A stretch of 60,323 nucleotides of DNA. Source: Dehalococcoidales bacterium. GTDB taxonomy: Bacteria > Chloroflexota > Dehalococcoidia > Dehalococcoidales > Fen-1064. The first letter of the stretch is position 1; every line of letters begins with the position of its first letter. The notes under the pieces were generated by a model. It had not been told where the DNA came from, ran no database searches, and saw only the letters and a list, made by a program, of their open reading frames with translations. Positions 1 to 60,323 of this stretch are shown piece by piece. The position numbers were made by a program, and so were the translations under genes. The DNA lies in the NCBI GenBank assembly GCA_030654965.1, contig JAURWL010000256.1, positions 1-60,323 on the forward strand, read 5' to 3'.

Positions 1-1139
1 TGGGGAGCGGAAGTCATTAAATTAGAGCCGCTTACCGGTGATATGGCACGCGGTATTGGCACAGCTATTACACCCGAAGAGAAAGCCAGAGCACAAGAAC
101 AGGGGAATGTCGGATATTATTTCCAATTTCTGAATAGAGGCAAGAGAGGTGTTGCTCTTAATCTAAAAGAAGAAGCCGGGAAACCCATTCTCAGTAAACT
201 GGTATGCTGGGCGGATATATTTATGTCAAATTACGAAATGAATACTCTGTATAAACTGGGCGCAGACTATGATGCACTCAGCGGAATCAATCCGCGTATT
301 ATTTACGCGATACTAACAGGTTACGGCACCGTAGGTCCCGATAAAGATGAACGTGGCTTTGACTATGCGGCCGCCTGGGCGCGCTCCGGATTAATGTATA
401 TGATAGGTGAACCCGGCAGTATCCCTCCACCACAGCGCGGGGGGATGATGGACAGAGTCGTCGGTAGTCACATAGTGGGTGGGGTTCTTGCCGCTCTGTA
501 TCATAAGACCGTACGGGACAGGGGCAAAAAATCGAGTTCTCTCTTTATCATAGCGGTGTCTGGACGGATGCGGAAGATATTCAGCCGGCTCTTATGGGCA
601 GAGAACCTGTGAAGCATAACCGTGCCACAGCACGAAATCCGCTCTGGAATAACTACCGTACAAAGGATGACCGATGGTTCTGGGCGGCAATGCTCCAGCC
701 AGATCTTTCCTGGGGTAATTTCTGCCGTGCACTGGGACACCCGGAATGGGAAAATGACTCAAAATACAATAGTATCGAACAAAGATTCTGGAATCGGGAG
801 GAACTTATCCGCTTTATCGATGATATTCTAATGACCAGAACAATGGCGGAATGGGAAGTAATTTTCCGTCAGAATAGTATTATTTACGGACGTGTAGCAA
901 GCCCTCAAGAAGTCGTCACCGACCCGCAGGCTTTAGCAAATAACTTCTTTGTTGATTTGCATCATCCGGTTGCCCCGAATCTCAAGGTAGTGATGACGCC
1001 GGTGAAATTTGTTCAGAACCCGGCGGAAGTAAGAGCACCCGCGCCTGAAATTGGTCAACACACTGAAGAAATTTTACTGGAAATGGGCTATACGTGGGAA
1101 GATATCGCCCAACTGAAAGCACAGAACGTCATTTTATAG
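1..1139 (+). CDS. Family III CoA-transferase (CaiB/BaiF), 5'-truncated by the window edge, apparent 1-nt frameshift near 505
   Basis: Frame 1 reads WGAEVIKLEP...LNRGKRGVALNLK...GFDYAA. After CATAAGAC (502-509) the expected DRTGQGQKIEFSL...YRTKDDRW...APEIGQHTEEIL continues in the frame of ORF 594..1139. Confidence 0.85.
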
Positions 1140-1163
1140 AAAGTTAGGGTTACACTCGCCGAG

Positions 1164-2420
1164 ATGAGAACTAAGTCTCCCCGTTTTTTCTATGGTTGGT
1201 GGGTGGTCGCCGCCTGCTTTTCTATATCACTATTTATACAGGGTATCATCGGTTTCGGTTTCACCGCGTTAATCGAACCTTTAAGCAATAAATTCGGCTG
1301 GAGCTATACTCAGATTTCTTTTGCCGGTTCAATCCGCGGACTGGAAGTTGGTCTTTTAGCACCAGCCATCGGTCTGCTGATTGACCGCTGGGGCACGCGG
1401 ATATTTATTATTTCAGGGACGGTGCTTTGTGGATTGGCTATGTTCCTTTTAAGCAGGGTTTCTTCCCTCAATATGTTCTATGTTTCTTTTGCCCTGATAG
1501 CTCTGGGGATGAGTGCCCTCAGTCCCACGGTAACCATGACCACAATCGCTAACTGGTTCAACAAGAGAATCGGGTTGGCGACCGGTCTCATGCACAGTGG
1601 CGTGGGCTTCTCCGGTCTTATGATACCTCTGGTCGTATTACTCATTGATAACTTCGGTATAAATAAAGCAATGGTTATTCTGGGTATCTTTTCCCTGGGA
1701 ATAATCACTCCTATTTCGTTTGCCATTCGTGACAGACCGGAAAAATACGGCTTACTCCCGGATGGGGAAATTATCTCCCATGATAAAAACCAGAACATCC
1801 AAACTCCTGCGATGGAAAATAGCTCTGACTTCAGAATTAAGGAAGCTATGCGCACTCGCGCGTTCTGGTACCTCGCTTTGGCAATGCTTTTTCAGCTACT
1901 GATAGTGAATGCTGTAACCACTCACATGATGCCCTACCTCAGCAGTATTGGCATTGCCCGCGCCACCGCAAGCCTTATTGCCAGTGCCGTGCCATTATCC
2001 AGTGTTATCGGAAGATTAGGCTTTGGGTGGTTGAGTGATAGAATAGACCAGCGTCATATCATGGCAACCGGATATGCTCTGATGAGTCTGGGTCTCCTCT
2101 GTTTCACACTTGCGGCGCTATGGAATCCGCTTTTACTATTCCCTGCTGTGCCCCTTTTCAGTATTGGATTCGGGGGGAACGCTACTGTTCGCGCCTCGGT
2201 AGTCCGCGATTATTTCGGTCGCAAAAGCTTCGGTGCTATTCACGGACTGGTTATGGGGCTGGCAGTTATCGGCACAATTACCGGTCCACCTCTGGCTGGT
2301 TGGGTTTTTGACACCTGGGGAAGTTACCACGGTATCTGGCTTGCCTTCACAATTGTGGCAGTGACACCGCTCGTTCTCATGCTTGCTATGTCCAAACCCG
2401 TCAGAAACAAACAATTTTAA
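1164..2420 (+). CDS. MFS transporter (OFA/MCT-like)
   Basis: About 12 hydrophobic segments, FYGWWVV N-terminus, motif A GLLIDRWGTR and GWLSDRID. Confidence 0.9.
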   Translation: MRTKSPRFFYGWWVVAACFSISLFIQGIIGFGFTALIEPLSNKFGWSYTQISFAGSIRGLEVGLLAPAIGLLIDRWGTRIFIISGTVLCGLAMFLLSRVSSLNMFYVSFALIALGMSALSPTVTMTTIANWFNKRIGLATGLMHSGVGFSGLMIPLVVLLIDNFGINKAMVILGIFSLGIITPISFAIRDRPEKYGLLPDGEIISHDKNQNIQTPAMENSSDFRIKEAMRTRAFWYLALAMLFQLLIVNAVTTHMMPYLSSIGIARATASLIASAVPLSSVIGRLGFGWLSDRIDQRHIMATGYALMSLGLLCFTLAALWNPLLLFPAVPLFSIGFGGNATVRASVVRDYFGRKSFGAIHGLVMGLAVIGTITGPPLAGWVFDTWGSYHGIWLAFTIVAVTPLVLMLAMSKPVRNKQF

Positions 2421-2489
2421 ACTCCCGATAATTTCGGACGGCATTAACTTCAAAGAACTTTTTCCTTACACCAGTTTAATGATGGTTCT

Positions 2490-2663
2490 ACTGCGCTGAC
2501 AACCCTGATAGCCATATTGCCGCTGGCTTTTGGTATGGGCGAAGGTGTTATAATGGCGTCAGAAATGGCAGTGGTTGTTGTCGGCGGTTTGTTCAGTTCG
2601 ACACTGCTCACCCTACTGGTGGTACCAGTAATTTACTCACTCGCCTACAGCCGTCGCCAGTAA
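2490..2663 (+). pseudogene. C-terminal remnant of an AcrB/RND efflux permease
   Basis: Translates TALTTLIAILPLAFGMGEGVIMASEMAVVVVGGLFSSTLLTLLVVPVIYSLAYSRRQ*, matching RND TM11-12. No start codon or upstream body. Confidence 0.8.
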
Positions 2664-2708
2664 CTGCCAAAAAAGACGCAATGAAAGACACTCAGGCAAA
2701 GGAGATAT

Positions 2709-3233
2709 ATGGCACGCGTTTCGTTGGTTGAAAAAGAAAATGCGCATCCAATGGTGAAGGAACTCTATGAAAAAAACATGCAGAATAGCGGCAGGGTTTT
2801 AAATCTATTCAAGGTTATGGGTCACCTTCCTTACATCGGACTGAATTTCCAGAGAATGGGCAACTCAATTCTTAAAGGCGAGGAGTTATCCCCTAAATTA
2901 CGTGAACTGGCGATTCTTCGGGTGGGTTTTCTCGCACGGTGTCGATATGAATTTACCCAGCATACGCCTATCGCTCTGCGTGCCGGCCTTCGGAAGAAGC
3001 AGATTGACGAACTGGGGCAATGGAAACTTTCCAGAGAATTTACGGATGAAGAAAAAGTCGTTCTGGCTTATACCGATGAAATGGCGGTGACCGTACAAGT
3101 TAAGGACGAGACTTTCAATGAACTGCGTCGATTTCTCAGTGAACATTCCATTGTGGAGCTGACCTCCACGATTGCCTACTATGGGATGGCATGCCGGATA
3201 CTGGAAGCGCTTCAGGTAGATATGGAGCCATGA
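2709..3233 (+). CDS. Carboxymuconolactone decarboxylase/AhpD-like protein
   Basis: LRELAILRVG..RCRYEFTQH..A..AG motif; SD AAAGGAG. Confidence 0.8.
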   Translation: MARVSLVEKENAHPMVKELYEKNMQNSGRVLNLFKVMGHLPYIGLNFQRMGNSILKGEELSPKLRELAILRVGFLARCRYEFTQHTPIALRAGLRKKQIDELGQWKLSREFTDEEKVVLAYTDEMAVTVQVKDETFNELRRFLSEHSIVELTSTIAYYGMACRILEALQVDMEP

Positions 3234-3264
3234 CAAGTGAAACTTGAAAAAGAGAGGTATATGC

Positions 3265-3606
3265 ATGAGCGTCACGTATAAGTATCACCATCTGGGTATA
3301 CCAACAAGAAAGAAAATGATTGGTATGATGCACCTGAAACACTTGAAGATTTATGCCACCGACCATGAGTCAAATCCATTCGGAATACAATGGATGCTGT
3401 ATGAAAAGGGATGCAATTTACCCGAACTGGTGTGCAAGGTTCCGCACGTAGCATTCGAGGTAAATGACCTGCAAGAAGCAATCAAGGGGAAAAAGGTAAT
3501 CGTGCAGCCTAATTCACCATCTCCCGGCGTCATAGTTGCGATGATTGAAGAAGCCGAAGCGCCGGTAGAGTTTCTGCAGTTCGATAAAGCAGTTAGGCTG
3601 AAGTAA
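3265..3606 (+). CDS. VOC/glyoxalase-fold protein
   Basis: YHHLGIPT, PHVAFEVNDL and PVEFLQF motifs; ATG at 3265 after GAGG. Confidence 0.7.
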   Translation: MSVTYKYHHLGIPTRKKMIGMMHLKHLKIYATDHESNPFGIQWMLYEKGCNLPELVCKVPHVAFEVNDLQEAIKGKKVIVQPNSPSPGVIVAMIEEAEAPVEFLQFDKAVRLK

Positions 3607-3612
3607 CGTATT

Positions 3613-5067
3613 CTACATAGCTTGGTTTGCTTGTTTTGCCTTTGCCTGGAATTCATGATAAGCGACAAAACGGCTGAGCGCTCTCGCGGCATTGACGGTG
3701 GTAGAGTAGGTGGGTATTCCGGAGGTTGCATACCTGGTCAACAACCGTGCCCGATAAGACGCTGGGCCTTCCATATTTGCCATGGCGGTAACCGCAATAA
3801 CGATAGGCTTTCCGGATGCATTATGATGGCAATATTCAACCATAAATCCATCTGACTTACGGTGCCGTTCCATGTGCTCCTGGTCATCATCATCCCACAT
3901 AATCTGTTTTTCCATAATTGCCACATCTATATTGGGGTCGGCAAGCGTAAGGTCAAACGCTTTCTTAAATGCATCGGGGTCTTCCTGTACCGACCAGATA
4001 TCCAGAGGGTTCCGGGTGCTGTTCCCCGCAAGGCGGATAAATTTATTTAGCTCCTGACGGGTCTGGTCAGTAATACGCGGCACTTCGAGCCCTTCTCGAC
4101 CACAAATGTCCGCCAGCGCCACAGAGTTACCACCCCCACCACCCATCAGTAAAGTGCGTCTACCTGCTGTCGGTTTCAAATACTGGAAAACCATGGCTGT
4201 ATCGATTACCTCTTCAAGTGAGCCTACAGGTACAGCGCCTGTCTGTGCGTAAAAAGCTTTCCAGATACGCTCCTCACCTGCTAAAGACCCCGTATGAGAA
4301 GAGACAGCCTGCGCGCCCGATGGTGTCAGACCACCCTTCCAGACAAATACTGGTTTGGTGCGGTTGATACGTTTGATGAGCTGAGTAATGCGGTTGCCGT
4401 CTTTCATACCTTCGAAATAACACGCAATCATCTTCGTATCGGGGTCGGTTTCCAGATATTCTAGAAAGTCAACCGCCTGTAGACCGCGCGCGTTTCCGAA
4501 GCTGATAATCTTACTGAAATATATGCCGAGCGATTGACCCAATTCGCTAATATATTCGCCATGCCCACCACTTTGAGAGACAAATGCCAGTGAACCGAGC
4601 CCTTTCGGTTCGGCTCCCCACGCACATAGTTTGCTTGCCGGCACCCAGATACCCATGCAATTTGGACCAACGACTCTCAGATCGCTGTTCTTTATAATTG
4701 CCGTAATTTCTTCATCAAGTTTTTTACCTTCTTCCTCTCCGGTCTCGCTGAACCCTGAACTGAAGATATGGACGTTCTTCACATTTCCAACAATACAATC
4801 CCGCAATATCTGCGGCACTGCTGGTGCAGCCGTAGCGATAATAACATGGTCGGGCGGCTCGGGGATGGATTTGACGTCCGGATAGCATTTTAACCCTTCC
4901 ACTTCGGTTGCTTTTGGATTGACAGGGTAAAGCCTGCCGGAATACCCTCGTTTTTTCAATCTTTGCAGAAAACTCGTACCGCCCCAGCCTGCCGGATTTG
5001 CGGAAACACCCACCAGAGCTACCGATTCCGGGAAGAACAGGCTATTTAGAACTCGAGACGAGGACAT
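3613..5067 (-). CDS. ADP-forming acyl-CoA synthetase alpha-like subunit (CoA-binding protein)
   Basis: PESVALVGVS, YPVNPK, GPNCMG, SQSGG and phospho-His SHTGSLAG motifs. Confidence 0.85.
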   Translation of the reverse strand: MSSSRVLNSLFFPESVALVGVSANPAGWGGTSFLQRLKKRGYSGRLYPVNPKATEVEGLKCYPDVKSIPEPPDHVIIATAAPAVPQILRDCIVGNVKNVHIFSSGFSETGEEEGKKLDEEITAIIKNSDLRVVGPNCMGIWVPASKLCAWGAEPKGLGSLAFVSQSGGHGEYISELGQSLGIYFSKIISFGNARGLQAVDFLEYLETDPDTKMIACYFEGMKDGNRITQLIKRINRTKPVFVWKGGLTPSGAQAVSSHTGSLAGEERIWKAFYAQTGAVPVGSLEEVIDTAMVFQYLKPTAGRRTLLMGGGGGNSVALADICGREGLEVPRITDQTRQELNKFIRLAGNSTRNPLDIWSVQEDPDAFKKAFDLTLADPNIDVAIMEKQIMWDDDDQEHMERHRKSDGFMVEYCHHNASGKPIVIAVTAMANMEGPASYRARLLTRYATSGIPTYSTTVNAARALSRFVAYHEFQAKAKQANQAM

Positions 5068-5227
5068 AAAAATACCCCTTTCTTCGGATAACGTTACTTT
5101 GCTACCGCAACCTTGAATGAAAAATTAACAACAACTTCCGTTACACAGTCTCTGGTGATTTTACCAGGAGAATGAGAATCACTGAACCATTAGATAAATC
5201 TTATCACGTTTACGTTCTGGTCTGCTA

Positions 5228-6190
5228 TTACGCATCTACTAGATTCACGTTAAGTCCCATGTCTTTTTCTAGGGCGCTTGTATAAAGAAGATAAGCAACT
5301 GCAATATCCTCGATAGCCACACCCGTCGAATCGAAAATAGTAATTTGCCTGTCATCTGTCCGCCCATTCTTTTTTCCGGTCACTAATTCACCCAATGTCC
5401 CATACACTTCATGCTGGCTATAAATACCTCTGGTTATCGGTACGTTGATTTCCCCCGCCTTAGCCGCCTGTCGGATATCATCGACGACGACACGGGACAT
5501 TTTCAGAACCGTCGGTTCCAACTCCTGTTTTCCTTCGGCATCGGCACCAACAGCATTGATGTGCGTTCCAGGCAATACCCATTCCTGCTTTACGACTGGC
5601 TGACGTGCGGTCGTAACCGTGCAAACAATATCAGATTGAACGGCATCAACTATTGAACTAGCTTCGATAGGGTAATCAGGAAGCGATTTTATCAATCGCT
5701 CCGTTACCTGTGGGAAAACGTCATAAACCTTTATTCGCTGGAATGAAAAAAGTTCTACATGAGCAAGTATCTGGGTGTATGCCTGCCGTCCGGCGCCGAT
5801 AACGCCCATTGTATTCGAGTTTTTCCTGGCAAGATATTTAGACGCAATTGCAGAAGTGGCACCGGTCCGATAAGCAGTAATATCGGTAGCATCCATGACA
5901 GCCAAGGGATAACCAGTGGTCGGGTCATTACAGATAAGCACAGCCATCACAGTCGGTAAACCTATTGAGGGATTTCCCGTATGCACATTTACCCATTTTA
6001 GACCGGCGGCTCCCGGTAATAATGCCGGCATGGCACGGAAATCACCATCTTTCACCTGAAGATAGGCTTTTGGCGGCATTACGCCGTTTCCTTCCGTCCA
6101 ATCACGGAACCCTTGCTCCACCACCCTGAGAACGTCCTTCATCACAAGCAATTTAAGTGTGTCTCTTCTCGTCAATATCAAAGTCGGCAT
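5228..6190 (-). CDS. Ornithine cyclodeaminase/mu-crystallin family, likely alanine dehydrogenase (archaeal type)
   Basis: MPPK, GDFRAMPA, KWVNVH, RTGA, GAGRQA, HINAVGAD and FDSTGVAIED motifs; ATG at 6190 after AAAGGAG. Confidence 0.85.
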   Translation of the reverse strand: MPTLILTRRDTLKLLVMKDVLRVVEQGFRDWTEGNGVMPPKAYLQVKDGDFRAMPALLPGAAGLKWVNVHTGNPSIGLPTVMAVLICNDPTTGYPLAVMDATDITAYRTGATSAIASKYLARKNSNTMGVIGAGRQAYTQILAHVELFSFQRIKVYDVFPQVTERLIKSLPDYPIEASSIVDAVQSDIVCTVTTARQPVVKQEWVLPGTHINAVGADAEGKQELEPTVLKMSRVVVDDIRQAAKAGEINVPITRGIYSQHEVYGTLGELVTGKKNGRTDDRQITIFDSTGVAIEDIAVAYLLYTSALEKDMGLNVNLVDA

Positions 6191-6345
6191 AATCACTCCT
6201 TTCGTTCTCCGATAATGGTATCTATACAAAATGTACAATGGACGCGAGTTGACGTCAAGAATGAATACACATAGAGAGTAAAGACGAAAAAGCAAATGAC
6301 AGGAATGAGTGTTATGTATGAATTGAACCGCCCCAAAATAAGTGG

Positions 6346-6389
6346 GGGCACTATCGGGTAGGGGTGAGGTAGTCTACCCGATAGTACCC
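6346..6389 (-). terminator. Long hairpin downstream of ftsZ, probable intrinsic terminator
   Basis: GGGCACTATCGGGTAG / CTACCCGATAGTACCC inverted repeat followed by CACTTATTTT on the minus strand. Confidence 0.55.
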
Positions 6390-6450
6390 TCTTTATTACA
6401 GAGCTCAGGCTGTCAGGTTACAATGCCCTAGCCTGCTCTCAGTCTCAGGA

Positions 6451-7602
6451 TTACTTGCTCCACTGGCTATAGGAGGGTGTCCTGTTAGCCTGCGGTGATT
6501 TTGCCGGAGCCTGTGGTGCGGGTGCCGGCATTTTTCGCTGTGTATACATCGGTCGGCGTAAGAAAGCGGGGACATCCAGCTGTTCTTCGCTCTTCAGGTC
6601 CTTTAGATATGCCGCCATCTCTTCCGCACGAATGGGGCTCATACCGGTCTGGTTAGCTTGGAAGCCGGTGGCAATGAGAGTAATCTTGACGTCCTTATCC
6701 ATCCGAGAATCATGGACAACGCCGAAGATGATATTGGCTTCCGGGTCAATCGCCTGTTTGATAACTTCAGCCGCTTCATTGACCTCGAAGAGTGACAGAT
6801 TGTCACCACCGACGACGTTGAAGAGCACGGCCCTGGCACCCGTGATAGATACGTCCAGTAGCGGACTGGCAAGTGCATTCTTGGCGGCATCCACCGCACG
6901 ATTCTGTCCACTACCTCGCCCGATAGACATCCAGGCGGGACCGGCGTCTTTCATGATAGAACGGACATCCGCAAAGTCCAGGTTAATGAGACCAGGCGTG
7001 GTAATAACCTGGGCAATTGCCTGCACGCCGTTGCAAAGCACCTCATCCGCAAGCCGGAAGGCGGCATCTACACCGGTCTTCTGGTCGCACATGGTGAATA
7101 ACCGTTCATTGGGGATGATGATGAGGGTATCGACAATCGGGATTAGACCCTGGACGCCCTCTTCGGCAACCTTCATGCGATGATTGCCTTCGAAGTTGAA
7201 GGGTTTGGTGACAACTGCAATGGTGAGCGCGCCGCTCTGTTTGGCAATCTCTGCCACAACAGGCGCCGCCCCGGTGCCGGTGCCGCCGCCCATGCCAGCC
7301 GTAATAAAAATCATGTCGGCGCCCGAAAGAATCTCTTTTATTTCATCGCGATTCTCTTCCGCGGCTTTCTGCCCGACATGATGGTCGCCGCCGGCGCCGA
7401 GGCCTCTGACCAGTTTCTCACCAAGTTGAATGCGCACCGGGGCTTCTGTGATTGCCAGTGACTGCGCATCGGTGTTCATGGCAATGAACTCTACACCAGC
7501 AACACCATCTCTGACCATTCGGGTAATTGCATTAGAACCACCACCGCCAAGCCCACAGACTTTTATTCTAACCGGACTAGCGGTGAAACTTGACCTCGCC
7601 AT
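6451..7602 (-). CDS. ftsZ: Cell division protein FtsZ
   Basis: [26 protein letters not shown] and C-terminal LDVPAFLRR. Confidence 0.98.
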
Positions 7603-7638
7603 TAGTTCCTCCTCTTTATCTTTATATATTTATTTACT

Positions 7639-8877
7639 TTATTGATTTGCCGTTGGTTTGTTAAACAGATTCTTGATTCTTGAAACCATGTTCCAGATAT
7701 TGCCGCTGACGCCACGGGATTTCCAGCTGGAGACGCTCTTCGGTTTTACACCCCAGAGCAATAAGCCGACAGCAGTGGCGTAAGCCGGGTCGGTAAGATT
7801 ATCGCCGAGACCATTAATTGGTAGCGGTGAACCAACCCGTACCGGCATGTGTAAAATATCACGTCCGAGCGCATCAATGCCCGACATGTTAGCAGTACCA
7901 CCCGTGAGCACCAAACCACCAGGCACTAACAAGTCTTGCTCACCACGTGGGAGCTCCAGAACAATAAGTCGTAAAACTTCTTCAATACGAGCGCGGACAA
8001 TATCACACAAGCCCTGGTAAGAGATATTATGCCCGTTCTGTCCGGTAGAGATGGCATCATTGTCAGCCTTGCTCTCATAGACCGACATCGCTGTACCGTA
8101 CTTCTTCTTCATTTCCTCTGCTATTTCGAATGGCAGACCGAGACCAATGGCGATGTCGCGTGTCATCTGATAGCCGGCGACGGGGATAATCGCCGTATGC
8201 CAGATACTGCCTTCCTTGAAGACTGCGATATCAGTCGTGCCACCACCTATATCTGCAAGAATGACCCCGACCTGCTTCTCATCTTCGGTCAAGACCGCTT
8301 CACTGCTGGCAAGAGCCTCGAACACGAGGTCTTCCACATCTACCCCAATGCCCCGAATGCACTTGATGAGATTCTGGACGGATGACACAGCCGCAGTGAT
8401 AACGTGCGTCTCTACATCCAGTTTAAAGCCGTGCATTCCTACAGGATTCTGAACGCCCTCCTGACCATCGACAGCATAACTGCGCGGAATCAGGTGGAGC
8501 AGTTTCTGCTCCCCGGTTACCTTGACGTTCTGGGAGCTTTGCAAAACCCTTCTCAGGTCCTCGGGACGAACCAGCCTGTCATTGCGTGTGACCGCCACCA
8601 CACCACGGTTGTTTTTACCGGTGATGTGACGTCCGGTGACGCCCACGTAGGCTGAATCCACCCGGTAGCCGCTGGACTGTTCCGCTTTTTTGACAGATTC
8701 GCGGACAGATTCCTTGGCTTCGTTGATGTTGACCACCATACCTTTGTGCAAGCCTTTGGAGGGGACAACCCCCACCCCGGCAATGCGCATCTGCCCGCTA
8801 TCACTCACCTCGGCGATGAGCGTGCAGACTTTCGTGGTGCCGACATCAATCGCGGATACAGTTTTCCATTTTCGCAT
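7639..8877 (-). CDS. ftsA: Cell division protein FtsA
   Basis: DVGTTKV, DIGGGTTD, LTGGTA motifs, C-terminal amphipathic helix, adjacent to ftsZ. Confidence 0.96.
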   Translation of the reverse strand: MRKWKTVSAIDVGTTKVCTLIAEVSDSGQMRIAGVGVVPSKGLHKGMVVNINEAKESVRESVKKAEQSSGYRVDSAYVGVTGRHITGKNNRGVVAVTRNDRLVRPEDLRRVLQSSQNVKVTGEQKLLHLIPRSYAVDGQEGVQNPVGMHGFKLDVETHVITAAVSSVQNLIKCIRGIGVDVEDLVFEALASSEAVLTEDEKQVGVILADIGGGTTDIAVFKEGSIWHTAIIPVAGYQMTRDIAIGLGLPFEIAEEMKKKYGTAMSVYESKADNDAISTGQNGHNISYQGLCDIVRARIEEVLRLIVLELPRGEQDLLVPGGLVLTGGTANMSGIDALGRDILHMPVRVGSPLPINGLGDNLTDPAYATAVGLLLWGVKPKSVSSWKSRGVSGNIWNMVSRIKNLFNKPTANQ

Positions 8878-8963
8878 CTATTCCTCCTCGATCGGTGGGT
8901 ACCAACCACCTGGTTATTATATTAATTGTGCCCTCACAGACACGTTATTACCTTTTTTATTCC

Positions 8964-9938
8964 TTAATTTTTTGAGAAATGTGAATAGGTTACCTTATCA
9001 GATTGTTGACGGGGAGCAATCTTTTCAGCTACCCGCATTTTTGCGCTCCGGCTCCGGGGATTATCCTTTAATTCTTCTTCGGATGGCACAATCACTTTTT
9101 TATTCACAATGCGCAGACCGGCGCTATGACCGCAATGACAGACCAGAACATTGGGTGGGCAAATGCAATCTTTTGCTTCCTTCTGCATAAAATGCTTGAC
9201 GATACGGTCTTCCAGGGAATGGTAGCTGATGACCACCAGCCTGCCGCCGATTCCCAGCACGTCAGTTGCCTGGCTTAATACAATTTCAAGCATTTCAAGC
9301 TCCCTATTAACGGCAATGCGAAGCGCCTGAAATGTCCTGGTAGCGGGGTGAATTTTCCCGTGCCTGCCACCAAGCGCATCTTCTACCACATGCGCGAGCT
9401 GAAGAGTGGTGTTGATAGGGCGTTCCTGAACAATTCGACGGGCAATCCGCTGGTTAAACCGTTCTTCTCCGTATTCGCGGAGAATGAGGGCAAGTTCTGT
9501 TTCAGAGGCTGTATTTATGATTTCTGCCGCGGTAGTTTCCTGCGCCGGATTGAAACGCATATCCAGTTCTGCATCACGCTGAAAGCTGAAACCGCGCGGG
9601 TCATCATCAAGTTGATTTGATGAGAGACCCAGGTCCAACAGGATGCCGTGGACTGGTGAAAACGAATAGCGTTGACAAATGTCACCGAGGTTTCCGAAAT
9701 TATCATTAACCAATAACACAGAATTCTGATATTTACTCAAACGTGCAGTGGCAAAGCGAATGGCTTCCGGATCGGCATCAATACCGAGGAGTTGTCCACC
9801 GGGAGCGCTTTGCTCCAGAATTGCAGCCGCATGTCCACCGCCACCGAGTGTACAATCAATATTCCGTCCGCCAGGCTGGATGGCGAGGGCTTCAATCGTT
9901 TCTTTTAATAAAACCGGTTTGTGGGCGACAGTCAACAC
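8964..9938 (-). CDS. rsmH: 16S rRNA m4C1402 methyltransferase RsmH (MraW)
   Basis: [46 protein letters not shown]. Confidence 0.97.
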
Positions 9939-9947
9939 TGGTAACTC

Positions 9948-10373
9948 CTAATGTTTTTCCATGGTTTCAATGATTTGCCATGATTGTGCCTGGCTCTCTG
10001 CTTTTTCCAACTCCCAGGCTTGTTTGTCCCAGATTTCAAGGTAAATATTGGCGCCGGCAATCACAACATCGCTGGTAATACCGGCATATTGACGCAGTGG
10101 CATGGGTAGAGCGATGCGACCCTGTCCATCGAGATTGAGATGAAAGGCGGTGGCAAAAAGCGCCCGGTTCAGTTTACGCATTTTGCTTGACAAAACTGGC
10201 CCGGTAGTGAGATTTTCGGCGAGTATTTTCCACTGTGCGGGACTATAAACAAGGATACAATTTTCAGCACCAGTAGCAAGAACAATGCCATCCCTGAATT
10301 CGGCGCGGAATTTGGGGGGGAGGGGGATTCTGCCTTTTTCGTCTATTTTGTAATTGTATTCGCCTAGAAACAT
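9948..10373 (-). CDS. mraZ: Transcriptional regulator MraZ
   Basis: Two DxxGR motifs (DEKGRI, DGQGRI), LEIWD, located upstream of rsmH. Confidence 0.96.
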   Translation of the reverse strand: MFLGEYNYKIDEKGRIPLPPKFRAEFRDGIVLATGAENCILVYSPAQWKILAENLTTGPVLSSKMRKLNRALFATAFHLNLDGQGRIALPMPLRQYAGITSDVVIAGANIYLEIWDKQAWELEKAESQAQSWQIIETMEKH

Positions 10374-10416
10374 TTTTTAGCCCTTGTTATCTCGTTCCCC
10401 GCCAGTCATCACCAAG

Positions 10417-10485
10417 CCATTTCTCACTCTTTCCCATTATTCCCCACAGATTACCATTTTCTCACATTTTACTATATTCTGTCAA
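10417..10485 (-). promoter_or_regulatory. MraZ-binding repeat array and -35 box of the mraZ promoter
   Basis: Minus strand TGGT/TGGG/TGGG/TGAG at 10456/10446/10436/10426 (10-bp period); TTGACA at 10485-10480. Confidence 0.7.
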
Positions 10486-10656
10486 GTAGTTAAGCGTGGA
10501 TTTTGAGAGTATTTTTTAAGATTTTCTAAACGCAGTCGGCGCAATAGAAGACACTCACATGTTCCGGATTGTTCGCTTTCCACTGTTATTCACACACAAA
10601 CTTCCCTTAGCACACTCAATTGTGTTAGAATTATATTTCTGGTGATGAAAAACATT

Positions 10657-10744
10657 AGTCAGCTATCGGCAACTTGTCCTGAGCGTATCGAAGGATTCGG
10701 CAATCAGTAAAATGCGACAGCTTAAAAGCTGAAAGCTGATGGCT
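10657..10744. repeat. REP-like unit nested in inverted heptamer repeats
   Basis: CTTGTCCTGAGCGTATCGAAGGA (10673-10695) lies within AGCTATC/GGCAATC units; complementary GCTGAAA-GCTGATG-GCT units follow. Confidence 0.5.
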
Positions 10745-10759
10745 ACTGGCTTCTAAATA

Positions 10760-11530
10760 ATGGTAAATATATACATACTGACACTGTTTCCCCAGATGTT
10801 TGAGGGACCCTTTAGCGCCGGCCTCTTCCAGAAGGCGGTTGAACGTGGCGTGGTTAAAGTTGACATCCGTAATATCCGCGATTACACGCATGACAAACAC
10901 CACACCACGGACGATTATCCTTATGGCGGTGGCGCCGGTATGGTAATGAAACCCGAACCTCTATTTGAAGCGGTTGAAGCCGTTAAGAATGAGCTTTCAC
11001 AACAAGGCATAGAGAACGTGCCGGTTATCCTGCTCTCCCCACAGGGAAGACTTTTCACCGAGCAGGTGGCGCTGGAGCTTTCAAAACATACTCACCTTAT
11101 CTTCATCTGCGGGCAGTACGAAGGCATTGACGAACGAGTCTCTGAATATCTCGCCACTGATGAAATCAGCATTGGCGATTATGTTCTCACGGGTGGTGAA
11201 TTAGCGGCGATGGTCGTAGTGAATGCTGTGGTCAGGCTTATCCCCGGCTTTCTTGGCTCGCCCGATTCTCTGCTCTCCGAATCCCACACAACGGGTCTGC
11301 TGGAATATCCCCAATACACTCGCCCGCCTGTGTTCCGCGATTGGGCAGTCCCGGAAGTCCTGCTCTCCGGCAATCATGCACAGATTGCACAGTGGCGGCG
11401 TGAGCAATCTCTACTCCGTACCGCAAAACGACGCTCGGATTTGCTTGCCAAGGCAAACCTTTACCCGGAAGAGAAAAGGTTCATTCAGAGGTTGGAAACC
11501 TCAGTAGATATAGGAGTTAAAGAACAATGA
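10760..11530 (+). CDS. trmD: tRNA m1G37 methyltransferase
   Basis: [48 protein letters not shown]. Confidence 0.97.
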
Positions 11531-11952
11531 GCGCTACACAACTAGCTGAAATCAAACCTAAGTCTAAACTCCCCACAATTTCCCCTGGAGACACCGTACG
11601 TGTCAATCTGAAGGTTGTTGAGGGAGATAAAGAGCGTATTCAGCCCTACCAGGGCGTCGTCATTCGTGTCCGCAATGGTGATGCTGGTGGCACTTTCACA
11701 GTGAGAAGGGTCGCTTATGGCGTCGGTATCGAGCGCACGTTCCCGATGGCTTCACCACTCATTGAGAAAGTGCAGGTGATTCGTCACGGCAAAGTCCGCC
11801 GCGCAAAGCTCTACTACCTGCGTGGATTAAGCGCCAAGAAAGCCCGCATCAAGGAGCGCCGTTATCCCCGGGGTATGGCAGAAGAATTAACACCCACCGC
11901 GGAACCGGAACAGCCCCCCGAACCAACCCCATCACCTGAGCAGATGAAATAA
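11527..11952 (+). CDS. rplS: 50S ribosomal protein L19
   Basis: [28 protein letters not shown]. Confidence 0.97.
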
Positions 11953-11986
11953 ATAAGTAAGCCAGACAGTCAGGGTGGAGTCCAGG

Positions 11987-14416
11987 ATGGGGTATGCCGA
12001 GGTTTGCGTCAATGCGCCAACCGCACAACTGCGCACCTTCAGTTATGCTATTCCTTCTAATCTGGGTGTTCAGTCAGGACAAGCGGTCTGGGTGCCTTTC
12101 GGACAGAGGCTTCTACAGGGAATTGTCATTGAAATTACAGACATACCCGCCGTAGAAAATACGAAGGACATTGCCGGTGTTATTGACCAGCAAGCGCTGT
12201 TATCACCAGAACAAATTACTTTAGCGCGTTGGATTTCAGATTATTATCTCTCCTCTTTATGGAACGCTTTAGCCCTGACGATGCCACCTGGTTTCGAACG
12301 TCGGGTGCTTACTTATCTTTACCCGGTAAAACGTGCCTATGATGAATCGGCACTTAATGAGACGCAATTTCGCATCCTGACTCGCGCCCAAGATGATGGT
12401 AGAGTGAGTCTTAAGGAGCTTGAGAAATCTCTGGGGAAGAAAAAAGCGCAAGCAAACACCCTGCAACTGGTAAAGCTCGGCGTGCTGAAACGTCAGTATG
12501 AAATAGAGCGTGCCCGGGTTAAAGTCAAAGAAACGCCTTATGTGCGTTTATTAGCGACACCCGTTCGGGTGATGGAAGTGCTGAAAGAGATGACCGGTGG
12601 GCGGGCAAAGAGACAGGTTATCTTACTGAAATACCTCGCCGAGCAATCAGCGCCGATTGAACTCACGGAAATTAAAAAGAAGACCGATTGTGACCGGCTC
12701 ACTATTAATGCCCTCGTGAAAAAAGGGCTGGCTGTGATTGAGAACGTCACAGTACGACGCGAACCGCTCGAGCTACAACGGGTGCAACTATCTCAACCCC
12801 TTCCTCTTACCGCGGCACAGGACACCGTTTTCAGACCCATCCGTGCGAGTCTTCTACAAAGCGAAAAGTCAGAACCCAAAATCTTTCTGCTTCACGGCGT
12901 TACCGGCAGTGGCAAGACAGAAATCTATCTGCAGGCGCTGGCAGAGACAATAAAACTGGGCAAGCGCGGCATCGTGCTGGTGCCGGAAATCGCACTTACT
13001 CCTCAGACTATTGAGCGTTTTGCCGCACGGTTCCCGGGTAGAGTCGCTATTTTGCACAGCCATCTCTCTCTAGGGGAGCAGTTCGATGAATGGTGGCGAA
13101 TCAAGAATGGTGAGGTAGACGTCGTCATCGGACCGAGAAGCGCGCTTTTTGCGCCGCAACCGGACCTGGGTATCATCATCATCGATGAAGAGCACGAATG
13201 GACGTATAAACAGCACGAACAATCGCCGCGTTACCATACCCGTCATGTCGCATTGAAAATGAGTAAACAAATAGGGTGCACGGTGGTCATGGGTAGCGCC
13301 ACTCCCGATATTGAGACTTATTACCACGCCGTCAAGGGCGACTTTCATTTACTCCGTTTACTGGAAAGAGTCACACCCGTAGAGAATGCGCCTCTTCCCG
13401 GCGTTACCATCATTGACATGCGAAGCGAGCTTAAAGACGGCAACCGGAGCATATTCAGTCGGGCGCTCACCGCTGCTATCGATAGAGTCGTGGAAAACCA
13501 TGAACAGGCAATTCTCTTTCTGAACCGTCGCGGTATGTCAACCTACATCCAGTGCCGTAATTGCGGTTATGTATTAAAGTGCCGGCGCTGTGAAGTACCA
13601 CTTACTTATCACCTTGATACGGAAGCGCTCCTCTGCCACCAATGCAACTATCACACAAACGTGCCACAGGTCTGCCCGAAATGCTCCAGCCGGCGCATCC
13701 GTTTTCTCGGCATCGGCACAGAGAAACTGGAACAGGAAGTGAAGCTGGCTTTCCCGATGGCAAGATTATTGCGCTGGGATAGAGATGTAACACGCGGTAG
13801 ATATTCTCACCAGAGAATCCTCAATAAATTCCGTTCTCATGAGGCGGATATCCTTGTCGGTACGCAGATGGTCGCGAAAGGACTGGACTTGCCACTGGTA
13901 ACACTCGTCGGTGTAATTAATGCTGACCTTAGCCTCAGTCTGCCCGATTTCCGTGCCAGCGAAAGGACCTTTCAATTACTGAGCCAGGTGGCAGGGAGAG
14001 CCGGGCGAGGACCTGTAGAGGGTCATGTCATTATTCAGACCTACAATCCTGAGCATTATGCAATTCAAGCCGCCGCAGAACACAATTATGCCCTCTTTTA
14101 CGAACAGGAAATCAATTACCGCCGACAATTTCATGAACCGCCTTTTGTTCAGCTTGCGAACCTGACCTATACCAATACAAATGACAATCGTTGCATGGAA
14201 GAATCCAGTAAGATGGTAATACGTATTAAAGAAGAACGGGATAGACTTGGTCTTGCCGGCATCGAACTGATTGGTCCCGCGCCCGCTTATATACACCGTC
14301 TCCGGGGCCGGTACCGCTGGAAACTCATCATCCGCGGTATGGAGCTTTCGCCATTCCTGTCACGAATTCCTCTACCTTCGGGCTGGACGGTGGATATTGA
14401 CCCAATCGGGCTCTAG
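11987..14416 (+). CDS. priA: Primosomal protein N' (PriA)
   Basis: GVTGSGKTE, DEEHE, four CxxC pairs, GTQMVAKGLD, QVAGRAGR; ATG at 11987 after GGAG. Confidence 0.96.
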   Translation: MGYAEVCVNAPTAQLRTFSYAIPSNLGVQSGQAVWVPFGQRLLQGIVIEITDIPAVENTKDIAGVIDQQALLSPEQITLARWISDYYLSSLWNALALTMPPGFERRVLTYLYPVKRAYDESALNETQFRILTRAQDDGRVSLKELEKSLGKKKAQANTLQLVKLGVLKRQYEIERARVKVKETPYVRLLATPVRVMEVLKEMTGGRAKRQVILLKYLAEQSAPIELTEIKKKTDCDRLTINALVKKGLAVIENVTVRREPLELQRVQLSQPLPLTAAQDTVFRPIRASLLQSEKSEPKIFLLHGVTGSGKTEIYLQALAETIKLGKRGIVLVPEIALTPQTIERFAARFPGRVAILHSHLSLGEQFDEWWRIKNGEVDVVIGPRSALFAPQPDLGIIIIDEEHEWTYKQHEQSPRYHTRHVALKMSKQIGCTVVMGSATPDIETYYHAVKGDFHLLRLLERVTPVENAPLPGVTIIDMRSELKDGNRSIFSRALTAAIDRVVENHEQAILFLNRRGMSTYIQCRNCGYVLKCRRCEVPLTYHLDTEALLCHQCNYHTNVPQVCPKCSSRRIRFLGIGTEKLEQEVKLAFPMARLLRWDRDVTRGRYSHQRILNKFRSHEADILVGTQMVAKGLDLPLVTLVGVINADLSLSLPDFRASERTFQLLSQVAGRAGRGPVEGHVIIQTYNPEHYAIQAAAEHNYALFYEQEINYRRQFHEPPFVQLANLTYTNTNDNRCMEESSKMVIRIKEERDRLGLAGIELIGPAPAYIHRLRGRYRWKLIIRGMELSPFLSRIPLPSGWTVDIDPIGL

Positions 14417-14449
14417 GAATTAGTATGTAAATGGAGCAGGAGAAACAAT

Positions 14450-14959
14450 ATGGCGGTCAAACCAATCCGCACCGTGCCCGACCCTATTCTGCGCCAGAAG
14501 GCAAAGCGGGTTAAAACAATAGATAATAGCATCCAGAAGCTCATCGCTGATATGCGCGAGACCTTAATGTCAGCCAATGGCGTCGGTCTGGCAGCACCTC
14601 AGGTTGGAGTTTCGCTACGGGTGATTGTTATCAGTATTCCGCATCAAGACCAGAAGAACGACGAATACTGTTTAATTAATCCCGAAATTGTCCGCCGTAC
14701 AGGTGAACGTGCGGTGAGAGAGGGATGCTTGAGCATTCCCGGCTATATCGGTGAAATTAAGCGCAGTGAACAGGTACGGGTCAAGGGAATTGACACCGCC
14801 GGGAAAGAGCTAAAACTGCGCGCCGAAGGGTTGCTCGCCGAGGCGCTGGAACATGAAATCGACCATATCAATGGCGTGCTCTACGTTGACCATCTGGAAA
14901 GCCAGGACAAGCTCCAGAAGGTAGAGCCAGAACCGGAATCCAAAGACGTGTCTATATAA
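14450..14959 (+). CDS. def: Peptide deformylase
   Basis: GVGLAAPQVG, EGCLS, HEIDH. Confidence 0.97.
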   Translation: MAVKPIRTVPDPILRQKAKRVKTIDNSIQKLIADMRETLMSANGVGLAAPQVGVSLRVIVISIPHQDQKNDEYCLINPEIVRRTGERAVREGCLSIPGYIGEIKRSEQVRVKGIDTAGKELKLRAEGLLAEALEHEIDHINGVLYVDHLESQDKLQKVEPEPESKDVSI

Positions 14960-14967
14960 GCAGGTTC

Positions 14968-16161
14968 CTAGAACATATCCGCGCAAGCCGGTCGGTAAAT
15001 CGTTCGCATTATCTTATCCCAGATTGGTAACATATCAGTCTTTTGCGCATCCAAACGACCCATTCGTGCCGCTTCAGTAGCGCTGATTTGCCCGAAGGCA
15101 AGTAGTGCCAGTGTGCTGACCGGCATTGTCACCTGAGGTGACTGACGTGTACGAGTTACCTTACTTCCCTGTGCGGAAACTTCCAGCTTCCAGCCTCCGT
15201 TATTCCACTTACAGACGTTGTCAATCAAACTAAACGTCAGCTTACCTTCTTCCTGATACCCGCGCTGGGTCAATGCGCTACTGACATCGACAATACGCCC
15301 TAACAAGCAATCGACTGCAGTAGCCCGTAGTCTACGTGGTTCAAGTAGGAGGTGCATTAATGGGTCATCACTCGGCGCCCTTTGCCAGTTTATTTCTGCA
15401 ATCAAGTCCAATGTAGCGAGATTTTCCCATATGGCACGATATGCCGTACTGTTCAACCATATCAGGTCCCGTATAAGAATACGATGTCCGGGTATAATAT
15501 CACCGGGTTGAGGCAAAGTCACAAAAACAATATACCCCGAAGGTGTACCGTTTTCCTCATATACTATCCTGTTTAAAGACCCACCGGGTGGTGCTGTCGC
15601 CAGTACGCTATTATCCCACATCGGCTTACTACGGTGTAGATAGCCGGTGCGGTTCTCCCGAAACTTACGATATAGTTCTACCATTCGTTCCAATTCTTGT
15701 TCACCTGATTCACGCAATGAACCATTTATTCTGTGGGGAAAAGCAAACTGAACATAGCGTGGCTCTATGAAGTAGCTGAATCGAGTGGATACGACGCCAT
15801 AACCGTATCGCTGATAAATAGCCGCCCAACTTGCCCAGAGAATGGCAATTGCACTTTCGCCTTTTTCATGCATACTTTCAAAGTGCTTTGTCATTATCCT
15901 TCGCAAATATCCTCGTCGGTGGTATGCCGGTTGCGAACCCACCATCGTGATACCTGAAACTGCCACGCCATTACCATTGAACCGCATTGTCAGCGGCCAT
16001 GCGGCAAAAGTGGTAACTAGCTTCTCATCCTCAAAGCCACACAATGTCCATTCCGGTCGCATGCCTTCAAAAGAAGACGGCTTCATCACGAGTGCCATAG
16101 CGGCAATACGACGGAATTCTTCCATCTCTTCAGTACGTACAGGTCTTATCTCAAATGGCAT
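14968..16161 (-). CDS. Eis-like GNAT acetyltransferase
   Basis: GNAT motif (PAYHRRGY, IYQRYGYG), RIVDV..AL..RGY, SCP2-like C-terminus ending DMF. Confidence 0.85.
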   Translation of the reverse strand: MPFEIRPVRTEEMEEFRRIAAMALVMKPSSFEGMRPEWTLCGFEDEKLVTTFAAWPLTMRFNGNGVAVSGITMVGSQPAYHRRGYLRRIMTKHFESMHEKGESAIAILWASWAAIYQRYGYGVVSTRFSYFIEPRYVQFAFPHRINGSLRESGEQELERMVELYRKFRENRTGYLHRSKPMWDNSVLATAPPGGSLNRIVYEENGTPSGYIVFVTLPQPGDIIPGHRILIRDLIWLNSTAYRAIWENLATLDLIAEINWQRAPSDDPLMHLLLEPRRLRATAVDCLLGRIVDVSSALTQRGYQEEGKLTFSLIDNVCKWNNGGWKLEVSAQGSKVTRTRQSPQVTMPVSTLALLAFGQISATEAARMGRLDAQKTDMLPIWDKIMRTIYRPACADMF

Positions 16162-16183
16162 GCATCACCTCACTTTATGTCTA

Positions 16184-17353
16184 CTATTTCTCGCTAAGTA
16201 GGTAATCAATCGCCCACTGAACACCATCAACTGTTTCAAAGTCGAGTTCAGTGTCAGGCTGAATGCCATTACCCTCGATAAGGTTCCCGTTCGGTGTCAC
16301 CCAGCGTGCGATGGTGATATAAATGCCCGAGCCATCAGATAGCTTCAGCAGCTGGTTCACACTCCCTTTACCATAGGTTTTTTCTCCAGCAATAAGCGCC
16401 CTTTTGTAGTCTTGTAACGCTCCCGCTAGAATTTCACTCGCGCTGGCGCTGTAATGGTCAACGAGCACCACCATCGGCAGGCTAGTTTTGTATGCCAGCG
16501 GATTGACAGAATCGGAATCCTTACTGCTGTCAGGATAGACCACGCTGACGACCACGCCCTTGTCCAGAAAATGGCTTGCCACCTGAATGACCGTTGAAAG
16601 CAAACCACCCGGGTTACTACGAAGGTCAAGCACGATGCCTTTTGCTTTGTTATCAGATATTGTTTTTAAAACCGACACCAGCTCATCATCGGTACGCTCT
16701 GTGAAGTTGGTGATAGTGATATGGGCATAATCACCCTTCATCTCTAGAGTGACGGATGGAATCTTTATTTCCGCCCGGATAATTTCCAGCGTTACCGGCT
16801 CAGCATCGTCTTTGTGAAGCACGGTAAGTTTGACCGGTGTGCCCTTTGGTCCCCTAATCAGCAGGACAACCTCAGTCACACTCATATCTATAGTTGTCTT
16901 CCCATCAACTTCCAGAATAATATCGCCGGATTTAATACCCGCTTCAGCTGCCGGGGTATCAGGAATTGGCGCAATTACAGTGACTCTACCATTTTCCGAC
17001 CCCACATACGCACCGATACCCTCAAACTGTCCGGCAAAATCGCTGACACTCATCGCGTATTGTTCTTGTGTCAGATAGGCGCTATAGGGGTCATTCAGCC
17101 CCTGCACCAAACCCTTGAGAATACCTTCATTCATCTTCTGAGTATCAATCTTGTCCGGTTCAACATACTCTTTCAGAATAATTTGGTAGGCTTCTTCCAG
17201 AAGTTTCAAATTCAGTTCCTGATTTGTATTCTGGGTCGTATTCGAATTAGAGGCGGGTTTGAAAATGTCCAGCGTACACCCGCCGATGAAAGACAGTCCC
17301 AGCGCAATAATTATGCAAAGCGAAATAAGTGCCGTTCTCATTTTTTTAGTCAT
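16184..17353 (-). CDS. S41 C-terminal processing peptidase (CtpA-like)
   Basis: DPYS, GIGA PDZ loop, DLRSNPGG, SASASE, TYGKGSV, N-terminal hydrophobic segment. Confidence 0.93.
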   Translation of the reverse strand: MTKKMRTALISLCIIIALGLSFIGGCTLDIFKPASNSNTTQNTNQELNLKLLEEAYQIILKEYVEPDKIDTQKMNEGILKGLVQGLNDPYSAYLTQEQYAMSVSDFAGQFEGIGAYVGSENGRVTVIAPIPDTPAAEAGIKSGDIILEVDGKTTIDMSVTEVVLLIRGPKGTPVKLTVLHKDDAEPVTLEIIRAEIKIPSVTLEMKGDYAHITITNFTERTDDELVSVLKTISDNKAKGIVLDLRSNPGGLLSTVIQVASHFLDKGVVVSVVYPDSSKDSDSVNPLAYKTSLPMVVLVDHYSASASEILAGALQDYKRALIAGEKTYGKGSVNQLLKLSDGSGIYITIARWVTPNGNLIEGNGIQPDTELDFETVDGVQWAIDYLLSEK

Positions 17354-17534
17354 AAATGTACCTCTCTCCTGTGAAAATCATAACAGATAGACCACTCAAA
17401 CTCTAATTCTGAAGTCGCAAACAAAGCCTGATTTCAAATCATCGAACATGTGAAATCTCTTGTGTCAAACAGACGATTGAGCAATAGTATCAAGCCTGAG
17501 TGACAATAATACTTGATAAGATTTTATATGCAGA

Positions 17535-17894
17535 GGGCCAAGTAGACCTGTAAGCCGAGTTCTGTATCCCGATAGCATCGGGACGGTGACCATCTATCTA
17601 GCCCCGATGTTACCACCGGGGTCAAGCGACCAACCCGGGGACTGGCCGGGCGTCCATATATCCCCCTATTTGGTCTTGCTCCGGGTGTGGTTTTCCCAGC
17701 CGAACGGTTACCCGTCCGCTGGTGAGCTCTTACCTCACCATTTCACCCTTACCCCGATTCATCATCGGGGCGGTATGTTTCTGTGGCACTTTCCGTAGGG
17801 TCGCCCCTCCCGGGTGTTACCCGGCACCCTGCCCGGTAGAGCTCGGACTTTCCTCCCCGATTTAGTCAGGGCGGTCACCCGGTCTACTTGTCCC
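17535..17894 (-). ncRNA. rnpB: RNase P RNA (bacterial type A)
   Basis: Minus strand has GAGGAAAGTCCGAGC near the 5' end and ACAGAACTCGGCTTA near the 3' end; terminal helix CAAGTAGACC/GGTCTACTTG. Confidence 0.95.
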
Positions 17895-17900
17895 ACCACC

Positions 17901-17929
17901 ACTCTAGTCTACCGTGTAAAATAAGTCAA
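17901..17929 (-). promoter_or_regulatory. Sigma70 promoter currently in front of rnpB
   Basis: TTGACT-17 nt-TAGAGT immediately before the RNA 5' end. Confidence 0.7.
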
Positions 17930-17982
17930 TCATTAATTCTAAATAGTCATTATGGTAATTACTTTATGCAGTGCTTGACTGC

Positions 17983-18086
17983 TTTTGCTAACGGTTTGCT
18001 AATACTTTTTTAAAGGGGATTAAAAATTAGCCTCAAAAATGCCATGCCTAGATATTACCAAATATGCCTCTTTTGTAGCTAAAGTG
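17983..18086 (+). repeat. Diverged ~104-bp direct repeat, copy 1
   Basis: TTTTGCTAACGGTTTGCTAA, TAGCCTCAAAAATGC and GCTAAAGTG recur at a constant +2486 offset. Confidence 0.85.
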
Positions 18087-18211
18087 AGATATTACTTATA
18101 AAAGAGATACAGGAGGTACATCGTGCCGGGAAGTAGAATAATCGTGTAGTCTGAATACTCTAAAAGGTTATGCTTTGCCTAAATTCACCAATAGTGATAA
18201 AATTGGCACAA

Positions 18212-18817
18212 TCAAAAGGGCTTCTCTTTGATGCATTCCTTAAACGTATTCCATGACGGTTCGCAACTCTCTTCTAAATCGAATTCATAATTACTTAGAG
18301 CCCAAATATTTACTAAGCCCTGAACCATTCCAAAAAAGAGTAATGCCGCTCCATGTAAATCCAAATCCTTACGTAGTTCACCTGATTTTATTCCTTTAGA
18401 TAGGAGACCTTTAATACCGACTACATATTTATCAATAATTTCGGATATTCTCCTGTTCAGTTTCTTATCACCAAGGCTGATAATTTCAGCAATGACTTGA
18501 AATGAGATGCCCTGCCTTTGTTTAATAGCGGATAGATGCCCCTTGAGGATATTATCTAGAATTTCTAAGCAGGAATCACTGTTAGCGATGCTTGTCGTTA
18601 TATCGCCTAGCAGGTCATCCTCAATAATGTCTGCGAGTAGAGATAATATGTCCCGTTTGCTATTAAAATGTCTATAGACAGCGCCTTCAGAGAGACCTAC
18701 TTCTTTAGCAATGGCTCTCACAGTGATATTCTCACTGCCACGCTTTATAATCAGTCTTTTAGCGGCGGTTACAATCTGGTCCTTCCTGATTGCCGTTGTT
18801 CTGCGTCGTTGTACCAT
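18212..18817 (-). CDS. TetR/AcrR family regulator
   Basis: HTH ITVRAIAKEVGLSEGAVYRHFNSKRDI. Confidence 0.93.
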   Translation of the reverse strand: MVQRRRTTAIRKDQIVTAAKRLIIKRGSENITVRAIAKEVGLSEGAVYRHFNSKRDILSLLADIIEDDLLGDITTSIANSDSCLEILDNILKGHLSAIKQRQGISFQVIAEIISLGDKKLNRRISEIIDKYVVGIKGLLSKGIKSGELRKDLDLHGAALLFFGMVQGLVNIWALSNYEFDLEESCEPSWNTFKECIKEKPF

Positions 18818-18909
18818 CTATCGCTCCTTTAGGCATAGAGCTCATTCAGGATACATGATATTTATTCTACACGACTGCTTGATTATACCACGTAGATAAA
18901 TAATCTATT

Positions 18910-19173
18910 CTAGCGCAGAATTAACCATAAGATAAAAATCATGAGAAGTATTATTCCAGCAAGAATAGCTATGCGTTTGATTTCAGGGAGCACATTATTA
19001 TGTTCAGCCATCATTTTCATTGTCATCGCTGTGTTTTTAGGCAAGGGGGGTTTAGTCGAAGATAGAGGTTCTACCGCTGTTGGCTTCTGCGCTATCTTTT
19101 CTGATGGTTGAATAGAACGAACACTTTGCCCTTTGTTATATCTCGTTTTCTTTTTCCGTGGTTTTTTGCTCAT
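18910..19173 (-). CDS. Small hypothetical protein, basic N-terminus and C-terminal TM anchor
   Basis: MSKKPRKKK...EIKRIAILAGIILLMIFILWLILR; GGAG before ATG 19173. Confidence 0.7.
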   Translation of the reverse strand: MSKKPRKKKTRYNKGQSVRSIQPSEKIAQKPTAVEPLSSTKPPLPKNTAMTMKMMAEHNNVLPEIKRIAILAGIILLMIFILWLILR

Positions 19174-19214
19174 GTAGTACTCCACACCTATTTTCGCACA
19201 GTTATTGACAATGT

Positions 19215-19333
19215 AGTATGTAATCAATTACTTACTATAAGATAATACGCAACTTCAGTTTTGTCAAATCATTGATAAGGTAATTTGACAATAAAGACGG
19301 TTCTATAATAATGTAAGTAAACAATCACATACA
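19215..19333. promoter_or_regulatory. Divergent promoters with two related 22-bp imperfect palindromes (putative TetR operators)
   Basis: AGTATGTAATCAATTACTTACT (19215-19236) and TGTAAGTAAACAATCACATACA (19312-19333); minus-strand TTGACA-17-TATCTT; plus-strand TTGACA at 19285. Confidence 0.6.
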
Positions 19334-19422
19334 AATCATCTCGGCGTTATTATTATGTTAACGTCAGAGTATCGCTGAAGTATCTAAAAAACTTTCAATA
19401 TTGAGCAAGGGGGGAAAACAAT

Positions 19423-20436
19423 TTGGTCTGGATACAGTTTGCTGTATGCCTCGCGATAATCATTATCGCTGGCACGCGACTACCAAAATATGGTGATATT
19501 ATCGCTGAAAAAACAGGACTGGGACATGTCTGGGTTGGTATCGTTCTGCTTGCTACGGTGACATCCTTGCCAGAAGTTGCCACGGGAATCAGTTCCGTAG
19601 CTATAATACAAAGCCCTGATTTAGCTATCGGTGACCTTTTTGGTGCAAGCCTGATAAACCTAGGTATTATTGCTGTTATTGATGTTCTTTATAAAAAAGG
19701 GCCGGTTCTCCATCTCCTGGGGACTGGAATCGTCCTGGCTACTATTTTAAGTATGTTATTGATTGCAGCCGCGGCAGCCTCTATCCTTCTGGCACACAGC
19801 GGGTTCAACCTGAATGTTTTCGGCTTTATCGGTATCTATTCTCCCATCCTATTTTGTCTGTTTTTAATATCGCAGTATATGTTATTCCGCTTTAAAACGA
19901 GGCAACCGGATACAACTGACAATGCTAATTCTCAAAGTACAACCTATGCATCCGTATCTTTGAAGAGAACCTTATTGTATTTCGGTCTCACTGCGATAGC
20001 TATTGTCGGTGCCGGGATATGGCTGGGATTTATCGGTGACCAAATTTCGAACTCTACTGGTTTGAAAGCAAGTTTTGTGGGAACATTATTCCTTGCTTTT
20101 AGTACCACTGCTCCTGAGATGGTGGTATCTATCTCAGCCGCACGAATGGGAGCCTTGGAGATGGCGGTTGCCAATGTTGTTGGTAGTAACTTGTTCAATA
20201 TAGGGGTAATCATTTTCTTAATCGACCTGTTTTTCAGTGAGGGACCAATATTAAAGTATGTGAGTACCGGTCACATTCTCACAGCATTGTTTGCTTTAAT
20301 GATGAGCAGTATTGTGATTATCGGCATTATCTTCCGGCCTAAGTTCTGGATGAAGAGTTGGGTAGGTATGGATACTACCTTCATCGCTATTTTATATATT
20401 GCTGCTCTTGTGACACTCTACTTTTTTGGAAGATAA
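19423..20436 (+). CDS. Na+/Ca2+ exchanger (CaCA) family antiporter
   Basis: Alpha repeats ATVTSLPE and AFSTTAPE, ANVVGSNLFN; TTG start. Confidence 0.9.
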   Translation: MVWIQFAVCLAIIIIAGTRLPKYGDIIAEKTGLGHVWVGIVLLATVTSLPEVATGISSVAIIQSPDLAIGDLFGASLINLGIIAVIDVLYKKGPVLHLLGTGIVLATILSMLLIAAAAASILLAHSGFNLNVFGFIGIYSPILFCLFLISQYMLFRFKTRQPDTTDNANSQSTTYASVSLKRTLLYFGLTAIAIVGAGIWLGFIGDQISNSTGLKASFVGTLFLAFSTTAPEMVVSISAARMGALEMAVANVVGSNLFNIGVIIFLIDLFFSEGPILKYVSTGHILTALFALMMSSIVIIGIIFRPKFWMKSWVGMDTTFIAILYIAALVTLYFFGR

Positions 20437-20468
20437 AGATTATCAATGACTCAGATCCAGGCTATTAT

Positions 20469-20572
20469 TTTTGCTAACGGTTTGCTAACGGATTTTTATA
20501 AGTGAAAATAAAATAGCCTCAAAAATGCTATTACTTATTGTTGGCAATAGTGGCATTTTCAAGGCTAAAGTG
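20469..20572 (+). repeat. Diverged ~104-bp direct repeat, copy 2
   Basis: Colinear with 17983-18086; contains tandem TTTGCTAACGG; ends 15 bp before the duplicated rnpB core. Confidence 0.85.
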
Positions 20573-20587
20573 GGTGAATCGGCGAAA

Positions 20588-20634
20588 CTACTTGTCCCAC
20601 AATCACTCTAATACAGCCTGATAAACAAGTCAAT
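20588..20634 (-). repeat. Second copy of the rnpB promoter and first bases
   Basis: Minus strand TTGACT-17-TAGAGT-GATT-GTGGGACAAGTAG. Confidence 0.8.
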
Positions 20635-20791
20635 GTCAGAGAACAATCACTTCTTGTGTGCAGGTTGAAATGATGATGGGGCATTCCTACTTCATTTGTG
20701 CATAGATACCCGCTTTATCATTTTGCGTAGGCAAATAATACCTGATGGAAAAATTCAACCAAATCGGAACGGAACCCTCAGTTTTTGCCTG

Positions 20792-20820
20792 TTGACTGAA
20801 TACGGATTGTCAGATACTAT
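20792..20820 (+). promoter_or_regulatory. Sigma70 promoter for the P-type ATPase operon
   Basis: TTGACT-17-TACTAT. Confidence 0.55.
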
Positions 20821-20857
20821 TGATAAATGGACTTGAAACCGGAGGCACATAAAGAAG

Positions 20858-23635
20858 ATGTGGCATGATAAAACCATAACTGACGTTGTCAAATCTTTAG
20901 GCTCAAGTTTACATGGTTTGACATCTGATGAAGCGAAACGCCGGCTCGATGAAGTGGGACCCAATGAAATAAAACAGGAGAAAAAAATATCTCCTTGGGC
21001 TCTCCTTCTCAGTCAATTTAAAAGTATCCTTGTAATCATCCTACTGGTTGCTGTCGCTCTTTCGGCTGTCATCGGTATCGTGAACTGGGAGCCAGGTGCA
21101 GGTCTTCCGGAAGAAATCACAGACGCCATTGTGATTCTGGCTATCGTCATCGCCGTCGTCATTCTTGGTTTTATTCAAGAGTACCGCTCAGGGAAAGCCC
21201 TGGATGCCTTAAAAAAGATGGCGGCGCTGACTGCTACCGTCATTCGTGATGGCATTGAGAATGAAATTCCGGCATGGGAGCTTGTTCCCGGTGACATCGT
21301 AGTCTTAAGCACAGGCGATAGAATCCCCGCAGATTTACGCCTGATTGAATCCGCTAACCTCAGCACGCAGGAAGCCGCTCTCACCGGCGAATCTACCCCC
21401 ATTGAAAAAACTACTGCGGTCATTGACGGCATAGACATTTCTATCGGCGACCGTAAGAATATGGCTTACACCGGCACCGTGGTGACTTACGGTAGAGGCA
21501 GGGGTATTGTCGCAACTACCGGTATGCAAACCGAATTCGGCAAGATTGCCACCATGCTTCAAGACGTGGTGGAAGAAGAGACTCCTCTCCAGAAAAATCT
21601 GGGCAAAGTAGGCAAGATGCTCGGCATCGCCTGTATAGTTATTGTCGCAATTGTTGTGGTGATGAGCATCCTCAGAGGCCATATTACTTCCATAGACAAA
21701 ATTATGGACATGTTCATCTGGGGAGTCAGTCTGGCAGTTGCCGCCGTCCCGGAAGCTCTTCCGGCGGTTGTTGTTATCTCGCTCTCCATCGGCGTGCAAA
21801 AGATGGTAAAACGTCACGCTCTCGTCCGAAGGCTTTCGGCGGTTGAAACGCTCGGTTGCACTACTGTCATCTGCTCGGATAAAACCGGTACCCTGACGCA
21901 GGACCAGATGACAGTACGCCAAATCTATATAAACGGCAAACTGATTCATGTCACCGGCGCCGGTTACGAACCGAAAGGCGAATTTCAAATCGATGGTAAA
22001 CCTGTAAATCTTACGCAGGATACTACAACACAAACCCTGATGAAAATCAATACCCTCTGTAATGATACCCACCTGGTACAAACTGACGGCAAGTGGGAAA
22101 TCAAGGGAGACCCCACCGAAGGCGCCTTACTGGTTGTGGCGGCTAAAGCGGGTATCTCCCATGAGAAAGCAAATGAGGAATCACCACGGATTGATGAAAT
22201 CCCATTTTCGTCCGAGCGCAAACGGATGACCACTGTCCATCAGAGTCCTGAAGGTAGAGTTGCTTATTCCAAAGGCGCGCCGGAGATTGTCCTTGATGCC
22301 TGTTCTTCCATTCTGGAAAATGGTCAAATGAAACCACTCACCGAGCAAGAAAGAACGCGTATTCTGGATGGCGCCCGGTATATGGCAGAAGATGCACTAA
22401 GAGTACTGGGGATGGCGTACAAACCGCTTCAAAGTACAACAACCGATAAGAACGAATATGAGAAATCAATGGTTTTTGCAGGACTGGTGGGTATGATAGA
22501 CCCGCCGCGCCCTGAAGTAAAGGAAGCCATCAAACTCTGTGAAAAAGCCGGTATTAAGTCCGTAATGATTACCGGGGACCACAAGATTACAGCCAGCGCT
22601 ATTGCCCGGGAACTGGGAATTTTGAAGAACGGGATTGCTATCACCGGCGCCGAACTGGATAAACTGAGCGATGCCGAATATGAGAAGATGGTTGGCAATA
22701 TCGAAGTATACGCACGCGTCTCGCCATCCCATAAACTCAAAGTGATTGAAGCCTTCGGCAAACGCGGTGACGTGGTAGCTATGACCGGTGACGGCGTCAA
22801 TGATGCGCCCGCCCTGAAGAAGGCAGATATCGGTATAGCAATGGGCATTTCAGGCACTGATGTCAGCAAAGAAGCGGCAGCGATGGTTCTGACCGATGAT
22901 AATTTTGCTTCAATTGTCGCCGCCGTAGAAGAAGGCAGAGGTATCTTCCAGAACATAAAGAAATACTTAATGTTTTTGCTCTCTGCCAATGTCGGGGAAG
23001 TGCTCATTATGTTTATTGCCAGCTTACTGGCAATGCCTCTGCCGCTCGTGACTATACATTTGCTCTGGGTCAATCTCACCACAGATGGTCTACCTGCCCT
23101 AGCGCTAGCGGTCGACCCTAAAGACCCGGGCATCATGGAGCGTCCTCCTCGTGACCCCAAATCAAGTATTTTCACAAAGAACGTGCTTGTTACTATCGCT
23201 GTCATTGGTATCATCATGGCGGCAACGATGATTTCTATGTTTCTCTGGAAGCTCGGCACTGAAACCGGTTCCTGGCGCAATGCCAGCGACCTGCTGGTAG
23301 AAGAAGCACAGACTATGGTCCTGTGCACTATGGTTATCTTCGAGCTATTTACGGCGCTGGCTTGCCGCTCCGAAATTCACAGCTACTTTAAAATTGGAGT
23401 CTTCAGTAATAAGTGGCTTATCTACGCTAACCTCTCATCGCTGACGCTGTTACTGGCAATTCTCTATATTCCCGCTTTGCAGAATCCATTCCACGTGCTA
23501 CCCATCGGACTGGAGGATTGGATAGTTATTCTCCCGGTGTCCTTGACCGGCTTTGTAGCGGTGGAGCTTGTCAAGGTATTTTTCCGGCGCAGTGGCATGA
23601 ATAGAACTCCTGAAAAGAAAGAGGTAAATAAATGA
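20858..23635 (+). CDS. P-type ATPase, type IIA-like (probably Ca2+)
   Basis: LTGES, VPEALP, DKTGTLT, KGAPE, GDGVNDAPAL, SANVGE, LWVNLTTDG. Confidence 0.93.
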   Translation: MWHDKTITDVVKSLGSSLHGLTSDEAKRRLDEVGPNEIKQEKKISPWALLLSQFKSILVIILLVAVALSAVIGIVNWEPGAGLPEEITDAIVILAIVIAVVILGFIQEYRSGKALDALKKMAALTATVIRDGIENEIPAWELVPGDIVVLSTGDRIPADLRLIESANLSTQEAALTGESTPIEKTTAVIDGIDISIGDRKNMAYTGTVVTYGRGRGIVATTGMQTEFGKIATMLQDVVEEETPLQKNLGKVGKMLGIACIVIVAIVVVMSILRGHITSIDKIMDMFIWGVSLAVAAVPEALPAVVVISLSIGVQKMVKRHALVRRLSAVETLGCTTVICSDKTGTLTQDQMTVRQIYINGKLIHVTGAGYEPKGEFQIDGKPVNLTQDTTTQTLMKINTLCNDTHLVQTDGKWEIKGDPTEGALLVVAAKAGISHEKANEESPRIDEIPFSSERKRMTTVHQSPEGRVAYSKGAPEIVLDACSSILENGQMKPLTEQERTRILDGARYMAEDALRVLGMAYKPLQSTTTDKNEYEKSMVFAGLVGMIDPPRPEVKEAIKLCEKAGIKSVMITGDHKITASAIARELGILKNGIAITGAELDKLSDAEYEKMVGNIEVYARVSPSHKLKVIEAFGKRGDVVAMTGDGVNDAPALKKADIGIAMGISGTDVSKEAAAMVLTDDNFASIVAAVEEGRGIFQNIKKYLMFLLSANVGEVLIMFIASLLAMPLPLVTIHLLWVNLTTDGLPALALAVDPKDPGIMERPPRDPKSSIFTKNVLVTIAVIGIIMAATMISMFLWKLGTETGSWRNASDLLVEEAQTMVLCTMVIFELFTALACRSEIHSYFKIGVFSNKWLIYANLSSLTLLLAILYIPALQNPFHVLPIGLEDWIVILPVSLTGFVAVELVKVFFRRSGMNRTPEKKEVNK

Positions 23636-23781
23636 AAGACCTTGGTTTCGGGTTGACCATGACGGTTATGGGAATGGGGGTGACTTTCCTTACACTCTGT
23701 CTCCTGATTCTGATTATCCGTCTCCTCTCGAAATTATTCCCCTACAGAAAAGAAGAGGAAACGGGCAAGGAATCGAAATAA
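23632..23781 (+). CDS. oadG: OadG-family decarboxylase gamma subunit (49 aa, absent from the ORF track)
   Basis: MKDLGFGLTMTVMGMGVTFLTLCLLILIIRLLSKLFP...; ATGA overlap with the ATPase stop; directly before oadB. Confidence 0.8.
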   Translation: MKDLGFGLTMTVMGMGVTFLTLCLLILIIRLLSKLFPYRKEEETGKESK

Positions 23782-23802
23782 CGCCGACTCAGGGAGGTTC
23801 AC

Positions 23803-24936
23803 GTGGATATTTTCATTTCCGCGCTTCAATCACTGGGACAGGGCTTTGCCAATCTTTCCTGGCAGGCTGTCGTAATGATACTTATTGGCTGTATTCTGCT
23901 ATATCTGGCGATTGCCAAAAAAATTGAACCGCTTTTACTTTTACCTATCGGATTTGGCATTATTCTCGGGAACCTGCCCCTTGCCGGTTTGTCCGCTCAC
24001 GATGAGGGCGGGGTCATTAATCTGCTTTATCAGGGCGGCATTCTCACCGAAATATTTCCATGTCTTCTCTTTCTCGGCTTGGGCGCAATGATAGACTTCG
24101 GGCCCATGCTGGGCAATCCGGTTGTGCTCATTTTCGGCGCGGCCGGCCAGTTCGGTATTTTTCTGGTTCTACTCCTCGCCCTGGCTTTGGGTTTCCCGCG
24201 CAATGAGGCAGTCTCCATTGCAGTGATTGGCGCCTGTGATGGTCCCACCGCCATTTATGTTACCACCAAATTCGCGAGAGACCTGTTGCCGGCAGTCTCT
24301 ATCGCCGCTTACTCTTATATGTCGCTCGTCCCCATTATTCAACCTCCAATTATGAGAGCGATGACCACGAAAAAAGAACGTGCTACCCTGATGCCTCCCG
24401 GCGAGAAAAAGGTCTCCAAGAAAGTAAAAATCCTTTTCCCAATTGTAACCGGCATTGTGACCATTCTCATTGCTCCAATGGGCGCGCCACTGATGGGTAT
24501 GCTTATGCTCGGTAACCTGATGAAGGAATCCGGCGTCATCAGCAGGCTGGTTGATGTCTCGGAGAACACGCTGGCAAATCTGGTCACTCTTTTTCTGGGT
24601 TTGTGCATCGGGGCATCGATGCTTGGCGGTAATTTCCTGCGCTGGCAGACTATTCTGATTTTTGCACTCGGCGCCTTAGCCATTTCTCTCGATACTGTAA
24701 TGGGTGTTTTACTTGGCAAGCTAATGCGGGTGATTTCACACGGGAAAATTAATCCCCTGCTCGGCGCGGCCGGGACTTCTGCGTTTCCAATGTCAGCCCG
24801 TGTCGTGCAGAGAGAAGGACAGAAAGCAAATCCGCGCAGTTTCTTGCTATATCACGCCATAGGCGCCAACGCCGGCGGTCAGATTGGGTCGGTAATGGCG
24901 GCGGCAGTAATGTTAGCGATTATGTCAAATATCTGA
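23803..24936 (+). CDS. oadB: Na+-translocating decarboxylase beta subunit
   Basis: EPLLLLPIGFG, IGACDGPTAIY, AAYSYMSLVPIIQPP, NPLLGAAG, GANAGGQIGS. Confidence 0.93.
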   Translation: MDIFISALQSLGQGFANLSWQAVVMILIGCILLYLAIAKKIEPLLLLPIGFGIILGNLPLAGLSAHDEGGVINLLYQGGILTEIFPCLLFLGLGAMIDFGPMLGNPVVLIFGAAGQFGIFLVLLLALALGFPRNEAVSIAVIGACDGPTAIYVTTKFARDLLPAVSIAAYSYMSLVPIIQPPIMRAMTTKKERATLMPPGEKKVSKKVKILFPIVTGIVTILIAPMGAPLMGMLMLGNLMKESGVISRLVDVSENTLANLVTLFLGLCIGASMLGGNFLRWQTILIFALGALAISLDTVMGVLLGKLMRVISHGKINPLLGAAGTSAFPMSARVVQREGQKANPRSFLLYHAIGANAGGQIGSVMAAAVMLAIMSNI

Positions 24937-24963
24937 TGCATCAGGAAGAATCCCAGCACTTGG

Positions 24964-25944
24964 CTAGCCCGCTTTCTTGAGCTTTTTCAGTTCGTTTCTC
25001 GCATAAACAGCCGCACCCAGCACGCCGGAATTATCTCCCAGTTCTGCTAATGCAAATTTGACTACTTTGTAAGCATCATGGTATGAACGTCTGCCGGCTT
25101 CCCTGATGGCAGGTTCAAGAAGAGCATCGCCCATTTTTGACAGTCCGCCACCGAAAACAATGAGTTCCGGATTGAAGATATTGATAAGACTCCCCAAGCC
25201 GATTCCCAGATACCTCGCCGTTTCGGCAACGAGCTTTCTGGCAAGGGCATCTCCCTGCTCCGCCGCTTTCTTTATCAGAAGGGCGTCAATTTTGTCCAAA
25301 TCACCACCGGCGATTTTCAGAAGTCGCGTTTTTCTCCCTTGTTGAATTTTTTCACGCGCCCGTCGTGCGATTGCCGACCCGGAAGCGTAAAGCTCCCAGC
25401 AACCTACCCCTCCGCAGTTGCAGGGCATGCCATCCGGTTCCACGACAATGTGCCCCACTTCTCCAGCCATGCCGGTTGCCCCGGTATACAGCTCGCCATC
25501 GATAATAATGCCACCGCCAATCCCGGTGCTGATAGTAATATAGATAAAGTTCCGGCAACCTTTTGCCACTCCGTACTCCATCTCTCCCAGCGCCGCCGCA
25601 TTGGCATCGTTGATAAGAAAGACCTTTTTCTTCAAGGCATTAGCTACGATATCTCTCAGTGGGACGTGATGCCAGTCGGGTAAATTGGGCGACCGGTAAA
25701 TAATACCTGTCTCCGGATTTGAAATACCCGGCGCTCCCAGCCCGATGGCGGCAATTTGCGCAAGGGGAATCTGTGATTTTTCTGTCGCCGCGCGCGCTGA
25801 TTTCAGAATGTTATTGACAACGGCATTGATACCCTCCTCTGCTTGGGTCGGACGGTAGTCGCTGGCGAGGATTTTACCGTGTGCATCAACTACAGCACTT
25901 AGTATTTTACTGCCGCCAAGGTCAACGCCAATGACAATGGGTAT
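24964..25944 (-). CDS. ROK family glucokinase; start codon uncertain (ATA at 25944 proposed)
   Basis: Frame is open from 25959: IPIVIGVDLGGSKI...GLGAPG...NDANAAALGE...STGIGGG...GEVGH...CNCGGVGCWE. The ORF track start (TTG 25635) drops the N-terminal ATP-binding motif. Confidence 0.85.
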   Translation of the reverse strand: MPIVIGVDLGGSKILSAVVDAHGKILASDYRPTQAEEGINAVVNNILKSARAATEKSQIPLAQIAAIGLGAPGISNPETGIIYRSPNLPDWHHVPLRDIVANALKKKVFLINDANAAALGEMEYGVAKGCRNFIYITISTGIGGGIIIDGELYTGATGMAGEVGHIVVEPDGMPCNCGGVGCWELYASGSAIARRAREKIQQGRKTRLLKIAGGDLDKIDALLIKKAAEQGDALARKLVAETARYLGIGLGSLINIFNPELIVFGGGLSKMGDALLEPAIREAGRRSYHDAYKVVKFALAELGDNSGVLGAAVYARNELKKLKKAG

Positions 25945-25959
25945 GTTTCTCCCCGTCGC

Positions 25960-27030
25960 CTATCCCCCCTGATAATCTGCCATATACTGCTTAATGAAAT
26001 CGATTACCGGAACAGGTGTGGGGTCTACCCGATTGAGAATCGCTAGATAGTAGCTGGTGAAATCCCCGAAGAGAATAAGGCTGAGTATTTGCGTAAACGT
26101 GTTTTCGCCGGCACCATCGATCACTTCATAGGGCAATTCGTTATCTTCCAGAATTTTGATGACTGCCTCATACTGGACTTTTATACGTGGATTAAGTGAG
26201 GGCACCCGCAAGAGAATTGTGAACAACCTTTTTTTTGCCTGAGGCGGAAAGGAATAACCGACAATAGCATTGTGAATTAATTCGGGAAAGATTTCAAAAA
26301 ACGCCCAGTTTTTGCTGTTTTCATTGAACTGTGTCTTCCAGCGCCGAGCAACACCTGTGAGCACCCCCGCTCCATATGTCACGATAATATTCTCGTGAAG
26401 TTTTTCTGCCAGCTTCTTAGCCGGGTTGGATTCGTGGGGCACTGTGATATCCAGTTCATCAACCATCTGAGTCAAAAAAGAAATGGATTGTTGCATATCC
26501 GCCGATTTTTCAGTTAGAAGTCCCAGTTTATTGAATATGCCGACCAGTGAAGCAAACATATAGGGGAAGGTAGCCCGCGGCGGCGCAGGGTAGTCAATGA
26601 TTGAGATAAATACATTCTCTTTCTGTGCTAAATCACCAAGTTTACCCCCGCCAGTTAATACCAGCTTCTTGGCTGGCGTCTGAACCAACTGGTGGAAAGC
26701 GGAAAGTGTCTCTTCCGTGTTGCCTGAGTAGCTAACCGCGATTACCAGAGTCCTTTCGTCAACAAAGCGCGGCAGGTCAAAATCACGGCAGACCCAGACC
26801 GGCACGGCGCTTTCCGTCATCAGCAAGTTGCTCACCACCTCCCCACCGATTGCTGAACCACCCATCCCCAAAATAACGACCTTATTGACTTGCGCATAAT
26901 CAGAAGGCAATCCGTAGTTCATCACTTTGTTCCAAGCGCTATGACACTGCTCAGGAAAATGTTTCAAATGGCTCAACATTCCGGACGGGTCCTGTTTCCT
27001 ATGAACCGAAAGGCTATCCAAATTGACCAT
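25960..27030 (-). CDS. Bifunctional phosphoglucose/phosphomannose isomerase
   Basis: GMGGSAIGG, SYSGNTEET, RWKTQFNENSK, PELIHN, VDPTPV. Confidence 0.92.
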   Translation of the reverse strand: MVNLDSLSVHRKQDPSGMLSHLKHFPEQCHSAWNKVMNYGLPSDYAQVNKVVILGMGGSAIGGEVVSNLLMTESAVPVWVCRDFDLPRFVDERTLVIAVSYSGNTEETLSAFHQLVQTPAKKLVLTGGGKLGDLAQKENVFISIIDYPAPPRATFPYMFASLVGIFNKLGLLTEKSADMQQSISFLTQMVDELDITVPHESNPAKKLAEKLHENIIVTYGAGVLTGVARRWKTQFNENSKNWAFFEIFPELIHNAIVGYSFPPQAKKRLFTILLRVPSLNPRIKVQYEAVIKILEDNELPYEVIDGAGENTFTQILSLILFGDFTSYYLAILNRVDPTPVPVIDFIKQYMADYQGG

Positions 27031-27172
27031 ATCGTCTCCTTACATTCTGTCTTAATGCTGTCTATAATGTAACCTATAGTGGTCTGAAACTCAACCCCCA
27101 ATTGTTGGTGTAAAATAACCAACCGTTTAAGCTATACTATAATAAATACTCGTTACGCTGGAGGAGATAAGG

Positions 27173-29305
27173 GTGCTCAATAAAGTATTACCAGAAAGGA
27201 TTAGTCGGCTGGAAGAGCTGGCAAATAATCTTTGGGTAAGCTGGCATCCACAGGGTCGTGCCGTTTTTCGCGCTATAAATTACCCACTGTGGCGGACCAG
27301 CGGTCACAATCCGGTTAGGGAATTGTATGATACCCCATCCGAACGTCTGAATGAACTTGTCAATGACTCCTCTTTCCTGACTCTCTACGATATCGCGATT
27401 GCGACATTTGATAGAGACATGATTAACGGTCACTGCTGGTTCGTAAATAAGCACGGAGGAAAACTGGCGGGTCCTGTAGCCTATTTTTCCGCAGAATTTG
27501 CCTTCCATAATTCCCTGCCTATTTATGCCGGTGGTTTGGGCGTTCTCGCCGGAGATATTGTGAAAGAAGCTTCTGATATCGGACTGCCTATGTCTGCAAT
27601 TGGACTGATGTATCCCCAAGGTTATTTTCACCAGCGCTTTTCGGCAGAAGGCTGGCAGGAAGAAATTTACGAACAACTGGATTTTGACCGCTCGCCCATT
27701 ACTCCCTGCCCATGGCCACAGGGATGCGGACCTCTGATACAAATACAATTTGGCGACCGCCCTCTCTACCTCGGCGTCTGGCTCGTTAAGGTAGGACGCA
27801 TCAATGTCTACCTACTGGATACCAATGTCGAGATGAATTCACCTGCCGACCGCCAGCTCTCCGCCCGCCTCTATTCCGCCGACCGCGAACAACGTCTCCA
27901 ACAGGAAATTGTCCTTGGTATTGGCGGTGTACGCGCCCTCCGAACGCTCGGCATCGAACCTTCCGTCTGGCACGGCAACGAAGGTCATACTTCCTTCATG
28001 ATGCTGGAACGGGTAAGAGAAGAAATTGAGAAAGGCTCTTCTTATGTGAAAGCACTGGAGCATGTTCGTAGCACTACTGTCTTTACCACACATACTCCTG
28101 TTCCTGCCGGTACCGATGTTTTCCCGGATAATCTCATGGATAAGTATTTCCGTGGATTCTGGAGTCAGATGGGCATTGACCGCAGCACTTTCTTGAAATT
28201 GGGACAGCATAACGGCGCTCAGGACTCAGATTTCAATATGACCATTCTTGCCCTTAAACTCGCCAGGCACATTAACGGTGTCAGCAAGATTCACGGGAAG
28301 GTATCACGTAAAATGTGGCATATCATCTGGCCCGACCTTTTTGAAGATGATGTACCAATCACCTACGTTACTAATGGTGTTCACCTGCCCACCTGGATGG
28401 ATTCTGAAATGTACCGCCTAGTTGATAAACACACTGGTATTTCACTGGTAGAAAATCAGGATAGCCCGAAGCTATGTGAACAAATTGCCAGTATCCCCGA
28501 TGAACAGCTCTGGGGATGTCACCAAGACCTGAAACGCAAGCTTTTCCACGTCATTCAGGAACGTGTTCAACAGAGATGGGCAAGCGGCACTGGCGATGCA
28601 GAACAGGCAATCGCCATGGGGGCTTTGCTCGATTCGGATGCGCTGACTATCGGGTTTGTGCGCCGTTTTGTGGAATACAAACGTCCAACCCTTCTTTTTC
28701 ATGATATCGAGCGACTCAAAAAAATCGTGGGGGATAAGTGGCGTCCGATTCAAATCATTTTTGCCGGTAAATCACATCCGGCGGATTTCCCATCCAAACA
28801 CCTTCTCCATAAGGTCTATTCCATGGCGTTGGACCGCGATTTTCAGGGTCGTATCGCTTTTGTGGAAGACTACGATATTCACATCGCTCACTATCTGGTG
28901 CAGGGTGTTGATGTCTGGCTTAATACACCCCACCGTCTTGAGGAAGCCTCAGGCACCAGCGGTATGAAGGCGGGAATGAATGGCGTTCCCAATCTGAGCG
29001 TTGCTGCCGGCTGGTGGGATGAAGGCTATAATGGTCAAAACGGCTGGCTAATAGGTGAGCGCCTTAGTGAATCTTCTTTGCCAAAAGATGACGATGAAAG
29101 AGACGCCACAGAGCTTTACAGATTAATCGAACAGGAAATCGCTCCGCTCTACTATCAGCGTGATAACAACGATGTGCCTCAAGGCTGGGTTAAGATGATG
29201 AAGGAATCCATCAAATCTATCGTTCCGGCATTCAGCACAAAGCGAGCGGTTAAAGAATATACGGAAAAGATGTATCTCCCGGCTGTCCAGGTCACTGTCA
29301 AATAA
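27173..29305 (+). CDS. glgP: Alpha-glucan (glycogen) phosphorylase
   Basis: YAGGLGVLAGD, NEGH, FTTHTPV, TNGVH, EASGTSGMKA (PLP lysine). Confidence 0.95.
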   Translation: MLNKVLPERISRLEELANNLWVSWHPQGRAVFRAINYPLWRTSGHNPVRELYDTPSERLNELVNDSSFLTLYDIAIATFDRDMINGHCWFVNKHGGKLAGPVAYFSAEFAFHNSLPIYAGGLGVLAGDIVKEASDIGLPMSAIGLMYPQGYFHQRFSAEGWQEEIYEQLDFDRSPITPCPWPQGCGPLIQIQFGDRPLYLGVWLVKVGRINVYLLDTNVEMNSPADRQLSARLYSADREQRLQQEIVLGIGGVRALRTLGIEPSVWHGNEGHTSFMMLERVREEIEKGSSYVKALEHVRSTTVFTTHTPVPAGTDVFPDNLMDKYFRGFWSQMGIDRSTFLKLGQHNGAQDSDFNMTILALKLARHINGVSKIHGKVSRKMWHIIWPDLFEDDVPITYVTNGVHLPTWMDSEMYRLVDKHTGISLVENQDSPKLCEQIASIPDEQLWGCHQDLKRKLFHVIQERVQQRWASGTGDAEQAIAMGALLDSDALTIGFVRRFVEYKRPTLLFHDIERLKKIVGDKWRPIQIIFAGKSHPADFPSKHLLHKVYSMALDRDFQGRIAFVEDYDIHIAHYLVQGVDVWLNTPHRLEEASGTSGMKAGMNGVPNLSVAAGWWDEGYNGQNGWLIGERLSESSLPKDDDERDATELYRLIEQEIAPLYYQRDNNDVPQGWVKMMKESIKSIVPAFSTKRAVKEYTEKMYLPAVQVTVK

Positions 29306-29325
29306 AAAGGCAATGGAGACAAGAC

Positions 29326-31476
29326 TTGCCTGCCGAAACAGGACTGCTCCTGAAACTGGCACAGCTTTACGGTATCCAAACAGCTTACTACGGTAGCGAC
29401 CGCAAACGAAATCCGGCGCAGGCTGAATCATTACTGGCTATCATGAAATCGCTGGGTGCGCCGGTTTCCTCACTAAATGACCTGCCCCTTGCTTACTATG
29501 CTCGGAAACGATGGCTCTACCAGAGAATCATTGAGCCAGTTATCGTTGCCTGGGACGGCAAACTGGAATCCATCATAGTACGTTTGCCGAGCACTATCAC
29601 GGGAAACCTGTATAACATTCGTTTAATTCTGGAAGATGGCACACAAAGCGAATGGCAATTGTCTGCCGGAGATGTGCCTGCCATTCGGCGAATGGAAGTT
29701 GATAACTCCGTATATTATGAAAAAAAGTTACCATTGAACAAAAAAATTCCCTTGGGTTATCACCATCTCACTATAGAGACACACGGTCATCGGGCAGAAA
29801 CCCTTATCCTTTCCGCACCTGTAAAAGCTTATATCACAAGCAATAATGAGCGTCAGTGGGGCGTTTTCATGCCGCTGTACTCCCTTCATTCCAGACAAAA
29901 CTGGGGAACCGGAAATTTCTCAGATATGAAAGAATTCACAGGCTGGGTGGGAGGCTCAGGAGGGAACTCGATTGCGACTTTACCCTTGCTGGCGACTTTT
30001 TTAGAAAAACCCTGTGAACCCAGCCCCTATCTCCCCGTCAGTAAACTCTTCTGGAATGAATTTTTTATAGACGTCACCCGTGTGCCGGAACTACCTGAAT
30101 GCCCGGACGCACAGGTGCGAATCGACTCTCTGTCATTTCAGCAAGCGGTTGCATCATTTCGACGGGCTCGTCTGGTTGACTATTTCCAGCAAATGGCATT
30201 GAAGAGAACTGTCCTTGCAAAGCTATGCCAGCGCTTCTTTTCTAATGATTCGACTCGTTACCGGAATTTTATGCAATTCATTGCTCATCACCCGGATATG
30301 GAAGAATACGCGCGTTTCCGTGCAGTTATGGAGAAGCAGAATAAACCCTGGCATCAGTGGCAAAATCGACTTCAAAACGGTAACCTTAAAACCAGTGATT
30401 ATGATGAACAGACAAGGCAATATCACCTCTACGTGCAGTGGCTGGCTCACGAACAGATATGTGATGTGACACAACATGCATCCGGGAAAGGGGTGCGTTT
30501 ATACCTTGACCTACCGCTCGGCACACACCCGGATGGCTTTGATACTTGGCGCTACCGTGATATCTTTGTGAATGGAGTTTCGGTAGGCGCGCCGCCGGAC
30601 ACGGTTTTCACACGCGGGCAGAACTGGACATTTCCGCCTTTGCACCCGGATAGCATTCGGGAAACAGGTTATGCATACGTAATCGCCTACCTGCGTCATC
30701 ACCTCCAGTTTGCTAAAACCCTGCGTATCGACCACATAATGGGATTGCATCGTCTTTTCTTTATTCCCATAGAACTTAAGTCGAGTCAGGGTATGTACGT
30801 CCGCTACCATCCAGAAGAATTGTATGCCATTCTCTCAATTGAATCACATCGTCATCAGAGTGCCATCGTTGGTGAAGACCTGGGCATTGTCCCGCGTGTA
30901 GTGCGTGCCACAATGAACCATCACGGTCTTCAGCGTATGTGGGTAATGCACTACGAGCTGGCAGGAAACACCCAACCATTACTCTCCAATCCTCACCCGC
31001 ATTCGGTTGTCAGTCTGAATACCCACGACATGCCTCCGTTTGCTTCCTTCTGGACAGGGCAGGATATCACCGACCGTGCGCGGACAGGGATTATCACCGA
31101 GGCAATGGCTCGTAAAGAGAGAGCAATCCGCGCTATCGTCAAAAAAAGGCTGGTTAATTTCCTTAAAAAACGAGGGCTATTAAGCGGACAACCCGATACG
31201 TCTGCTGTTTTGAAAGGATGCCTATCATTTTTAGCCGCAAGTCGCTCCCGATTGCTCTTGGTTAACATGGAAGACCTCTGGCTGGAAACCAATGCCCAGA
31301 ATATTCCCAGCACCACCACGGAACACCCCAACTGGCTTAGGAAAGCCCGCCTCAGTTTTGAATCTTTTTGTCAAATGCCCCAGATTGCGACTATACTAAG
31401 GGAGATAAACCGTCTCCGGTCGGGTGAGGGAAGTGAACGTGTCGCCAGAGAAACAGAGAAAGGAAACCATGCATGA
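29326..31476 (+). CDS. malQ: 4-alpha-glucanotransferase (GH77)
   Basis: SPYLP, LYLDLPLG, GAPPD, GQNW, RIDHIMG, GEDLG, THD. Confidence 0.93.
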   Translation: MPAETGLLLKLAQLYGIQTAYYGSDRKRNPAQAESLLAIMKSLGAPVSSLNDLPLAYYARKRWLYQRIIEPVIVAWDGKLESIIVRLPSTITGNLYNIRLILEDGTQSEWQLSAGDVPAIRRMEVDNSVYYEKKLPLNKKIPLGYHHLTIETHGHRAETLILSAPVKAYITSNNERQWGVFMPLYSLHSRQNWGTGNFSDMKEFTGWVGGSGGNSIATLPLLATFLEKPCEPSPYLPVSKLFWNEFFIDVTRVPELPECPDAQVRIDSLSFQQAVASFRRARLVDYFQQMALKRTVLAKLCQRFFSNDSTRYRNFMQFIAHHPDMEEYARFRAVMEKQNKPWHQWQNRLQNGNLKTSDYDEQTRQYHLYVQWLAHEQICDVTQHASGKGVRLYLDLPLGTHPDGFDTWRYRDIFVNGVSVGAPPDTVFTRGQNWTFPPLHPDSIRETGYAYVIAYLRHHLQFAKTLRIDHIMGLHRLFFIPIELKSSQGMYVRYHPEELYAILSIESHRHQSAIVGEDLGIVPRVVRATMNHHGLQRMWVMHYELAGNTQPLLSNPHPHSVVSLNTHDMPPFASFWTGQDITDRARTGIITEAMARKERAIRAIVKKRLVNFLKKRGLLSGQPDTSAVLKGCLSFLAASRSRLLLVNMEDLWLETNAQNIPSTTTEHPNWLRKARLSFESFCQMPQIATILREINRLRSGEGSERVARETEKGNHA

Positions 31477-33379
31477 TTTCAGCCTTCTCACGCCGGATGA
31501 CCTCTATCTTTATAACGAAGGTTCACACTTCCGCATTTATGAAAAGCTTGGGGCGCATCCCGTAGTGGTTGATGGGCAGGAAGGCACCTTTTTTGCTGTC
31601 TGGGCACCGAACGCAAAAAGTGTGTCTGTAATTGGTAGTTTCAATGAGTGGCATATCGGTCGCCATCACCTCCGGTCTTACGGCAAATCAGGTGTCTGGG
31701 GTGAATTTATTCCAGGAGTCACCAAAGGCACACTCTACAAATACCACATAATAGCGCGCGACCATGATTACAGCACAAACCGGGCTGACCCCTTCGCTTT
31801 TCTCTGTGAAATACCACCACAGACCGCCTCGGTAGTGTGGAACCTTGATTACCAGTGGGGCGATAGTGTCTGGATGGAGAACAGAAAACAGCACAATTCT
31901 TTGGGCGCGCCTATTTCCATCTATGAGTTACACTTGGGTTCCTGGCGGCGTGTACAGGAGGAAGGCAATCGAGCATTGACCTACCGCGAGCTCGCTCCTC
32001 AGCTTGCCGAACACGTTAAACGTATGGGCTTTACCCACGTAGAGCTTCTACCCGTTATGGAGCATCCGTTTTTCGGTTCGTGGGGCTACCAGACAACAGG
32101 CTATTTCGCCCCGACCAGCCGGTACGGCACACCACAGGATTTCATGTATTTGATAGACTATCTTCACCAGAACAATATCGGTGTCATTCTAGACTGGGTA
32201 CCATCGCACTTCCCGGACGATAAATATGCCCTTAGTTATTTTGACGGTACCTATCTATATGAGCACGCCGACCCCCGAAAAGGTATCCAGCCCGATTGGA
32301 ACAGTATTATCTTCAATTACGGTCGTAATGAAGTGCAGAGCTTTCTCATCAGTAGCGCCCTCTTCTGGTTGGATAAATATCATGCCGATGGTCTACGACT
32401 TGATGCCGTTGCTTCTATGCTCTATCTGGATTACTCCCGTCAGAACGGAGACTGGGTTCCTAATAAATTCGGGGGACGGGAGAATCTGGAGGCGATTAGT
32501 TTCCTCCAGAGGCTCAACCACGAGGTCTACCGGAACTATCCTGACGTGCAGACCATTGCGGAGGAATCGACCGCCTGGCCCATGGTCTCCCGCCCCACCT
32601 ATGTAGGCGGGCTTGGTTTCGGAATGAAATGGGATATGGGCTGGATGCACGATACTCTGGACTATATGTCTCGCGACCCCGTTTTCCGCAAGTATCATCA
32701 GAACCGTCTCAACTTCCGCATGCTCTATGCCTTCTCAGAAAACTTTGTCCTGCCTCTCTCTCATGATGAAATCGTTTACGGCAAAGGCTCGCTGATTAAC
32801 AAAATGCCCGGCGACTACTGGCAGAAGTTCGCGAATTTACGCCTCCTCTTCGGTTATATGTATGCGCAATCCGGAAAAAAACTCCTGTTTATGGGTAGTG
32901 AGTTCGGGCAATGGAATGAGTGGCAACATGAAGCCACTTTGGACTGGAATCTGCTCGACTTTGACAGTCACCGCCAGCTCCAGCACTGGGTAGCAGACCT
33001 GAATCAAAACTATCGCCATGAAAGTGCGCTCTATGAATTGGATTTTCAATCCGCCGGTTTTGAATGGATCGATTGTAATGACAGCGACCACAGTACCATC
33101 AGTTTCTTGCGAAAGGGGCGGGCGAAGGATGACGTGGTCCTTGTTGTCTGCAATTTTACCCCCGTGCCTCGTTTCAATTACCGGTTAGGCGTGCCCAGGG
33201 GCGGTTTCTGGAAAGAAATCTTGAATAGCGACGCGAAAGAGTATGGCGGTAGCGGTATGGGGAATTTTGGCGGCTTGACTGCCGACCACCATTCCTTCCA
33301 TGGTCGACACTATTCCCTGAATCTTACCCTACCGCCGCTGGCAATCCTGTTTCTGAAATACGGAGACCATTCTGTATGA
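31469..33379 (+). CDS. glgB: 1,4-alpha-glucan branching enzyme (GH13)
   Basis: FAVWAPNA, IYELHLGSW, SWGYQ, DWVPSHF, RLDAVASM, AEESTAWP, LSHDE. Confidence 0.96.
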   Translation: MHDFSLLTPDDLYLYNEGSHFRIYEKLGAHPVVVDGQEGTFFAVWAPNAKSVSVIGSFNEWHIGRHHLRSYGKSGVWGEFIPGVTKGTLYKYHIIARDHDYSTNRADPFAFLCEIPPQTASVVWNLDYQWGDSVWMENRKQHNSLGAPISIYELHLGSWRRVQEEGNRALTYRELAPQLAEHVKRMGFTHVELLPVMEHPFFGSWGYQTTGYFAPTSRYGTPQDFMYLIDYLHQNNIGVILDWVPSHFPDDKYALSYFDGTYLYEHADPRKGIQPDWNSIIFNYGRNEVQSFLISSALFWLDKYHADGLRLDAVASMLYLDYSRQNGDWVPNKFGGRENLEAISFLQRLNHEVYRNYPDVQTIAEESTAWPMVSRPTYVGGLGFGMKWDMGWMHDTLDYMSRDPVFRKYHQNRLNFRMLYAFSENFVLPLSHDEIVYGKGSLINKMPGDYWQKFANLRLLFGYMYAQSGKKLLFMGSEFGQWNEWQHEATLDWNLLDFDSHRQLQHWVADLNQNYRHESALYELDFQSAGFEWIDCNDSDHSTISFLRKGRAKDDVVLVVCNFTPVPRFNYRLGVPRGGFWKEILNSDAKEYGGSGMGNFGGLTADHHSFHGRHYSLNLTLPPLAILFLKYGDHSV

Positions 33380-35802
33380 ATCAATATGTATGCATTCACG
33401 GGCATTTTTACCAGCCGCCGCGGGAAAACGCATGGCTGGAAGCCATTGAGCTTCAGTCATCTGCCTATCCATATCATGATTGGAATGAACAGGTCACTGC
33501 GCAGTGTTACCTGCCAAATGCTATCTCGCGAATTATGGATAGTGAAAACCGCATTATTGAGATTGTAAACAACTACTCGAAGATAAGCTTTGATTTCGGT
33601 CCGACACTCCTTTCCTGGCTGGAAACGCAAGCGCCCGATGTCTACCACGCCATCCTTACCGCCGATAAAGAGAGTCAGAAGAACTTCTCCGGTCACGGTT
33701 CAGCGCTGGCACACGCTTATAACCACCTTATTATGCCGCTGGCAAACCATCAGGACAGATACACACAAGTAGTATGGGGAATACGAGACTTTGAGCGCCG
33801 TTTCGAGCGTCAACCAGAGGGAATGTGGCTTCCGGAGACCGCCGCCGACCTCGATACGCTGGATATAATGGCAGGGCTAGGTATTAAATACACAATCCTC
33901 GCACCACGCCAGGCGGCATGCATACGCGAAATCGGGAAGGATAACTGGCAGGATGTCAGTGAAAACACTATTGACACCACCATACCCTATGAGATTAACC
34001 TGCCTTCCGGACGGAAACTCAGTATATTTTTCTATAATGGCGCGATTGCCGCCGCCGTCGCTTTTCAGGGTCTGCTAAAAAATGGGGAGGAACTGGCGAA
34101 CCGCCTTATTCGGTCCCTGCCGGAAAACGCCGAACATCTACAACTCGCACACATCGCCACCGATGGTGAAAGCTATGGGCATCATCACCGGTTCGGAGAT
34201 ATGGCTCTGGCTTATGCGGTCCACCATATCGAGAAAAACAATCTGGCGCAAATTACCAATTACGGCGAATTTCTGGAGAAACAGCCACCTATTTACGAAG
34301 TCCAGATTCTGGAAAACACCTCATGGAGTTGTTCACACGGTGTCGAGCGGTGGCGGAGTGACTGCGGCTGTAGTGACCATTACCACCCGGGTTGGAACCA
34401 GACATGGCGCGCTCCATTGAGAGAAACGCTGGATTGGCTCAGGGATGACATCACGCCACAATTCGAAGACAAAGCACGCAAGCTTTTCAAAGACCCATGG
34501 CAAGCACGTGATGACTATATTGCAGTCATTCTTGACCGCTCACCCAAAAGCGTTGCGCAATTTCTAGAGAAGCATGCAGCTCATAAACTTGGACGGGAAG
34601 AAACTGTAACGGCATTGAAACTCATGGAACTCCAGCGTCACGCCATGCTTATGTATACAAGTTGCGGCTGGTTTTTTGACGACCTCGCGCGGATTGAATC
34701 GGTGCAAATCATCCATTACGCAGGACGTGTAGCGCAATTAGCTCAGGAACTCTTTGGAAATGCTACGGAAGATGAATTCCTGGAACGTCTGGCAATTGCC
34801 AGGAGCAATATCACTGAATATGGTGATGGCTCGCAGATTTACCGGCGTTTCGTTAAACCCACCTTCATCGACCTGAAGAAAGTCGCCGCGCATTTCGCCG
34901 TAAACTCCTTCTTTGAACAATACCCTGATACGGCACGCCTCTATTGCTATGAAGTCCGCGTTAAGGATTTTGAAGCTCAGAAATGCGGTGGGAATAGCAT
35001 CAATTTCGGACGGATAAAGGTGACCTCTCTTATTACTACCGAGTCTATGGATATGGATTTCGCGGCGCTTCTCCGTGAGGATAATACGGTGGCGGCTGGA
35101 ATCAGTTCTCCACAGACACTCAAGGTATACGAGAAGATGGTGGGGGAAATCAGCACCGCCTGTTCTATGGATGATTCACCCTGGATTGAGCTATTTCTGA
35201 AGACACATTTCCGTGATTCAATCTATACCATTAGTTCTCTCTTTCGGGATACTCAGCATAATATTCTGGAAAATGTTATGGATTCTACTCTCATGGAAAT
35301 GAAACGCCTCTATGACCCCGGATTACAATCGTATTCTTCGGTTACCCCATTAGTAGATGAAATCACCAGCCCACTCCCGGAAACATTCCGCCCTCTTGTT
35401 CAGCTTGTTCTCAATCTGGATTTACGTCATGAACTCAAGGTGGAAAGACCGGACATGAAAGCTATTCGGAAAATACTGGATGACGCACGTCTCTGGCATA
35501 TTGACCTGAACGATGAACAACATGGCATCATTTTCAGTAGAACGATGGAAAAAGCCATGAAGACTTTTGTCTCTCGTCCTGAAGACACCGCACTGATAGA
35601 TAGACTGACAGAAATGGTCGGATTAACCCGTTTTCTCCCATTTCCCACCGACCTACAGAGAGCGCAGAGTATGTACTACCTGCTCTTGAGAACCATCTAT
35701 AAAGACTTTACAGACAGAAAATTCGAGGGCGACCCGTCTGCGGCGGATTGGGTAAACAAGTTCGTGATACTTGGTGAACGACTGTCTGTAAAGGTTGACT
35801 AA
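33376..35802 (+). CDS. GH57 glycoside hydrolase with DUF3536-like region
   Basis: HGHFYQPPRE, WLPETA, ATDGESYGHH, SWSCSHGVERW, MYTSCGWFFDD. Confidence 0.88.
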   Translation: MNQYVCIHGHFYQPPRENAWLEAIELQSSAYPYHDWNEQVTAQCYLPNAISRIMDSENRIIEIVNNYSKISFDFGPTLLSWLETQAPDVYHAILTADKESQKNFSGHGSALAHAYNHLIMPLANHQDRYTQVVWGIRDFERRFERQPEGMWLPETAADLDTLDIMAGLGIKYTILAPRQAACIREIGKDNWQDVSENTIDTTIPYEINLPSGRKLSIFFYNGAIAAAVAFQGLLKNGEELANRLIRSLPENAEHLQLAHIATDGESYGHHHRFGDMALAYAVHHIEKNNLAQITNYGEFLEKQPPIYEVQILENTSWSCSHGVERWRSDCGCSDHYHPGWNQTWRAPLRETLDWLRDDITPQFEDKARKLFKDPWQARDDYIAVILDRSPKSVAQFLEKHAAHKLGREETVTALKLMELQRHAMLMYTSCGWFFDDLARIESVQIIHYAGRVAQLAQELFGNATEDEFLERLAIARSNITEYGDGSQIYRRFVKPTFIDLKKVAAHFAVNSFFEQYPDTARLYCYEVRVKDFEAQKCGGNSINFGRIKVTSLITTESMDMDFAALLREDNTVAAGISSPQTLKVYEKMVGEISTACSMDDSPWIELFLKTHFRDSIYTISSLFRDTQHNILENVMDSTLMEMKRLYDPGLQSYSSVTPLVDEITSPLPETFRPLVQLVLNLDLRHELKVERPDMKAIRKILDDARLWHIDLNDEQHGIIFSRTMEKAMKTFVSRPEDTALIDRLTEMVGLTRFLPFPTDLQRAQSMYYLLLRTIYKDFTDRKFEGDPSAADWVNKFVILGERLSVKVD

Positions 35803-35879
35803 GAAGTCGGATTCAGAGATAGTCCTGTATCGTATTTCAATACATTTCTCCCGCAAAACAAATCATTGATAATGCATAC

Positions 35880-35907
35880 TTGACATAGCGAAATTATGCT
35901 ATATAAT
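35880..35907 (+). promoter_or_regulatory. Sigma70 promoter
   Basis: TTGACA-16-TATAAT upstream of 35936. Confidence 0.6.
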
Positions 35908-35935
35908 CTTCATACAGTCGGGGATTGGTGAAGAT

Positions 35936-36400
35936 ATGAAGTCGTCAAATCGCTTTCTTTTAGGTTTTGGAATTGCCATTACTATTCTAGTTGTTATAAC
36001 TGTCACGCTGGTCGTAACAAACCGCGGTATTGCTCCCCTGCTCCCGGAGAATACCCCACAGGGCATTGTTCAGCGATTTTTATTGGCCGTCCAGGAACAT
36101 GACTTTCAAAAAGCCTACAGCTATCTCCATGTGGAAGAAAAAGGGGTAAAGCTCACCTATGACGACTGGGCACAATCAGTCACCCCTCGCTTCCAGACTT
36201 CATCAACCGCCTGGAAAGCCACCCTTGGAAAAACTGTAGTCACCGGCGATATCGCCACAGTCGAGGTTCTTATTGATATTTTTCAACCCGGCGGTCCTTT
36301 CGAAAATCCGGTGCGCACGCAAGTAGACAACTACCAGTTGAAACAGATAAGTGGCTCATGGTTGATTACCACCCGACCTTGGTTATACTGGTTCTACTAG
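35936..36400 (+). CDS. Membrane-anchored hypothetical protein (NTF2-like pattern)
   Basis: N-terminal TM, TPQGIVQRFLLAV..DFQKAYSYL, C-terminal L...GSWLI. Confidence 0.7.
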   Translation: MKSSNRFLLGFGIAITILVVITVTLVVTNRGIAPLLPENTPQGIVQRFLLAVQEHDFQKAYSYLHVEEKGVKLTYDDWAQSVTPRFQTSSTAWKATLGKTVVTGDIATVEVLIDIFQPGGPFENPVRTQVDNYQLKQISGSWLITTRPWLYWFY

Positions 36401-36416
36401 TATTAAGGAGAGTCCG

Positions 36417-38117
36417 ATGAGTGTTACCAGAAGAATCTATTTCTATCTAGTGACCTTCGTAGCACTGGTTGTCTTCGCTATCGGCATCGGCCAGCTTCTA
36501 GCGCTGTTATTCGATGTCACTTTGCGCGATTCCTCTTTGATTCTGATAGGCGGAGAAGCATTCAACATTCGGCAGTTCAGTCTCGGTCTGGCAATGATAG
36601 TAATTGCAGGACCTTTATGGTTTTTCTTCTGGCGGTCAATTCGGAAACGTGTCACCGGCAACCCCGAAGAAATCGGTTCGGCGATGCGCAAACTCTTTCT
36701 TAGCCTGATACTCGTCACCACAGCATTTAGCGGATTGGGTGCGGCAAGCGCATTTCTGAAATGGTTAATGGACGGAGTTCAACTTGCCTATTTCCCTTCC
36801 GGCGAACTTGCCACTTTGATTGTCAGCGCGGGCATCTGGTTTTATCACTGGCGTGTCTCTGGGAAAGAGGGATACCCTTCACCAGCGGCGAAAACGCTCC
36901 GGCGATGGTACGTTTATATCCTGGCAGGCTTTGGACTGGTGTGGCTGAGCGTAGGTATTGTGGATTTAATCAGCGCCGCCGTTTTAACACTCCCAGTCTG
37001 GACAGACACAGTTGTGCAAGGGCAGTTCTGGAACGATACAACCCGGATGGGGATTACCTGGATATTGCTGGGTGGCGCTACCTGGTATTTTCATTGGTTC
37101 CGTATGGCGCGGGGTGATATTGAATCGGTCTTACGGCAGGTCTACTTTTACCTGCTAGCAATATCTGGCGGCGCTATTGCCGCTCTGGTTGCACTGACCA
37201 CCACCGTCTATCAGGTCCTGAAGTGGATTTTTGGCACCGCCACGGTCTCGTCCGGTCAGCATTTCCAGTTTTTAGGATGGTCGCTCCCCACCTTACTCAT
37301 CGGTATCGCAATCTGGGGTTATCACCGGCAATTAGTGCAGGAAGAGCAAGCTCATATGGAAGAGCGACGACTCTCTGCGCAACGCGTTCATCTGTACTTG
37401 ATGTCATTTCTCGGGCTGGGGACTCTGGTTACGGGCTTGATATACCTGTTTGGCATTTTGCTGGGTCTCATCATCGGCTCGGTCAGCGCTCCCGCGGCGG
37501 GAAGTCCCGGCGGGTGGAAAGATTCGCTCAGTTTATGCCTGGCTCTACTCATGGTAGGTACGCCATTGTGGCTATATTATTGGGGTAAGGTATTGAAATT
37601 ATCAGAAACAGGCGGAGTAGTAGAGTGGCGGGCGCGCTCACGGCGTATCTTCCTTTATATTATAGTAGGAGCGGCTATCGGGACTCTCGTTGCCGACCTG
37701 GTGAATATTGTCTACCAGGTACTCAATGGACTACTTCAGGGAAACTTCGGCGTACAGGTCTTGCGTGCCATCAGGTGGAGCCTGCAGACTCTTATTGTCG
37801 CCGCACCGCTTCTATGGTATCACTGGCAGATTATCAGAAGCGACCAGCGCCGCGGGGCAGAAGTAGTGGCAGTGCAAAAAACGGTAACGCTCGTCGCCAG
37901 TGACCGCACCGGAGAACTAGCTTCTAGACTCACTCAAAAACTCGGCTACAAAATACGGGTACTGTATCCCGTAAGCTCCGCAGATGCGGAAACTGCCTTA
38001 ATCTCCGATGAGGAAATGATGCAGGCTATCACCAACGTACAGAACGCGCCTAGCACTACCGTTATGCTGGTTGCTCTCGGGGGGAAGATAATCGTGCTTC
38101 CTTACCGGGAGAAATGA
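36417..38117 (+). CDS. Multi-pass membrane protein with repeated DUF5671-like units
   Basis: Repeated R(R/Q)xY(F/L)Y...W(F/Y)(Y/F)HW helical-hairpin units. Confidence 0.7.
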   Translation: MSVTRRIYFYLVTFVALVVFAIGIGQLLALLFDVTLRDSSLILIGGEAFNIRQFSLGLAMIVIAGPLWFFFWRSIRKRVTGNPEEIGSAMRKLFLSLILVTTAFSGLGAASAFLKWLMDGVQLAYFPSGELATLIVSAGIWFYHWRVSGKEGYPSPAAKTLRRWYVYILAGFGLVWLSVGIVDLISAAVLTLPVWTDTVVQGQFWNDTTRMGITWILLGGATWYFHWFRMARGDIESVLRQVYFYLLAISGGAIAALVALTTTVYQVLKWIFGTATVSSGQHFQFLGWSLPTLLIGIAIWGYHRQLVQEEQAHMEERRLSAQRVHLYLMSFLGLGTLVTGLIYLFGILLGLIIGSVSAPAAGSPGGWKDSLSLCLALLMVGTPLWLYYWGKVLKLSETGGVVEWRARSRRIFLYIIVGAAIGTLVADLVNIVYQVLNGLLQGNFGVQVLRAIRWSLQTLIVAAPLLWYHWQIIRSDQRRGAEVVAVQKTVTLVASDRTGELASRLTQKLGYKIRVLYPVSSADAETALISDEEMMQAITNVQNAPSTTVMLVALGGKIIVLPYREK

Positions 38118-38129
38118 TGCATCTCCGCG

Positions 38130-39638
38130 CTATTTATCAGCAGCCTGTGCCAGTTTTTGATACATCTCTTTATAGAGCCTGGCAGACTTTTCCCAGGAGA
38201 AATTCTCTTTCATACCATTTTTAATCAGGGTTGTCCACAGGTCTTTCCGTTGATAGCACTCCAGAGCCCGGTCAATCACTGCCATTAAGTCAGTAGGCTC
38301 ACTCGAGCTAAAGAGAAAACCGTTGCCCCTCCCTGCTTCCGGATTAAACTCTTCAATCGTATCTTTCAGACCCCCGGTAATACGCACCACCGGCACAGTG
38401 CCATAGCGCAAGCCATACATCTGGGTTAAACCACACGGCTCATAACGGGATGGAACCAGTATGAAATCAGCGCCGGCAATAATCTTATGCACCTTGAGTT
38501 CATCAAATGCCATCTGCACACTTATCTTACCAGGGTACTTTTTTGTCATTCCTTCAAACAATTCGGTATAATACTTTTCGCCGTCACCCAGCAGGACAAA
38601 CTGAATATCCCTCTCCATAAGAGCGTTCATCGCCATCGCCACAAGATCACATCCCTTCTGGGAAGTGAGCCTCGTAACCATACCGATAAGCGGTACCGAT
38701 GGATTCTCCTGAAGCCCAAAGGCTTTCTGAAGCTCGGCTTTGCAGACAGTTTTACCTGCCAAATCATCAACGCTATAGGTATGGGCAATATTCGAATCGC
38801 TCTCCGGATTCCATACTTGATAATCAACACCATTCAGAATACCAATCAAGTCTTTTGCTTTCTCCCGGAAAACTCCTTCTAATCCAAACCCATATTCGGC
38901 CGTGGTCATTTCTTCTGCATACGTTGGACTTACTGTGGTCACACGGTCGGCAAAAACAGCGCCACCCTTAAGGAAATTGATTTTATTGAAGAACTCCAGG
39001 TATTGCGAACTAAAGAACCGCCAATCGAGGTTTAGTAGGTGCCAGTCCAGGTTCCAGAAGACACCCTGATACCCCAAATTGTGCACTGTGAAAAAGGCCT
39101 TTGTATTGGCAAGTTCCGGATATTGCTCCGGCTGTGCCTTCAGGAAAACTATGGATAACGCAGTCTGCCAGTCGTGGGCGTGAAGTATATCAGGTGGGTC
39201 GCTTCTGAGGACTTCAAGTACCGCTCGTGAGAAGAAAACAAAACGTTCGGCATTGTCCGGGTAATCGCCTTCGCTTGTGTAGTAGAGATTCTCCCGGTCG
39301 TAGTATTTAGCGGCGCGGATAAAGTAAACGGGTATTGACCGCCCTACTTTTCCTTTCAGAACAGAACCCTTTTCCATTTTGTTTGATACGGGCACAGAAA
39401 AACGGATACCGGTATCTTCTGTTGGAAAATTTCCTTTCAAAACAGACCGGTACGCTGGCATGATAAGGGAAATTTTAACACCGAGTCTTTCTAGAGCCTG
39501 AGGCAGTGAACCGAGTACATCGCCGAGTCCCCCTGTCTTGGCGAATGGGGATATTTCCGATGAAGCCATGGCAATGTGGAGAGCAGGGGATTTACCCTTC
39601 GCTCTGGGATGGGTTGCACTATCTGCTCCCATGTGCAT
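38130..39638 (-). CDS. glgA: Glycogen synthase
   Basis: KTGGLGDV, HAHDWQT, TVHNLGYQG, PSRYEPCGLTQM; SD AAAGGAGGT. Confidence 0.96.
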   Translation of the reverse strand: MHMGADSATHPRAKGKSPALHIAMASSEISPFAKTGGLGDVLGSLPQALERLGVKISLIMPAYRSVLKGNFPTEDTGIRFSVPVSNKMEKGSVLKGKVGRSIPVYFIRAAKYYDRENLYYTSEGDYPDNAERFVFFSRAVLEVLRSDPPDILHAHDWQTALSIVFLKAQPEQYPELANTKAFFTVHNLGYQGVFWNLDWHLLNLDWRFFSSQYLEFFNKINFLKGGAVFADRVTTVSPTYAEEMTTAEYGFGLEGVFREKAKDLIGILNGVDYQVWNPESDSNIAHTYSVDDLAGKTVCKAELQKAFGLQENPSVPLIGMVTRLTSQKGCDLVAMAMNALMERDIQFVLLGDGEKYYTELFEGMTKKYPGKISVQMAFDELKVHKIIAGADFILVPSRYEPCGLTQMYGLRYGTVPVVRITGGLKDTIEEFNPEAGRGNGFLFSSSEPTDLMAVIDRALECYQRKDLWTTLIKNGMKENFSWEKSARLYKEMYQKLAQAADK

Positions 39639-39831
39639 CTACCTCCTTTCTCGTTTTCAAACTGCGGGTGTAGTTATATTGTAGTCGGTGTTATGTGTTA
39701 ATTCAAGAAAAAGTCAAGACTTTGATTACGATGTACCGATGACGTAACACGCTGATTTAACTTGATTTATCTATAGTGAGAATATATAATGCAGACAATA
39801 ACTGCAATATCACAAGCCGTAAGGAGTAGCC

Positions 39832-41094
39832 ATGGACGGTGTCCTGACCATGATAATGGCGGGGGGGTTTGGGGAAAGACTACTCCCGCTCACCAAAGAC
39901 CGTTCCAAAGCGGCGGTGCCTTTTGGCGGCAAGTTCCGCATCATTGACTTCACTCTGAGCAACTGCGTCAACTCCGGCATACGTAATATCTTTGTGCTGA
40001 CACAGTACCGCTCGGAATCCCTCCACCGCCACATTCAAGAAGCCTGGGGTATCTCCAGCGCGCGACTGGGCGATTATATCTATTGTGTGCCACCCCAGCA
40101 AAAACTCGGCGCTGATTGGTACCGTGGCACTGCCGATGCCGTACGCCAGAATCTCGACCTGATTAAAAGACATGCAGTCGATACTGTTCTTGTATTATCC
40201 GGCGACCATATCTATAAAATGAATTACGGGCAGATGGTCGAGTTCCATCACGCTCAAAAAGCTCACATAACTGTTTCTGCTATCAGAGTGCGTAAGGAAG
40301 AAGCGGCCGGACAACTGGGTGTGATTGAAATAGATAATGACTCCCGAATGATTGGTTTTGAAGAAAAACCGACTAATCCCAAAACCCTTCCGTACGACCC
40401 CGATTATGCGCTGGCATCCATGGGCGTGTATGCCTTTGAAGTAAATACCTTGATAAAGTCGCTGGAAGGGAATGAAGACGACTTCGGCAAACAAATCATT
40501 CCGAAAATGCTGAACTCGGATAAGAACATCTTTGTGTACGATTTCCAAATGAAGAACAAAATCGCTGATTACGCCAGAGAGGTCGTTGATGGTAAACGGC
40601 GGCGAGTACTCGTCGAACGCACACGGGATTCCAGTTACTGGCGGGATGTCGGCACCATAGATTCCTATTATGAAGCCAGCATGGACCTCATCGGAGTCGA
40701 CCCTATCTTCAGCCTGTACGGAGAAAGATGGCCTATCCGCACCTTTACCCAGTGGCTCGCTCCCAGTAAATTTGTACTCGGTGGTATGGCATTTGAGTCG
40801 TTAATATCTTCCGGTAGTATCGTCAGCGGCGGCACGATACGAAATAGTATTATCTCACCCGGTGTGATTGTAGAGAGAGGGGCACTGGTGATAGATTCTG
40901 TCGTTTTTGACGATACAATAATTGAGCCGGATGTGAGAATTAACCGCGCCATTATTGACAAGCAATGTGTCATCGAGGCTGGTGCATCGATTGGCTATAG
41001 CCAAGAGTTAGATAAAAAGCGCGGTTTCCACGTATCCCCTGGCGGGATAGTTGTTATCCCCAAAGGAACCACAGTCAGCGCGGTTTTCCCCTAG
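39832..41094 (+). CDS. glgC: Glucose-1-phosphate adenylyltransferase
   Basis: [50 protein letters not shown]. Confidence 0.95.
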
Positions 41095-41311
41095 ATAGTT
41101 CACACCCGGTTTTTCATCAGATGTCAGTCGCTTTCTATGTTTTATATTTTCCTTTATCACCCAAAACAAAATTTCTTTTCCCCAAGATTGCAATTTTATT
41201 GTCCAAAAGATTTGTTGAGAATCGTCAGAGAGCTTAAACACTCAAACTGGTGAAGAGGATTTCTCTGTAGTATAATTGACAAGCTTCAAATCTTGAACAG
41301 AAAGGAAAGAA

Positions 41312-42286
41312 ATGCCAAATATTGACATTGACCGGATTGCCGCAACCGGCAAGAAAGTCAAAGAAAACGTCGGGCTCGTAATTATCGGCAAGAGCGATGT
41401 CGTAGAACTGGCGATTATCGCCCTGCTCTGCGAAGGGCACCTGCTTATTGAGGATGTTCCCGGTATCGGCAAAACAATGCTCGCCAAATCTATCGCACGG
41501 TCGCTCGGGTGCAGTTTCCGGCGCATCCAATGCACTCCCGACCTCCTGCCTTCCGACATTACCGGCACCTATGTGTACAATCAGAAAAATTCTGATTTTG
41601 AGTTTCGTCCCGGTCCTATCATGGCGCAGATGGTGCTCGCCGACGAGATAAACCGGGCAACACCGCGCACCCAGTCCGCCCTGCTCGAAGCGATGCAGGA
41701 GCGCCAGGTCACTGCTGAAGGTGAAACAAAACTACTACCACGCCCCTTTATGCTGATGGCTACACAAAATCCCATTGAGCTTGAAGGTACTTTCCCACTA
41801 CCTGAAGCACAACTTGACCGGTTTTTACTGAAAATTAAGATAGGTTATCCCACGGCCGAGGACGACCGTCTCATTCTAGCACGATTCCGCCAAATAGACC
41901 CGCTGGAAGCGCTGAAACCTGTAGTGGATTCCGCAGAACTTCTACAATTGCAGTCGGAGACACGGAAAGTCCAGGTCACCGCTGATGTGGAGGATTATAT
42001 CATCCGTCTCGTCCAGGCTACCAGGACACACCCCGCCCTGCAGTTGGGCGCCAGCCCCCGCGCCATGCTGGCTCTCTACCATGCGTCACAAGCGTTGGCA
42101 TCTCTGAGAGGGAGAGAGTTCGTTATTCCGGATGATGTAAAGTACCTGACGCCTTTCGTATTGACTCATCGCATCATTCCCAGAATGGAAAGCCACTTGC
42201 GAGGACAGACCGCCGAACAGGCACTGGGTGAAGTGCTTGCTTCCCTAGCAGTTCCGGTTGAAGGAGATATTGGGGTAGAAAAGTGA
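41312..42286 (+). CDS. MoxR family AAA+ ATPase
   Basis: EDVPGIGKT, DLLPSD, DEINRA, ATQNPIE, LPEAQLDRF. Confidence 0.95.
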   Translation: MPNIDIDRIAATGKKVKENVGLVIIGKSDVVELAIIALLCEGHLLIEDVPGIGKTMLAKSIARSLGCSFRRIQCTPDLLPSDITGTYVYNQKNSDFEFRPGPIMAQMVLADEINRATPRTQSALLEAMQERQVTAEGETKLLPRPFMLMATQNPIELEGTFPLPEAQLDRFLLKIKIGYPTAEDDRLILARFRQIDPLEALKPVVDSAELLQLQSETRKVQVTADVEDYIIRLVQATRTHPALQLGASPRAMLALYHASQALASLRGREFVIPDDVKYLTPFVLTHRIIPRMESHLRGQTAEQALGEVLASLAVPVEGDIGVEK

Positions 42287-43518
42287 AGCACCGTAGCGGT
42301 ATCTGGCTTCTCATTGCCATAACACTCCTTTTCTTTGGATTGCTCCTGCGACAGGGACCGCTAATACTGGTGGCGGCATCACTATTACTGGTCGAAATCC
42401 TGACTCAACTGTGGGAACGGTACGGACTGACCAGTGTAGTATACCGCCGACGACTCAGCGTTTCACGGGTTTTTTGCGGTGAAGAAGTCCAGCTGGAAGT
42501 CGAAGTGGCAAATGGGAAACTTTTACCGCTCCCCTGGATTGAAATCAAGGATGAAATACCGGAGAGCATCACCCTTCTCACTGGTAAGGCTTCTCCTTCA
42601 TCCAGCCCGGGACGAATGGAGATAACACAACTTTTCCCGTTAATGTGGTACGAAAAGGTAACGCGGCGTTACCGGGCTAGTTGCCTGCAAAGAGGCTTTT
42701 ACACATTTGGACCCGCGCGTATCGTTACCGGCGACCTGTTGGGGCTTGCCGCCTCCGAAACCAATTATTTCGAAGCAGACAACCTTATCGTCTACCCGAA
42801 AATTGTGCCTCTGGAGAACCTGGGCATTCCTTCCGCCCATCTCTCAGGTGAAGTGCTCACGAAAAAACGCGTTTTTGAAGACCCCATCCTTACAATGGGC
42901 ATACGCGATTATCAAAGCGGCGATAGCCTGAAGCGAATCCACTGGAAATCAAGCGCCCGCACCGGACAACTCCAGACAAAACTGTTCGAACCTTCCACTA
43001 CTATGGATATGGGAATCTTTCTGGATGTCAGGACAACTATGCCGCCGATGTTCGGGACAATACCTCATCTGACCGAACTGGGTATCATTGCCGCCGCATC
43101 TATGTGTTACCACGCGATGCTGGAAGGTTATCGGGTCGGTCTTTATGTCAACGAATGGCGATATCAGGCTAGAGAGGCTATCAGAATTCCGCCCAGCCAG
43201 CATACCGAGCAACTGCCACACATACTGGAAAACCTTGCTAAAATCGACCCTGCACCCAATGAGTGTATGCCGATGCCGACACTTGTCCTGCGTGAAGGTA
43301 CCAGTTTACCATGGGGAAGCACCGTGGTGGTCATCAGTGCTGTCCCTACAGAAGGTCTGCTCTCCTCCTTACACAAGGTCAGAAAAGCCGGGCGGATGGT
43401 AGCACTCGTCATTGTGGGCAGTGGGGAAATGCCATCGGGAAAAGACAGTTTGAATATCTACAGGATACCCGATGATGTATCATGGCAGAACTTAAAAGGG
43501 CTTTCCTTAAAGAAATAA
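42283..43518 (+). CDS. DUF58 domain protein
   Basis: IRDYQSGDSLKRIHWKSSAR, VYPK, follows MoxR. Confidence 0.88.
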   Translation: MKHRSGIWLLIAITLLFFGLLLRQGPLILVAASLLLVEILTQLWERYGLTSVVYRRRLSVSRVFCGEEVQLEVEVANGKLLPLPWIEIKDEIPESITLLTGKASPSSSPGRMEITQLFPLMWYEKVTRRYRASCLQRGFYTFGPARIVTGDLLGLAASETNYFEADNLIVYPKIVPLENLGIPSAHLSGEVLTKKRVFEDPILTMGIRDYQSGDSLKRIHWKSSARTGQLQTKLFEPSTTMDMGIFLDVRTTMPPMFGTIPHLTELGIIAAASMCYHAMLEGYRVGLYVNEWRYQAREAIRIPPSQHTEQLPHILENLAKIDPAPNECMPMPTLVLREGTSLPWGSTVVVISAVPTEGLLSSLHKVRKAGRMVALVIVGSGEMPSGKDSLNIYRIPDDVSWQNLKGLSLKK

Positions 43519-43538
43519 TGGAAGGCAGATAGGAACGA

Positions 43539-45065
43539 GTGCATAAGACGATTCCGGATAGGATAGCATTACTTCTCCTTCCTCTATCGGCGGTGCTCAT
43601 GGAGGTTTTCTGGAGCTATCCGTGGCTTATCTGGGCTGGGAAATGGGAAACATTACACTGGCAGAAACCACCTCTGAGTATATTCACCATCCTGTCTCTG
43701 GTCGGTATTTCATTCCTCGCTACCCGATTCCTGATTAACCGGTCGTGGTCATCCCGTGCCATAAAACTGACGATTGCTGGGCTCGGACTCCTCGCAGTCT
43801 TTATTGCAATACGAATTGAATACGGAAACGGAATGGAGCTTTTCTCCACGCGCTGGTTCGTCTACATCGGACGGATTATTCTTAACAGTTTTAGTAATTT
43901 AAACAGTATCGTTTTAGCATTTCCCGCCGCCGCCTATTTCTGGTGGCGGGGTATGCTGTTAGGACGCAGACGAGAGTACAACTACATCCGCTCAAATGTT
44001 GTATTTGGTGCCGGGTCATTTGTGATACTGGGGATGGTCTGGTGGGCAACGATGGGAACTGCCACTTTCAGCAACATGGCAAACGCTATCGGACCCTATG
44101 TGGCGGCATTCTTTTTTTTCGGGTTGACGGGCACAGCTTTCAATAATCTCAACAACGTACAGAAACGAATGCCGCCGGGAGAGACCCAACCCATATCCTA
44201 CGGTCGTTGGCTCCCAGTCATACTCGGTATGGTGGCTGTTATTGTAGCAGTCGGAGGCATCATCGCCACCGCGACGTCTTTAGACGTTGCCGGATACATC
44301 AAACGCTTTTTTAGTATGTTCTCCAGGTTCTTAGAAATAGTGCTCACCTGGTTGGCGATTCCCATGGAGTATATCTTTATGCCTTTTGAATGGATAGCCC
44401 GAAATTTAATTGAGTTACTGATGCGTTGGTTCGGTGGCAAACCGATTCAACCGCAGGGTGAAGAAGGTGCTGGCGAAGAACTAACTGAGATAGTCCCCGG
44501 CATAACTCCAGAAGAATGGCTAACGGTAATCAAGTGGGCGCTTTTCATCATCGTGGTTATTGTGGTTACTGTGCTCATTGCTCGGTCAATTGAGAAAAAT
44601 CGCCGCCGCAGAATCGAAAAGACTCCAGACTTTGAAGAAACACACGAGTCGCTCTGGAGCTGGCGTATGTTCTTCGCCAGCCTGATACTATTCTTTAAGA
44701 GGTTATTCGGGCATTTCCTGCCGAAAAAGATGGCCAAGGGACCAGCGTTATCAGGGGGTATGGTAATAAACCAAACAGAACCATCAGTCACTACCTTAAA
44801 AATCCGTGAGGTCTTTAAGCACCTGTTGCGGGATGCTTCAAAAGTGGGCATTGGTCGGCTACGTTCCGAAACCCCGCTTGAATATGCGCAACGCTTTATT
44901 AATGAAATCCCTGACGCTGATGCGCCGATGCACGAACTCACCGAGCTTTATGTGCGTGTACGCTATAGCGACTATGACGCAGGTGACACCCATATAGTTC
45001 GTGTGAATGGCCTCTGGCGGCAAATCAGAGAACTACTGAAAATACGGAAAACAGAACAGGATTGA
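43539..45065 (+). CDS. Membrane protein with C-terminal DUF4129-like domain
   Basis: Many TM segments, SETPLEYA...LTELYVRVRYS. Confidence 0.75.
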   Translation: MHKTIPDRIALLLLPLSAVLMEVFWSYPWLIWAGKWETLHWQKPPLSIFTILSLVGISFLATRFLINRSWSSRAIKLTIAGLGLLAVFIAIRIEYGNGMELFSTRWFVYIGRIILNSFSNLNSIVLAFPAAAYFWWRGMLLGRRREYNYIRSNVVFGAGSFVILGMVWWATMGTATFSNMANAIGPYVAAFFFFGLTGTAFNNLNNVQKRMPPGETQPISYGRWLPVILGMVAVIVAVGGIIATATSLDVAGYIKRFFSMFSRFLEIVLTWLAIPMEYIFMPFEWIARNLIELLMRWFGGKPIQPQGEEGAGEELTEIVPGITPEEWLTVIKWALFIIVVIVVTVLIARSIEKNRRRRIEKTPDFEETHESLWSWRMFFASLILFFKRLFGHFLPKKMAKGPALSGGMVINQTEPSVTTLKIREVFKHLLRDASKVGIGRLRSETPLEYAQRFINEIPDADAPMHELTELYVRVRYSDYDAGDTHIVRVNGLWRQIRELLKIRKTEQD

Positions 45066-45247
45066 CCTGAATAAATACTCAACTTTTACCCACTTGAAAC
45101 TACACAACTAATGGGGAAAACGGTAAGTCATCATCGGGGGGTAGTTTACAATATATTTATCTTGACAAGTCGTCTTGTGAAGTAGATAATGTGGGCGTTA
45201 TTGCACCTGTTAAGCAAAAGCAATCATAAGACATGGAGGAGTAAGCT

Positions 45248-46807
45248 ATGAACGAAAATATCGTCGAAACAACTGCGGGTCAAGTTTGTGGTTACCTGGA
45301 ACGAGAAGTTTATGCATTCAAAGGCGTCCCATATGGCGCGCCGACTGGTGGCAACCAACGTTTTTTACCACCAAAACCGGTTGCACCGTGGGCGGGGATA
45401 AGATACGCGGGCGAATATGGACCCATCTGCCCGCAAACAGGGTCATTGGTTGATGAATCAAGACCTTTCTCAATCGCCCGTACGGAGGGACACACCAGAC
45501 TCCTGCCACAGAGTGAGAATTGTTTGGTACTGAATGTCTGGACGCCGGCCGTAGGCGATGGTGGAAAACGTCCGGTTCTGGTATGGCTACACGGTCGTGG
45601 TTTTACGGCGGGAGCGGGCTCAGAAACCCAGTATATCGGCGCCGCACTGGCAAAACGAGGTAATACAGTCGTGGTGACAATTAATCACAGACTCAATATA
45701 TTCGGTCATCTATATCTGGCGGATATTGCAGGTAAAGAATATGCTGCTTCGGGTATAACCGGCTCACTGGATATGATACTGGCACTGCAGTGGGTACATG
45801 ATAACATCGACGCATTTGGCGGGGATAAAAGCCGGGTGACCATTTTCGGTGAATCAGGCGGTGGCTGCAAGGTCTGCACAATGCTGGCTATGCCTGCGGC
45901 GAAAGGTTTGTTCCACCGCGCTGTTATTCAGAGCGGTTCAATGGGAACCTGGGCTGTAGAACCCAAGTCAGCCACAGCCATAGCAGAACGTCTATTGGCA
46001 GAGTTAGGTATCAAAACCAATCAGATTGATAAACTCCAGCAATTACCAGCTCAGCAATTGTTGGATGCTTTGAGTGCCATCACTTCAAGGAGGTCCAGTC
46101 TGGGTTTGGGCGCCCCGGGTGGTGTCGCCATGCAGTTAGCCCCGGTTGTAGATGGTCACTACTTGCCTCAGCATCCCTTCGACCCGGTAGCGGCGCCATC
46201 AGGAGCGGATGTGCCGTTGATAGTCGGTTGCAACCGGGATGAAAATGCCACTTTTATGGCGGCTGACCCACGGCGTCGCCGACTTGGAGAGGCAGAATTA
46301 CACGAGCGCCTGCTACCTGCACTCGGCGCGAAAACGGATGAAATAATAAATGTGTATAAAAGCACCAGACCTGACGCCACTCCCTGGGACATTTTTATCG
46401 GGATTACCAGTGAGCGGGAACGGCGCACGGTAATACAGCTTGCAGAACGGAAAGCGGCTGGTGGGCGCGCTCCGGTGTTTGTGTATTTATTCACCTATCA
46501 GTCCAATTTCCTCGGTGGTCTTTTCAAGGCAGGTCACGGTCTCGAAATCCCATTTGTGTTCGATATTACCGACGATGTGCCCTGGACCGGCGACCGACCG
46601 GACAGGTACGAGTTATCTTCGGCGATGAGTCAAGCATGGGCAGCATTCGCACGCATTGGTGACCCCAGTCACCCGGGGATTCCTAAATGGGAACCTTTTA
46701 CTGCCAATTACCGTGCGACGATGCTTTTCGACGTTCCTTCGAAGCTGGTGGTTGACCCATTCCGCAAAGAGCTGGATGCCTGGAAAGGCATACCGATTCG
46801 GAGTTAA
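45248..46807 (+). CDS. Type B carboxylesterase
   Basis: FKGVPYG, SENCLVLNVW, FGESGG nucleophile motif, NRDE, AGHGLE. Confidence 0.92.
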   Translation: MNENIVETTAGQVCGYLEREVYAFKGVPYGAPTGGNQRFLPPKPVAPWAGIRYAGEYGPICPQTGSLVDESRPFSIARTEGHTRLLPQSENCLVLNVWTPAVGDGGKRPVLVWLHGRGFTAGAGSETQYIGAALAKRGNTVVVTINHRLNIFGHLYLADIAGKEYAASGITGSLDMILALQWVHDNIDAFGGDKSRVTIFGESGGGCKVCTMLAMPAAKGLFHRAVIQSGSMGTWAVEPKSATAIAERLLAELGIKTNQIDKLQQLPAQQLLDALSAITSRRSSLGLGAPGGVAMQLAPVVDGHYLPQHPFDPVAAPSGADVPLIVGCNRDENATFMAADPRRRRLGEAELHERLLPALGAKTDEIINVYKSTRPDATPWDIFIGITSERERRTVIQLAERKAAGGRAPVFVYLFTYQSNFLGGLFKAGHGLEIPFVFDITDDVPWTGDRPDRYELSSAMSQAWAAFARIGDPSHPGIPKWEPFTANYRATMLFDVPSKLVVDPFRKELDAWKGIPIRS

Positions 46808-46883
46808 TGTTTTGCCAGTACCAGCAAAATAAACTGTAATAATTACCGGACTGAAAGAAAAAATTATATAGAGAGGATAAAGA

Positions 46884-48440
46884 ATGAAAGAGATTATTGT
46901 CGAGACTACTGCGGGGAATATTTGTGGCGTAGAAGAACGGAATGTTCTGGCATTCAAAGGCGTCCCATATGGCGCGCCGACTGGTGGCAACCAACGTTTT
47001 TTACCACCAAAACCGGTTGCACCGTGGGCAGGTGTGCGTTATGCTGGCGACTTTGGTCCAATCTGTCCGCAGACAGGGCACCTGGTTGACGAATCACGGC
47101 TTTACTCATACGTGCGTACAGAAGGGCATATCAGATTCTTACCCCAGAGTGAAAACTGCCTGGTGCTGAATGTCTGGACGCCGGCTGTGGGCGATGGCGG
47201 CAAGCGCCCGGTGTTTGTCTGGCTTCACGGTCGCGGTTTTGCCCAGGGCGCCGGTTCGGAGACCCAGTATCACGGCGCCAGGCTTGCCAAACGCGGTAAC
47301 GCAGTCGTAATTACCATCAATCACCGGTTGAATGTTTTTGGCTTCCTGCATCTGACGGATATTGCCGGTGAGGCGTTTGCCGGTTCCGGCATGGCAGGTA
47401 TGCTGGATGCCGTGCTGGCTCTTCAGTGGGTACACGATAATATCGAGGCATTTGGTGGGGATAAAAACCGCGTGACCATCTTCGGAGAATCCGGCGGCGG
47501 CGCGAAAGTCAGTACGTTGCTCGCCACACCTTCGGCAAAAGGACTATTTCACAGAGCGGCGATTCAGAGCGGCGCGGGATTGCGTGGTGTAGAACCAAAA
47601 GAAGGCTCGGATACAGCCGAGCGCCTTTTAGCCGTGCTGGGTATTAAAAAGAACGAAATCAATAAACTTCAGCAGTTACCGGCGCAAGAACTGCTTGATG
47701 CCCTAAACAAAATACCGGGGCGACCTGTTACACCCGGCAGCGGCTTACCAACAGGCGCTATTATGCGGTTTACCCCGGTGGTAGATGGTAAATATCTGCC
47801 CACTCATATGTTCGACCCCGTAGCCGCACCGCCAGGATTGGATGTTCCAGTTATCGTCGGCACCAACCGGGACGAATCGGCGACTTTCCTTGCCAATGAC
47901 CCGAAACGCCGCAGACTTTCGGAGACAGAACTGCGCCAGCGATTGATACCCTTGTGCGGCGATAGGGTAGACAGCATAATTAGTGTATACAAAAAATCAA
48001 GACCGGAAGCTACTCCATGGGACCTGTTAATCGGCATCCAGAGTGAAGGAATGAGGCGGTCAGCTGTCACTCTCGCGGAGCGTAAGGCGGCGGCTGGTGG
48101 TGCCCCGGTCTATATGTATTTAGTCACCTATCAGTCTGATTTCCTCGGCGGATTGTTCAAAGCAGGACACGGCATCGAGATAGCTTATATATTCGATGTT
48201 GCCGATGATGTGCCTTACGTTGGCAACCGCCCCGATAAAAACGAGTTTGCCGCGGCGATGAGCGAGGCATGGCTGGCTTTTGGGCGTACCGGTAATCCGA
48301 GTCATCCAAGGATCCCGAAATGGGAACCCTACGATGTAAAAAAACGTGCCACCATGCTCTTCGATGTTCCATCCCGACTGGTAAACGACCCATTCCGCGT
48401 GGAGCTTGATGCCTGGAAAGGTATGGAGATACGCCGTTAA
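46884..48440 (+). CDS. Type B carboxylesterase (tandem paralog)
   Basis: Same motifs, colinear with 45248..46807. Confidence 0.92.
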   Translation: MKEIIVETTAGNICGVEERNVLAFKGVPYGAPTGGNQRFLPPKPVAPWAGVRYAGDFGPICPQTGHLVDESRLYSYVRTEGHIRFLPQSENCLVLNVWTPAVGDGGKRPVFVWLHGRGFAQGAGSETQYHGARLAKRGNAVVITINHRLNVFGFLHLTDIAGEAFAGSGMAGMLDAVLALQWVHDNIEAFGGDKNRVTIFGESGGGAKVSTLLATPSAKGLFHRAAIQSGAGLRGVEPKEGSDTAERLLAVLGIKKNEINKLQQLPAQELLDALNKIPGRPVTPGSGLPTGAIMRFTPVVDGKYLPTHMFDPVAAPPGLDVPVIVGTNRDESATFLANDPKRRRLSETELRQRLIPLCGDRVDSIISVYKKSRPEATPWDLLIGIQSEGMRRSAVTLAERKAAAGGAPVYMYLVTYQSDFLGGLFKAGHGIEIAYIFDVADDVPYVGNRPDKNEFAAAMSEAWLAFGRTGNPSHPRIPKWEPYDVKKRATMLFDVPSRLVNDPFRVELDAWKGMEIRR

Positions 48441-48545
48441 TCGGCACTACACCGATAAGCGATAGAAAGGAGAATGGTAGATGTATCCCTGCTAACAAGT
48501 GGTTGCGTTGTTCCGGCGTAAAATATTTGGACTAAAAGGAGACTC

Positions 48546-49616
48546 ATGGCCAATATTGAACCTATTTACCGGGAGATAGCCAGCAAGATAACCAAGGAGG
48601 AAAATAAGGCACTCCCCAGAGTGTTGAAAAGGATTGCCAGTCTGGAGCAAGCCAAAATTCTGTGCGAACTACCCAATACCGTTGAAGCAATTGCTAAAAA
48701 ACTGGCAGTCGATAAAAACACTTTAAGTAACAACCTGCAAGTACTGTATGAGCGGGGTCTGGTTACGCCCGGCCGGAAGGGCTGGAACCTGGTGAACAAC
48801 CTGGTTCTAGTGAAAGACCTCGTCGGTTCAGCCAATCCCAAGTATGATGACAATGAGCTTTTCGACTTGCTTCGGGAGATGAGTCTTGAGAACTCAGATA
48901 ATCTAGCAGAACGCCTGAAAAGCAGGGAAAAGATGGCACCCGTAAGACAGGGAATGAGAGTTGTACCTAAATGGAGGTCCATCAAGGATATTCCGGGTAT
49001 TTTGCCCATTGAAGACATGCGCGAGATATTTAAAGCCAATCCTCCGATAGTCGTACATAATTGTCCCTGTCGGGTGGTATACAGAGACAGACCCTGTAAG
49101 GATACCGTTCTGATCGATATATGCTTGGCTGCTGGCAGCACTGGTCGGAGTTTTCTGAGGCGCGGTGCCGGGAGAGAACTGACCTATGACGAATTGATAG
49201 CTTTTCTTGACAAGCTGGATGAGTTCCCGCTCGTCAGTACTACCGGAAACTCAAGCCGTATGCCTTCTATATTGTGCTCCTGTTGTAATGATTGCTGTGG
49301 TTTGTTTGTTAGAGCCGCTCGAACAAAACCGGTACTGGGACAGGTCCCATATGCCAAGAGCCGCTTTATAATCCAGGATAATCCGGAAGAGTGCACCGCC
49401 TGTGGTATTTGCACCGATAACAGGTGTCCGGTTGGTGCCATTACCATGAAGGATTTCCCCGAATTAGGTGGCAAACGTTCGTATACCGACGTTGAAGAGT
49501 GTATCGGTTGTGGTCTATGCGTGCTCACTTGCCCTAATGAGGCTCGTAAAATGAAGTTGGTGAGACCACCCGAGCATATTCCGGACCCTGCGTCCATTTT
49601 TGATAATATAACATAG
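48546..49616 (+). CDS. 4Fe-4S dicluster protein with N-terminal HTH-like region
   Basis: CPC, CSCCNDCC, CTACGIC...CP and CIGCGLCVLTCP. Confidence 0.85.
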   Translation: MANIEPIYREIASKITKEENKALPRVLKRIASLEQAKILCELPNTVEAIAKKLAVDKNTLSNNLQVLYERGLVTPGRKGWNLVNNLVLVKDLVGSANPKYDDNELFDLLREMSLENSDNLAERLKSREKMAPVRQGMRVVPKWRSIKDIPGILPIEDMREIFKANPPIVVHNCPCRVVYRDRPCKDTVLIDICLAAGSTGRSFLRRGAGRELTYDELIAFLDKLDEFPLVSTTGNSSRMPSILCSCCNDCCGLFVRAARTKPVLGQVPYAKSRFIIQDNPEECTACGICTDNRCPVGAITMKDFPELGGKRSYTDVEECIGCGLCVLTCPNEARKMKLVRPPEHIPDPASIFDNIT

Positions 49617-49682
49617 AGCAGCATGAATGGAATCGGGTGAGTGCAAAACCCACCCTTCCATTTACACTTGCAGTTTATGCCA

Positions 49683-50483
49683 TTACGTTCCGGTAAATTT
49701 CGGTGGGCGTTTCTGCAAAAATGAATCGCGCTGTTCCTGCATATCGTGAGGCGCTCGTCGTGCCATAATGAGGCCAAATGACTCATTCCTGAGCTGTTCC
49801 TCAAAATACGATTCCATACTCTGCTGGAGCACACGCCGCGCTACCTGCATAGCTACCGGTGGCAAGGTAGCGATTTGATTCGCCAGAGCTACTGCTTCAT
49901 CAATAAGTTTATCCGCCGGCACCAACCGGTCCAGCAGACCGATACGATAGGCTTCTTCAGCTTCTACAAACCGACTGGTGAAGATTAAGTCACAGGCACG
50001 ACTATAACCCACGATACGAGGTAGAAAGAACGACATACCGGTGTCAGTGCACAGACTTCGCTCCAGAAACACCACCTTGAAACGCGTATTGGGCGTGCCG
50101 ACCCTCATATCGCAAGCAAGCGCCACCGACATACCGGCACCTGCCGCGACCCCATTCACGGCGGCGATTATCGGTTTGTCCACTGTGCGGTAGATTGCCG
50201 TAGCCAGCCTGCCTACCCAACTATACACGTCTATCCGCTCCTGCCTGCTCTGTTCTACCACGCCTTCGGTACGACCACCACGCAAATCAGCCCCGGAACT
50301 GAATCCTCGCCCGGAACCCGTGAGCACTACCGCCCAGACGCTATCATCATTCCTTAATTCCTCACAAGTGCTAATGATGCTATCCTGAAGGTCACGGTTC
50401 AATGCATTCAAGTTACTCGGTCTGTTCATGGTGAGCAATGCCACCTTTTCCCTCCGCTCTACCAGTAAAGACTTCTCCGTCAT
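49683..50483 (-). CDS. Enoyl-CoA hydratase/isomerase family
   Basis: NRP..LNAL, FSSGADL, KPIIAAVNGVAAGAG, ALACDMR. Confidence 0.92.
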   Translation of the reverse strand: MTEKSLLVERREKVALLTMNRPSNLNALNRDLQDSIISTCEELRNDDSVWAVVLTGSGRGFSSGADLRGGRTEGVVEQSRQERIDVYSWVGRLATAIYRTVDKPIIAAVNGVAAGAGMSVALACDMRVGTPNTRFKVVFLERSLCTDTGMSFFLPRIVGYSRACDLIFTSRFVEAEEAYRIGLLDRLVPADKLIDEAVALANQIATLPPVAMQVARRVLQQSMESYFEEQLRNESFGLIMARRAPHDMQEQRDSFLQKRPPKFTGT

Positions 50484-50801
50484 AGGTCACTCCTCGTCAT
50501 TATTTCGTCAAAGACTATCGTTAATACACAAGTATAACCTAGTAGAGCGGAATTTTAAAAGAATAACTTCTCAGTGTCAAACGGCAGAAGCGTTTATTGA
50601 CGAGCATAATCAAAACAGTACAAACGTCAGTAATATCGAATGCCGCACGCTCGTAGAATATCACAGATTAATAAAAGTCATAGTGGGAAAAGTCTGAATG
50701 TCTCACGCTCTGTAAGAAATAGAGGAAGGAGATTTATCGCAGGTAGCCGCTTTATCGATGTGCACGCATCATATGGCTGATTTCAATGTAGAGTGACATA
50801 T

Positions 50802-51206
50802 TTAGTTTTTTATTGATATGCCCCTCGATTTCAACACTTCTTTAACTATGGCTCTAAGCTCCTCTGGCGCAAATGGTTTTAGCAAGAACAATCGCCCCGT
50901 TTCTTTCAAAAAACTTTGGGTTTCTCCGCCAATCACATCTCCAGTAGTGAGAATCACCCCATTTACCAGCTCAGGATGTCTATCATTAATATATTGAAAT
51001 ATTTCCTTCCCATTTATCACTGGTGTCTTAATGTCAATCAGGCAAAGGTCATAATTGTTCCTATCTAACATTTCCTCGGCTGTCCGCCCATCTATGGCAA
51101 TGCTTACCTCTAACCCCTCACCCATAAGTACCCTGACACAGAGACTGCTTATTGATGGTTCATCCTCAACTACAAGAATCCTCTTTTTATCAGCAGAGTC
51201 TGTCAT
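50802..51206 (-). CDS. Single-domain response regulator (CheY-like receiver)
   Basis: ILVVEDE, DLCLIDIKTP (phospho-Asp), TTG, FLLKPF; ATG 51206 after AGAGGA. Confidence 0.88.
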   Translation of the reverse strand: MTDSADKKRILVVEDEPSISSLCVRVLMGEGLEVSIAIDGRTAEEMLDRNNYDLCLIDIKTPVINGKEIFQYINDRHPELVNGVILTTGDVIGGETQSFLKETGRLFLLKPFAPEELRAIVKEVLKSRGISIKN

Positions 51207-51364
51207 TATATTCCTCTTCTCCAATTTCCAACGGTAGATTTCCGCGATGAATGTAGCACCTTTAACAGGTTCGAAAAATATCACTCGAAGGGCTATCAAA
51301 TGACGCGTTTCTCAATTTCCTCAAAAAGTACTCTCCCGCTCCAACTATTTCAACTCAAGTCGTA

Positions 51365-52006
51365 TTATCTCTCGACTATTTGTCCAGTCATCGCTTTCTC
51401 TACTTGTGTTCTGCTCTTCTCTGCCGCGTTATCTGCAGAACCGGAAGATGAGGCAGGTTGGACAGCGCTATTCTTGCCAAAAACAACCTCCAGTAAGAAG
51501 ATAATAAAACCCATCCCTATCAAGACATCGCCTGCGCTGTAAACGCCACCCAGATGACTCGCCGGAATGATGTCTGTCAAGAACCACAGATTTGTCTGGT
51601 CGATGGGCAACAGAACTCCGCTGCCCTCAGGTAATACCATTCCAAATTGAGATGGACCAAGGAATGTCATGTCGGCTAGCTGTCTCGCTTCCGGTGACAC
51701 CGGCATTAGTCCGCTATTCGCCGCTATTGCGATAAAGTTGAGCAGAGTTCCCAGTGTCATTATACGTAGGCTCCGAAAATTAAAATTACGAGATAGCGCC
51801 CAGAGTAAGAGCACGTAAGATAAAATCATACAAGCTCTTTTAACATCCACGAGCGATTCCCGCGCGAAAATCGCAAACGGCAACCGGTGTATGAGAGCAC
51901 TCAGCAGGATAAGCCACCAGTATCTAACTCTTACTGCTGTAATGTTCGCAATCGACTTTGCGAATACTTTCCGGCAAACGGACAGTACCTTCTTTGTTGG
52001 TTGCAT
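51365..52006 (-). CDS. DUF5317-like membrane protein
   Basis: LNFIAIAANSGLMPV, LWFLTDII and YSAGDVLI motifs; several TM segments; start position uncertain. Confidence 0.75.
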   Translation of the reverse strand: MQPTKKVLSVCRKVFAKSIANITAVRVRYWWLILLSALIHRLPFAIFARESLVDVKRACMILSYVLLLWALSRNFNFRSLRIMTLGTLLNFIAIAANSGLMPVSPEARQLADMTFLGPSQFGMVLPEGSGVLLPIDQTNLWFLTDIIPASHLGGVYSAGDVLIGMGFIIFLLEVVFGKNSAVQPASSSGSADNAAEKSRTQVEKAMTGQIVER

Positions 52007-52039
52007 TTCTACTTCTCTCTCATCAGGTAGTTGAAGAAA

Positions 52040-52093
52040 GACTGTAGCCCCGAGCATCAGACTATAGGAAAGAAATCGCTCGGGGTTTTAGTC
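52040..52093 (-). other. Intercistronic stem-loop (leaky terminator or stabiliser)
   Basis: CCCCGAGC/GCTCGGGG stem with outer GACT/AGTC pair, followed by TTTCTTC on the minus strand. Confidence 0.55.
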
Positions 52094-52106
52094 CTTCTCT
52101 GACAGG

Positions 52107-52226
52107 TTATGGGTTGAAGGCGGCCGGCGCTCCTCCGGCTACAGCTATGGCGACTGCGATAGCCACAAGTAACAAGATTTTCACCAATGGCAAATACCGA
52201 GACAGAGTAACAAATTGTTTTCGCAT
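52107..52226 (-). CDS. 39-aa signal-peptide-like small protein, putative signalling precursor (absent from the ORF track)
   Basis: MRKQFVTLSRYLPLVKILLLVAIAVAIAVAGGAPAAFNP*; purine-rich SD region TAAGGAAAGGAAAGGGG; own promoter elements upstream. Confidence 0.75.
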   Translation of the reverse strand: MRKQFVTLSRYLPLVKILLLVAIAVAIAVAGGAPAAFNP

Positions 52227-52280
52227 GTTGAAACCCCTTTCCTTTCCTTATTTAGAACATAAAAATATTCTATTGTTCTA

Positions 52281-52327
52281 ATAATAAAGGGTAGGCTCTT
52301 ACCAACCTCTTACCAAGCTCTTACCAA
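52281..52327 (-). promoter_or_regulatory. Three TTGGTAAGAG direct repeats (11-bp period) plus -10 box
   Basis: CTCTTACCAA at 52296, 52307 and 52318 on the + strand; TATTAT 9 nt downstream on the minus strand. Confidence 0.8.
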
Positions 52328-52350
52328 GCATGGATAATGATAGATTTGGA

Positions 52351-52385
52351 TAAATAAAACGGGACTCACTGAAGAGTGAGTCCCG
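52351..52385 (-). terminator. Intrinsic terminator of the large regulator gene
   Basis: CGGGACTCACT/AGTGAGTCCCG stem followed by TTTTATTTA on the minus strand. Confidence 0.85.
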
Positions 52386-52410
52386 CTGAAATACGGATTC
52401 CAGTTGTCTG

Positions 52411-55400
52411 TTAGTTCTGAATGTAGCTTGAAGTCCGACCAGCTACAATAAGCTGGTAAAGCTTCTGAATTTCGTGCGATGATTCGGACTTGCTTTCATT
52501 TGTGGCCAATTCCACATATTGCTTGTACGTGCGCAGCGCCAGCGACCTGTTTTGTTCCGCCAGGTGACAGCGTATCATGCGACAATAAGCATCCTCTGCA
52601 TAGGGGTCTATCGCAACATATTTTTCAAGCAATGTTACAGCCCGACCGTAGTTACCTTGGCTCGCATAGCAGTCAGCCAACAAAGATAAGGCTCTCAAGT
52701 ACTTGTTTTCAAGCTCACGGCGCCGTACCTCAATCCATTCGCTGTAGAGTTCGCCCAGAAATGTTCCGCCGTAGAGCTCTAAAGCCCGCTCGAGAACTGA
52801 CGCACGGTCAGTCATATGGGTGGGCATTGCTTCTGCTGCTGTTAATAAATTTTCGAATTCCGCCACATCATACCAGATACGGAGGTTCGGATTAATTTTG
52901 TAGCGTCCGTCTTCGAATGCGAATATGCCTGGGTATAACGCCCGACGTGCCCGGAAAATATTGATGTGGAAGTTACTGGTCCCTTTGGCTAAAGACAGGT
53001 CGGGCCATAGCGCCGCAATAATCTGCTCTTTCGTTTGCCCGTTATGGTGCGTGAGCAGATAGAAGAATATTTCTTTGGCTCTATTGGAGCGCCAATCGGC
53101 ATCGCTCACCCGACGGCTATTTATCATCACTTGAGTATGTTTTAAAGCCCTGGCTTCAATACCTGGTTTCGTTGGTACGTCCAAACCGTTTGCAACACCG
53201 GCAATAAGTCCTGCCGATTTCCTTTCCTTGATAGTCTCAATCTTTTCCAGAATCCTGAGGAAACGAGCACCCCCTATCCCTTTTTCGGCTCCGTACTGAA
53301 TAAGCGGAATTGCGTTCCGTCCCTCTGTTGCCAGAAAGTCTTCATAACCCAGTTCATCTGCCAGGCTGGAAGCTTTTTCGAGCCACTCCACGGCACGGAC
53401 ATATTTACGTGATAGAAACGATGCTTGCGCAATATGGAAATAAGCCTTCGCCAGGGCATCTCTGTCGCCCATGGTCTTCAGGCGTCGGCTGGCATCATTG
53501 AGAACCGCTTCTGCTTTCTCGAATTGACCTCGTTCATACTCGATTATCCCGAGCGGAATGGTAAAAAGCGCAGCTTCATACGGCTGTTCCTGCTCTTCCG
53601 CCTGGTGTTGAGCTTCTTTCAGCAATATCTCTGCTTTCTCACTCTCGCCTTGAAATCGATGGGTCTCGCCTATACCGGCTGTGGCATACGCTACCAAAGA
53701 AGCCTCCATTATCTGTCTGGCTAGTTCCAAACCCTCCTGATATGCCGTCATAGCCTCTTGATACAGACCCAAGTCCCGAAGCAAGTCAGCCATGGATATA
53801 AGAATCACAGCTTCAATGCGGCGGTATCCGGTTTCTCTGGCTTTTTCTAAACCGGAACGAAAGGTATCCAGCGCCAGGTCGTACTGCCCCATGCGCTGGT
53901 AAATGAGACCGATGTTGTTTAGAGCCGAGGCTAGTACCCCGAAGTTTTTAGTTTTCAGCCAGCCGGTTCTTGCTTTTTCGAAGTGCATTTTTGCTTTAGC
54001 AAGTTGTCCCAGTCGCATGTAAGTGATACCAAGCGAGTTGTGCACCAGCGCAATATCATTGACATTAAGAACTGAAGAATAGTATCTCAGAGCACGTTGA
54101 AGGTGTCTCAAGGCTGAGGGAAAACGTCCCTGTTCGGCATGAATGTCACCCAGCCTTCTATGCGCATCACCAAGCAAGTCTGCGGGACATTGATGCTGTT
54201 CCAGCAGGCGAATCGCTGTACCGATGTCGGCGCGGGCTTCCCGGAAGTAGCCATTCAGGCGGAAGGCGGCGCTACGCCAGCTCAATGCCTTTGCCTTTAT
54301 CAGCCAGTCTTTCTCATCAGGAAACCCACCGATTAGCTTTGTCAAAATATGTACAGCTTCATCAACCCGACCGATGTAGGTCAGTGTCTGAGCATCAAGT
54401 ATCACTATTTCTGGGTCGGATGCTCGCAATGCATCGGGCAACATATCAAGCCATTTAGAGATAGTTGTCCATTTACCTGACTTAAAGAAATCCGCCCCAA
54501 CTATCTTTATGACCCTCACAGCCTCATCGTATTTTCTTGCGGTGGCGTAGTGCTTTACAGCCTCATTCCACCGTTGATTATGTTCATAGAGTGAGCCAGC
54601 CATAGCGTGTAGATTAATAAATTGGGCAGGGTCGTCTTCGAGCAGTTTTGTTTGTAGAAAATCTTTGAAAATCTGGTGATAGCGGTACCATTTCTTTCGC
54701 TCATCGATACATTGCATGAAAAGGTTCTGCTGGTCAAGAAGTCGGAGTATTTTACGGGAGTTGATGGACGGCAGCAGTTGGTCGCATATCTCCGGGCTCA
54801 GGTCGTCTAGCGTGCTGGATGCCAAGAGAAAACTCTGTATCGCAGGTGGTTGTTTATCATAGACTTCTGACGTCAGGTAGCGAGAGACGTCTTCCTGAGA
54901 TATGGCTGGCATTTGTACAGCCAACTTACCTTCACGCAGGCTATGTACACCAGACAGCACGCCGATTATCCAGCCTCCGGTGTGTTGAGTCAATTTATCC
55001 GCTTCCTGAATAGACAGGTCAATACCGTAGTGCGCAGCTATAAGGTCCTTCGTCTCACCAGATGTAAGAGAAAGCTGTGACACCGTTATAATCGCGGCAG
55101 GATTCTGTAACACCGTTTTAGAAATTACTGGCAGTTCCACCTGAGTACGACTCGAAATGATAACATGGCAATTGTCCGGAGTTCGTTCTAAAAAGAGGTT
55201 TAGTAAAAGCCTTGCTGGTTCACTATTTTGAAGAAAATGATAGTCATCCAGAACGAGCACAAAGAAATCCGCAATGTCAGAACTGATTTCAGCCGCCAAC
55301 GTATTGAGTAATTGCGTGGCGTCCTTTGTCAGGTCAGTCGTGCTAAGCAAGCGTGAGTTCGTCTGATATCCGAAATTTGGAAAGCGTGAGCAAATTGAAG

Positions 55401-55656
55401 CCAGAATTCCCTCTAACAGCACCCTGGGGTCCTCATCTGTGGCATCAATAGTGTACCAACAAATAGGCGCACCAAGGTCTTGCGCGAAATTTGTCAGCAA
55501 TGTTGTCTTGCCATAGCCAGTGGGTGCCGATAGCACCTGAATGCGTGTTTGAACATTGTCGTGCAGGATGTCAATCAACCGTTCACGACGGATAATTTTA
55601 TTCCCTCTTCGAGGGACGAGCAGTTTGGGGTTGAATATAGCAGTACCGATACTCAT
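52411..55656 (-). CDS. MalT-like STAND NTPase + TPR array + C-terminal wHTH/BTAD (SARP-type) transcriptional activator
   Basis: APTGYGKTT, LVLDDYH, TGGWIIG, YRYHQIFKDFL; TPRs such as ALNNIGLIYQRMGQYDLAL; EQIIAALWP; ALELYGGTFL...EW...DPYAE. Confidence 0.88.
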   Translation of the reverse strand: MSIGTAIFNPKLLVPRRGNKIIRRERLIDILHDNVQTRIQVLSAPTGYGKTTLLTNFAQDLGAPICWYTIDATDEDPRVLLEGILASICSRFPNFGYQTNSRLLSTTDLTKDATQLLNTLAAEISSDIADFFVLVLDDYHFLQNSEPARLLLNLFLERTPDNCHVIISSRTQVELPVISKTVLQNPAAIITVSQLSLTSGETKDLIAAHYGIDLSIQEADKLTQHTGGWIIGVLSGVHSLREGKLAVQMPAISQEDVSRYLTSEVYDKQPPAIQSFLLASSTLDDLSPEICDQLLPSINSRKILRLLDQQNLFMQCIDERKKWYRYHQIFKDFLQTKLLEDDPAQFINLHAMAGSLYEHNQRWNEAVKHYATARKYDEAVRVIKIVGADFFKSGKWTTISKWLDMLPDALRASDPEIVILDAQTLTYIGRVDEAVHILTKLIGGFPDEKDWLIKAKALSWRSAAFRLNGYFREARADIGTAIRLLEQHQCPADLLGDAHRRLGDIHAEQGRFPSALRHLQRALRYYSSVLNVNDIALVHNSLGITYMRLGQLAKAKMHFEKARTGWLKTKNFGVLASALNNIGLIYQRMGQYDLALDTFRSGLEKARETGYRRIEAVILISMADLLRDLGLYQEAMTAYQEGLELARQIMEASLVAYATAGIGETHRFQGESEKAEILLKEAQHQAEEQEQPYEAALFTIPLGIIEYERGQFEKAEAVLNDASRRLKTMGDRDALAKAYFHIAQASFLSRKYVRAVEWLEKASSLADELGYEDFLATEGRNAIPLIQYGAEKGIGGARFLRILEKIETIKERKSAGLIAGVANGLDVPTKPGIEARALKHTQVMINSRRVSDADWRSNRAKEIFFYLLTHHNGQTKEQIIAALWPDLSLAKGTSNFHINIFRARRALYPGIFAFEDGRYKINPNLRIWYDVAEFENLLTAAEAMPTHMTDRASVLERALELYGGTFLGELYSEWIEVRRRELENKYLRALSLLADCYASQGNYGRAVTLLEKYVAIDPYAEDAYCRMIRCHLAEQNRSLALRTYKQYVELATNESKSESSHEIQKLYQLIVAGRTSSYIQN

Positions 55657-56066
55657 TTTCTATATCCTTCCCGTGTTCTCACCCCAGACACTTTATGAAA
55701 CGCACACTTGGAATACGAGCTAAGATTTTTGGAACTATTATAGTTCCTTTGAGTAAATAGAGCAAGCGAACCAGACAGTATTGTTACTGTTACGGGGCGA
55801 GACGACTGCACTGTCTGATGTATTGTAACCATGCCAAGCAAAGTCGGTCAGAATCTACTGCGTAATAACCAGTTTTACATCTCCTGTCTACTCACTGCAC
55901 CATCCAACGGAAGGGTCAACTATTTTTAGTGAGAATCTGTTCATGCGCCGTCCCATGAGAGCTGTTGTCACTAATTGATTGCTATCCACCATGATGCTAA
56001 TATTGGACAATCCTGTACAGTTTAGAGTAAGTATTCGTTTTCCGTGTAAATAGCCTTGGTATAAGT

Positions 56067-57353
56067 ATGATTGATAAACAAACCAGCAGTAGTGACCAAT
56101 GCGAGAAGCAGTTAAATGCACTTGATTATCTCAAGATTACCGTACTGGGTTTTGCTCTCACTGCCATGTGGAGTTCACTGCACGGCATAATATTACCAAT
56201 AAGGCTACTTGCATACGTCCCCGAATCACAGAAGAATACCTATCTAGGACTGCTAACCTTCACCGGTCTGATACTGGCAATGATTATTCAGCCGATTGCC
56301 GGCGCTTTTAGCGACCACACCAGCTCACACTGGGGACGCCGACGACCATATATCCTGTTAGGTTCTGTACTGTCTCTTATACTTCTGCCTGGTATAGGGC
56401 TGGCAAACACATACGCGGCAATTCTCATCGTTTACTGCCTGCTTCAGATTGGTGGCAACACAGCCCAAGCTTCATACCAGGCTTTCATTCCAGAAATCAT
56501 AACTGAAAACAAGAGAGGACTGGCTTCGGGGGTGAAAAGTCTTCTTGAGGTATTGGGTGGGGTTACCCTGGTGCGGTTGACAGCATTCCTCATGGGTCGC
56601 TACTTCGAAGGCGGTGGGGAATTCTGGATGTGGACGGCTCTGGGTGCGTTAGTAATTGTGCTTCTCGCCGCGATGATTATCACCGTCCTGACTATTAAGG
56701 AACTCCCCTCAACAAACAACATCAGATTGTCCTTATCGACCATGTATCGTAGATTTAAAGTCGATTTCAAGGTGCATCGTGATTTCGGCTGGTTTCTTTT
56801 TTCACGGGCACTCCTCGGTATTCCGGGAGTCGTACTCCAGATATTCGCTTTATATTATCTGACGGACGTGGTGGGAATACCCAATCCTGCTTTAGTTGCC
56901 GGTGACCTTCCGGTAGTGGTTGGTATCTGCCTATTAACAACAGCCTATCCTGCCGGACGATTGTCAGACCGGATAGGACGTAAGCCCATAATAATAAGTT
57001 CCGGCATTATTGGCGCAGTGGGCGTCCTGGCTTTGTTTTTCTCCCACAACTATGTACAGGTAATGCTCTCCGGCGCCATTCTCGGTGTAGCCAATGGGGC
57101 TTTACTCAGTGCTGGCTGGGCGCTGGCGGCGGATTTGTCGGTGAAGGGTGAGGAGGCTAAGTACATGGGAGTCACTAACCTGGCAATGGCTGGCGGTTCG
57201 GCGCTAGCCCGTTTGGTCGGTCCGGTGATTGATTTCTTTAATGGATTCAGACAGGGAGCAGGTTACCAGGTTATGCTTCTTGTGTGTTTTATCAGCTTCA
57301 TTGCTGGTGCTGTGCTGGTAGTAAAGGTCAAGCCCACTAGACTCCGAGGTTAA
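56067..57353 (+). CDS. MFS transporter
   Basis: GAFSDHTSSHWGRRRPYIL, GRLSDRIGRK, about 12 TM segments. Confidence 0.9.
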   Translation: MIDKQTSSSDQCEKQLNALDYLKITVLGFALTAMWSSLHGIILPIRLLAYVPESQKNTYLGLLTFTGLILAMIIQPIAGAFSDHTSSHWGRRRPYILLGSVLSLILLPGIGLANTYAAILIVYCLLQIGGNTAQASYQAFIPEIITENKRGLASGVKSLLEVLGGVTLVRLTAFLMGRYFEGGGEFWMWTALGALVIVLLAAMIITVLTIKELPSTNNIRLSLSTMYRRFKVDFKVHRDFGWFLFSRALLGIPGVVLQIFALYYLTDVVGIPNPALVAGDLPVVVGICLLTTAYPAGRLSDRIGRKPIIISSGIIGAVGVLALFFSHNYVQVMLSGAILGVANGALLSAGWALAADLSVKGEEAKYMGVTNLAMAGGSALARLVGPVIDFFNGFRQGAGYQVMLLVCFISFIAGAVLVVKVKPTRLRG

Positions 57354-57619
57354 GTGGAAGCCAAACATTTGGGCTAAATATACATCGGATACTATGGTGT
57401 GCCGTTCGGAACAGTTCCCGAACTATTATTTGAGAAGAAGAGATTAATTCCAGCGATACAACAGATGCTTGTTTCCGGTCTGCCCCTTATAGTTCATGAC
57501 TATTCAGGAGAGCTCAGGTTCAAATCAATTATAGTCAAGCTCTGCACCAAAAGGACGCCTGCTTTGATGGGCTTTGTCCGCTGTTTGTCAAAAAATTATT
57601 TATTGAGCCATTCCCATTA

Positions 57620-59059
57620 TTACAGATAATCCTTGAGCTTACGGCTCCGGCTTGGGTGCCGCATTTTTCGGAGTGCTTTGGCTTCAATTTGCCTGATGCG
57701 TTCACGGGTGACGTGGAACTCCAGCCCCACTTCTTCCAGCGTCCGACTTCTCCCGTCCTCCAACCCAAACCTGAGTTGCAATACTCTCTGTTCCCTTGGC
57801 GTCAAGGTCGATAGCACCTCTCTAATCTGGTCTTTGAGTAATTGCCTGGAAGCGCCATCTAAAGGTTGTATTGCATTGCGGTCCTCTATGAAATCACCTA
57901 GATAACTGTCCGCTTCCTCACCCATGGGCAATTCCAACGAAATGGGTAGCTGGGCTACTTTAATGACCTCACGCACCTTCTCCGGTGAAAGCCCCAACTG
58001 TTGACCGATTTCTATAGCGGTCGGGTCGCGGCCATACTCCTGTGTAAGTTTGCGGCTTACTCTTAATAGCTTATTGATACTCTCGATCATGTGGACGGGG
58101 ACGCGAATGGTGCGCGCCTGGTCAGCGATAGAGCGGGTAATTGCCTGCCGTATCCACCAGGTGGCATAGGTAGAAAACTTAAAACCCTTGTGCGGATTAA
58201 ACTTCTCTACGGCACGTATGAGACCGATGTTACCCTCCTGAATCAGGTCGAGCAGAGACATTCCGTGTCCGATGCTCTTCTTGGCGACACTGACGACAAG
58301 CCGTAAATTAGCTTCGGCAAGGTGGTCTCTAGCGATTTTTTCCTCTCTCTGGAGGCGTTCAAGGTATTCACGCAGGTAGGCCTCATGCGCCTCAAGTTTC
58401 TCAATGAACTCCCCTTCCATCACCAGATTGGGAATACTTGCCAGCGAAGCCTTGCGACCAATGGCTGTCAGGACTTTTTCCGGAAGCAGTGCGCTGTCTA
58501 CTGAAAGGGCAATCAGCCGGGACTCAATCGGTTGCGCAGACAGTTTAAGCTTATCGGCGATGCGTTGCACCATGAGCTGGTCAATCACTCCATCGATAGC
58601 AGCTCTGAATTTCTCATCGGTAATGGTCTGATGGAAACTGGTATTTTCCGGCAAACCAACATTCTCCTGAAGTTTATGGATAATCTCCCACGATAGCCCA
58701 AGCTCCCTTATTATTTCCTGGAAAACATGGCTGGCAGTGGCTTGCTTGCCCTGTGTTTCAAGCCCCCGTTTGACTGAGGAAACACGCTTCCCAATCTCAA
58801 TCCGGCGCGCGGTAGTTTTCTCATCGCGTGCTGTGAGAAGCGGTACCCGCCCGATTTCATGGAGGTAAAGATGTGTAGGGTCATCGTTCGCCTCCTGGTC
58901 GTCAGCGTCGAGAACCGCCAGTGCTGGTTCTTCGGGTTCGAGGTCTTCTGCAGCCGGCTCTATTTCCAGCACAATCTTTTCTTCGGGATTTGTTTTTGGA
59001 TCTTTTATTGCATCAAGCTGTAACTTTTTTGATGTTGCTGTCATTGCATCAAGTGCCAT
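57620..59059 (-). CDS. RpoD-like sigma-70 factor
   Basis: [61 protein letters not shown]. Confidence 0.93.
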
Positions 59060-59205
59060 TGGCTGACCTTCCTGATTGCTCCGTGGGTCGCATTCGCCAT
59101 GGGTATCTGGTACCTGCTTGTCCGTGACAGAATATCTGCCACGGAAATACTGTGATAAGCTACATATCTAACGGCCAGTTAGGACTCCAGGGCAGGATGA
59201 GATTC

Positions 59206-59328
59206 TTACCTGTTTGCCTGCTCATCACCCACGATAACCACATGCTTGACCTCGCCGAACACCGAGAACGCCTGCTTCAGTTCGTCGTCGGTAGTCTCCA
59301 TGGCAAGGTTTCTCGCGTAGATATTCAT
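59206..59328 (-). pseudogene. Truncated RRM RNA-binding protein
   Basis: MNIYARNLAMETTDDELKQAFSVFGEVKHVVIV then stop after 40 aa; no RNP1 motif seen; SD GGAG. Confidence 0.7.
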
Positions 59329-59359
59329 GTAATCGCTGTTTCTCCGGATATCGAAACAA

Positions 59360-59548
59360 CTATCGACTCTGCCGTCGTTTTCTTCTGGCGTTGTTTTTCG
59401 CTTTGACAAGGTAGGCGTCACGTTTCGACATGAATCGCTGGTGGGATCTGAACTCCCGCAATATGCCGCTTAACTGGACCATTTTCTGGAAGCGGCGGAG
59501 CAAAGACTCCTGGGACTCCCCTGTATGCAGTGTTACATCAAAAGGCAC
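59360..59548 (-). CDS. rpsU: 30S ribosomal protein S21-like
   Basis: GESQESLLRRFQKMVQLSGILRE...F.SK...ARRKRR; GTG start after GAAAGGA. Confidence 0.82.
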   Translation of the reverse strand: MPFDVTLHTGESQESLLRRFQKMVQLSGILREFRSHQRFMSKRDAYLVKAKNNARRKRRQSR

Positions 59549-59708
59549 ATTGAGCCATCCTTTCTGCCAGCGCGAACGAAGTTGGGTTAAACCCTGTTCT
59601 ACACGCAGGCGCAAATGAAACCGGAGTGACCTGGGAAATGCCGGATATAGCCGCTTGCTATGGGCTTGCTCCAATAGGGACGCGAATGGTGTGAGGCGAG
59701 GTTACTTT

Positions 59709-59885
59709 TTACCAGGACCTGGAGCTACTGTCCTGACGCTGCGCCTTCTTTTTGGCACGGCATACGGGACAGCGTTTGGGCTCTTCGGTGAAACCTTTAG
59801 TGCGAAAGAATTCCTGTTCGCCCCCGCTGAATGTGAACGTTACACCGCAATCAGAGCAATGAATAGATTTGTCTTGAAGACTCAT
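59709..59885 (-). CDS. Zinc-ribbon protein (zf-trcl-like, 58 aa, absent from the ORF track)
   Basis: MSLQDKSIHCSDCGVTFTFSGGEQEFFRTKGFTEEPKRCPVCRAKKK...; SD AGGAGGT. Confidence 0.85.
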   Translation of the reverse strand: MSLQDKSIHCSDCGVTFTFSGGEQEFFRTKGFTEEPKRCPVCRAKKKAQRQDSSSRSW

Positions 59886-60154
59886 TAGATGACCTCCTCT
59901 CCTGAATAGTTGGTAAGAGTTCGATCACCCAATACTTGAAATGAATCTTTAGTGCGGAAAATTGAGAAGAAGATGCAGGAAAAGTACTAATGACCCTAAC
60001 TTGAACCAATAATTTATTGTACGCTGAATCAGTTGTCAATGTCAAATTCTGGGGTTGTGAAGAGCTTCCGGTAAAAAAGACAACATGATTACCAAGCCGC
60101 AGGAGAAATCGAGGCTAATTGAGCGGTAATGAAATCACCATAAAACTACCTTTA

Positions 60155-60231
60155 TGGTGGGCCATTGTGGATTCGAACCACAGACCCCAGTCTTATCAGG
60201 ACTGTGCTCTAACCAACTGAGCTAATGGCCC
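60155..60231 (-). tRNA. tRNA-Ile(GAT)
   Basis: GGGCCATTAGCTCAGTTGGTTAGAGC...CAGTC-CTGATAA-GACTG...GGTTCGAATCC...TGGCCCACCA; encoded CCA. Confidence 0.96.
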
Positions 60232-60323
60232 GAATAAGCGGGGAAAACGAGGGGTCTGGTTAAAAAGTTACCTTAACCTCTGGATAGCGGAAGGAAGAAA
60301 GAATCCCAATCCCGATATAATCG

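Follow-up and report, generated by a model that had tools for sequence, protein, structure and literature searches.

An integrase-less island and a probable promoter exchange at the start of rnpB in an uncultured bacterium from groundwater

The rnpB locus and the cargo of the islet

The window, meaning the whole 60,323-nt stretch of DNA analysed in this work, is a contig from the metagenome-assembled genome of an uncultured groundwater bacterium of the order Dehalococcoidales (coded G000), the assembly of which amounts to 1.85 Mb in 257 contigs and is 86% complete. It harbors the only copy of rnpB in this assembly and only one tRNA gene, located at positions 60155–60231. An islet with three open reading frames (ORFs) lies between rnpB and a cation ATPase gene (Table 1), and its GC content is 38.8% compared to 48.5% across the window.

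Table 1 Features of the rnpB locus and of the islet, in window coordinates
Feature	Position	Strand	Remarks
S41 (Ctp-type) peptidase, flank	16184..17353	-	Synteny to rnpB kept in relatives
rnpB, bacterial class A RNase P RNA, restored target	17535..17890	-	RF00010, 308.1 bits, model 1-367
Core copy 1	17884..17896	-	Exact 13-nt repeat, GTGGGACAAGTAG on the rnpB strand
P1, putative element-borne promoter now preceding rnpB	17901..17929	-	TTGACT-17-TAGAGT, boxes 17929->17901
D1a, arm module on the restored-gene side	17983..18086	+	Tandem GCTAACGG at 17985-18002, then an imperfect inverted repeat
TetR-family regulator, 201 aa	18212..18817	-	PF00440 9.5e-15, PF08359 3.6e-13
105-aa ORF, no family	18910..19227	-	No Pfam match
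Na+/Ca2+ exchanger family membrane protein, 337 aa	19423..20436	+	PF01699 2.7e-28, two stretches
D1b, arm module on the displaced-fragment side	20469..20587	+	Tandem GCTAACGG at 20471-20491; hairpin 20514-20567; conserved block GGCTAAAGTGGGTGA
Core copy 2, displaced first ~11 nt of rnpB	20588..20600	-	rnpB homology ends there
P2, displaced native rnpB promoter	20605..20633	-	TTGACT-17-TAGAGT, boxes 20633->20605; orthology to the promoters of relatives
P-type cation ATPase, flank	20858..23635	+	Neighbours rnpB in the empty-site genome G014

The TetR gene shares 79% DNA identity with contig C54 of G037, a genome from another family, where the 105-aa ORF is conserved together with it, and the exchanger gene shares 76% DNA identity with contig C5 of the same genome. 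For both cargo parts, then, the best DNA matches come from a family other than that of G000, and the two parts do not lie next to each other there. Judging by its low GC content and by these matches outside the family, the cargo is foreign.

The promoter/core repeat

The earlier note on this DNA described a 13-bp core at the start of rnpB bounding 2.7 kb of AT-rich DNA, and both the repeats and the low GC content of the insert were confirmed. The exact core, which reads CTACTTGTCCCAC, widens to a repeat of 47 nt with 79% identity (17884–17930 versus 20588–20634), the starts of the two copies being 2704 nt apart. A TTGACT-17-TAGAGT promoter in each copy, as the note had also proposed, was recovered on the minus strand, the two promoters having the same boxes and differing in their 17-nt spacers. 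Core copy 1 includes the inferred start of transcription together with the initial ~11 nt of rnpB, which form the 5′ strand of the RNA helix P1 (not the promoter P1), and pairs with positions 17535–17548 (inverted repeat I9). The geometry is that of an island with a displaced 5′ fragment, as rnpB is intact and, 2704 nt upstream, its promoter and initial ~11 nt are repeated in the same orientation. When positions 17884–18090 were searched against the whole 1.85-Mb assembly, the only matches were the P2-side copy (E 1.7e-4) and a copy of the second repeat described below (E 1.9e-10).

Native promoter and empty sites

The rnpB loci of 15 relatives were compared by eye and have the promoter consensus TTGACT-17-TAnAGT in common. 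Thirteen of the 14 loci other than that of G002 have one promoter with unrelated sequence upstream, and the 14th (G027) has no clear TTGACT box. Genome G002, which belongs to the same genus as G000, possesses the same two-promoter layout at rnpB with a different cargo, and the P2 copies of both genomes keep the consensus promoter. In G002 the second promoter copy is located directly after the stop codon of a DUF6612 gene, and the sole rnpB promoter of G019 likewise directly follows the same DUF6612 gene (alignment A1), which neighbours the only rnpB promoter in genera other than that of G000. P2 is, on this comparison of sequences, the ancestral rnpB promoter; its orthology to the sole promoters of G019 and G014 and to the DUF6612-adjacent copy of G002 bears out the suggestion that the native promoter had been displaced to 20588–20634.

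The empty site that the earlier note proposed to look for in relatives was found in several of them. In the empty-site genome G014 the distance from rnpB to the ATPase gene is ~200 nt, and only one rnpB promoter is present in G019, in the same-genus genome G003 and in each of 12 further relatives. Moreover, two Logan contigs of run X3 join positions 17897->20602 and 17899->20604, each skipping 2704 nt. These contigs were matched to the window at a likeness of 85%, the entry for what lies between the matched sides being ‘not known’; they have depths of 7.6 and 9, and their shorter sides are 53 and 51 nt long. The depth of X3 is 11–25 over the flanks (14.8 for the left flank, which is ~99% identical to the window) and ~0 in the islet interior (18029–19351). 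The joints lie past the end of the 13-nt core by 1 and 3 nt, which means that the crossover point is not fixed. Such an empty site is compatible with, but no proof of, excision and integration driven in trans.

Both junctions of the islet are reproduced by Logan contigs of run X1, one of 2163 nt covering 17828–19991 with 15 differences and the other of 298 nt covering 20385–20682 with one difference; X1 may be the sample behind the assembly of the window itself. These contigs bear on the possibility that two places had been joined through a repeat during assembly, which might be suspected of a contig from a metagenome-assembled genome in 257 pieces. Such an artefact is extremely improbable, since the exact repeats are just 13 and ~20 nt long, the X1 contigs span both junctions, though possibly from the same data, and the independent genome G002 shows the same junction types.

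When the islet DNA was used as a query against 363 genomes of the order, the islet flanks were recovered in G002 only. The pattern of an arm repeat (see below), a gap and the rnpB 5′ end was present in one of the 401 genomes sampled from the class, namely G000 itself, and in one metagenome contig, probably of the lineage of G002.

The D1 arm modules

A second direct repeat, D1, which was overlooked in the earlier note, extends over 104 nt with 71% identity (17983–18086 versus 20469–20572). The D1 pair is nested inside the promoter/core pair, encloses the cargo and opens with tandem GCTAACGG repeats. In D1a these have the form GCTAACGG-N3-GCTAACGG, at a distance of 94 nt from the 5′ end of rnpB; in G002 this spacing is the same and P1 is conserved. 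The minus strand of D1b folds into a hairpin of 21 bp with a U-run after it (z −3.5, with 0 of 200 shuffles as good), and the minus-strand folds of D1a (z −0.9) and of its G002 copy (z −0.7) are not significant. A simple terminator scan accepts loops of up to 8 nt and for this reason left the D1 hairpins uncalled, and the fold of D1b is the one basis on which a terminator is proposed here.

Five copies of the module can be aligned over ~125 columns, beside three different targets (alignment A2). D1b adjoins core copy 2, and the equivalent module on contig C28 of G002 adjoins the 5′ part of a tRNA-Ser gene, abutting positions 1–39 of tRNA-Ser(CGA) (97% identity, E 4e-16). G000 possesses a second integrase-less islet, located at a tRNA-Ala gene, with arm modules at both ends and a displaced 3′ part of the gene (93% identity, E 3e-15). 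A possible tRNA-Val 3′ fragment next to D1 on contig C24 of G009 was not significant (E 0.28) and was left unused, and a third, decayed core copy past D1a (18090–18160), judged by eye, was unconvincing. At rnpB in G002 the distal module consists of GGTCAC-type repeats and the rnpB-side module of GCTAAC-type repeats, so the islets of G000 and G002 may not share one history.

The same observations bear on the idea that the rnpB promoter had been duplicated in tandem long ago, with unrelated genes gained later between the copies and with the promoters and D1 being native regulatory DNA. The occurrence of the two-promoter layout in G002 with other cargo, both P2 copies retaining the consensus, would fit such a history, but 13 of the 14 loci other than G002, as well as G003 of the same genus, have single promoters, X3 has an empty site with a left flank ~99% identical to the window, D1 is found beside tRNA fragments on other contigs and the insert is low in GC. 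We regard this explanation as very improbable and already largely refuted.

Integrases associated with the arm repeats

The 19-mer that starts D1a and D1b was found at more than 122 places in genome contigs, compared to ~35 expected by chance according to our own estimate. Eighty of these loci were fetched, of which 30 have a tRNA gene at most 200 nt upstream and 16 have an integrase gene on the reverse strand directly after the motif, with the integrase stop codon inside it. In these other genomes the GCTAACGG repeats have a tRNA gene on one side and, on the other, a tyrosine integrase gene with its 3′ end toward them. The integrases, which have the domain composition Arm-DNA-bind_4/SAM_3/Phage_integrase, are treated as a family defined in this analysis. 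The 5′ end of the tRNA gene points toward the motif, i.e. the polarity is reversed, in four of the 30 tRNA-adjacent loci, three of which have a full-length integrase, and the integrases of loci L074 and L057 carry the arm-binding domain. A search for the whole D1 module in the genomes of the reversed loci L057, L060, L074 and L113 returned arm repeats only. A sequence ending in CCCCCGCTACCA before the motif was initially taken as the end of a tmRNA gene and was identified by ARAGORN as tRNA-Met. The motif strings of the arm repeats did not occur in the literature searched.

None of the three ORFs of the islet codes for an integrase (Pfam: TetR, no match and Na_Ca_ex, respectively). In a six-frame hmmsearch with the family profile for an integrase remnant, the best E-value was 7.8 for the window, 2.8 for G002 and 0.12 for G003, and no match below E 0.17 was obtained by tblastn with the family integrases. 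A 14-residue stretch beside the G002 arm repeats resembled an integrase C-terminus by eye and was rejected on the profile value for G002 and on the empty tblastn result. The D1a repeats are followed by an inverted repeat and the TetR gene at the place where family members have the integrase end. No integrase-bearing element at rnpB was found in any of the searches. The only full-length integrase of the family in G000 is encoded on contig C203 at a tRNA-Val gene beside repeats of the GGTCACGG type, not the GCTAACGG type, so the cognate enzyme of the islet is not at hand in this 86%-complete assembly. The claim that the islet is an integrative element is thus upheld in part: the insert bears the end-modules of an integrase family, but contains neither an integrase gene nor a significant remnant of one.

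The absence of an integrase from the islet would also be expected if a circular or linear DNA that by chance carried the rnpB promoter region of a relative had recombined with the locus in a Campbell-type event, homologous or illegitimate, duplicating the promoter. The slight difference between the X3 joints (17897/20602 and 17899/20604) would likewise fit homology-driven events, or allelic variation, over a fixed crossover. However, the long near-identical homology is absent, as 47 nt at 79% identity with 13 nt exact is very short for RecA, and such recombination does not predict D1 modules, which are found elsewhere at displaced tRNA fragments and integrase genes. Integrase-free insertion is accordingly considered improbable.

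Comparison with known islands

A reversed class of tyrosine-integrase islands located within genes for tRNA or tmRNA, with a displaced 5′ fragment, was reportedly described by Zhao and Williams in 2002. Like the reversed tRNA islands as they are presented in the Islander paper, the rnpB islet is bounded by an intact RNA gene and a co-oriented displaced 5′ fragment upstream of it (PMC4383910); the gene is made whole again by the element, which has to provide its promoter, arm-type repeats are located by the junctions and relatives have an empty site. According to Table 1 of that paper, 159 of the 3919 islands in Islander carry a 5′ fragment (PMC4383910). The "unusual attB strategy" suggested in the earlier note therefore stands in part, as the supply of a 5′ part by the element has precedent in this minority of tRNA islands, and what is unusual is the rnpB target and the replacement of almost only the promoter. 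In contrast to the reversed tRNA islands described there, the islet replaces only ~11 nt of the RNA, so the exchange is essentially one of promoters. Its length of 2704 nt falls within the 2–200 kb length filter given for Islander (PMC4383910), and it is sporadic with a precise empty site, as expected of an island of that type. Unlike the islands of that collection, it is located at rnpB (RF00010) and not at a tRNA or tmRNA gene, and since there is no integrase inside it, the integrase filter of Islander would reject it.

The dusA-specific integrase islands likewise integrate into a housekeeping gene at its 5′ end, but have a protein-coding target, an integrase of another family and the integrase gene within the island (PMC4482086). 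Within the same bacterial class, 15 islands at ssrA of Dehalococcoides that lack an integration module were discussed as "cis-mobilizable elements" (PMC3146451). The rnpB islet resembles them in being a small cargo islet bounded by att repeats and free of recombinase genes, and it has the cis-mobilizable structure of att-like sites at both ends with no recombination genes. The ssrA islands use the ssrA 3′ end and a serine-recombinase (DsiB) system, whereas the rnpB islet uses the 5′ end and has end-modules of a tyrosine-integrase family (PMC3146451). A closer tie to the ssrA islands was dropped because of their serine recombinase.

The literature searched contained no report that rnpB serves as an attachment site, and the candidate papers mention the gene solely as a marker in phylogeny. 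The rnpB islet is an integrase-less island at the rnpB 5′ end with a probable promoter swap. For tRNA genes, reversed islands bearing a 5′ fragment were already known.

Proposed mechanism

The repeats, the orthology of P2 and the empty sites, which like the link between arm motifs and integrase genes in other genomes were observed directly, largely support the proposal of the earlier note that an element hit the rnpB 5′ end and brought a replacement promoter. It is quite reasonable to suggest, and in our opinion fairly likely, that an element of the tyrosine-integrase family integrated site-specifically at the extreme 5′ end of rnpB and swapped its promoter. An element of the Arm-DNA-bind_4/SAM_3/Phage_integrase family would have inserted there by the action of its integrase, its attachment site holding a look-alike of the rnpB promoter and of the first ~11 nt of the gene. 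Recombination in or beside the shared block GTGGGACAAGTAG would have separated the native promoter from rnpB, which would now be driven by P1, a putative active promoter brought by the element. P2 and 11 nt of rnpB would have been left 2.7 kb upstream, aimed into the element, where the D1b hairpin and U-run probably terminate the P2 transcripts. The present islet may be what is left of the element after decay, or it may be a mini-element that depends for its movement on an integrase gene located elsewhere.

We tentatively consider another possibility, which is a rather doubtful one, that the islet, instead of being a dead remnant, belongs to a class of Dehalococcoidales gene cassettes that have no integrase and are handled in trans by the integrases of this family. 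Each cassette would carry a two-sided attachment site, with a D1 module flanking a short target look-alike on both sides, and those with targets on the 5′ side would also have a replacement promoter within it. Much like integron cassettes, they would be captured and released in essential RNA genes, at the cores of rnpB, tRNA-Ser and tRNA-Ala, and the arm-repeat dialects GCTAACGG and GGTCACGG would match a cassette to its integrase. If so, the difference in cargo between G000 and G002 and the empty site in a near-identical population would reflect ongoing turnover at an essential ribozyme gene.

Significance

On the reading of site-specific integration, the transcription of an essential single-copy gene, rnpB, would have been passed to a promoter from foreign DNA. 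The case enlarges the range of RNA genes exploited by integrases and represents the most extreme form of the reversed solution, the promoter and the 5′ end both being provided by the element. Islands of this type would be overlooked by detection tools that need an integrase or a tRNA target. The D1 module and the two dialects of arm repeats provide testable sites for a widespread and uncharacterised family of integrases of uncultured Chloroflexota and Actinomycetota, and the pairs of integrases and sites could serve as genetic tools for organisms that have few or none.

The duplicated rnpB promoter and the islet

The DNA analyzed is the whole 60-kb contig C134 of G000, a metagenome-assembled genome of 1.85 Mb (257 contigs, 86% complete), and rnpB is single-copy across this assembly. 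The feature is real: the 13-bp core that the earlier note describes on either side of 2.7 kb of DNA is an exact repeat, and TTGACT-17-TAGAGT is found twice, both times on the rnpB strand. Read on this strand, the block is GTGGGACAAGTAG, which begins 6 nt past the -10 box and represents the 5' strand of helix P1 of the RNA (inverted repeat I9), so that the probable transcription start and the initial ~11 nt of the transcript fall within it. Immediately beyond the block, the distal copy loses its likeness to rnpB.

Features of the rnpB islet and its surroundings in the window
Feature	Positions	Strand	Remarks
rnpB	17535-17890	minus	RF00010, 308 bits
13-nt block	17884-17896, 20588-20600		exact repeat; extends to 47 nt at 79%
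Promoter P1, now before rnpB	17901-17929		TTGACT-17-TAGAGT
Promoter P2, distal copy	20605-20633		TTGACT-17-TAGAGT
Repeat D1 (D1a beside rnpB, D1b beside the displaced fragment)	17983-18086, 20469-20572		71%; inside the promoter pair
Inverted repeat I1	19216-19332		29-nt arms, 72% complementary

The insert between the promoter copies has a length of 2.7 kb and a GC content of 38.8% (48.5% for the window) and carries three ORFs, whose products are a TetR regulator, a 105-aa protein of no assigned family and a Na/Ca-exchanger family protein. I1 is placed where the 105-aa ORF and the exchanger gene diverge; TTGACA-type promoter matches are present there on both strands, and the region may serve as a TetR operator.

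Native promoter and empty sites

The rnpB promoter and 5' end are conserved in the loci of 15 relatives as TTGACT-17-TAnAGT followed by TGGGtCAAGTAGACC. In one of them, G019, a DUF6612 lipoprotein gene terminates directly ahead of the single rnpB promoter. The closest genome, G002 from the same genus, with flanks 81-93% identical to those of the window, has two rnpB promoter copies as well, the distal of which directly follows the DUF6612 stop and is nearly the same in sequence as in G019 (alignment A1). P2 is therefore the ancestral promoter, and P1 arrived with the insert, in agreement with the earlier proposal that the 20588-20634 region is the displaced native promoter. In the relative G014, rnpB is located ~200 nt from the ATPase gene. 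G003, also from the same genus, has one rnpB promoter, separated from the DUF6612 stop by ~350 nt that are unrelated in sequence and in part self-complementary (L025 4038-4390), and an M20 peptidase gene lies between its DUF6612 and ATPase genes.

Logan contigs from four sequencing runs were aligned to window positions 17000-21400 (85% likeness). In run X3, a 17-kb contig differs from the window at 4 of 417 left-flank nt; depth in this run reaches 11-25 over the two flanks and falls to ~0 across 18029-19351 and 19646-20527. The empty site expected to join ~17896 to ~20601 was found in two X3 contigs, which omit 2704 nt (17897 to 20602 and 17899 to 20604); on the shorter side they extend for 53 and 51 nt, their depths are 7.6 and 9, and the sequence between is marked 'not known'. 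These joints sit 1 and 3 nt beyond the 13-nt block and may represent native promoter alleles instead of arising from a single fixed crossover. Contigs from run X1 reproduce both occupied-form junctions. In a contig from run X2, 16 other letters stand in place of the 148 nt at 20633-20782 that separate P2 from the ATPase promoter region. The islet genes for the TetR regulator (98%) and the exchanger (93%) are present in this run too, so an islet-bearing relative has a different P2-to-ATPase spacer.

Putative arm-type repeats and the integrase family

A pair of GCTAACGG units at an interval of 11 nt opens D1, and the 19-mer spanning both, TTTGCTAACGGWTTGCTAA, occurs at >122 places in genome_contigs, with ~35 expected by chance according to our own estimate. 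Among the 80 loci (L045-L124) examined from the matches listed for this motif, 30 have a tRNA gene ≤200 nt upstream, its 3' end facing the motif in 26 and its 5' end in four, and in 16 a tyrosine integrase that matches a profile built from seven of these enzymes is encoded on the other strand directly after the motif, with the integrase stop codon falling within the 19-mer. The integrases of L074 and L057 possess Arm-DNA-bind_4, SAM_3 and Phage_integrase domains. Given this proximity, the stop codon position and the domains, the GCTAACGG repeats are best read as putative integrase-proximal arm-type sites.

The remaining 50 loci have no tRNA within 200 nt, and many of them fall into conserved Acidimicrobiia contexts; two such contexts lack both tRNA and integrase. 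The motif spans Dehalococcoidia, Chloroflexia, Acidimicrobiia, Actinomycetes and Acidobacteria despite very different genomic GC, and is often placed between a tRNA gene and a tyrosine-integrase stop codon. In L116/L117, from a Legionella gresilensis record, many tandem and dispersed GCTAACGG-type units form an iteron-like array within 2 kb, with tRNA and family integrase absent nearby.

The full D1 module combines its repeats with an inverted repeat and the GGCTAAAGTGGGTGA block and aligns in five copies (alignment A2): two in the window, one at rnpB of G002, one in contig C28 of G002 and one in contig C24 of genome G009. In C28 it adjoins a reversed tRNA-Ser(CGA) fragment, positions 1-39 (97%, E 4e-16), which is the displaced 5' half of the gene, cut within the anticodon loop; an integrase C-terminal remnant is located 1.8 kb away. 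D1 is thus the element end facing the displaced target fragment, and the polarity reversal observed at rnpB is a repeated feature of the integrase family.

In the D1 copies of G002, GGTCAC-type repeats replace the GCTAAC-type ones (loci L024 and L196). In contig C203 of G000 (L217 1325-2622), the same variant, in the form GGTCACGG-N3-GGTCACGG, takes the place of GCTAACGG and is flanked by tRNA-Val(TAC) and a family integrase (386 aa, 49% identity to that of L074), the only full-length one in this genome. Two arm-repeat dialects appear to exist, and their distribution suggests that they are matched to integrase lineages.

A sister islet at tRNA-Ala

Contig C233 of G000 (loci L207/L208) contains, in this order, an intact tRNA-Ala(TGC), a D1-like module, ~1.2 kb of cargo coding for a NERD-domain protein and small ORFs with no integrase, a second repeat pair and the displaced 3' part of tRNA-Ala (positions 32-76, 93%, E 3e-15). 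Islets that lack an integrase and are bounded by arm modules on both sides therefore recur in G000, and D1a, located beside the restored gene, belongs to this form and is not an oddity.

Comparison with known islands

A displaced 5' tDNA fragment is characteristic of a known minority of islands in Islander (159 of 3919; PMC4383910), the layout being found here at rnpB; dusA islands target the 5' end of a protein-coding gene (PMC4482086); and integrase-less, att-flanked islands are discussed among the Dehalococcoides ssrA islands, whose system is based on a serine recombinase (PMC3146451). Islands with displaced 5' fragments and islands without integrases are already known. In the literature searched, rnpB was not found described as an attachment site, and no paper contained the arm-repeat motif strings.

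Proposed mechanism and history

Most likely, an integrase of this family inserted the element site-specifically at the start of rnpB. The attachment site of the element would read D1b-core-P1-D1a, and after integration P1 would drive rnpB, since a single copy of this gene exists and no promoter other than P1 remains beside it. P2 is now directed into D1b, whose hairpin is a plausible terminator: on the P2-transcribed strand D1b folds into a hairpin of 21 bp with a U-run behind it (z -3.5), which weakly suggests that P2 transcripts may end there, and no significant fold was found for D1a or the D1 copy of G002. Three findings count against the integrase model. Neither an integrase nor a significant remnant of one was found in the islet, and the assembled 86% of G000 contains no GCTAAC-type integrase. 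Searches of 363 genomes from the order and 401 sampled from the class, and a pattern scan of metagenomes, likewise revealed no element at rnpB that encodes an integrase.

The islets of G000 and G002 occupy one common site and have the same P1-to-repeat spacing of 94 nt, but their cargo differs, and so does the type of repeat in the distal module. The G002 cargo (L024 4780-5802) codes for a protein of 340 aa that has an ANT/KilAC antirepressor domain at its N terminus and an unassigned C-terminal portion. The islet is absent from the X3 population, whose left flank matches that of G000 at ~99% identity. It is possible that the islet was lost by excision in the X3 lineage; the cargo and repeat differences together with the islet-free population fit independent or repeated use of the rnpB site better than one ancient insertion.

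What the first reader, a model, noticed from the sequence alone, without database searches (positions are those of the whole stretch)
52107..52226. Unannotated micro-ORF that is almost all signal peptide with a short tail (AG-GAPAAFNP)
Seen: basic N-region, hydrophobic core ILLLVAIAVAIAVA, then GG and a 7-residue tail, with a strong SD. It resembles a lipoprotein signal (VAG followed by G instead of C) with no mature domain. Inference: cleavage near AG/G would release a 7-8-mer such as (G)APAAFNP as a signal or small modified peptide.
Basis: partly seen in the sequence, partly recalled or inferred. Interest (0 to 1): 0.85.

Follow-up and report, generated by a model that had tools for sequence, protein, structure and literature searches.

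The report
Conserved micro-protein partnered with DUF5317
The tiny 39-codon gene is real and belongs to a three-gene cassette found across Chloroflexota (a large switch-like activator, this one-helix mini-protein and an uncharacterised membrane protein that probably holds or cuts it), which may be an undescribed peptide-signalling system.

Summary
The ORF at 52107-52226 (minus strand, 39 codons) is as described and is a real gene. In-frame relatives lie at the same place in 77 of 80 Chloroflexota loci; dN/dS is 0.10-0.21 in the seven closest pairs, and 12 of 16 natural substitutions fall on third codon positions. It lies between a 1,081-residue AfsR-like activator (NTPase, TPR, C-terminal SARP domain) and a DUF5317 membrane protein. 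Three 11-nt direct repeats end 8 nt before a -10-like hexamer, the layout described for SARP target promoters. All relatives share a basic start, an uncharged span (17 residues in 66 of 103) and a small-small-alanine junction followed by proline (90 of 103). A tail of 3-19 residues follows the alanine. A complex model docks the helix inside DUF5317 (score 0.64, best control 0.01), against six of its seven invariant residues. Cleavage, release and sensing are not shown. The best reading is a precursor cut by DUF5317 to release a signal; the main rival is an uncleaved subunit. No searched paper, Pfam or NCBIfam model describes the peptide family. Earlier notes of this scan report the same cassette on other genomes.

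The parts
52411..55656 (-). Regulator, 1,081 aa: N-terminal STAND/AAA NTPase, long TPR array, and a C-terminal SARP domain (OmpR-type DNA-binding part plus BTAD)
   Evidence: Pfam BTAD E 8.6e-19 at residues 930-1070, TPR families, AAA_16/AAA_22 and NPHP3_N at residues 19-170. The last 242 residues match the AfsR SARP domain, 8hvr_I, E 2.8e-8. Single copy in the genome. A full-length homologue lies upstream of the micro-ORF in 17 of 20 class loci and 71 of 80 genome loci.
52358..52387 (-). Terminator-like hairpin after the regulator gene
   Evidence: 13-pair stem, 4-nt loop and a T-rich tail; inverted repeat I3.
52295..52327 (-). Three head-to-tail 11-nt direct repeats, the probable binding site of the SARP domain
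   Evidence: 3 copies, spacing 11 and 11, identity 91-100%; two such units are invariant in register in all 10 loci of the clade, and the window has a third; one metagenome contig lacks exactly one 11-nt unit; 3 or more phased copies in 15 of 81 upstream regions against 3 of 1,620 shuffles.
52281..52286 (-). -10-like hexamer, 8 nt after the last repeat unit
   Evidence: Read. Five of its six columns are invariant. The 8-nt distance is the one stated for SARP promoters in PMC10936776 (passages).
52234..52247 (-). Shine-Dalgarno stretch, 7 nt before the ATG
   Evidence: Read; a conserved purine-rich block.
52107..52226 (-). Micro-ORF, 39 codons plus stop: a single-pass micro-protein with an invariant alanine at residue 33, proline at 34 and a five-residue tail
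52035..52098 (-). Strong hairpin between the micro-ORF and the DUF5317 gene, with no U-tract
   Evidence: I1: 21-nt arms. MFE -28.8, z -4.0. A hairpin at the same place scores z of -2.4 or lower in 8 of 10 clade loci, and the stem sequences differ between loci.
51365..52057 (-). DUF5317 membrane protein; the true start is probably codon 18, at 52006
   Evidence: PF17248 E 3.4e-25. AF2 model pLDDT 87. Most homologues start at the residue aligned to M18, and the Atlas holds the protein from residue 18.
50802..51299 (-). Receiver-only response regulator; the probable start is the internal ATG near 51206
   Evidence: Response_reg E 1.9e-17. Receiver genes recur as the second gene after DUF5317 in 12 of 61 loci.

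Best explanation
The 39-codon ORF encodes a real micro-protein. It is the first cistron of an operon whose SARP-type promoter is switched on by the adjacent AfsR-like activator. The peptide inserts with its basic N-end in the cytoplasm, crosses the membrane once and docks in the middle of the four-helix bundle of the DUF5317 protein encoded next to it. Its invariant small-small-alanine-proline junction then lies at DUF5317's outward-facing cluster of invariant Asn, Ser and Asp residues. Most likely DUF5317 is a dedicated membrane peptidase that cuts at or next to that junction and frees the short C-terminal tail (five to seven residues here) outside the cell. The tail would act as a signal that feeds back on the activator, whose TPR array is the natural peptide sensor. 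Shown: the gene is real, conserved and under purifying selection; the three genes stay together; the promoter has the SARP layout. Supported by a model only: the peptide binds DUF5317. Inferred: cleavage, release and sensing.
For: Real gene: dN/dS is 0.10-0.21 in the seven closest pairs. 12 of 16 natural substitutions are at third codon positions, with no indel. The pattern is unique in the genome, 1 of 61,271 candidate starts.

Cassette: a micro-ORF lies directly upstream of DUF5317 in 24 of 33 class loci; 6 of the other 9 are a canonical DUF5317 type and 3 are cut by contig ends. In the genome loci it is 77 of 80. A regulator homologue lies upstream in 17 of 20 and 71 of 80 loci.

Promoter: the 11-nt repeats end 8 nt before the -10-like hexamer, and this layout is conserved in 10 of 10 clade loci. 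It matches the SARP rule quoted in PMC10936776.

Binding: complex score 0.64 against a best control of 0.01. That mark was reached by 58 of 80 solved complexes and 2 of 110 mismatched pairs. The runs agree in at least 93% of contacts, and partner pLDDT is at least 68. 6 of the 7 invariant DUF5317 residues lie in the 51-residue interface (hypergeometric 5e-4).

Precursor-like traits: cleavage-site-like positions are A/G/S at -3 in 96 of 103 peptides and an invariant alanine at -1. The uncharged span is fixed at 17 residues in 66 of 103. The micro-ORF is present in tandem copies, four in Ornatilinea apprima and two in L083. An intercistronic hairpin lies in 8 of 10 clade loci. An oligopeptide-type binding protein is the next gene in 5 of 70 loci, with permeases after it in 3 of 61.
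Against: No processing, export or sensing is shown.

DUF5317 has no detectable relation to any peptidase or solved fold: Foldseek gave 0 matches at E<=0.001, the PDB profile search 0 hits, and hhalign against the genome's own LspA gave probability 0.2%.

The peptide helix is modelled in the centre of the bundle, which suits a permanent subunit as well as a substrate.

The tail is not hypervariable among close relatives: 0-3 of 5 positions differ while 0-10 of 29 leader positions differ.

The regulator is cytoplasmic and the tail is predicted to face outwards, so sensing needs re-import. An importer is adjacent in only 5 of 70 loci, all of one clade.

Canonical DUF5317 genes lie beside MASE9-HD-GYP enzymes (3 of 5), which hints at signalling within the membrane.

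Confidence: 0.45

Rival explanations
1. The micro-protein is not cleaved. It is a permanent one-helix subunit or regulator of DUF5317, like the small membrane proteins that complete or tune larger membrane proteins. The pair forms a membrane sensor or effector whose synthesis the activator controls.
For: In the complex model the helix touches all four transmembrane helices of DUF5317. The hydrophobic span has a fixed length. The tail is moderately conserved within the clade. DUF5317 resembles no known peptidase. Canonical DUF5317 lies beside a membrane-sensing HD-GYP enzyme.
Against: Four tandem copies of the micro-ORF before one DUF5317 gene and a hairpin that uncouples the two cistrons fit a consumed product better than a 1:1 subunit. 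Invariant Asp, Ser and Asn residues at the contact and a -3/-1 cleavage-like motif are not needed for helix packing. Oligopeptide uptake genes lie in the operon in one clade.
Confidence: 0.38
2. The signal is the membrane part, not the tail. After a cut at the junction, a fragment of the hydrophobic segment is released and sensed, as with the enterococcal sex pheromones that derive from lipoprotein signal peptides (recalled).
For: The ORF is almost all signal peptide. A lipobox-like stretch precedes the junction. The last motif of DUF5317 aligns locally with the second aspartate motif of LspA (not significant).
Against: The tail is conserved within clades and carries an aromatic residue in 82 of 103 peptides, which a discarded piece would not need. 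No site-2-protease or exporter gene appears among the families listed for the 131 downstream ORFs.
Confidence: 0.07
3. The peptide is a membrane-active toxin or bacteriocin-like product and DUF5317 is its immunity or export partner, induced by the STAND regulator under stress or phage attack.
For: Its size and hydrophobicity resemble small membrane toxins (recalled). STAND NTPases often act in defence (recalled). Tandem gene copies are present.
Against: Neither the peptide nor DUF5317 matches a PADLOC family, and the regulator matches only a generic TPR model. No mobile-element context is seen in the window. Downstream genes are signalling enzymes. The cassette is single copy and widely kept within one phylum.
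Confidence: 0.06
4. A chance ORF in an intergenic spacer.
For: It is very short, and this exact peptide is not in the protein collection.
Against: as given above.
Confidence: 0.01

Closest known systems
RRNPP-type peptide signalling of Firmicutes (Rap-Phr, NprR-NprX, PlcR-PapR, Rgg-SHP; recalled, with search listings)
   Same: A TPR-bearing cytoplasmic regulator has a very small ORF directly beside it. That ORF has a signal-like front and a short C-terminal end. The regulator probably drives the small gene. In one clade an oligopeptide-type uptake system lies in the operon.
   Different: The regulator is not of the RRNPP fold: it is a STAND NTPase with a C-terminal SARP domain. There is almost no pro-region. 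A conserved alanine-proline junction is present. A dedicated DUF5317 membrane partner is always present. The phylum is Chloroflexota.
AfsR-AfsS of Streptomyces coelicolor (PMC10936776, passages read)
   Same: A large SARP with NOD and TPR domains activates an adjacent small gene. It acts through two 11-bp direct repeats that overlap the -35 region, with the 3' repeat 8 bp from the -10.
   Different: The domain order is permuted, with the SARP domain at the C-terminus. The target is a membrane micro-protein plus DUF5317, not a soluble small protein (the nature of AfsS is recalled). The window has three repeats.
AgrD-AgrB of staphylococci (recalled)
   Same: A short membrane-associated precursor is encoded beside a small polytopic membrane protein that processes it.
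   Different: No sequence or fold relation was tested or seen. The gene order, the sensing by a two-component kinase and the thiolactone chemistry are not paralleled here.
LspA, signal peptidase II (Pfam PF01252)
   Same: A small membrane protein has two conserved outward-facing aspartates. The substrate-like peptide carries a lipobox-like run of small residues.
   Different: hhalign probability is 0.2% against the genome's own LspA. LspA is not among the Foldseek matches. The peptide has no cysteine at the junction.
Small single-pass membrane proteins that bind larger membrane proteins (MgrB, AcrZ, KdpF and the like; recalled)
   Same: Similar size and a single helix, encoded next to the partner.
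   Different: No homology. Those proteins lack a conserved cleavage-like junction, tandem copies and a dedicated STAND activator.

Membership tests
Sec-type signal peptide cut by signal peptidase I | Basic n-region, hydrophobic h-region and a c-region with small residues at -3 and -1 | tested here: met
   K/R lies before the uncharged span in 101 of 103 peptides. The span is 17 residues in 66 and 20 in 21. Position -3 is A/G/S in 96 of 103. Position -1 is alanine; this is by anchoring but independently 24 of 24 in the MAFFT alignment.
Sec-type signal peptide cut by signal peptidase I | No proline directly after the scissile bond (recalled rule) | tested here: not met
   Proline follows the invariant alanine in 90 of 103 peptides. 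A cut one or two residues upstream is not excluded.
Bacterial lipoprotein signal peptide | Invariant cysteine directly after the lipobox | tested here: not met
   The window peptide has no cysteine. The position after the alanine is P, G, A or D in 103 of 103 peptides.
RRNPP peptide quorum sensing | Receptor of the RRNPP fold (HTH or phosphatase part plus TPR) | tested here: not met
   The Pfam scan shows AAA/NTPase, TPR and BTAD domains only. The C-terminus matches the AfsR SARP domain.
RRNPP peptide quorum sensing | Small pro-peptide gene beside the receptor gene | tested here: met
RRNPP peptide quorum sensing | Secreted, processed peptide re-imported and bound by the receptor | not testable with these tools
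   Indirect evidence only: SBP_bac_5 is the next gene in 5 of 70 loci, and the own genome holds six SBP_bac_5 genes.
SARP regulators (for the neighbouring activator) | OmpR-type DNA-binding part plus BTAD | tested here: met
   BTAD E 8.6e-19. AfsR SARP domain E 2.8e-8 over about 205 residues.
SARP regulators (for the neighbouring activator) | Target promoter with direct repeats 11 or 22 bp apart and the 3' repeat 8 bp from the -10 | tested here: met
   and coordinates read. The rule is as stated in PMC10936776. Binding itself is not shown.
LspA / peptidase A8 (for DUF5317) | Profile or fold similarity to the family | tested here: not met
   hhalign probability 0.2%. 0 Foldseek matches at E<=0.001. 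0 PDB sequence hits.
DUF5317 (PF17248) | Match above Pfam's gathering score | tested here: met
   89.2 bits against a cut-off of 25.
Double-glycine leader peptides | Peptidase-C39 ABC exporter in the cluster | tested here: not met
   No such family appears in the lists for the 70 first and 61 second downstream ORFs. One search shows 25 of 29 families, so four rare ones were not seen.
Any described family for the micro-protein | Match to a Pfam or NCBIfam model | tested here: not met
   0 of 24 peptides at E<0.01 in Pfam. 0 of 8 peptides in NCBIfam at E<=1.

The most novel reading that the evidence does not exclude
Chloroflexota carry a phylum-wide peptide communication system built from parts unrelated to any known one. 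A signal-peptide-only precursor is cut at an alanine-proline junction by a new two-aspartate membrane peptidase (DUF5317). An NLR-like STAND-SARP activator senses the released few-residue peptide and switches the operon on, linked in many species to c-di-GMP turnover.
Probability: 0.3. Interest if true: 0.9.

Novelty: new variant of a known kind. Interest (0 to 1): 0.75.

Why it matters
Chloroflexota are abundant in sediments, groundwater and sludge, yet I know of no described peptide signalling in the phylum. My two searches that bear on this found none: 'DUF5317' gave 0 papers, and the Chloroflexi/quorum-sensing/TPR search listed nothing on this cassette. The cassette would give a function to DUF5317, a Pfam family of unknown function found in several phyla. 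It would also define a new micro-protein family that gene callers often miss, and give a natural ligand or output for an AfsR-like bacterial NLR-type transcription factor. Cultivated carriers exist (Ornatilinea apprima, Bellilinea caldifistulae), so the idea can be tested directly.

Tried and rejected
- The word-indexed protein search on the 39-residue peptide was not possible, because the query was below the 40-residue minimum.
I redid the tally from stored loci by coordinates.
- No RNA holder was listed for the stretch, so expression could not be examined.
- The Rfam scan of 50500-52600 gave only three matches far below their gathering scores.
- PADLOC gave no defence family for the peptide or DUF5317.
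- Foldseek against PDB, a PDB profile search and hhalign against LspA gave no relative for DUF5317.
- The protein Atlas returned only DUF5317 clusters.
- I tested for faster change in the tail than in the leader among close relatives. The result was mixed. One pair has 0 of 29 leader changes and 2 of 5 tail changes, but most pairs show similar rates. I therefore do not claim pherotype-like diversification.
- I looked for the same kind of micro-ORF near canonical DUF5317 genes. None was convincing in 5 class loci with 5-kb flanks or in most of the 40 distant metagenome loci.
- The MASE9 paper (10.1101/2021.11.05.467447, passages) does not mention DUF5317. A search for the Pfam prototype name of the downstream peptide family found no paper.
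- Supplements of papers were not seen.

Full report
**Observation.** Searches show an ATG-started ORF of 39 codons on the minus strand at 52107..52226, stop codon included. A purine-rich ribosome-binding stretch lies 7 nt before the ATG. Neither Pfam nor NCBIfam has a model that matches it.

**Surroundings in the window.** All the relevant genes are on the minus strand.
- Upstream lies a 1,081-residue protein (52411..55656). Pfam finds an N-terminal AAA/STAND NTPase region, many TPR families and a C-terminal BTAD.
- Its last 242 residues match the SARP domain of Streptomyces AfsR (8hvr_I, E 2.8e-8). It is therefore an AfsR-like large SARP with the domain order permuted.
- A terminator-like hairpin follows it.
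- Three head-to-tail 11-nt direct repeats lie at 52295-52327.
- Reading, the last repeat unit ends at 52295 and a -10-like hexamer lies at 52286-52281, so the gap is 8 nt.
- The AfsR structure paper (PMC10936776, passages read) states that SARP target promoters have direct repeats 11 or 22 bp apart, with the 3' repeat 8 bp from the -10 element.
- After the micro-ORF comes a strong hairpin (52035-52098).
- Next is a DUF5317 membrane protein (51365..52057; PF17248 E 3.4e-25). Its true start is probably codon 18.
- Last is a receiver-only response regulator (50802..51299).
- The other genes of the window are unrelated housekeeping genes.
- Regulator and DUF5317 are each single copy in this 86%-complete genome.

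**Is the ORF conserved?**
- Among 60 relatives, three carry DUF5317. In G001 and G009, the two of the same family, a 39-codon ORF lies between a homologous regulator and DUF5317. In G058, a different family of the same order, neither is present.
- A class-wide search (400 genomes) gave 27 further genomes with a DUF5317 relative.
- Of the 33 loci then held, 24 have a micro-ORF directly upstream on the same strand. Six are a canonical DUF5317 type without one, and three are cut by contig ends.
- A scan of one genome per species gave 80 loci from Dehalococcoidia and Anaerolineae, including the cultivated Ornatilinea apprima and Bellilinea caldifistulae. 77 of the 80 have such a micro-ORF. The exceptions are L068, L117 and L099, and L099 has only 376 nt of upstream DNA.
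- The two sets of loci overlap in part, since some are the same species genomes. The genomes are related, so these counts are not independent events.
- A homologue of the regulator, usually aligned over its whole length at 24-56% identity, lies upstream in 17 of 20 class loci and in 71 of 80 genome loci. Eight of the nine misses in the second set have less than 2 kb of upstream DNA. One regulator is divergently oriented.

**Selection on the reading frame.**
- Among close relatives (the window, three metagenome loci, and G001), dN/dS is 0.10-0.21 in the seven closest pairs.
- A metagenome contig that covers the ORF differs at 16 bases. Twelve are third codon positions (binomial 8e-4). There are four residue changes and no indel or stop.
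- In the whole genome, only this ORF among 61,271 candidate starts fits the family pattern. The pattern was derived from the family, so this is a specificity control, not a discovery.

**Anatomy of the family.**
- In a MAFFT alignment of 24 members, only the start and one alanine are invariant.
- In 103 distinct peptides anchored on that alanine, the next residue is proline in 90, glycine in 6, alanine in 4 and aspartate in 3. A few of these 103 belong to a second micro-ORF type.
- Position -2 is G, A or V in 97. Position -3 is A, G or S in 96. Position -4 is A or G in 89.
- The uncharged span that ends at the alanine is exactly 17 residues in 66 peptides and 20 in 21. K or R precedes the span in 101.
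- The tail after the alanine has 5-6 residues in 44 peptides, 9-10 in 34 and 17-18 in 10. It holds an aromatic residue in 82.
- This is the layout of a Sec signal peptide with a -3/-1 site. The proline directly after the alanine would, by the recalled rule, block signal peptidase I at that bond.
- There is no cysteine at the junction, so it is not a lipoprotein signal.
- In the window's clade the five residues around the junction never change, while the five-residue tail changes at about the same rate as the leader. I therefore do not claim pherotype-like diversification, although one pair has identical leaders and two tail differences.

**Promoter and transcript features.**
- Ten loci of the window's clade share the same promoter layout in one register: two copies of the 11-nt unit, the 8-nt gap, the -10-like hexamer and the ribosome-binding stretch.
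- The window has a third unit, and one metagenome contig lacks exactly one unit.
- Across all clades, three or more phased copies occur in 15 of 81 upstream regions, against 3 of 1,620 shuffles. The repeated word differs by clade.
- A strong hairpin directly after the micro-ORF stop occurs in 8 of 10 clade loci, with different stem sequences and no U-tract.
- From general knowledge, such intercistronic hairpins raise the level of the upstream cistron. That step is inference.

**DUF5317.**
- An alignment of 56 members has seven invariant residues (G103, N107, M118, P119, S174, G176, D177). Eight more are at 90% or above, including N114, G115, G116 and D162.
- The AF2 model is confident (pLDDT 87). 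It shows four transmembrane helices and a beta-rich loop (residues 114-174) that should face outwards by the positive-inside rule, which is inference.
- It has no relative among solved structures: 0 Foldseek matches at E<=0.001 and 0 profile hits.
I tested this against the genome's own LspA. hhalign probability is 0.2%, and the only local alignment pairs the last DUF5317 motif with LspA's second aspartate motif, which is not significant. Membership fails; a local resemblance remains a lead only.

**Do the two proteins touch?**
- The complex job gave a score of 0.64 (runs 0.64, 0.64, 0.56) against a best control of 0.01. That mark was reached by 58 of 80 solved complexes and 2 of 110 mismatched pairs. 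The runs agree in at least 93% of contacts, and partner pLDDT is at least 68. My own alignments were used, so the calibration holds only roughly. This supports binding but does not show it.
- Peptide residues 19-37 touch all four helices of DUF5317. Six of the seven invariant DUF5317 residues, plus D162, lie in the 51-residue interface (hypergeometric 5e-4).
- By helical register (inference), D177 lies next to the small residues just before the alanine-proline junction.

**Wider context.**
- The first gene after DUF5317 in 70 loci is a PF14407 'Frankia_peptide' small protein in 24, an HD-GYP-type enzyme in 14 and an oligopeptide-type binding protein in 5.
- The second gene after DUF5317 in 61 loci is a receiver in 12, HD-GYP in 8, an ABC permease in 3 and a histidine kinase in 3.
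- Canonical DUF5317 genes that lack the regulator lie beside MASE9-HD-GYP enzymes in 3 of 5 loci. The paper that defines MASE9 proposes ligand binding within the membrane (10.1101/2021.11.05.467447, passages).
- The micro-ORF is present in four tandem copies in Ornatilinea apprima and two in L083.

**Interpretation.**
- Settled: the gene is real, it is the partner of DUF5317, and both sit under a SARP-type promoter next to a dedicated AfsR-like activator.
- The precursor reading is favoured by the cleavage-like junction, the invariant polar residues of DUF5317 at that junction, the tandem copies, the uncoupling hairpin, the TPR sensor and the uptake genes in one clade. In that reading DUF5317 cuts the peptide and frees the tail as a signal that feeds back on the activator.
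- The subunit reading is favoured by the central position of the helix in the model, the lack of any peptidase relation, the modest variability of the tail and the membrane-signalling context of canonical DUF5317.
- I put these two readings at 0.45 and 0.38.

**Novelty.**
- No paper in the searched library holds 'DUF5317', and the quorum-sensing search listed nothing on this cassette.
- Relatives of the peptide in public records are unnamed or 'hypothetical protein'.
- Earlier notes of this scan describe the same cassette on other genomes. They are unchecked AI notes and were used only as leads.

Noticed in passing
L062 3637-3732, L066 4160-4234, L109 4132-4206, L113 4052-4126 and 4214-4288, L115 3000-3074, L142 ending at 137: A second kind of signal-like micro-ORF (24-34 codons) lies between the regulator and the alanine-proline micro-ORF in some Dehalococcoidia. 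It is in two tandem copies in L113. In L008, L011 and L012 a 96-97-residue signal-bearing, cysteine-containing ORF occupies that place.
   Followed up: no
24 of 70 loci, for example L074 5556-5840 and L111 5501-5785: The gene right after DUF5317 is often a PF14407 'Frankia_peptide' small protein, a family annotated as a ribosomally made peptide. The window has none.
   Followed up: partly
L076 5740-7443, L091 5684-7450, L109 5620-7320, L114 5828-7576, L115 4446-6128: In one Dehalococcoidia clade an oligopeptide-type binding protein (SBP_bac_5) follows DUF5317, and permeases follow it in three loci.
   Followed up: partly
window 52307: One metagenome contig (run X7) lacks exactly one 11-nt repeat unit, so the number of operator repeats (two or three) varies among close relatives.
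   Followed up: partly
window 52252-52281: A 15-nt-arm palindrome lies between the -10-like hexamer and the ribosome-binding site. It is seen again in L136 but not in the more distant clade loci. It could be an operator or a leader hairpin.
   Followed up: no
L021, L027, L032: DUF5317 genes of the canonical type, without regulator or micro-ORF, lie directly after MASE9-HD-GYP phosphodiesterase genes.
   Followed up: partly
L175 2128-2223: In one metagenome locus an alanine-proline micro-ORF lies after the DUF5317 match instead of before it.
   Followed up: no
window 41312-45065 and 45248-48440: A MoxR AAA ATPase, DUF58 and DUF4129 gene trio, followed by two tandem carboxylesterase genes.
   Followed up: no
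window 36417-38117: A 566-residue protein with four DUF5671 repeats.
   Followed up: no

Follow-up and report, generated by a model that had tools for sequence, protein, structure and literature searches.

MalT binds direct-repeat arrays as an inducer- and ATP-dependent oligomer. At the pho-box promoters of PhoB/OmpR regulators, 11-bp repeats replace the -35 element beside a normal -10, and the winged-helix protomers are arranged head to tail. Peptide quorum sensing in Firmicutes employs RRNPP cassettes (Rap/Phr, PlcR/PapR, NprR/NprX, Rgg/SHP, and AimR/AimP), whose receptors span approximately 250-500 aa and carry an N-terminal HTH or phosphatase domain.

For SARPs, the available sections of a review (PMC10972967) describe the family as "exclusively found in actinobacteria" and place the SARP domain only at the N-terminus in each of the small, medium, large, and SARP-LAL classes. 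The same sections list three-repeat arrays for DnrI, ActII-ORF4, VlmI, FdmR1, and PimR. In the available text of a second paper (PMC10936776), the direct repeats of SARP promoters recur every 11 or 22 bp, the 3' one lies 8 bp from the -10, and the afs box extends from -40 to -19. Within each 11-bp repeat, an AfsR protomer touches the first 8 bp. The AfsR dimer, its protomers side by side, provides the dock for sigma region 4 in place of a poor -35 and touches beta, beta', and the alpha-CTD (PMC10936776, same portion).

We analyzed a 60,323-nt stretch of a Dehalococcoidales MAG, hereafter the window, in which a tandem array lies between a large regulator gene and a small peptide gene (Table 1). 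Read on the minus strand, the array and promoter are TTGGTAAGAG-C-TTGGTAAGAG-G-TTGGTAAGAG-CCTACCCTT-TATTAT. We consider it very likely that the three repeats are the binding array of the C-terminal SARP module of the adjacent STAND/TPR regulator, which would activate this promoter in the manner of SARPs.

Table 1. Features of the locus, with positions in the window, and the other box-bearing promoters of the assembly
Feature	Position	Strand	Description
1081-aa regulator gene	52411..55656	-	MalT-like STAND ATPase, TPRs, predicted C-terminal SARP module
MalT-like STAND ATPase	residues ~10-424		NCBIfam MalT, E 2.9e-64
TPR sensor region	residues ~465-830		Pfam
C-terminal SARP module (predicted)	residues ~835-1075, DNA 52414-53220	-	winged HTH + BTAD
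Intrinsic-terminator-like hairpin	52358..52387	-	13 pairs, T-rich tail; between regulator gene and repeats
Direct repeat 1 (distal), TTGGTAAGAG	52318..52327	-	exact copy; ~-53..-44 if -10 is -12..-7
Direct repeat 2, TTGGTAAGAG	52307..52316	-	upstream half of conserved pair; ~-42..-33
Direct repeat 3 (proximal), TTGGTAAGAG	52296..52305	-	downstream half of conserved pair; ~-31..-22
9-nt spacer, CCTACCCTT	52287..52295	-	proximal repeat to -10
-10 hexamer, TATTAT	52281..52286	-	place conserved at sister sites; no -35 partner
Purine-rich RBS of peptide gene	52234-52249	-	
39-aa peptide gene, MRKQFVTLSRYLPLVKILLLVAIAVAIAVAGGAPAAFNP	52107..52226	-	ORF; homologous small ORFs behind box in relatives
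Strong RNA hairpin	52034..52099	-	between peptide gene and DUF5317 gene
DUF5317 membrane protein	51365..52006	-	Pfam PF17248, E 3.4e-25
Receiver-only response regulator	50802..51299	-	last gene of presumed operon; Pfam Response_reg, E 1.9e-17
Box + TACGAT	C121		before receiver-domain (response-regulator) gene
Box + TACAAT	C22		before two GT2 glycosyltransferases
Box + TATCAT	C110		before 144-aa (signal-like N-terminus) and 246-aa (no Pfam match) proteins

The original prediction described three identical 10-mers one helical turn apart, ending 9 nt before TATTAT at a promoter with no consensus -35, and each of these elements was confirmed at the positions in Table 1. The separators between the 10-mers are single bases (C and G), which gives the array an 11-bp period. 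Tandem Repeats Finder reported it as row 52295-52329 (period 11, 3.2 copies), and its score of 63 was the highest among the 19 rows for the window. A single 10-mer was not rare in the window, with six matches at up to one mismatch versus a shuffle mean of 3.34; the exceptional feature is the tandem arrangement. An exact 10-mer at 59910-59919 on the plus strand, which has no partner repeat, and a one-mismatch copy at 60207-60216, which falls inside a tRNA-like gene by eye, were both taken as chance occurrences.

The proximal repeat overlaps the place where a -35 and its spacer would lie. A sigma-70 scan of the minus strand from 51900 to 52500 returned no -35/-10 pair, and the hexamer 17 nt upstream of TATTAT (GAGGTT) matches the -35 consensus at one of six positions. 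TTGGTA within the proximal repeat matches at four of six, yet lies just 13 nt from the -10. Transcription is predicted to start near 52274. The spacer CCTACCCTT deviates from the GTCATCnTT of most sister sites, with its length kept. A 7-bp inverted repeat (52280-52274 / 52259-52253) is located shortly downstream of the -10. The terminator-like hairpin would stop regulator transcription ahead of the box, so that the peptide gene should need a promoter of its own.

The regulator is encoded by a single-copy gene, and the sole other BTAD match in the assembly is weak. Its NCBIfam MalT score of 217.5 bits is far under the equivalog cut-off of 537, so we regard the protein as MalT-like and not as a MalT orthologue. 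Pfam also matched AAA_16/AAA_22 and TPR_MalT (PF17874, E 4.5e-20), and no GerE/LuxR HTH match was found in the regulator. At the C-terminus, Pfam BTAD matched residues 930-1070 (E 8.6e-19), Trans_reg_C did not reach E 0.01 on this protein, and the NCBIfam BagI/FevR SARP model aligned to residues 875-1077 with E 3.7e-4, well short of its cut-off. A profile built from the C-terminal 269 residues of five orthologues matched AfsR chains in the PDB (E 3.8e-10, 206 positions), with the match beginning only at profile position 55.

Assignment of the winged helix is based on this AfsR profile match and on a fold model. In the AF2 model of this 269-residue stretch (37 aligned sequences; pLDDT 93.1, pTM 0.87), a strand-helix-helix-helix-hairpin order, that of an OmpR-type winged helix, precedes an all-helical domain. 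The best six Foldseek matches in the PDB were the AfsR SARP domains (8hvr_I, 8k60) and EmbR (2ff4, 2fez), with TM-scores of 0.72-0.82 overall and 0.76-0.82 over approximately 250 columns for the AfsR domains. For example, 8hvr_I aligned over 250 columns with E 2.7e-10 and TM 0.77/0.81. Matches after the sixth were generic TPR proteins with E > 1e-3. By this model, the C-terminal 250 residues are a complete SARP module consisting of a winged HTH and a BTAD. Pfam, the AfsR profile, and the AF2/Foldseek comparison thereby agree with the C-terminal wHTH-BTAD that had been anticipated. The SARP assignment holds for the module and not for the whole protein, which is no classical SARP in that the module follows a MalT-like STAND ATPase.

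Autoregulation of the regulator gene was set aside, as the window showed no box upstream of this gene. In G007, a box with TAGGAT as its -10 (G007:C136:40059) lies upstream of the orthologue and has no convincing gene downstream.

Regulator orthologues occur at 41-63% identity in the family genomes G007, G023, G019, G011, and G005. All four orthologues with assembled downstream DNA (L010, L011, L012, and L014) are followed by a repeat pair, a 9-nt spacer, a -10, and a peptide gene. These loci share YTGGTAAGAG-N-TTGGTAAGAR, nine bases, and TAnnAT within ~100 nt of the regulator stop, and the ORF behind the box encodes 34-39 aa. The same arrangement was found at L028, L030, L033, L035, L036, L039, and L049, and in more degenerate form at L029.

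A wider scan with one genome per species revealed 73 regulator-related loci from Dehalococcoidales, Dehalococcoidia, Anaerolineae, Chloroflexia, Ktedonobacteraceae, and some Bacillales and actinomycetes. Sixty of these, in which the SARP module is C-terminal and the downstream sequence extends for 150 nt or more, were searched for a tandem repeat (at least 8 of 9 matching, period 10-12) within 300 nt of the regulator stop. Such a repeat was detected in 32 of the 60 loci versus 4.5 expected from mononucleotide shuffles. Repeats accompanied by TAnnnT 16-21 nt past the start of the last repeat were found in 26 of 60 versus 0.5 expected from the same type of shuffle. Both counts include related genomes and so overstate independence. 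Degenerate repeats were visible by eye in L029, L036, L039, L042/L044, and L054, all of which the detector had missed.

Comparison of the family sites distinguishes the conserved part of the array from its addition. All 15 family sites except 52281-52327 have two repeats preceded by a T-rich stretch, and 13 of the 15 have a 9-nt spacer followed by TAnnAT. The distal copy is missing from the four orthologous promoters, among them that of G019, which belongs to the same genus. As the other family sites have two repeats only, the distal copy appears to be a lineage-specific addition; by this alignment, the conserved unit is the repeat pair, and the third copy is specific to this genome within its family. 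Three-copy arrays reappear in the Anaerolineae relatives L043 and L046. Within the genome, 52281-52327 is the sole site at which every copy matches the consensus, which fits a primary, high-affinity target.

Presence of the box also followed presence of the regulator. At up to two mismatches, the box was found in 7 of 24 family genomes, while a reversed-pattern control gave 0 of 24. Among the six genomes with a regulator orthologue, five contained the box. The sixth, G005, has its regulator gene cut by a contig end, and no box was found elsewhere in this 95%-complete genome. Of the 18 genomes without an orthologue, G018 and G022 had a match. The match in G018, a genome of 65% completeness, is orthologous to the response-regulator promoter of the present genome (L003); that in G022 carries two mismatches and lacks a -10.

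The sequence of the repeat differed among more distant relatives while its place behind the regulator was retained. We observed TTTGTAAGGC at L040, TTTGTAAGCA in three copies at L043, GTGGCAACGG at L047/L048, TTTTGTACCC at L052, L053, L058, and L063, TTTTCGAGA at L055, and TTTTGTAAC in Lysinibacillus and Viridibacillus. Each box could be paired with a recognition helix. The helix SNFHINLYRARRA is common to all TTGGTAAGAG loci, TTTGTAAGCA pairs with SAFHVTLYRVRRA or ASFHVALYRLRRA, TTTTGTACCC with QRFKAYIFRLRRA, GTGGCAACGG with SSLRSTLFRLRRA, and TTTTCGAGA with SALYDAVFRLRRC. In these alignments the repeat changes together with the recognition helix of the regulator, a co-variation that shared descent alone would also give.

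One locus allowed a prediction. L032 has a helix of the TTGGTAAGAG type and no box downstream of its regulator gene, so a box was predicted elsewhere in its genome (G024). As predicted, G024 contained a box on another contig, with TATTAT behind a 9-nt spacer and then a gene for a 44-aa peptide. The claim that the array is the operator of the adjacent BTAD regulator is thus supported by position, co-occurrence, co-variation, and the outcome in G024, and we retain it as a candidate operator.

We delineated the potential regulon by IUPAC pattern searches of contigs. The two-repeat pattern at up to two mismatches matched 52281-52327 and only three other promoters in the 1.85-Mb assembly, each with two repeats and a 9-nt distance to the -10. 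A reversed-pattern control gave no match at up to two mismatches and one at up to three. A stricter pattern including the -10 yielded four sites at 0-1 mismatch and none at two; at three mismatches there were eight, one of them a shifted self-match, versus three in the control, which is at noise level. The genome scan for tandem TTGGTAAGAG proposed in the original prediction thus returned four promoters. Its expectation of a regulon motif stood in that the box recurs at three further promoters, and needs amending in that the conserved unit is the pair and not the triplet. These searches support a small regulon of four promoters in this Dehalococcoidales MAG, whose genes are candidate targets.

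Genes behind the box in other genomes include further peptide genes, a GT2 gene in G025, SIS and GHMP-kinase genes in G011, and an SRPBCC protein gene in G019. An unnamed family of 229-244 aa is encoded directly behind the box in G025, and its G028 homologue lies downstream of a box-driven peptide gene. Three G011 sites with long identical flanks were counted as one event. The sites at C4:14541 and in G022 were rejected, having either no spacer/-10 architecture or an ordinary -35/-10 promoter.

From sequence geometry, fold, conservation, co-occurrence, and co-variation, we infer that the regulator binds the box, that it activates and does not repress, where transcription starts, and what the ATPase and TPR region does. 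Each winged-helix module would read one 10-mer, and the 11-bp period would place the protomers next to one another along the same helix face. The one on the proximal repeat would occupy the place of the -35, 9 nt from the -10. A good -10 (TATTAT) without a -35 should leave the promoter silent until the regulator recruits RNA polymerase. As in AfsR, a SARP dimer would replace the -35 as the dock for sigma region 4 and contact beta, beta', and alpha, and a protomer on the distal copy (-53..-44) could reach the alpha-CTD. With the -10 taken as -12..-7, the 10-mers end at -33 and -22, which are the ends of the AfsR-contacted segments, in a register uncertain by 0-2 bp. The MalT-like ATPase and TPR region would presumably gate activation through ligand- and ATP-dependent oligomerization, which would suit an array of two or three sites. 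The promoter would then drive the peptide gene and, past the hairpin, the DUF5317 and receiver-only response-regulator genes. The two-repeat box would in turn drive the response regulator, the two GT2 glycosyltransferases, and the secreted-protein pair.

The same array could be a pho-box-like site read by an OmpR/PhoB-family response regulator, alone or in competition, with the neighboring regulator as a bystander or co-regulator. The assembly has genes for five OmpR-family regulators (229-238 aa), 11-bp direct repeats of this kind are recognized by SARP and OmpR winged helices alike, and two regulon members are themselves response-regulator genes. There is also a precedent in the AfsR box of afsS, which the available sections of the review report to be bound by the response regulator PhoP as well (PMC10972967). 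We nonetheless regard this explanation as clearly unlikely. The box lies behind the STAND-SARP gene in Dehalococcoidia, Anaerolineae, and Chloroflexia, and similarly in Bacillales, with a sequence that tracks the recognition helix of that protein; its distribution in the family follows the same gene (5/6 genomes versus 2/18 without it), the prediction for G024 held, and no response-regulator gene was consistently linked to the box. These positional, phylogenetic, and co-variation links argue against an OmpR/PhoB regulator as the main explanation; competition by one may occur.

The adjacent regulator might also bind the box and act as a repressor or roadblock, with transcription arising from another, unrecognized promoter. 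The site overlaps the core promoter, where a bound protein can occlude RNA polymerase, and the 7-bp inverted repeat could be a separate operator. This we judge very improbable, as 13 of 15 sites combine a conserved -10 at a fixed 9 nt with the lack of a -35, the signature of an activator-dependent promoter, and the scan from 51900 to 52500 detected no alternative sigma-70-like promoter on the minus strand. The solved SARP complex, as given in the available text (PMC10936776), indicates that such geometry supports activation. Finally, the triple repeat could have arisen neutrally by replication slippage and play no part in regulation, as might be suspected from a third copy unique to this genome and from three identical copies resembling the outcome of a recent 11-bp duplication. 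For the array as a whole we find this extremely hard to credit. The two-repeat core is kept in sequence, spacing, and position down to 41% regulator identity and recurs at unlinked promoters, observations by which neutral slippage is already contradicted for the repeat pair. Activation by the SARP module of the adjacent regulator is thus the reading we prefer.

The first gene behind the promoter encodes a 39-aa peptide whose basic N-terminus leads into a hydrophobic core and then a short conserved tail. Small ORFs behind the box at related loci have strong RBSs, mostly of the GGAGG type. In an alignment of 17 precursors, the N-terminus is basic, the hydrophobic stretch spans 15-20 residues and closes with small ones, and the tail has 7-15 aa; the tails include AGGAPxxFxP, AGPDGxGP, and GAPxxWGGxGP. 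In sequence, this shape looks like an export signal followed by a 7-15-aa product. A membrane-anchored micro-protein fits it equally well. A search of the ESM Atlas with the 39-aa peptide returned just unnamed clusters at 0.87-0.88, below lead level.

The hairpin behind the peptide gene is predicted at -28.8 kcal/mol (z -4.46), with 0 of 200 shuffles folding as well, and is a possible partial terminator or processing site. Hairpins after the peptide stop were also seen by eye in L010, L012, and L014. The DUF5317 gene that follows is also found behind the peptide gene in G011 and G019. Its start is likely the ATG at 52006, within a longest ORF from 52057. Two aspartates are invariant in the DUF5317 family, which also shows an S-x-G-D motif. 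Its model (pLDDT 90.2) gave no Foldseek match in the PDB at E <= 0.001, and the matches of a wide VIA-align search were all generic helical bundles (best Z 8.9 over 87 aligned residues). DUF5317 as a peptide-processing intramembrane aspartyl protease is accordingly a bare lead, with no structural match beyond such bundles.

A more speculative extension, which we think rather unlikely, is that regulator and peptide form an unrecognized system of peptide cell-cell signaling in Chloroflexota. After export, a precursor of 34-47 aa would be cleaved behind its hydrophobic core to leave a tail such as GGAPAAFNP here or GPDGFGP or GPYIGNP in relatives. Once back in the cell, this tail would bind to the STAND protein at its TPR sensor, and ligand- and ATP-driven oligomerization of the protein would load SARP modules onto the repeat array. 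The outcome would be autoinduction of the peptide promoter together with expression of surface glycosylation, protease, and response-regulator genes, and the third repeat would sharpen the switch through added cooperativity. The genome encodes six family-5 solute-binding proteins of the Opp/Dpp type, which makes peptide uptake conceivable. A complex prediction for regulator residues 400-860 with the 39-aa peptide, both entered as alignments, scored 0.02 (mark 0.32) and weighs neither way. If the peptide were the ligand, this would constitute a new class of peptide signaling and the first proposed for Chloroflexota.

The preferred reading, SARP-type activation by the neighboring protein, has consequences of its own. 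Sequence geometry and conservation support placing the box in the SARP direct-repeat class as a new member. In architecture the regulator is new as well, with a MalT-type switch joined to a C-terminal SARP module, in a phylum without described SARPs. Literature searches outside subscription journals revealed no paper on C-terminal SARP STAND proteins in Chloroflexota and no occurrence of "DUF5317". Dehalococcoidia and other Chloroflexota are mostly uncultured, and their transcriptional control is almost unstudied. Two or three TTGGTAAGAG, 9 nt, and a -10 provide a testable regulon motif for an uncharacterized, widespread Chloroflexota regulator family. The natural box-helix pairs form a data set for the DNA-reading code of SARP winged helices. 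Our data further suggest that SARP-mode promoter recognition, with a repeat array in place of the -35, extends beyond actinobacteria, and that a SARP module can be fused behind a MalT-type switch.

In comparison with known systems, the locus resembles RRNPP cassettes in that a TPR regulator gene is followed by a small gene whose product has an export-signal-like part and a short tail. The presumed regulator site before the peptide gene would likewise give positive feedback. In contrast to RRNPP receptors, the protein is 3-4 times larger (1081 aa), contains a STAND ATPase, and has a SARP module rather than an XRE-type HTH, and its host phylum is Chloroflexota. With PhoB/OmpR promoters it shares 11-bp-period direct repeats in place of the -35 beside a -10. 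The neighboring regulator differs in lacking a receiver domain, and the box is linked to the STAND-SARP gene by position and phylogeny. MalT and LAL proteins share the N-terminal STAND ATPase, MalT-type TPRs, and the overall order of an N-terminal sensor/switch and a C-terminal DNA-binding domain. Here, that domain is a predicted SARP module instead of a LuxR-type HTH.

Parallels with AfsR and other SARPs include the predicted winged-helix and BTAD fold, 11-bp-period repeats over the -35 region with the proximal repeat at a short, fixed distance from the -10, and, in the available sources, arrays of two or three repeats. Large SARPs also contain a STAND ATPase and TPRs. The spacing expected from SARP promoters was borne out in its 11-bp period near the -10 (PMC10936776, available text) and less exactly in its distance, with 9 nt from the 10-mer end to the -10 versus a quoted 8 bp that refers to heptamers. 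The 10-mer itself has a T(G/T)GTAA core, whereas the available sections of the review give CGTT(T/C)ATCGNN for AfsR (PMC10972967). The domain order is reversed, with the SARP module C-terminal, and the ATPase is MalT-like rather than NB-ARC-like. The regulator family resides in Chloroflexota, with relatives in Bacillales, and its candidate targets are a small peptide operon and cell-surface genes rather than an antibiotic cluster.

The 9-nt spacer between the box, the tandem 10-mer repeats taken as the putative site of the STAND/TPR regulator, and the -10 element is conserved in sequence as well as in length. It reads GTCATCnTT at most of the 15 box sites in the host's taxonomic family, with the peptide promoter of the window (CCTACCCTT) and the related locus L049 (CCTGTTTCC) as exceptions. 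In one relative's genome (G011), approximately 24 nt upstream and 15 nt downstream are identical among all three boxes (L018, L024, and L027). The entire promoter has been duplicated ahead of heptose-pathway-like genes (SIS and GHMP kinase).

In the window, a 7-bp inverted repeat lies directly 3′ of the -10 element and spans the predicted transcription start of the peptide promoter. This repeat could serve as a second operator or form a hairpin at the 5′ end of the transcript. By eye, short inverted repeats of other sequences occupy the same location in orthologous promoters. A strong hairpin also separates the peptide gene from the DUF5317 membrane-protein gene, and the peptide stop codon is likewise followed by a hairpin at three related loci (L010, L012, and L014; by eye). 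The arrangement of peptide gene and hairpin is that of a highly expressed small gene with a leaky terminator after it.

Features of the window discussed here, with strand and supporting detail
Feature	Position	Strand	Detail
Inverted repeat, 7 bp	52253-52280	minus	TAGAACA-N14-TGTTCTA
Hairpin, peptide gene/DUF5317 intergenic	52034-52099	minus	-28.8 kcal/mol, z -4.46
DUF5317 gene	51365-52006	minus	
Two tandem carboxylesterase paralogues, 519 and 518 aa	45248-48440	plus	Pfam COesterase, E 3e-99 and 1e-95
Sigma-70-family factor, 479 aa	57620-59059	minus	regions 1.2, 2, 3, and 4

The DUF5317 protein of the window has 993 relatives at E <= 1e-3. A search of 151 Dehalococcoidales genomes detected it in only 4. 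Invariant residues (numbered on the 213-aa form) were G86, N90, M101, P102, D145, S157, G159, and D160. These include two aspartates spaced by 15 residues in an S-x-G-D context. No specific PDB match to the confident DUF5317 model was found.

In Lysinibacillus and Viridibacillus (L069, L074, and L088), a regulator relative is followed by two copies of TTTTGTAAC, 9 nt, and a -10 element; the next gene encodes a lipoprotein-like product (signal peptide with terminal cysteine) and no small peptide. In the genome G023, which also has a regulator-linked peptide, a second, unlinked box (L026, contig C61) precedes a paralogous 34-aa peptide gene (MERSLSCILVPAIAVAILISAAVPVWAGPYITGS). Downstream of related regulators in Anaerolineaceae and Chloroflexia (L052, 5350-5560; L063, 5340-5600), a box of two TTTTGTACCC copies precedes a gene whose peptide product contains several copies of a core unit, P-x-DGCG-x-x-RR-x (four in L052, six in L063). 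Single-unit versions occur at L053, L058, and L061. The repeated-unit peptide looks like a multi-core precursor.
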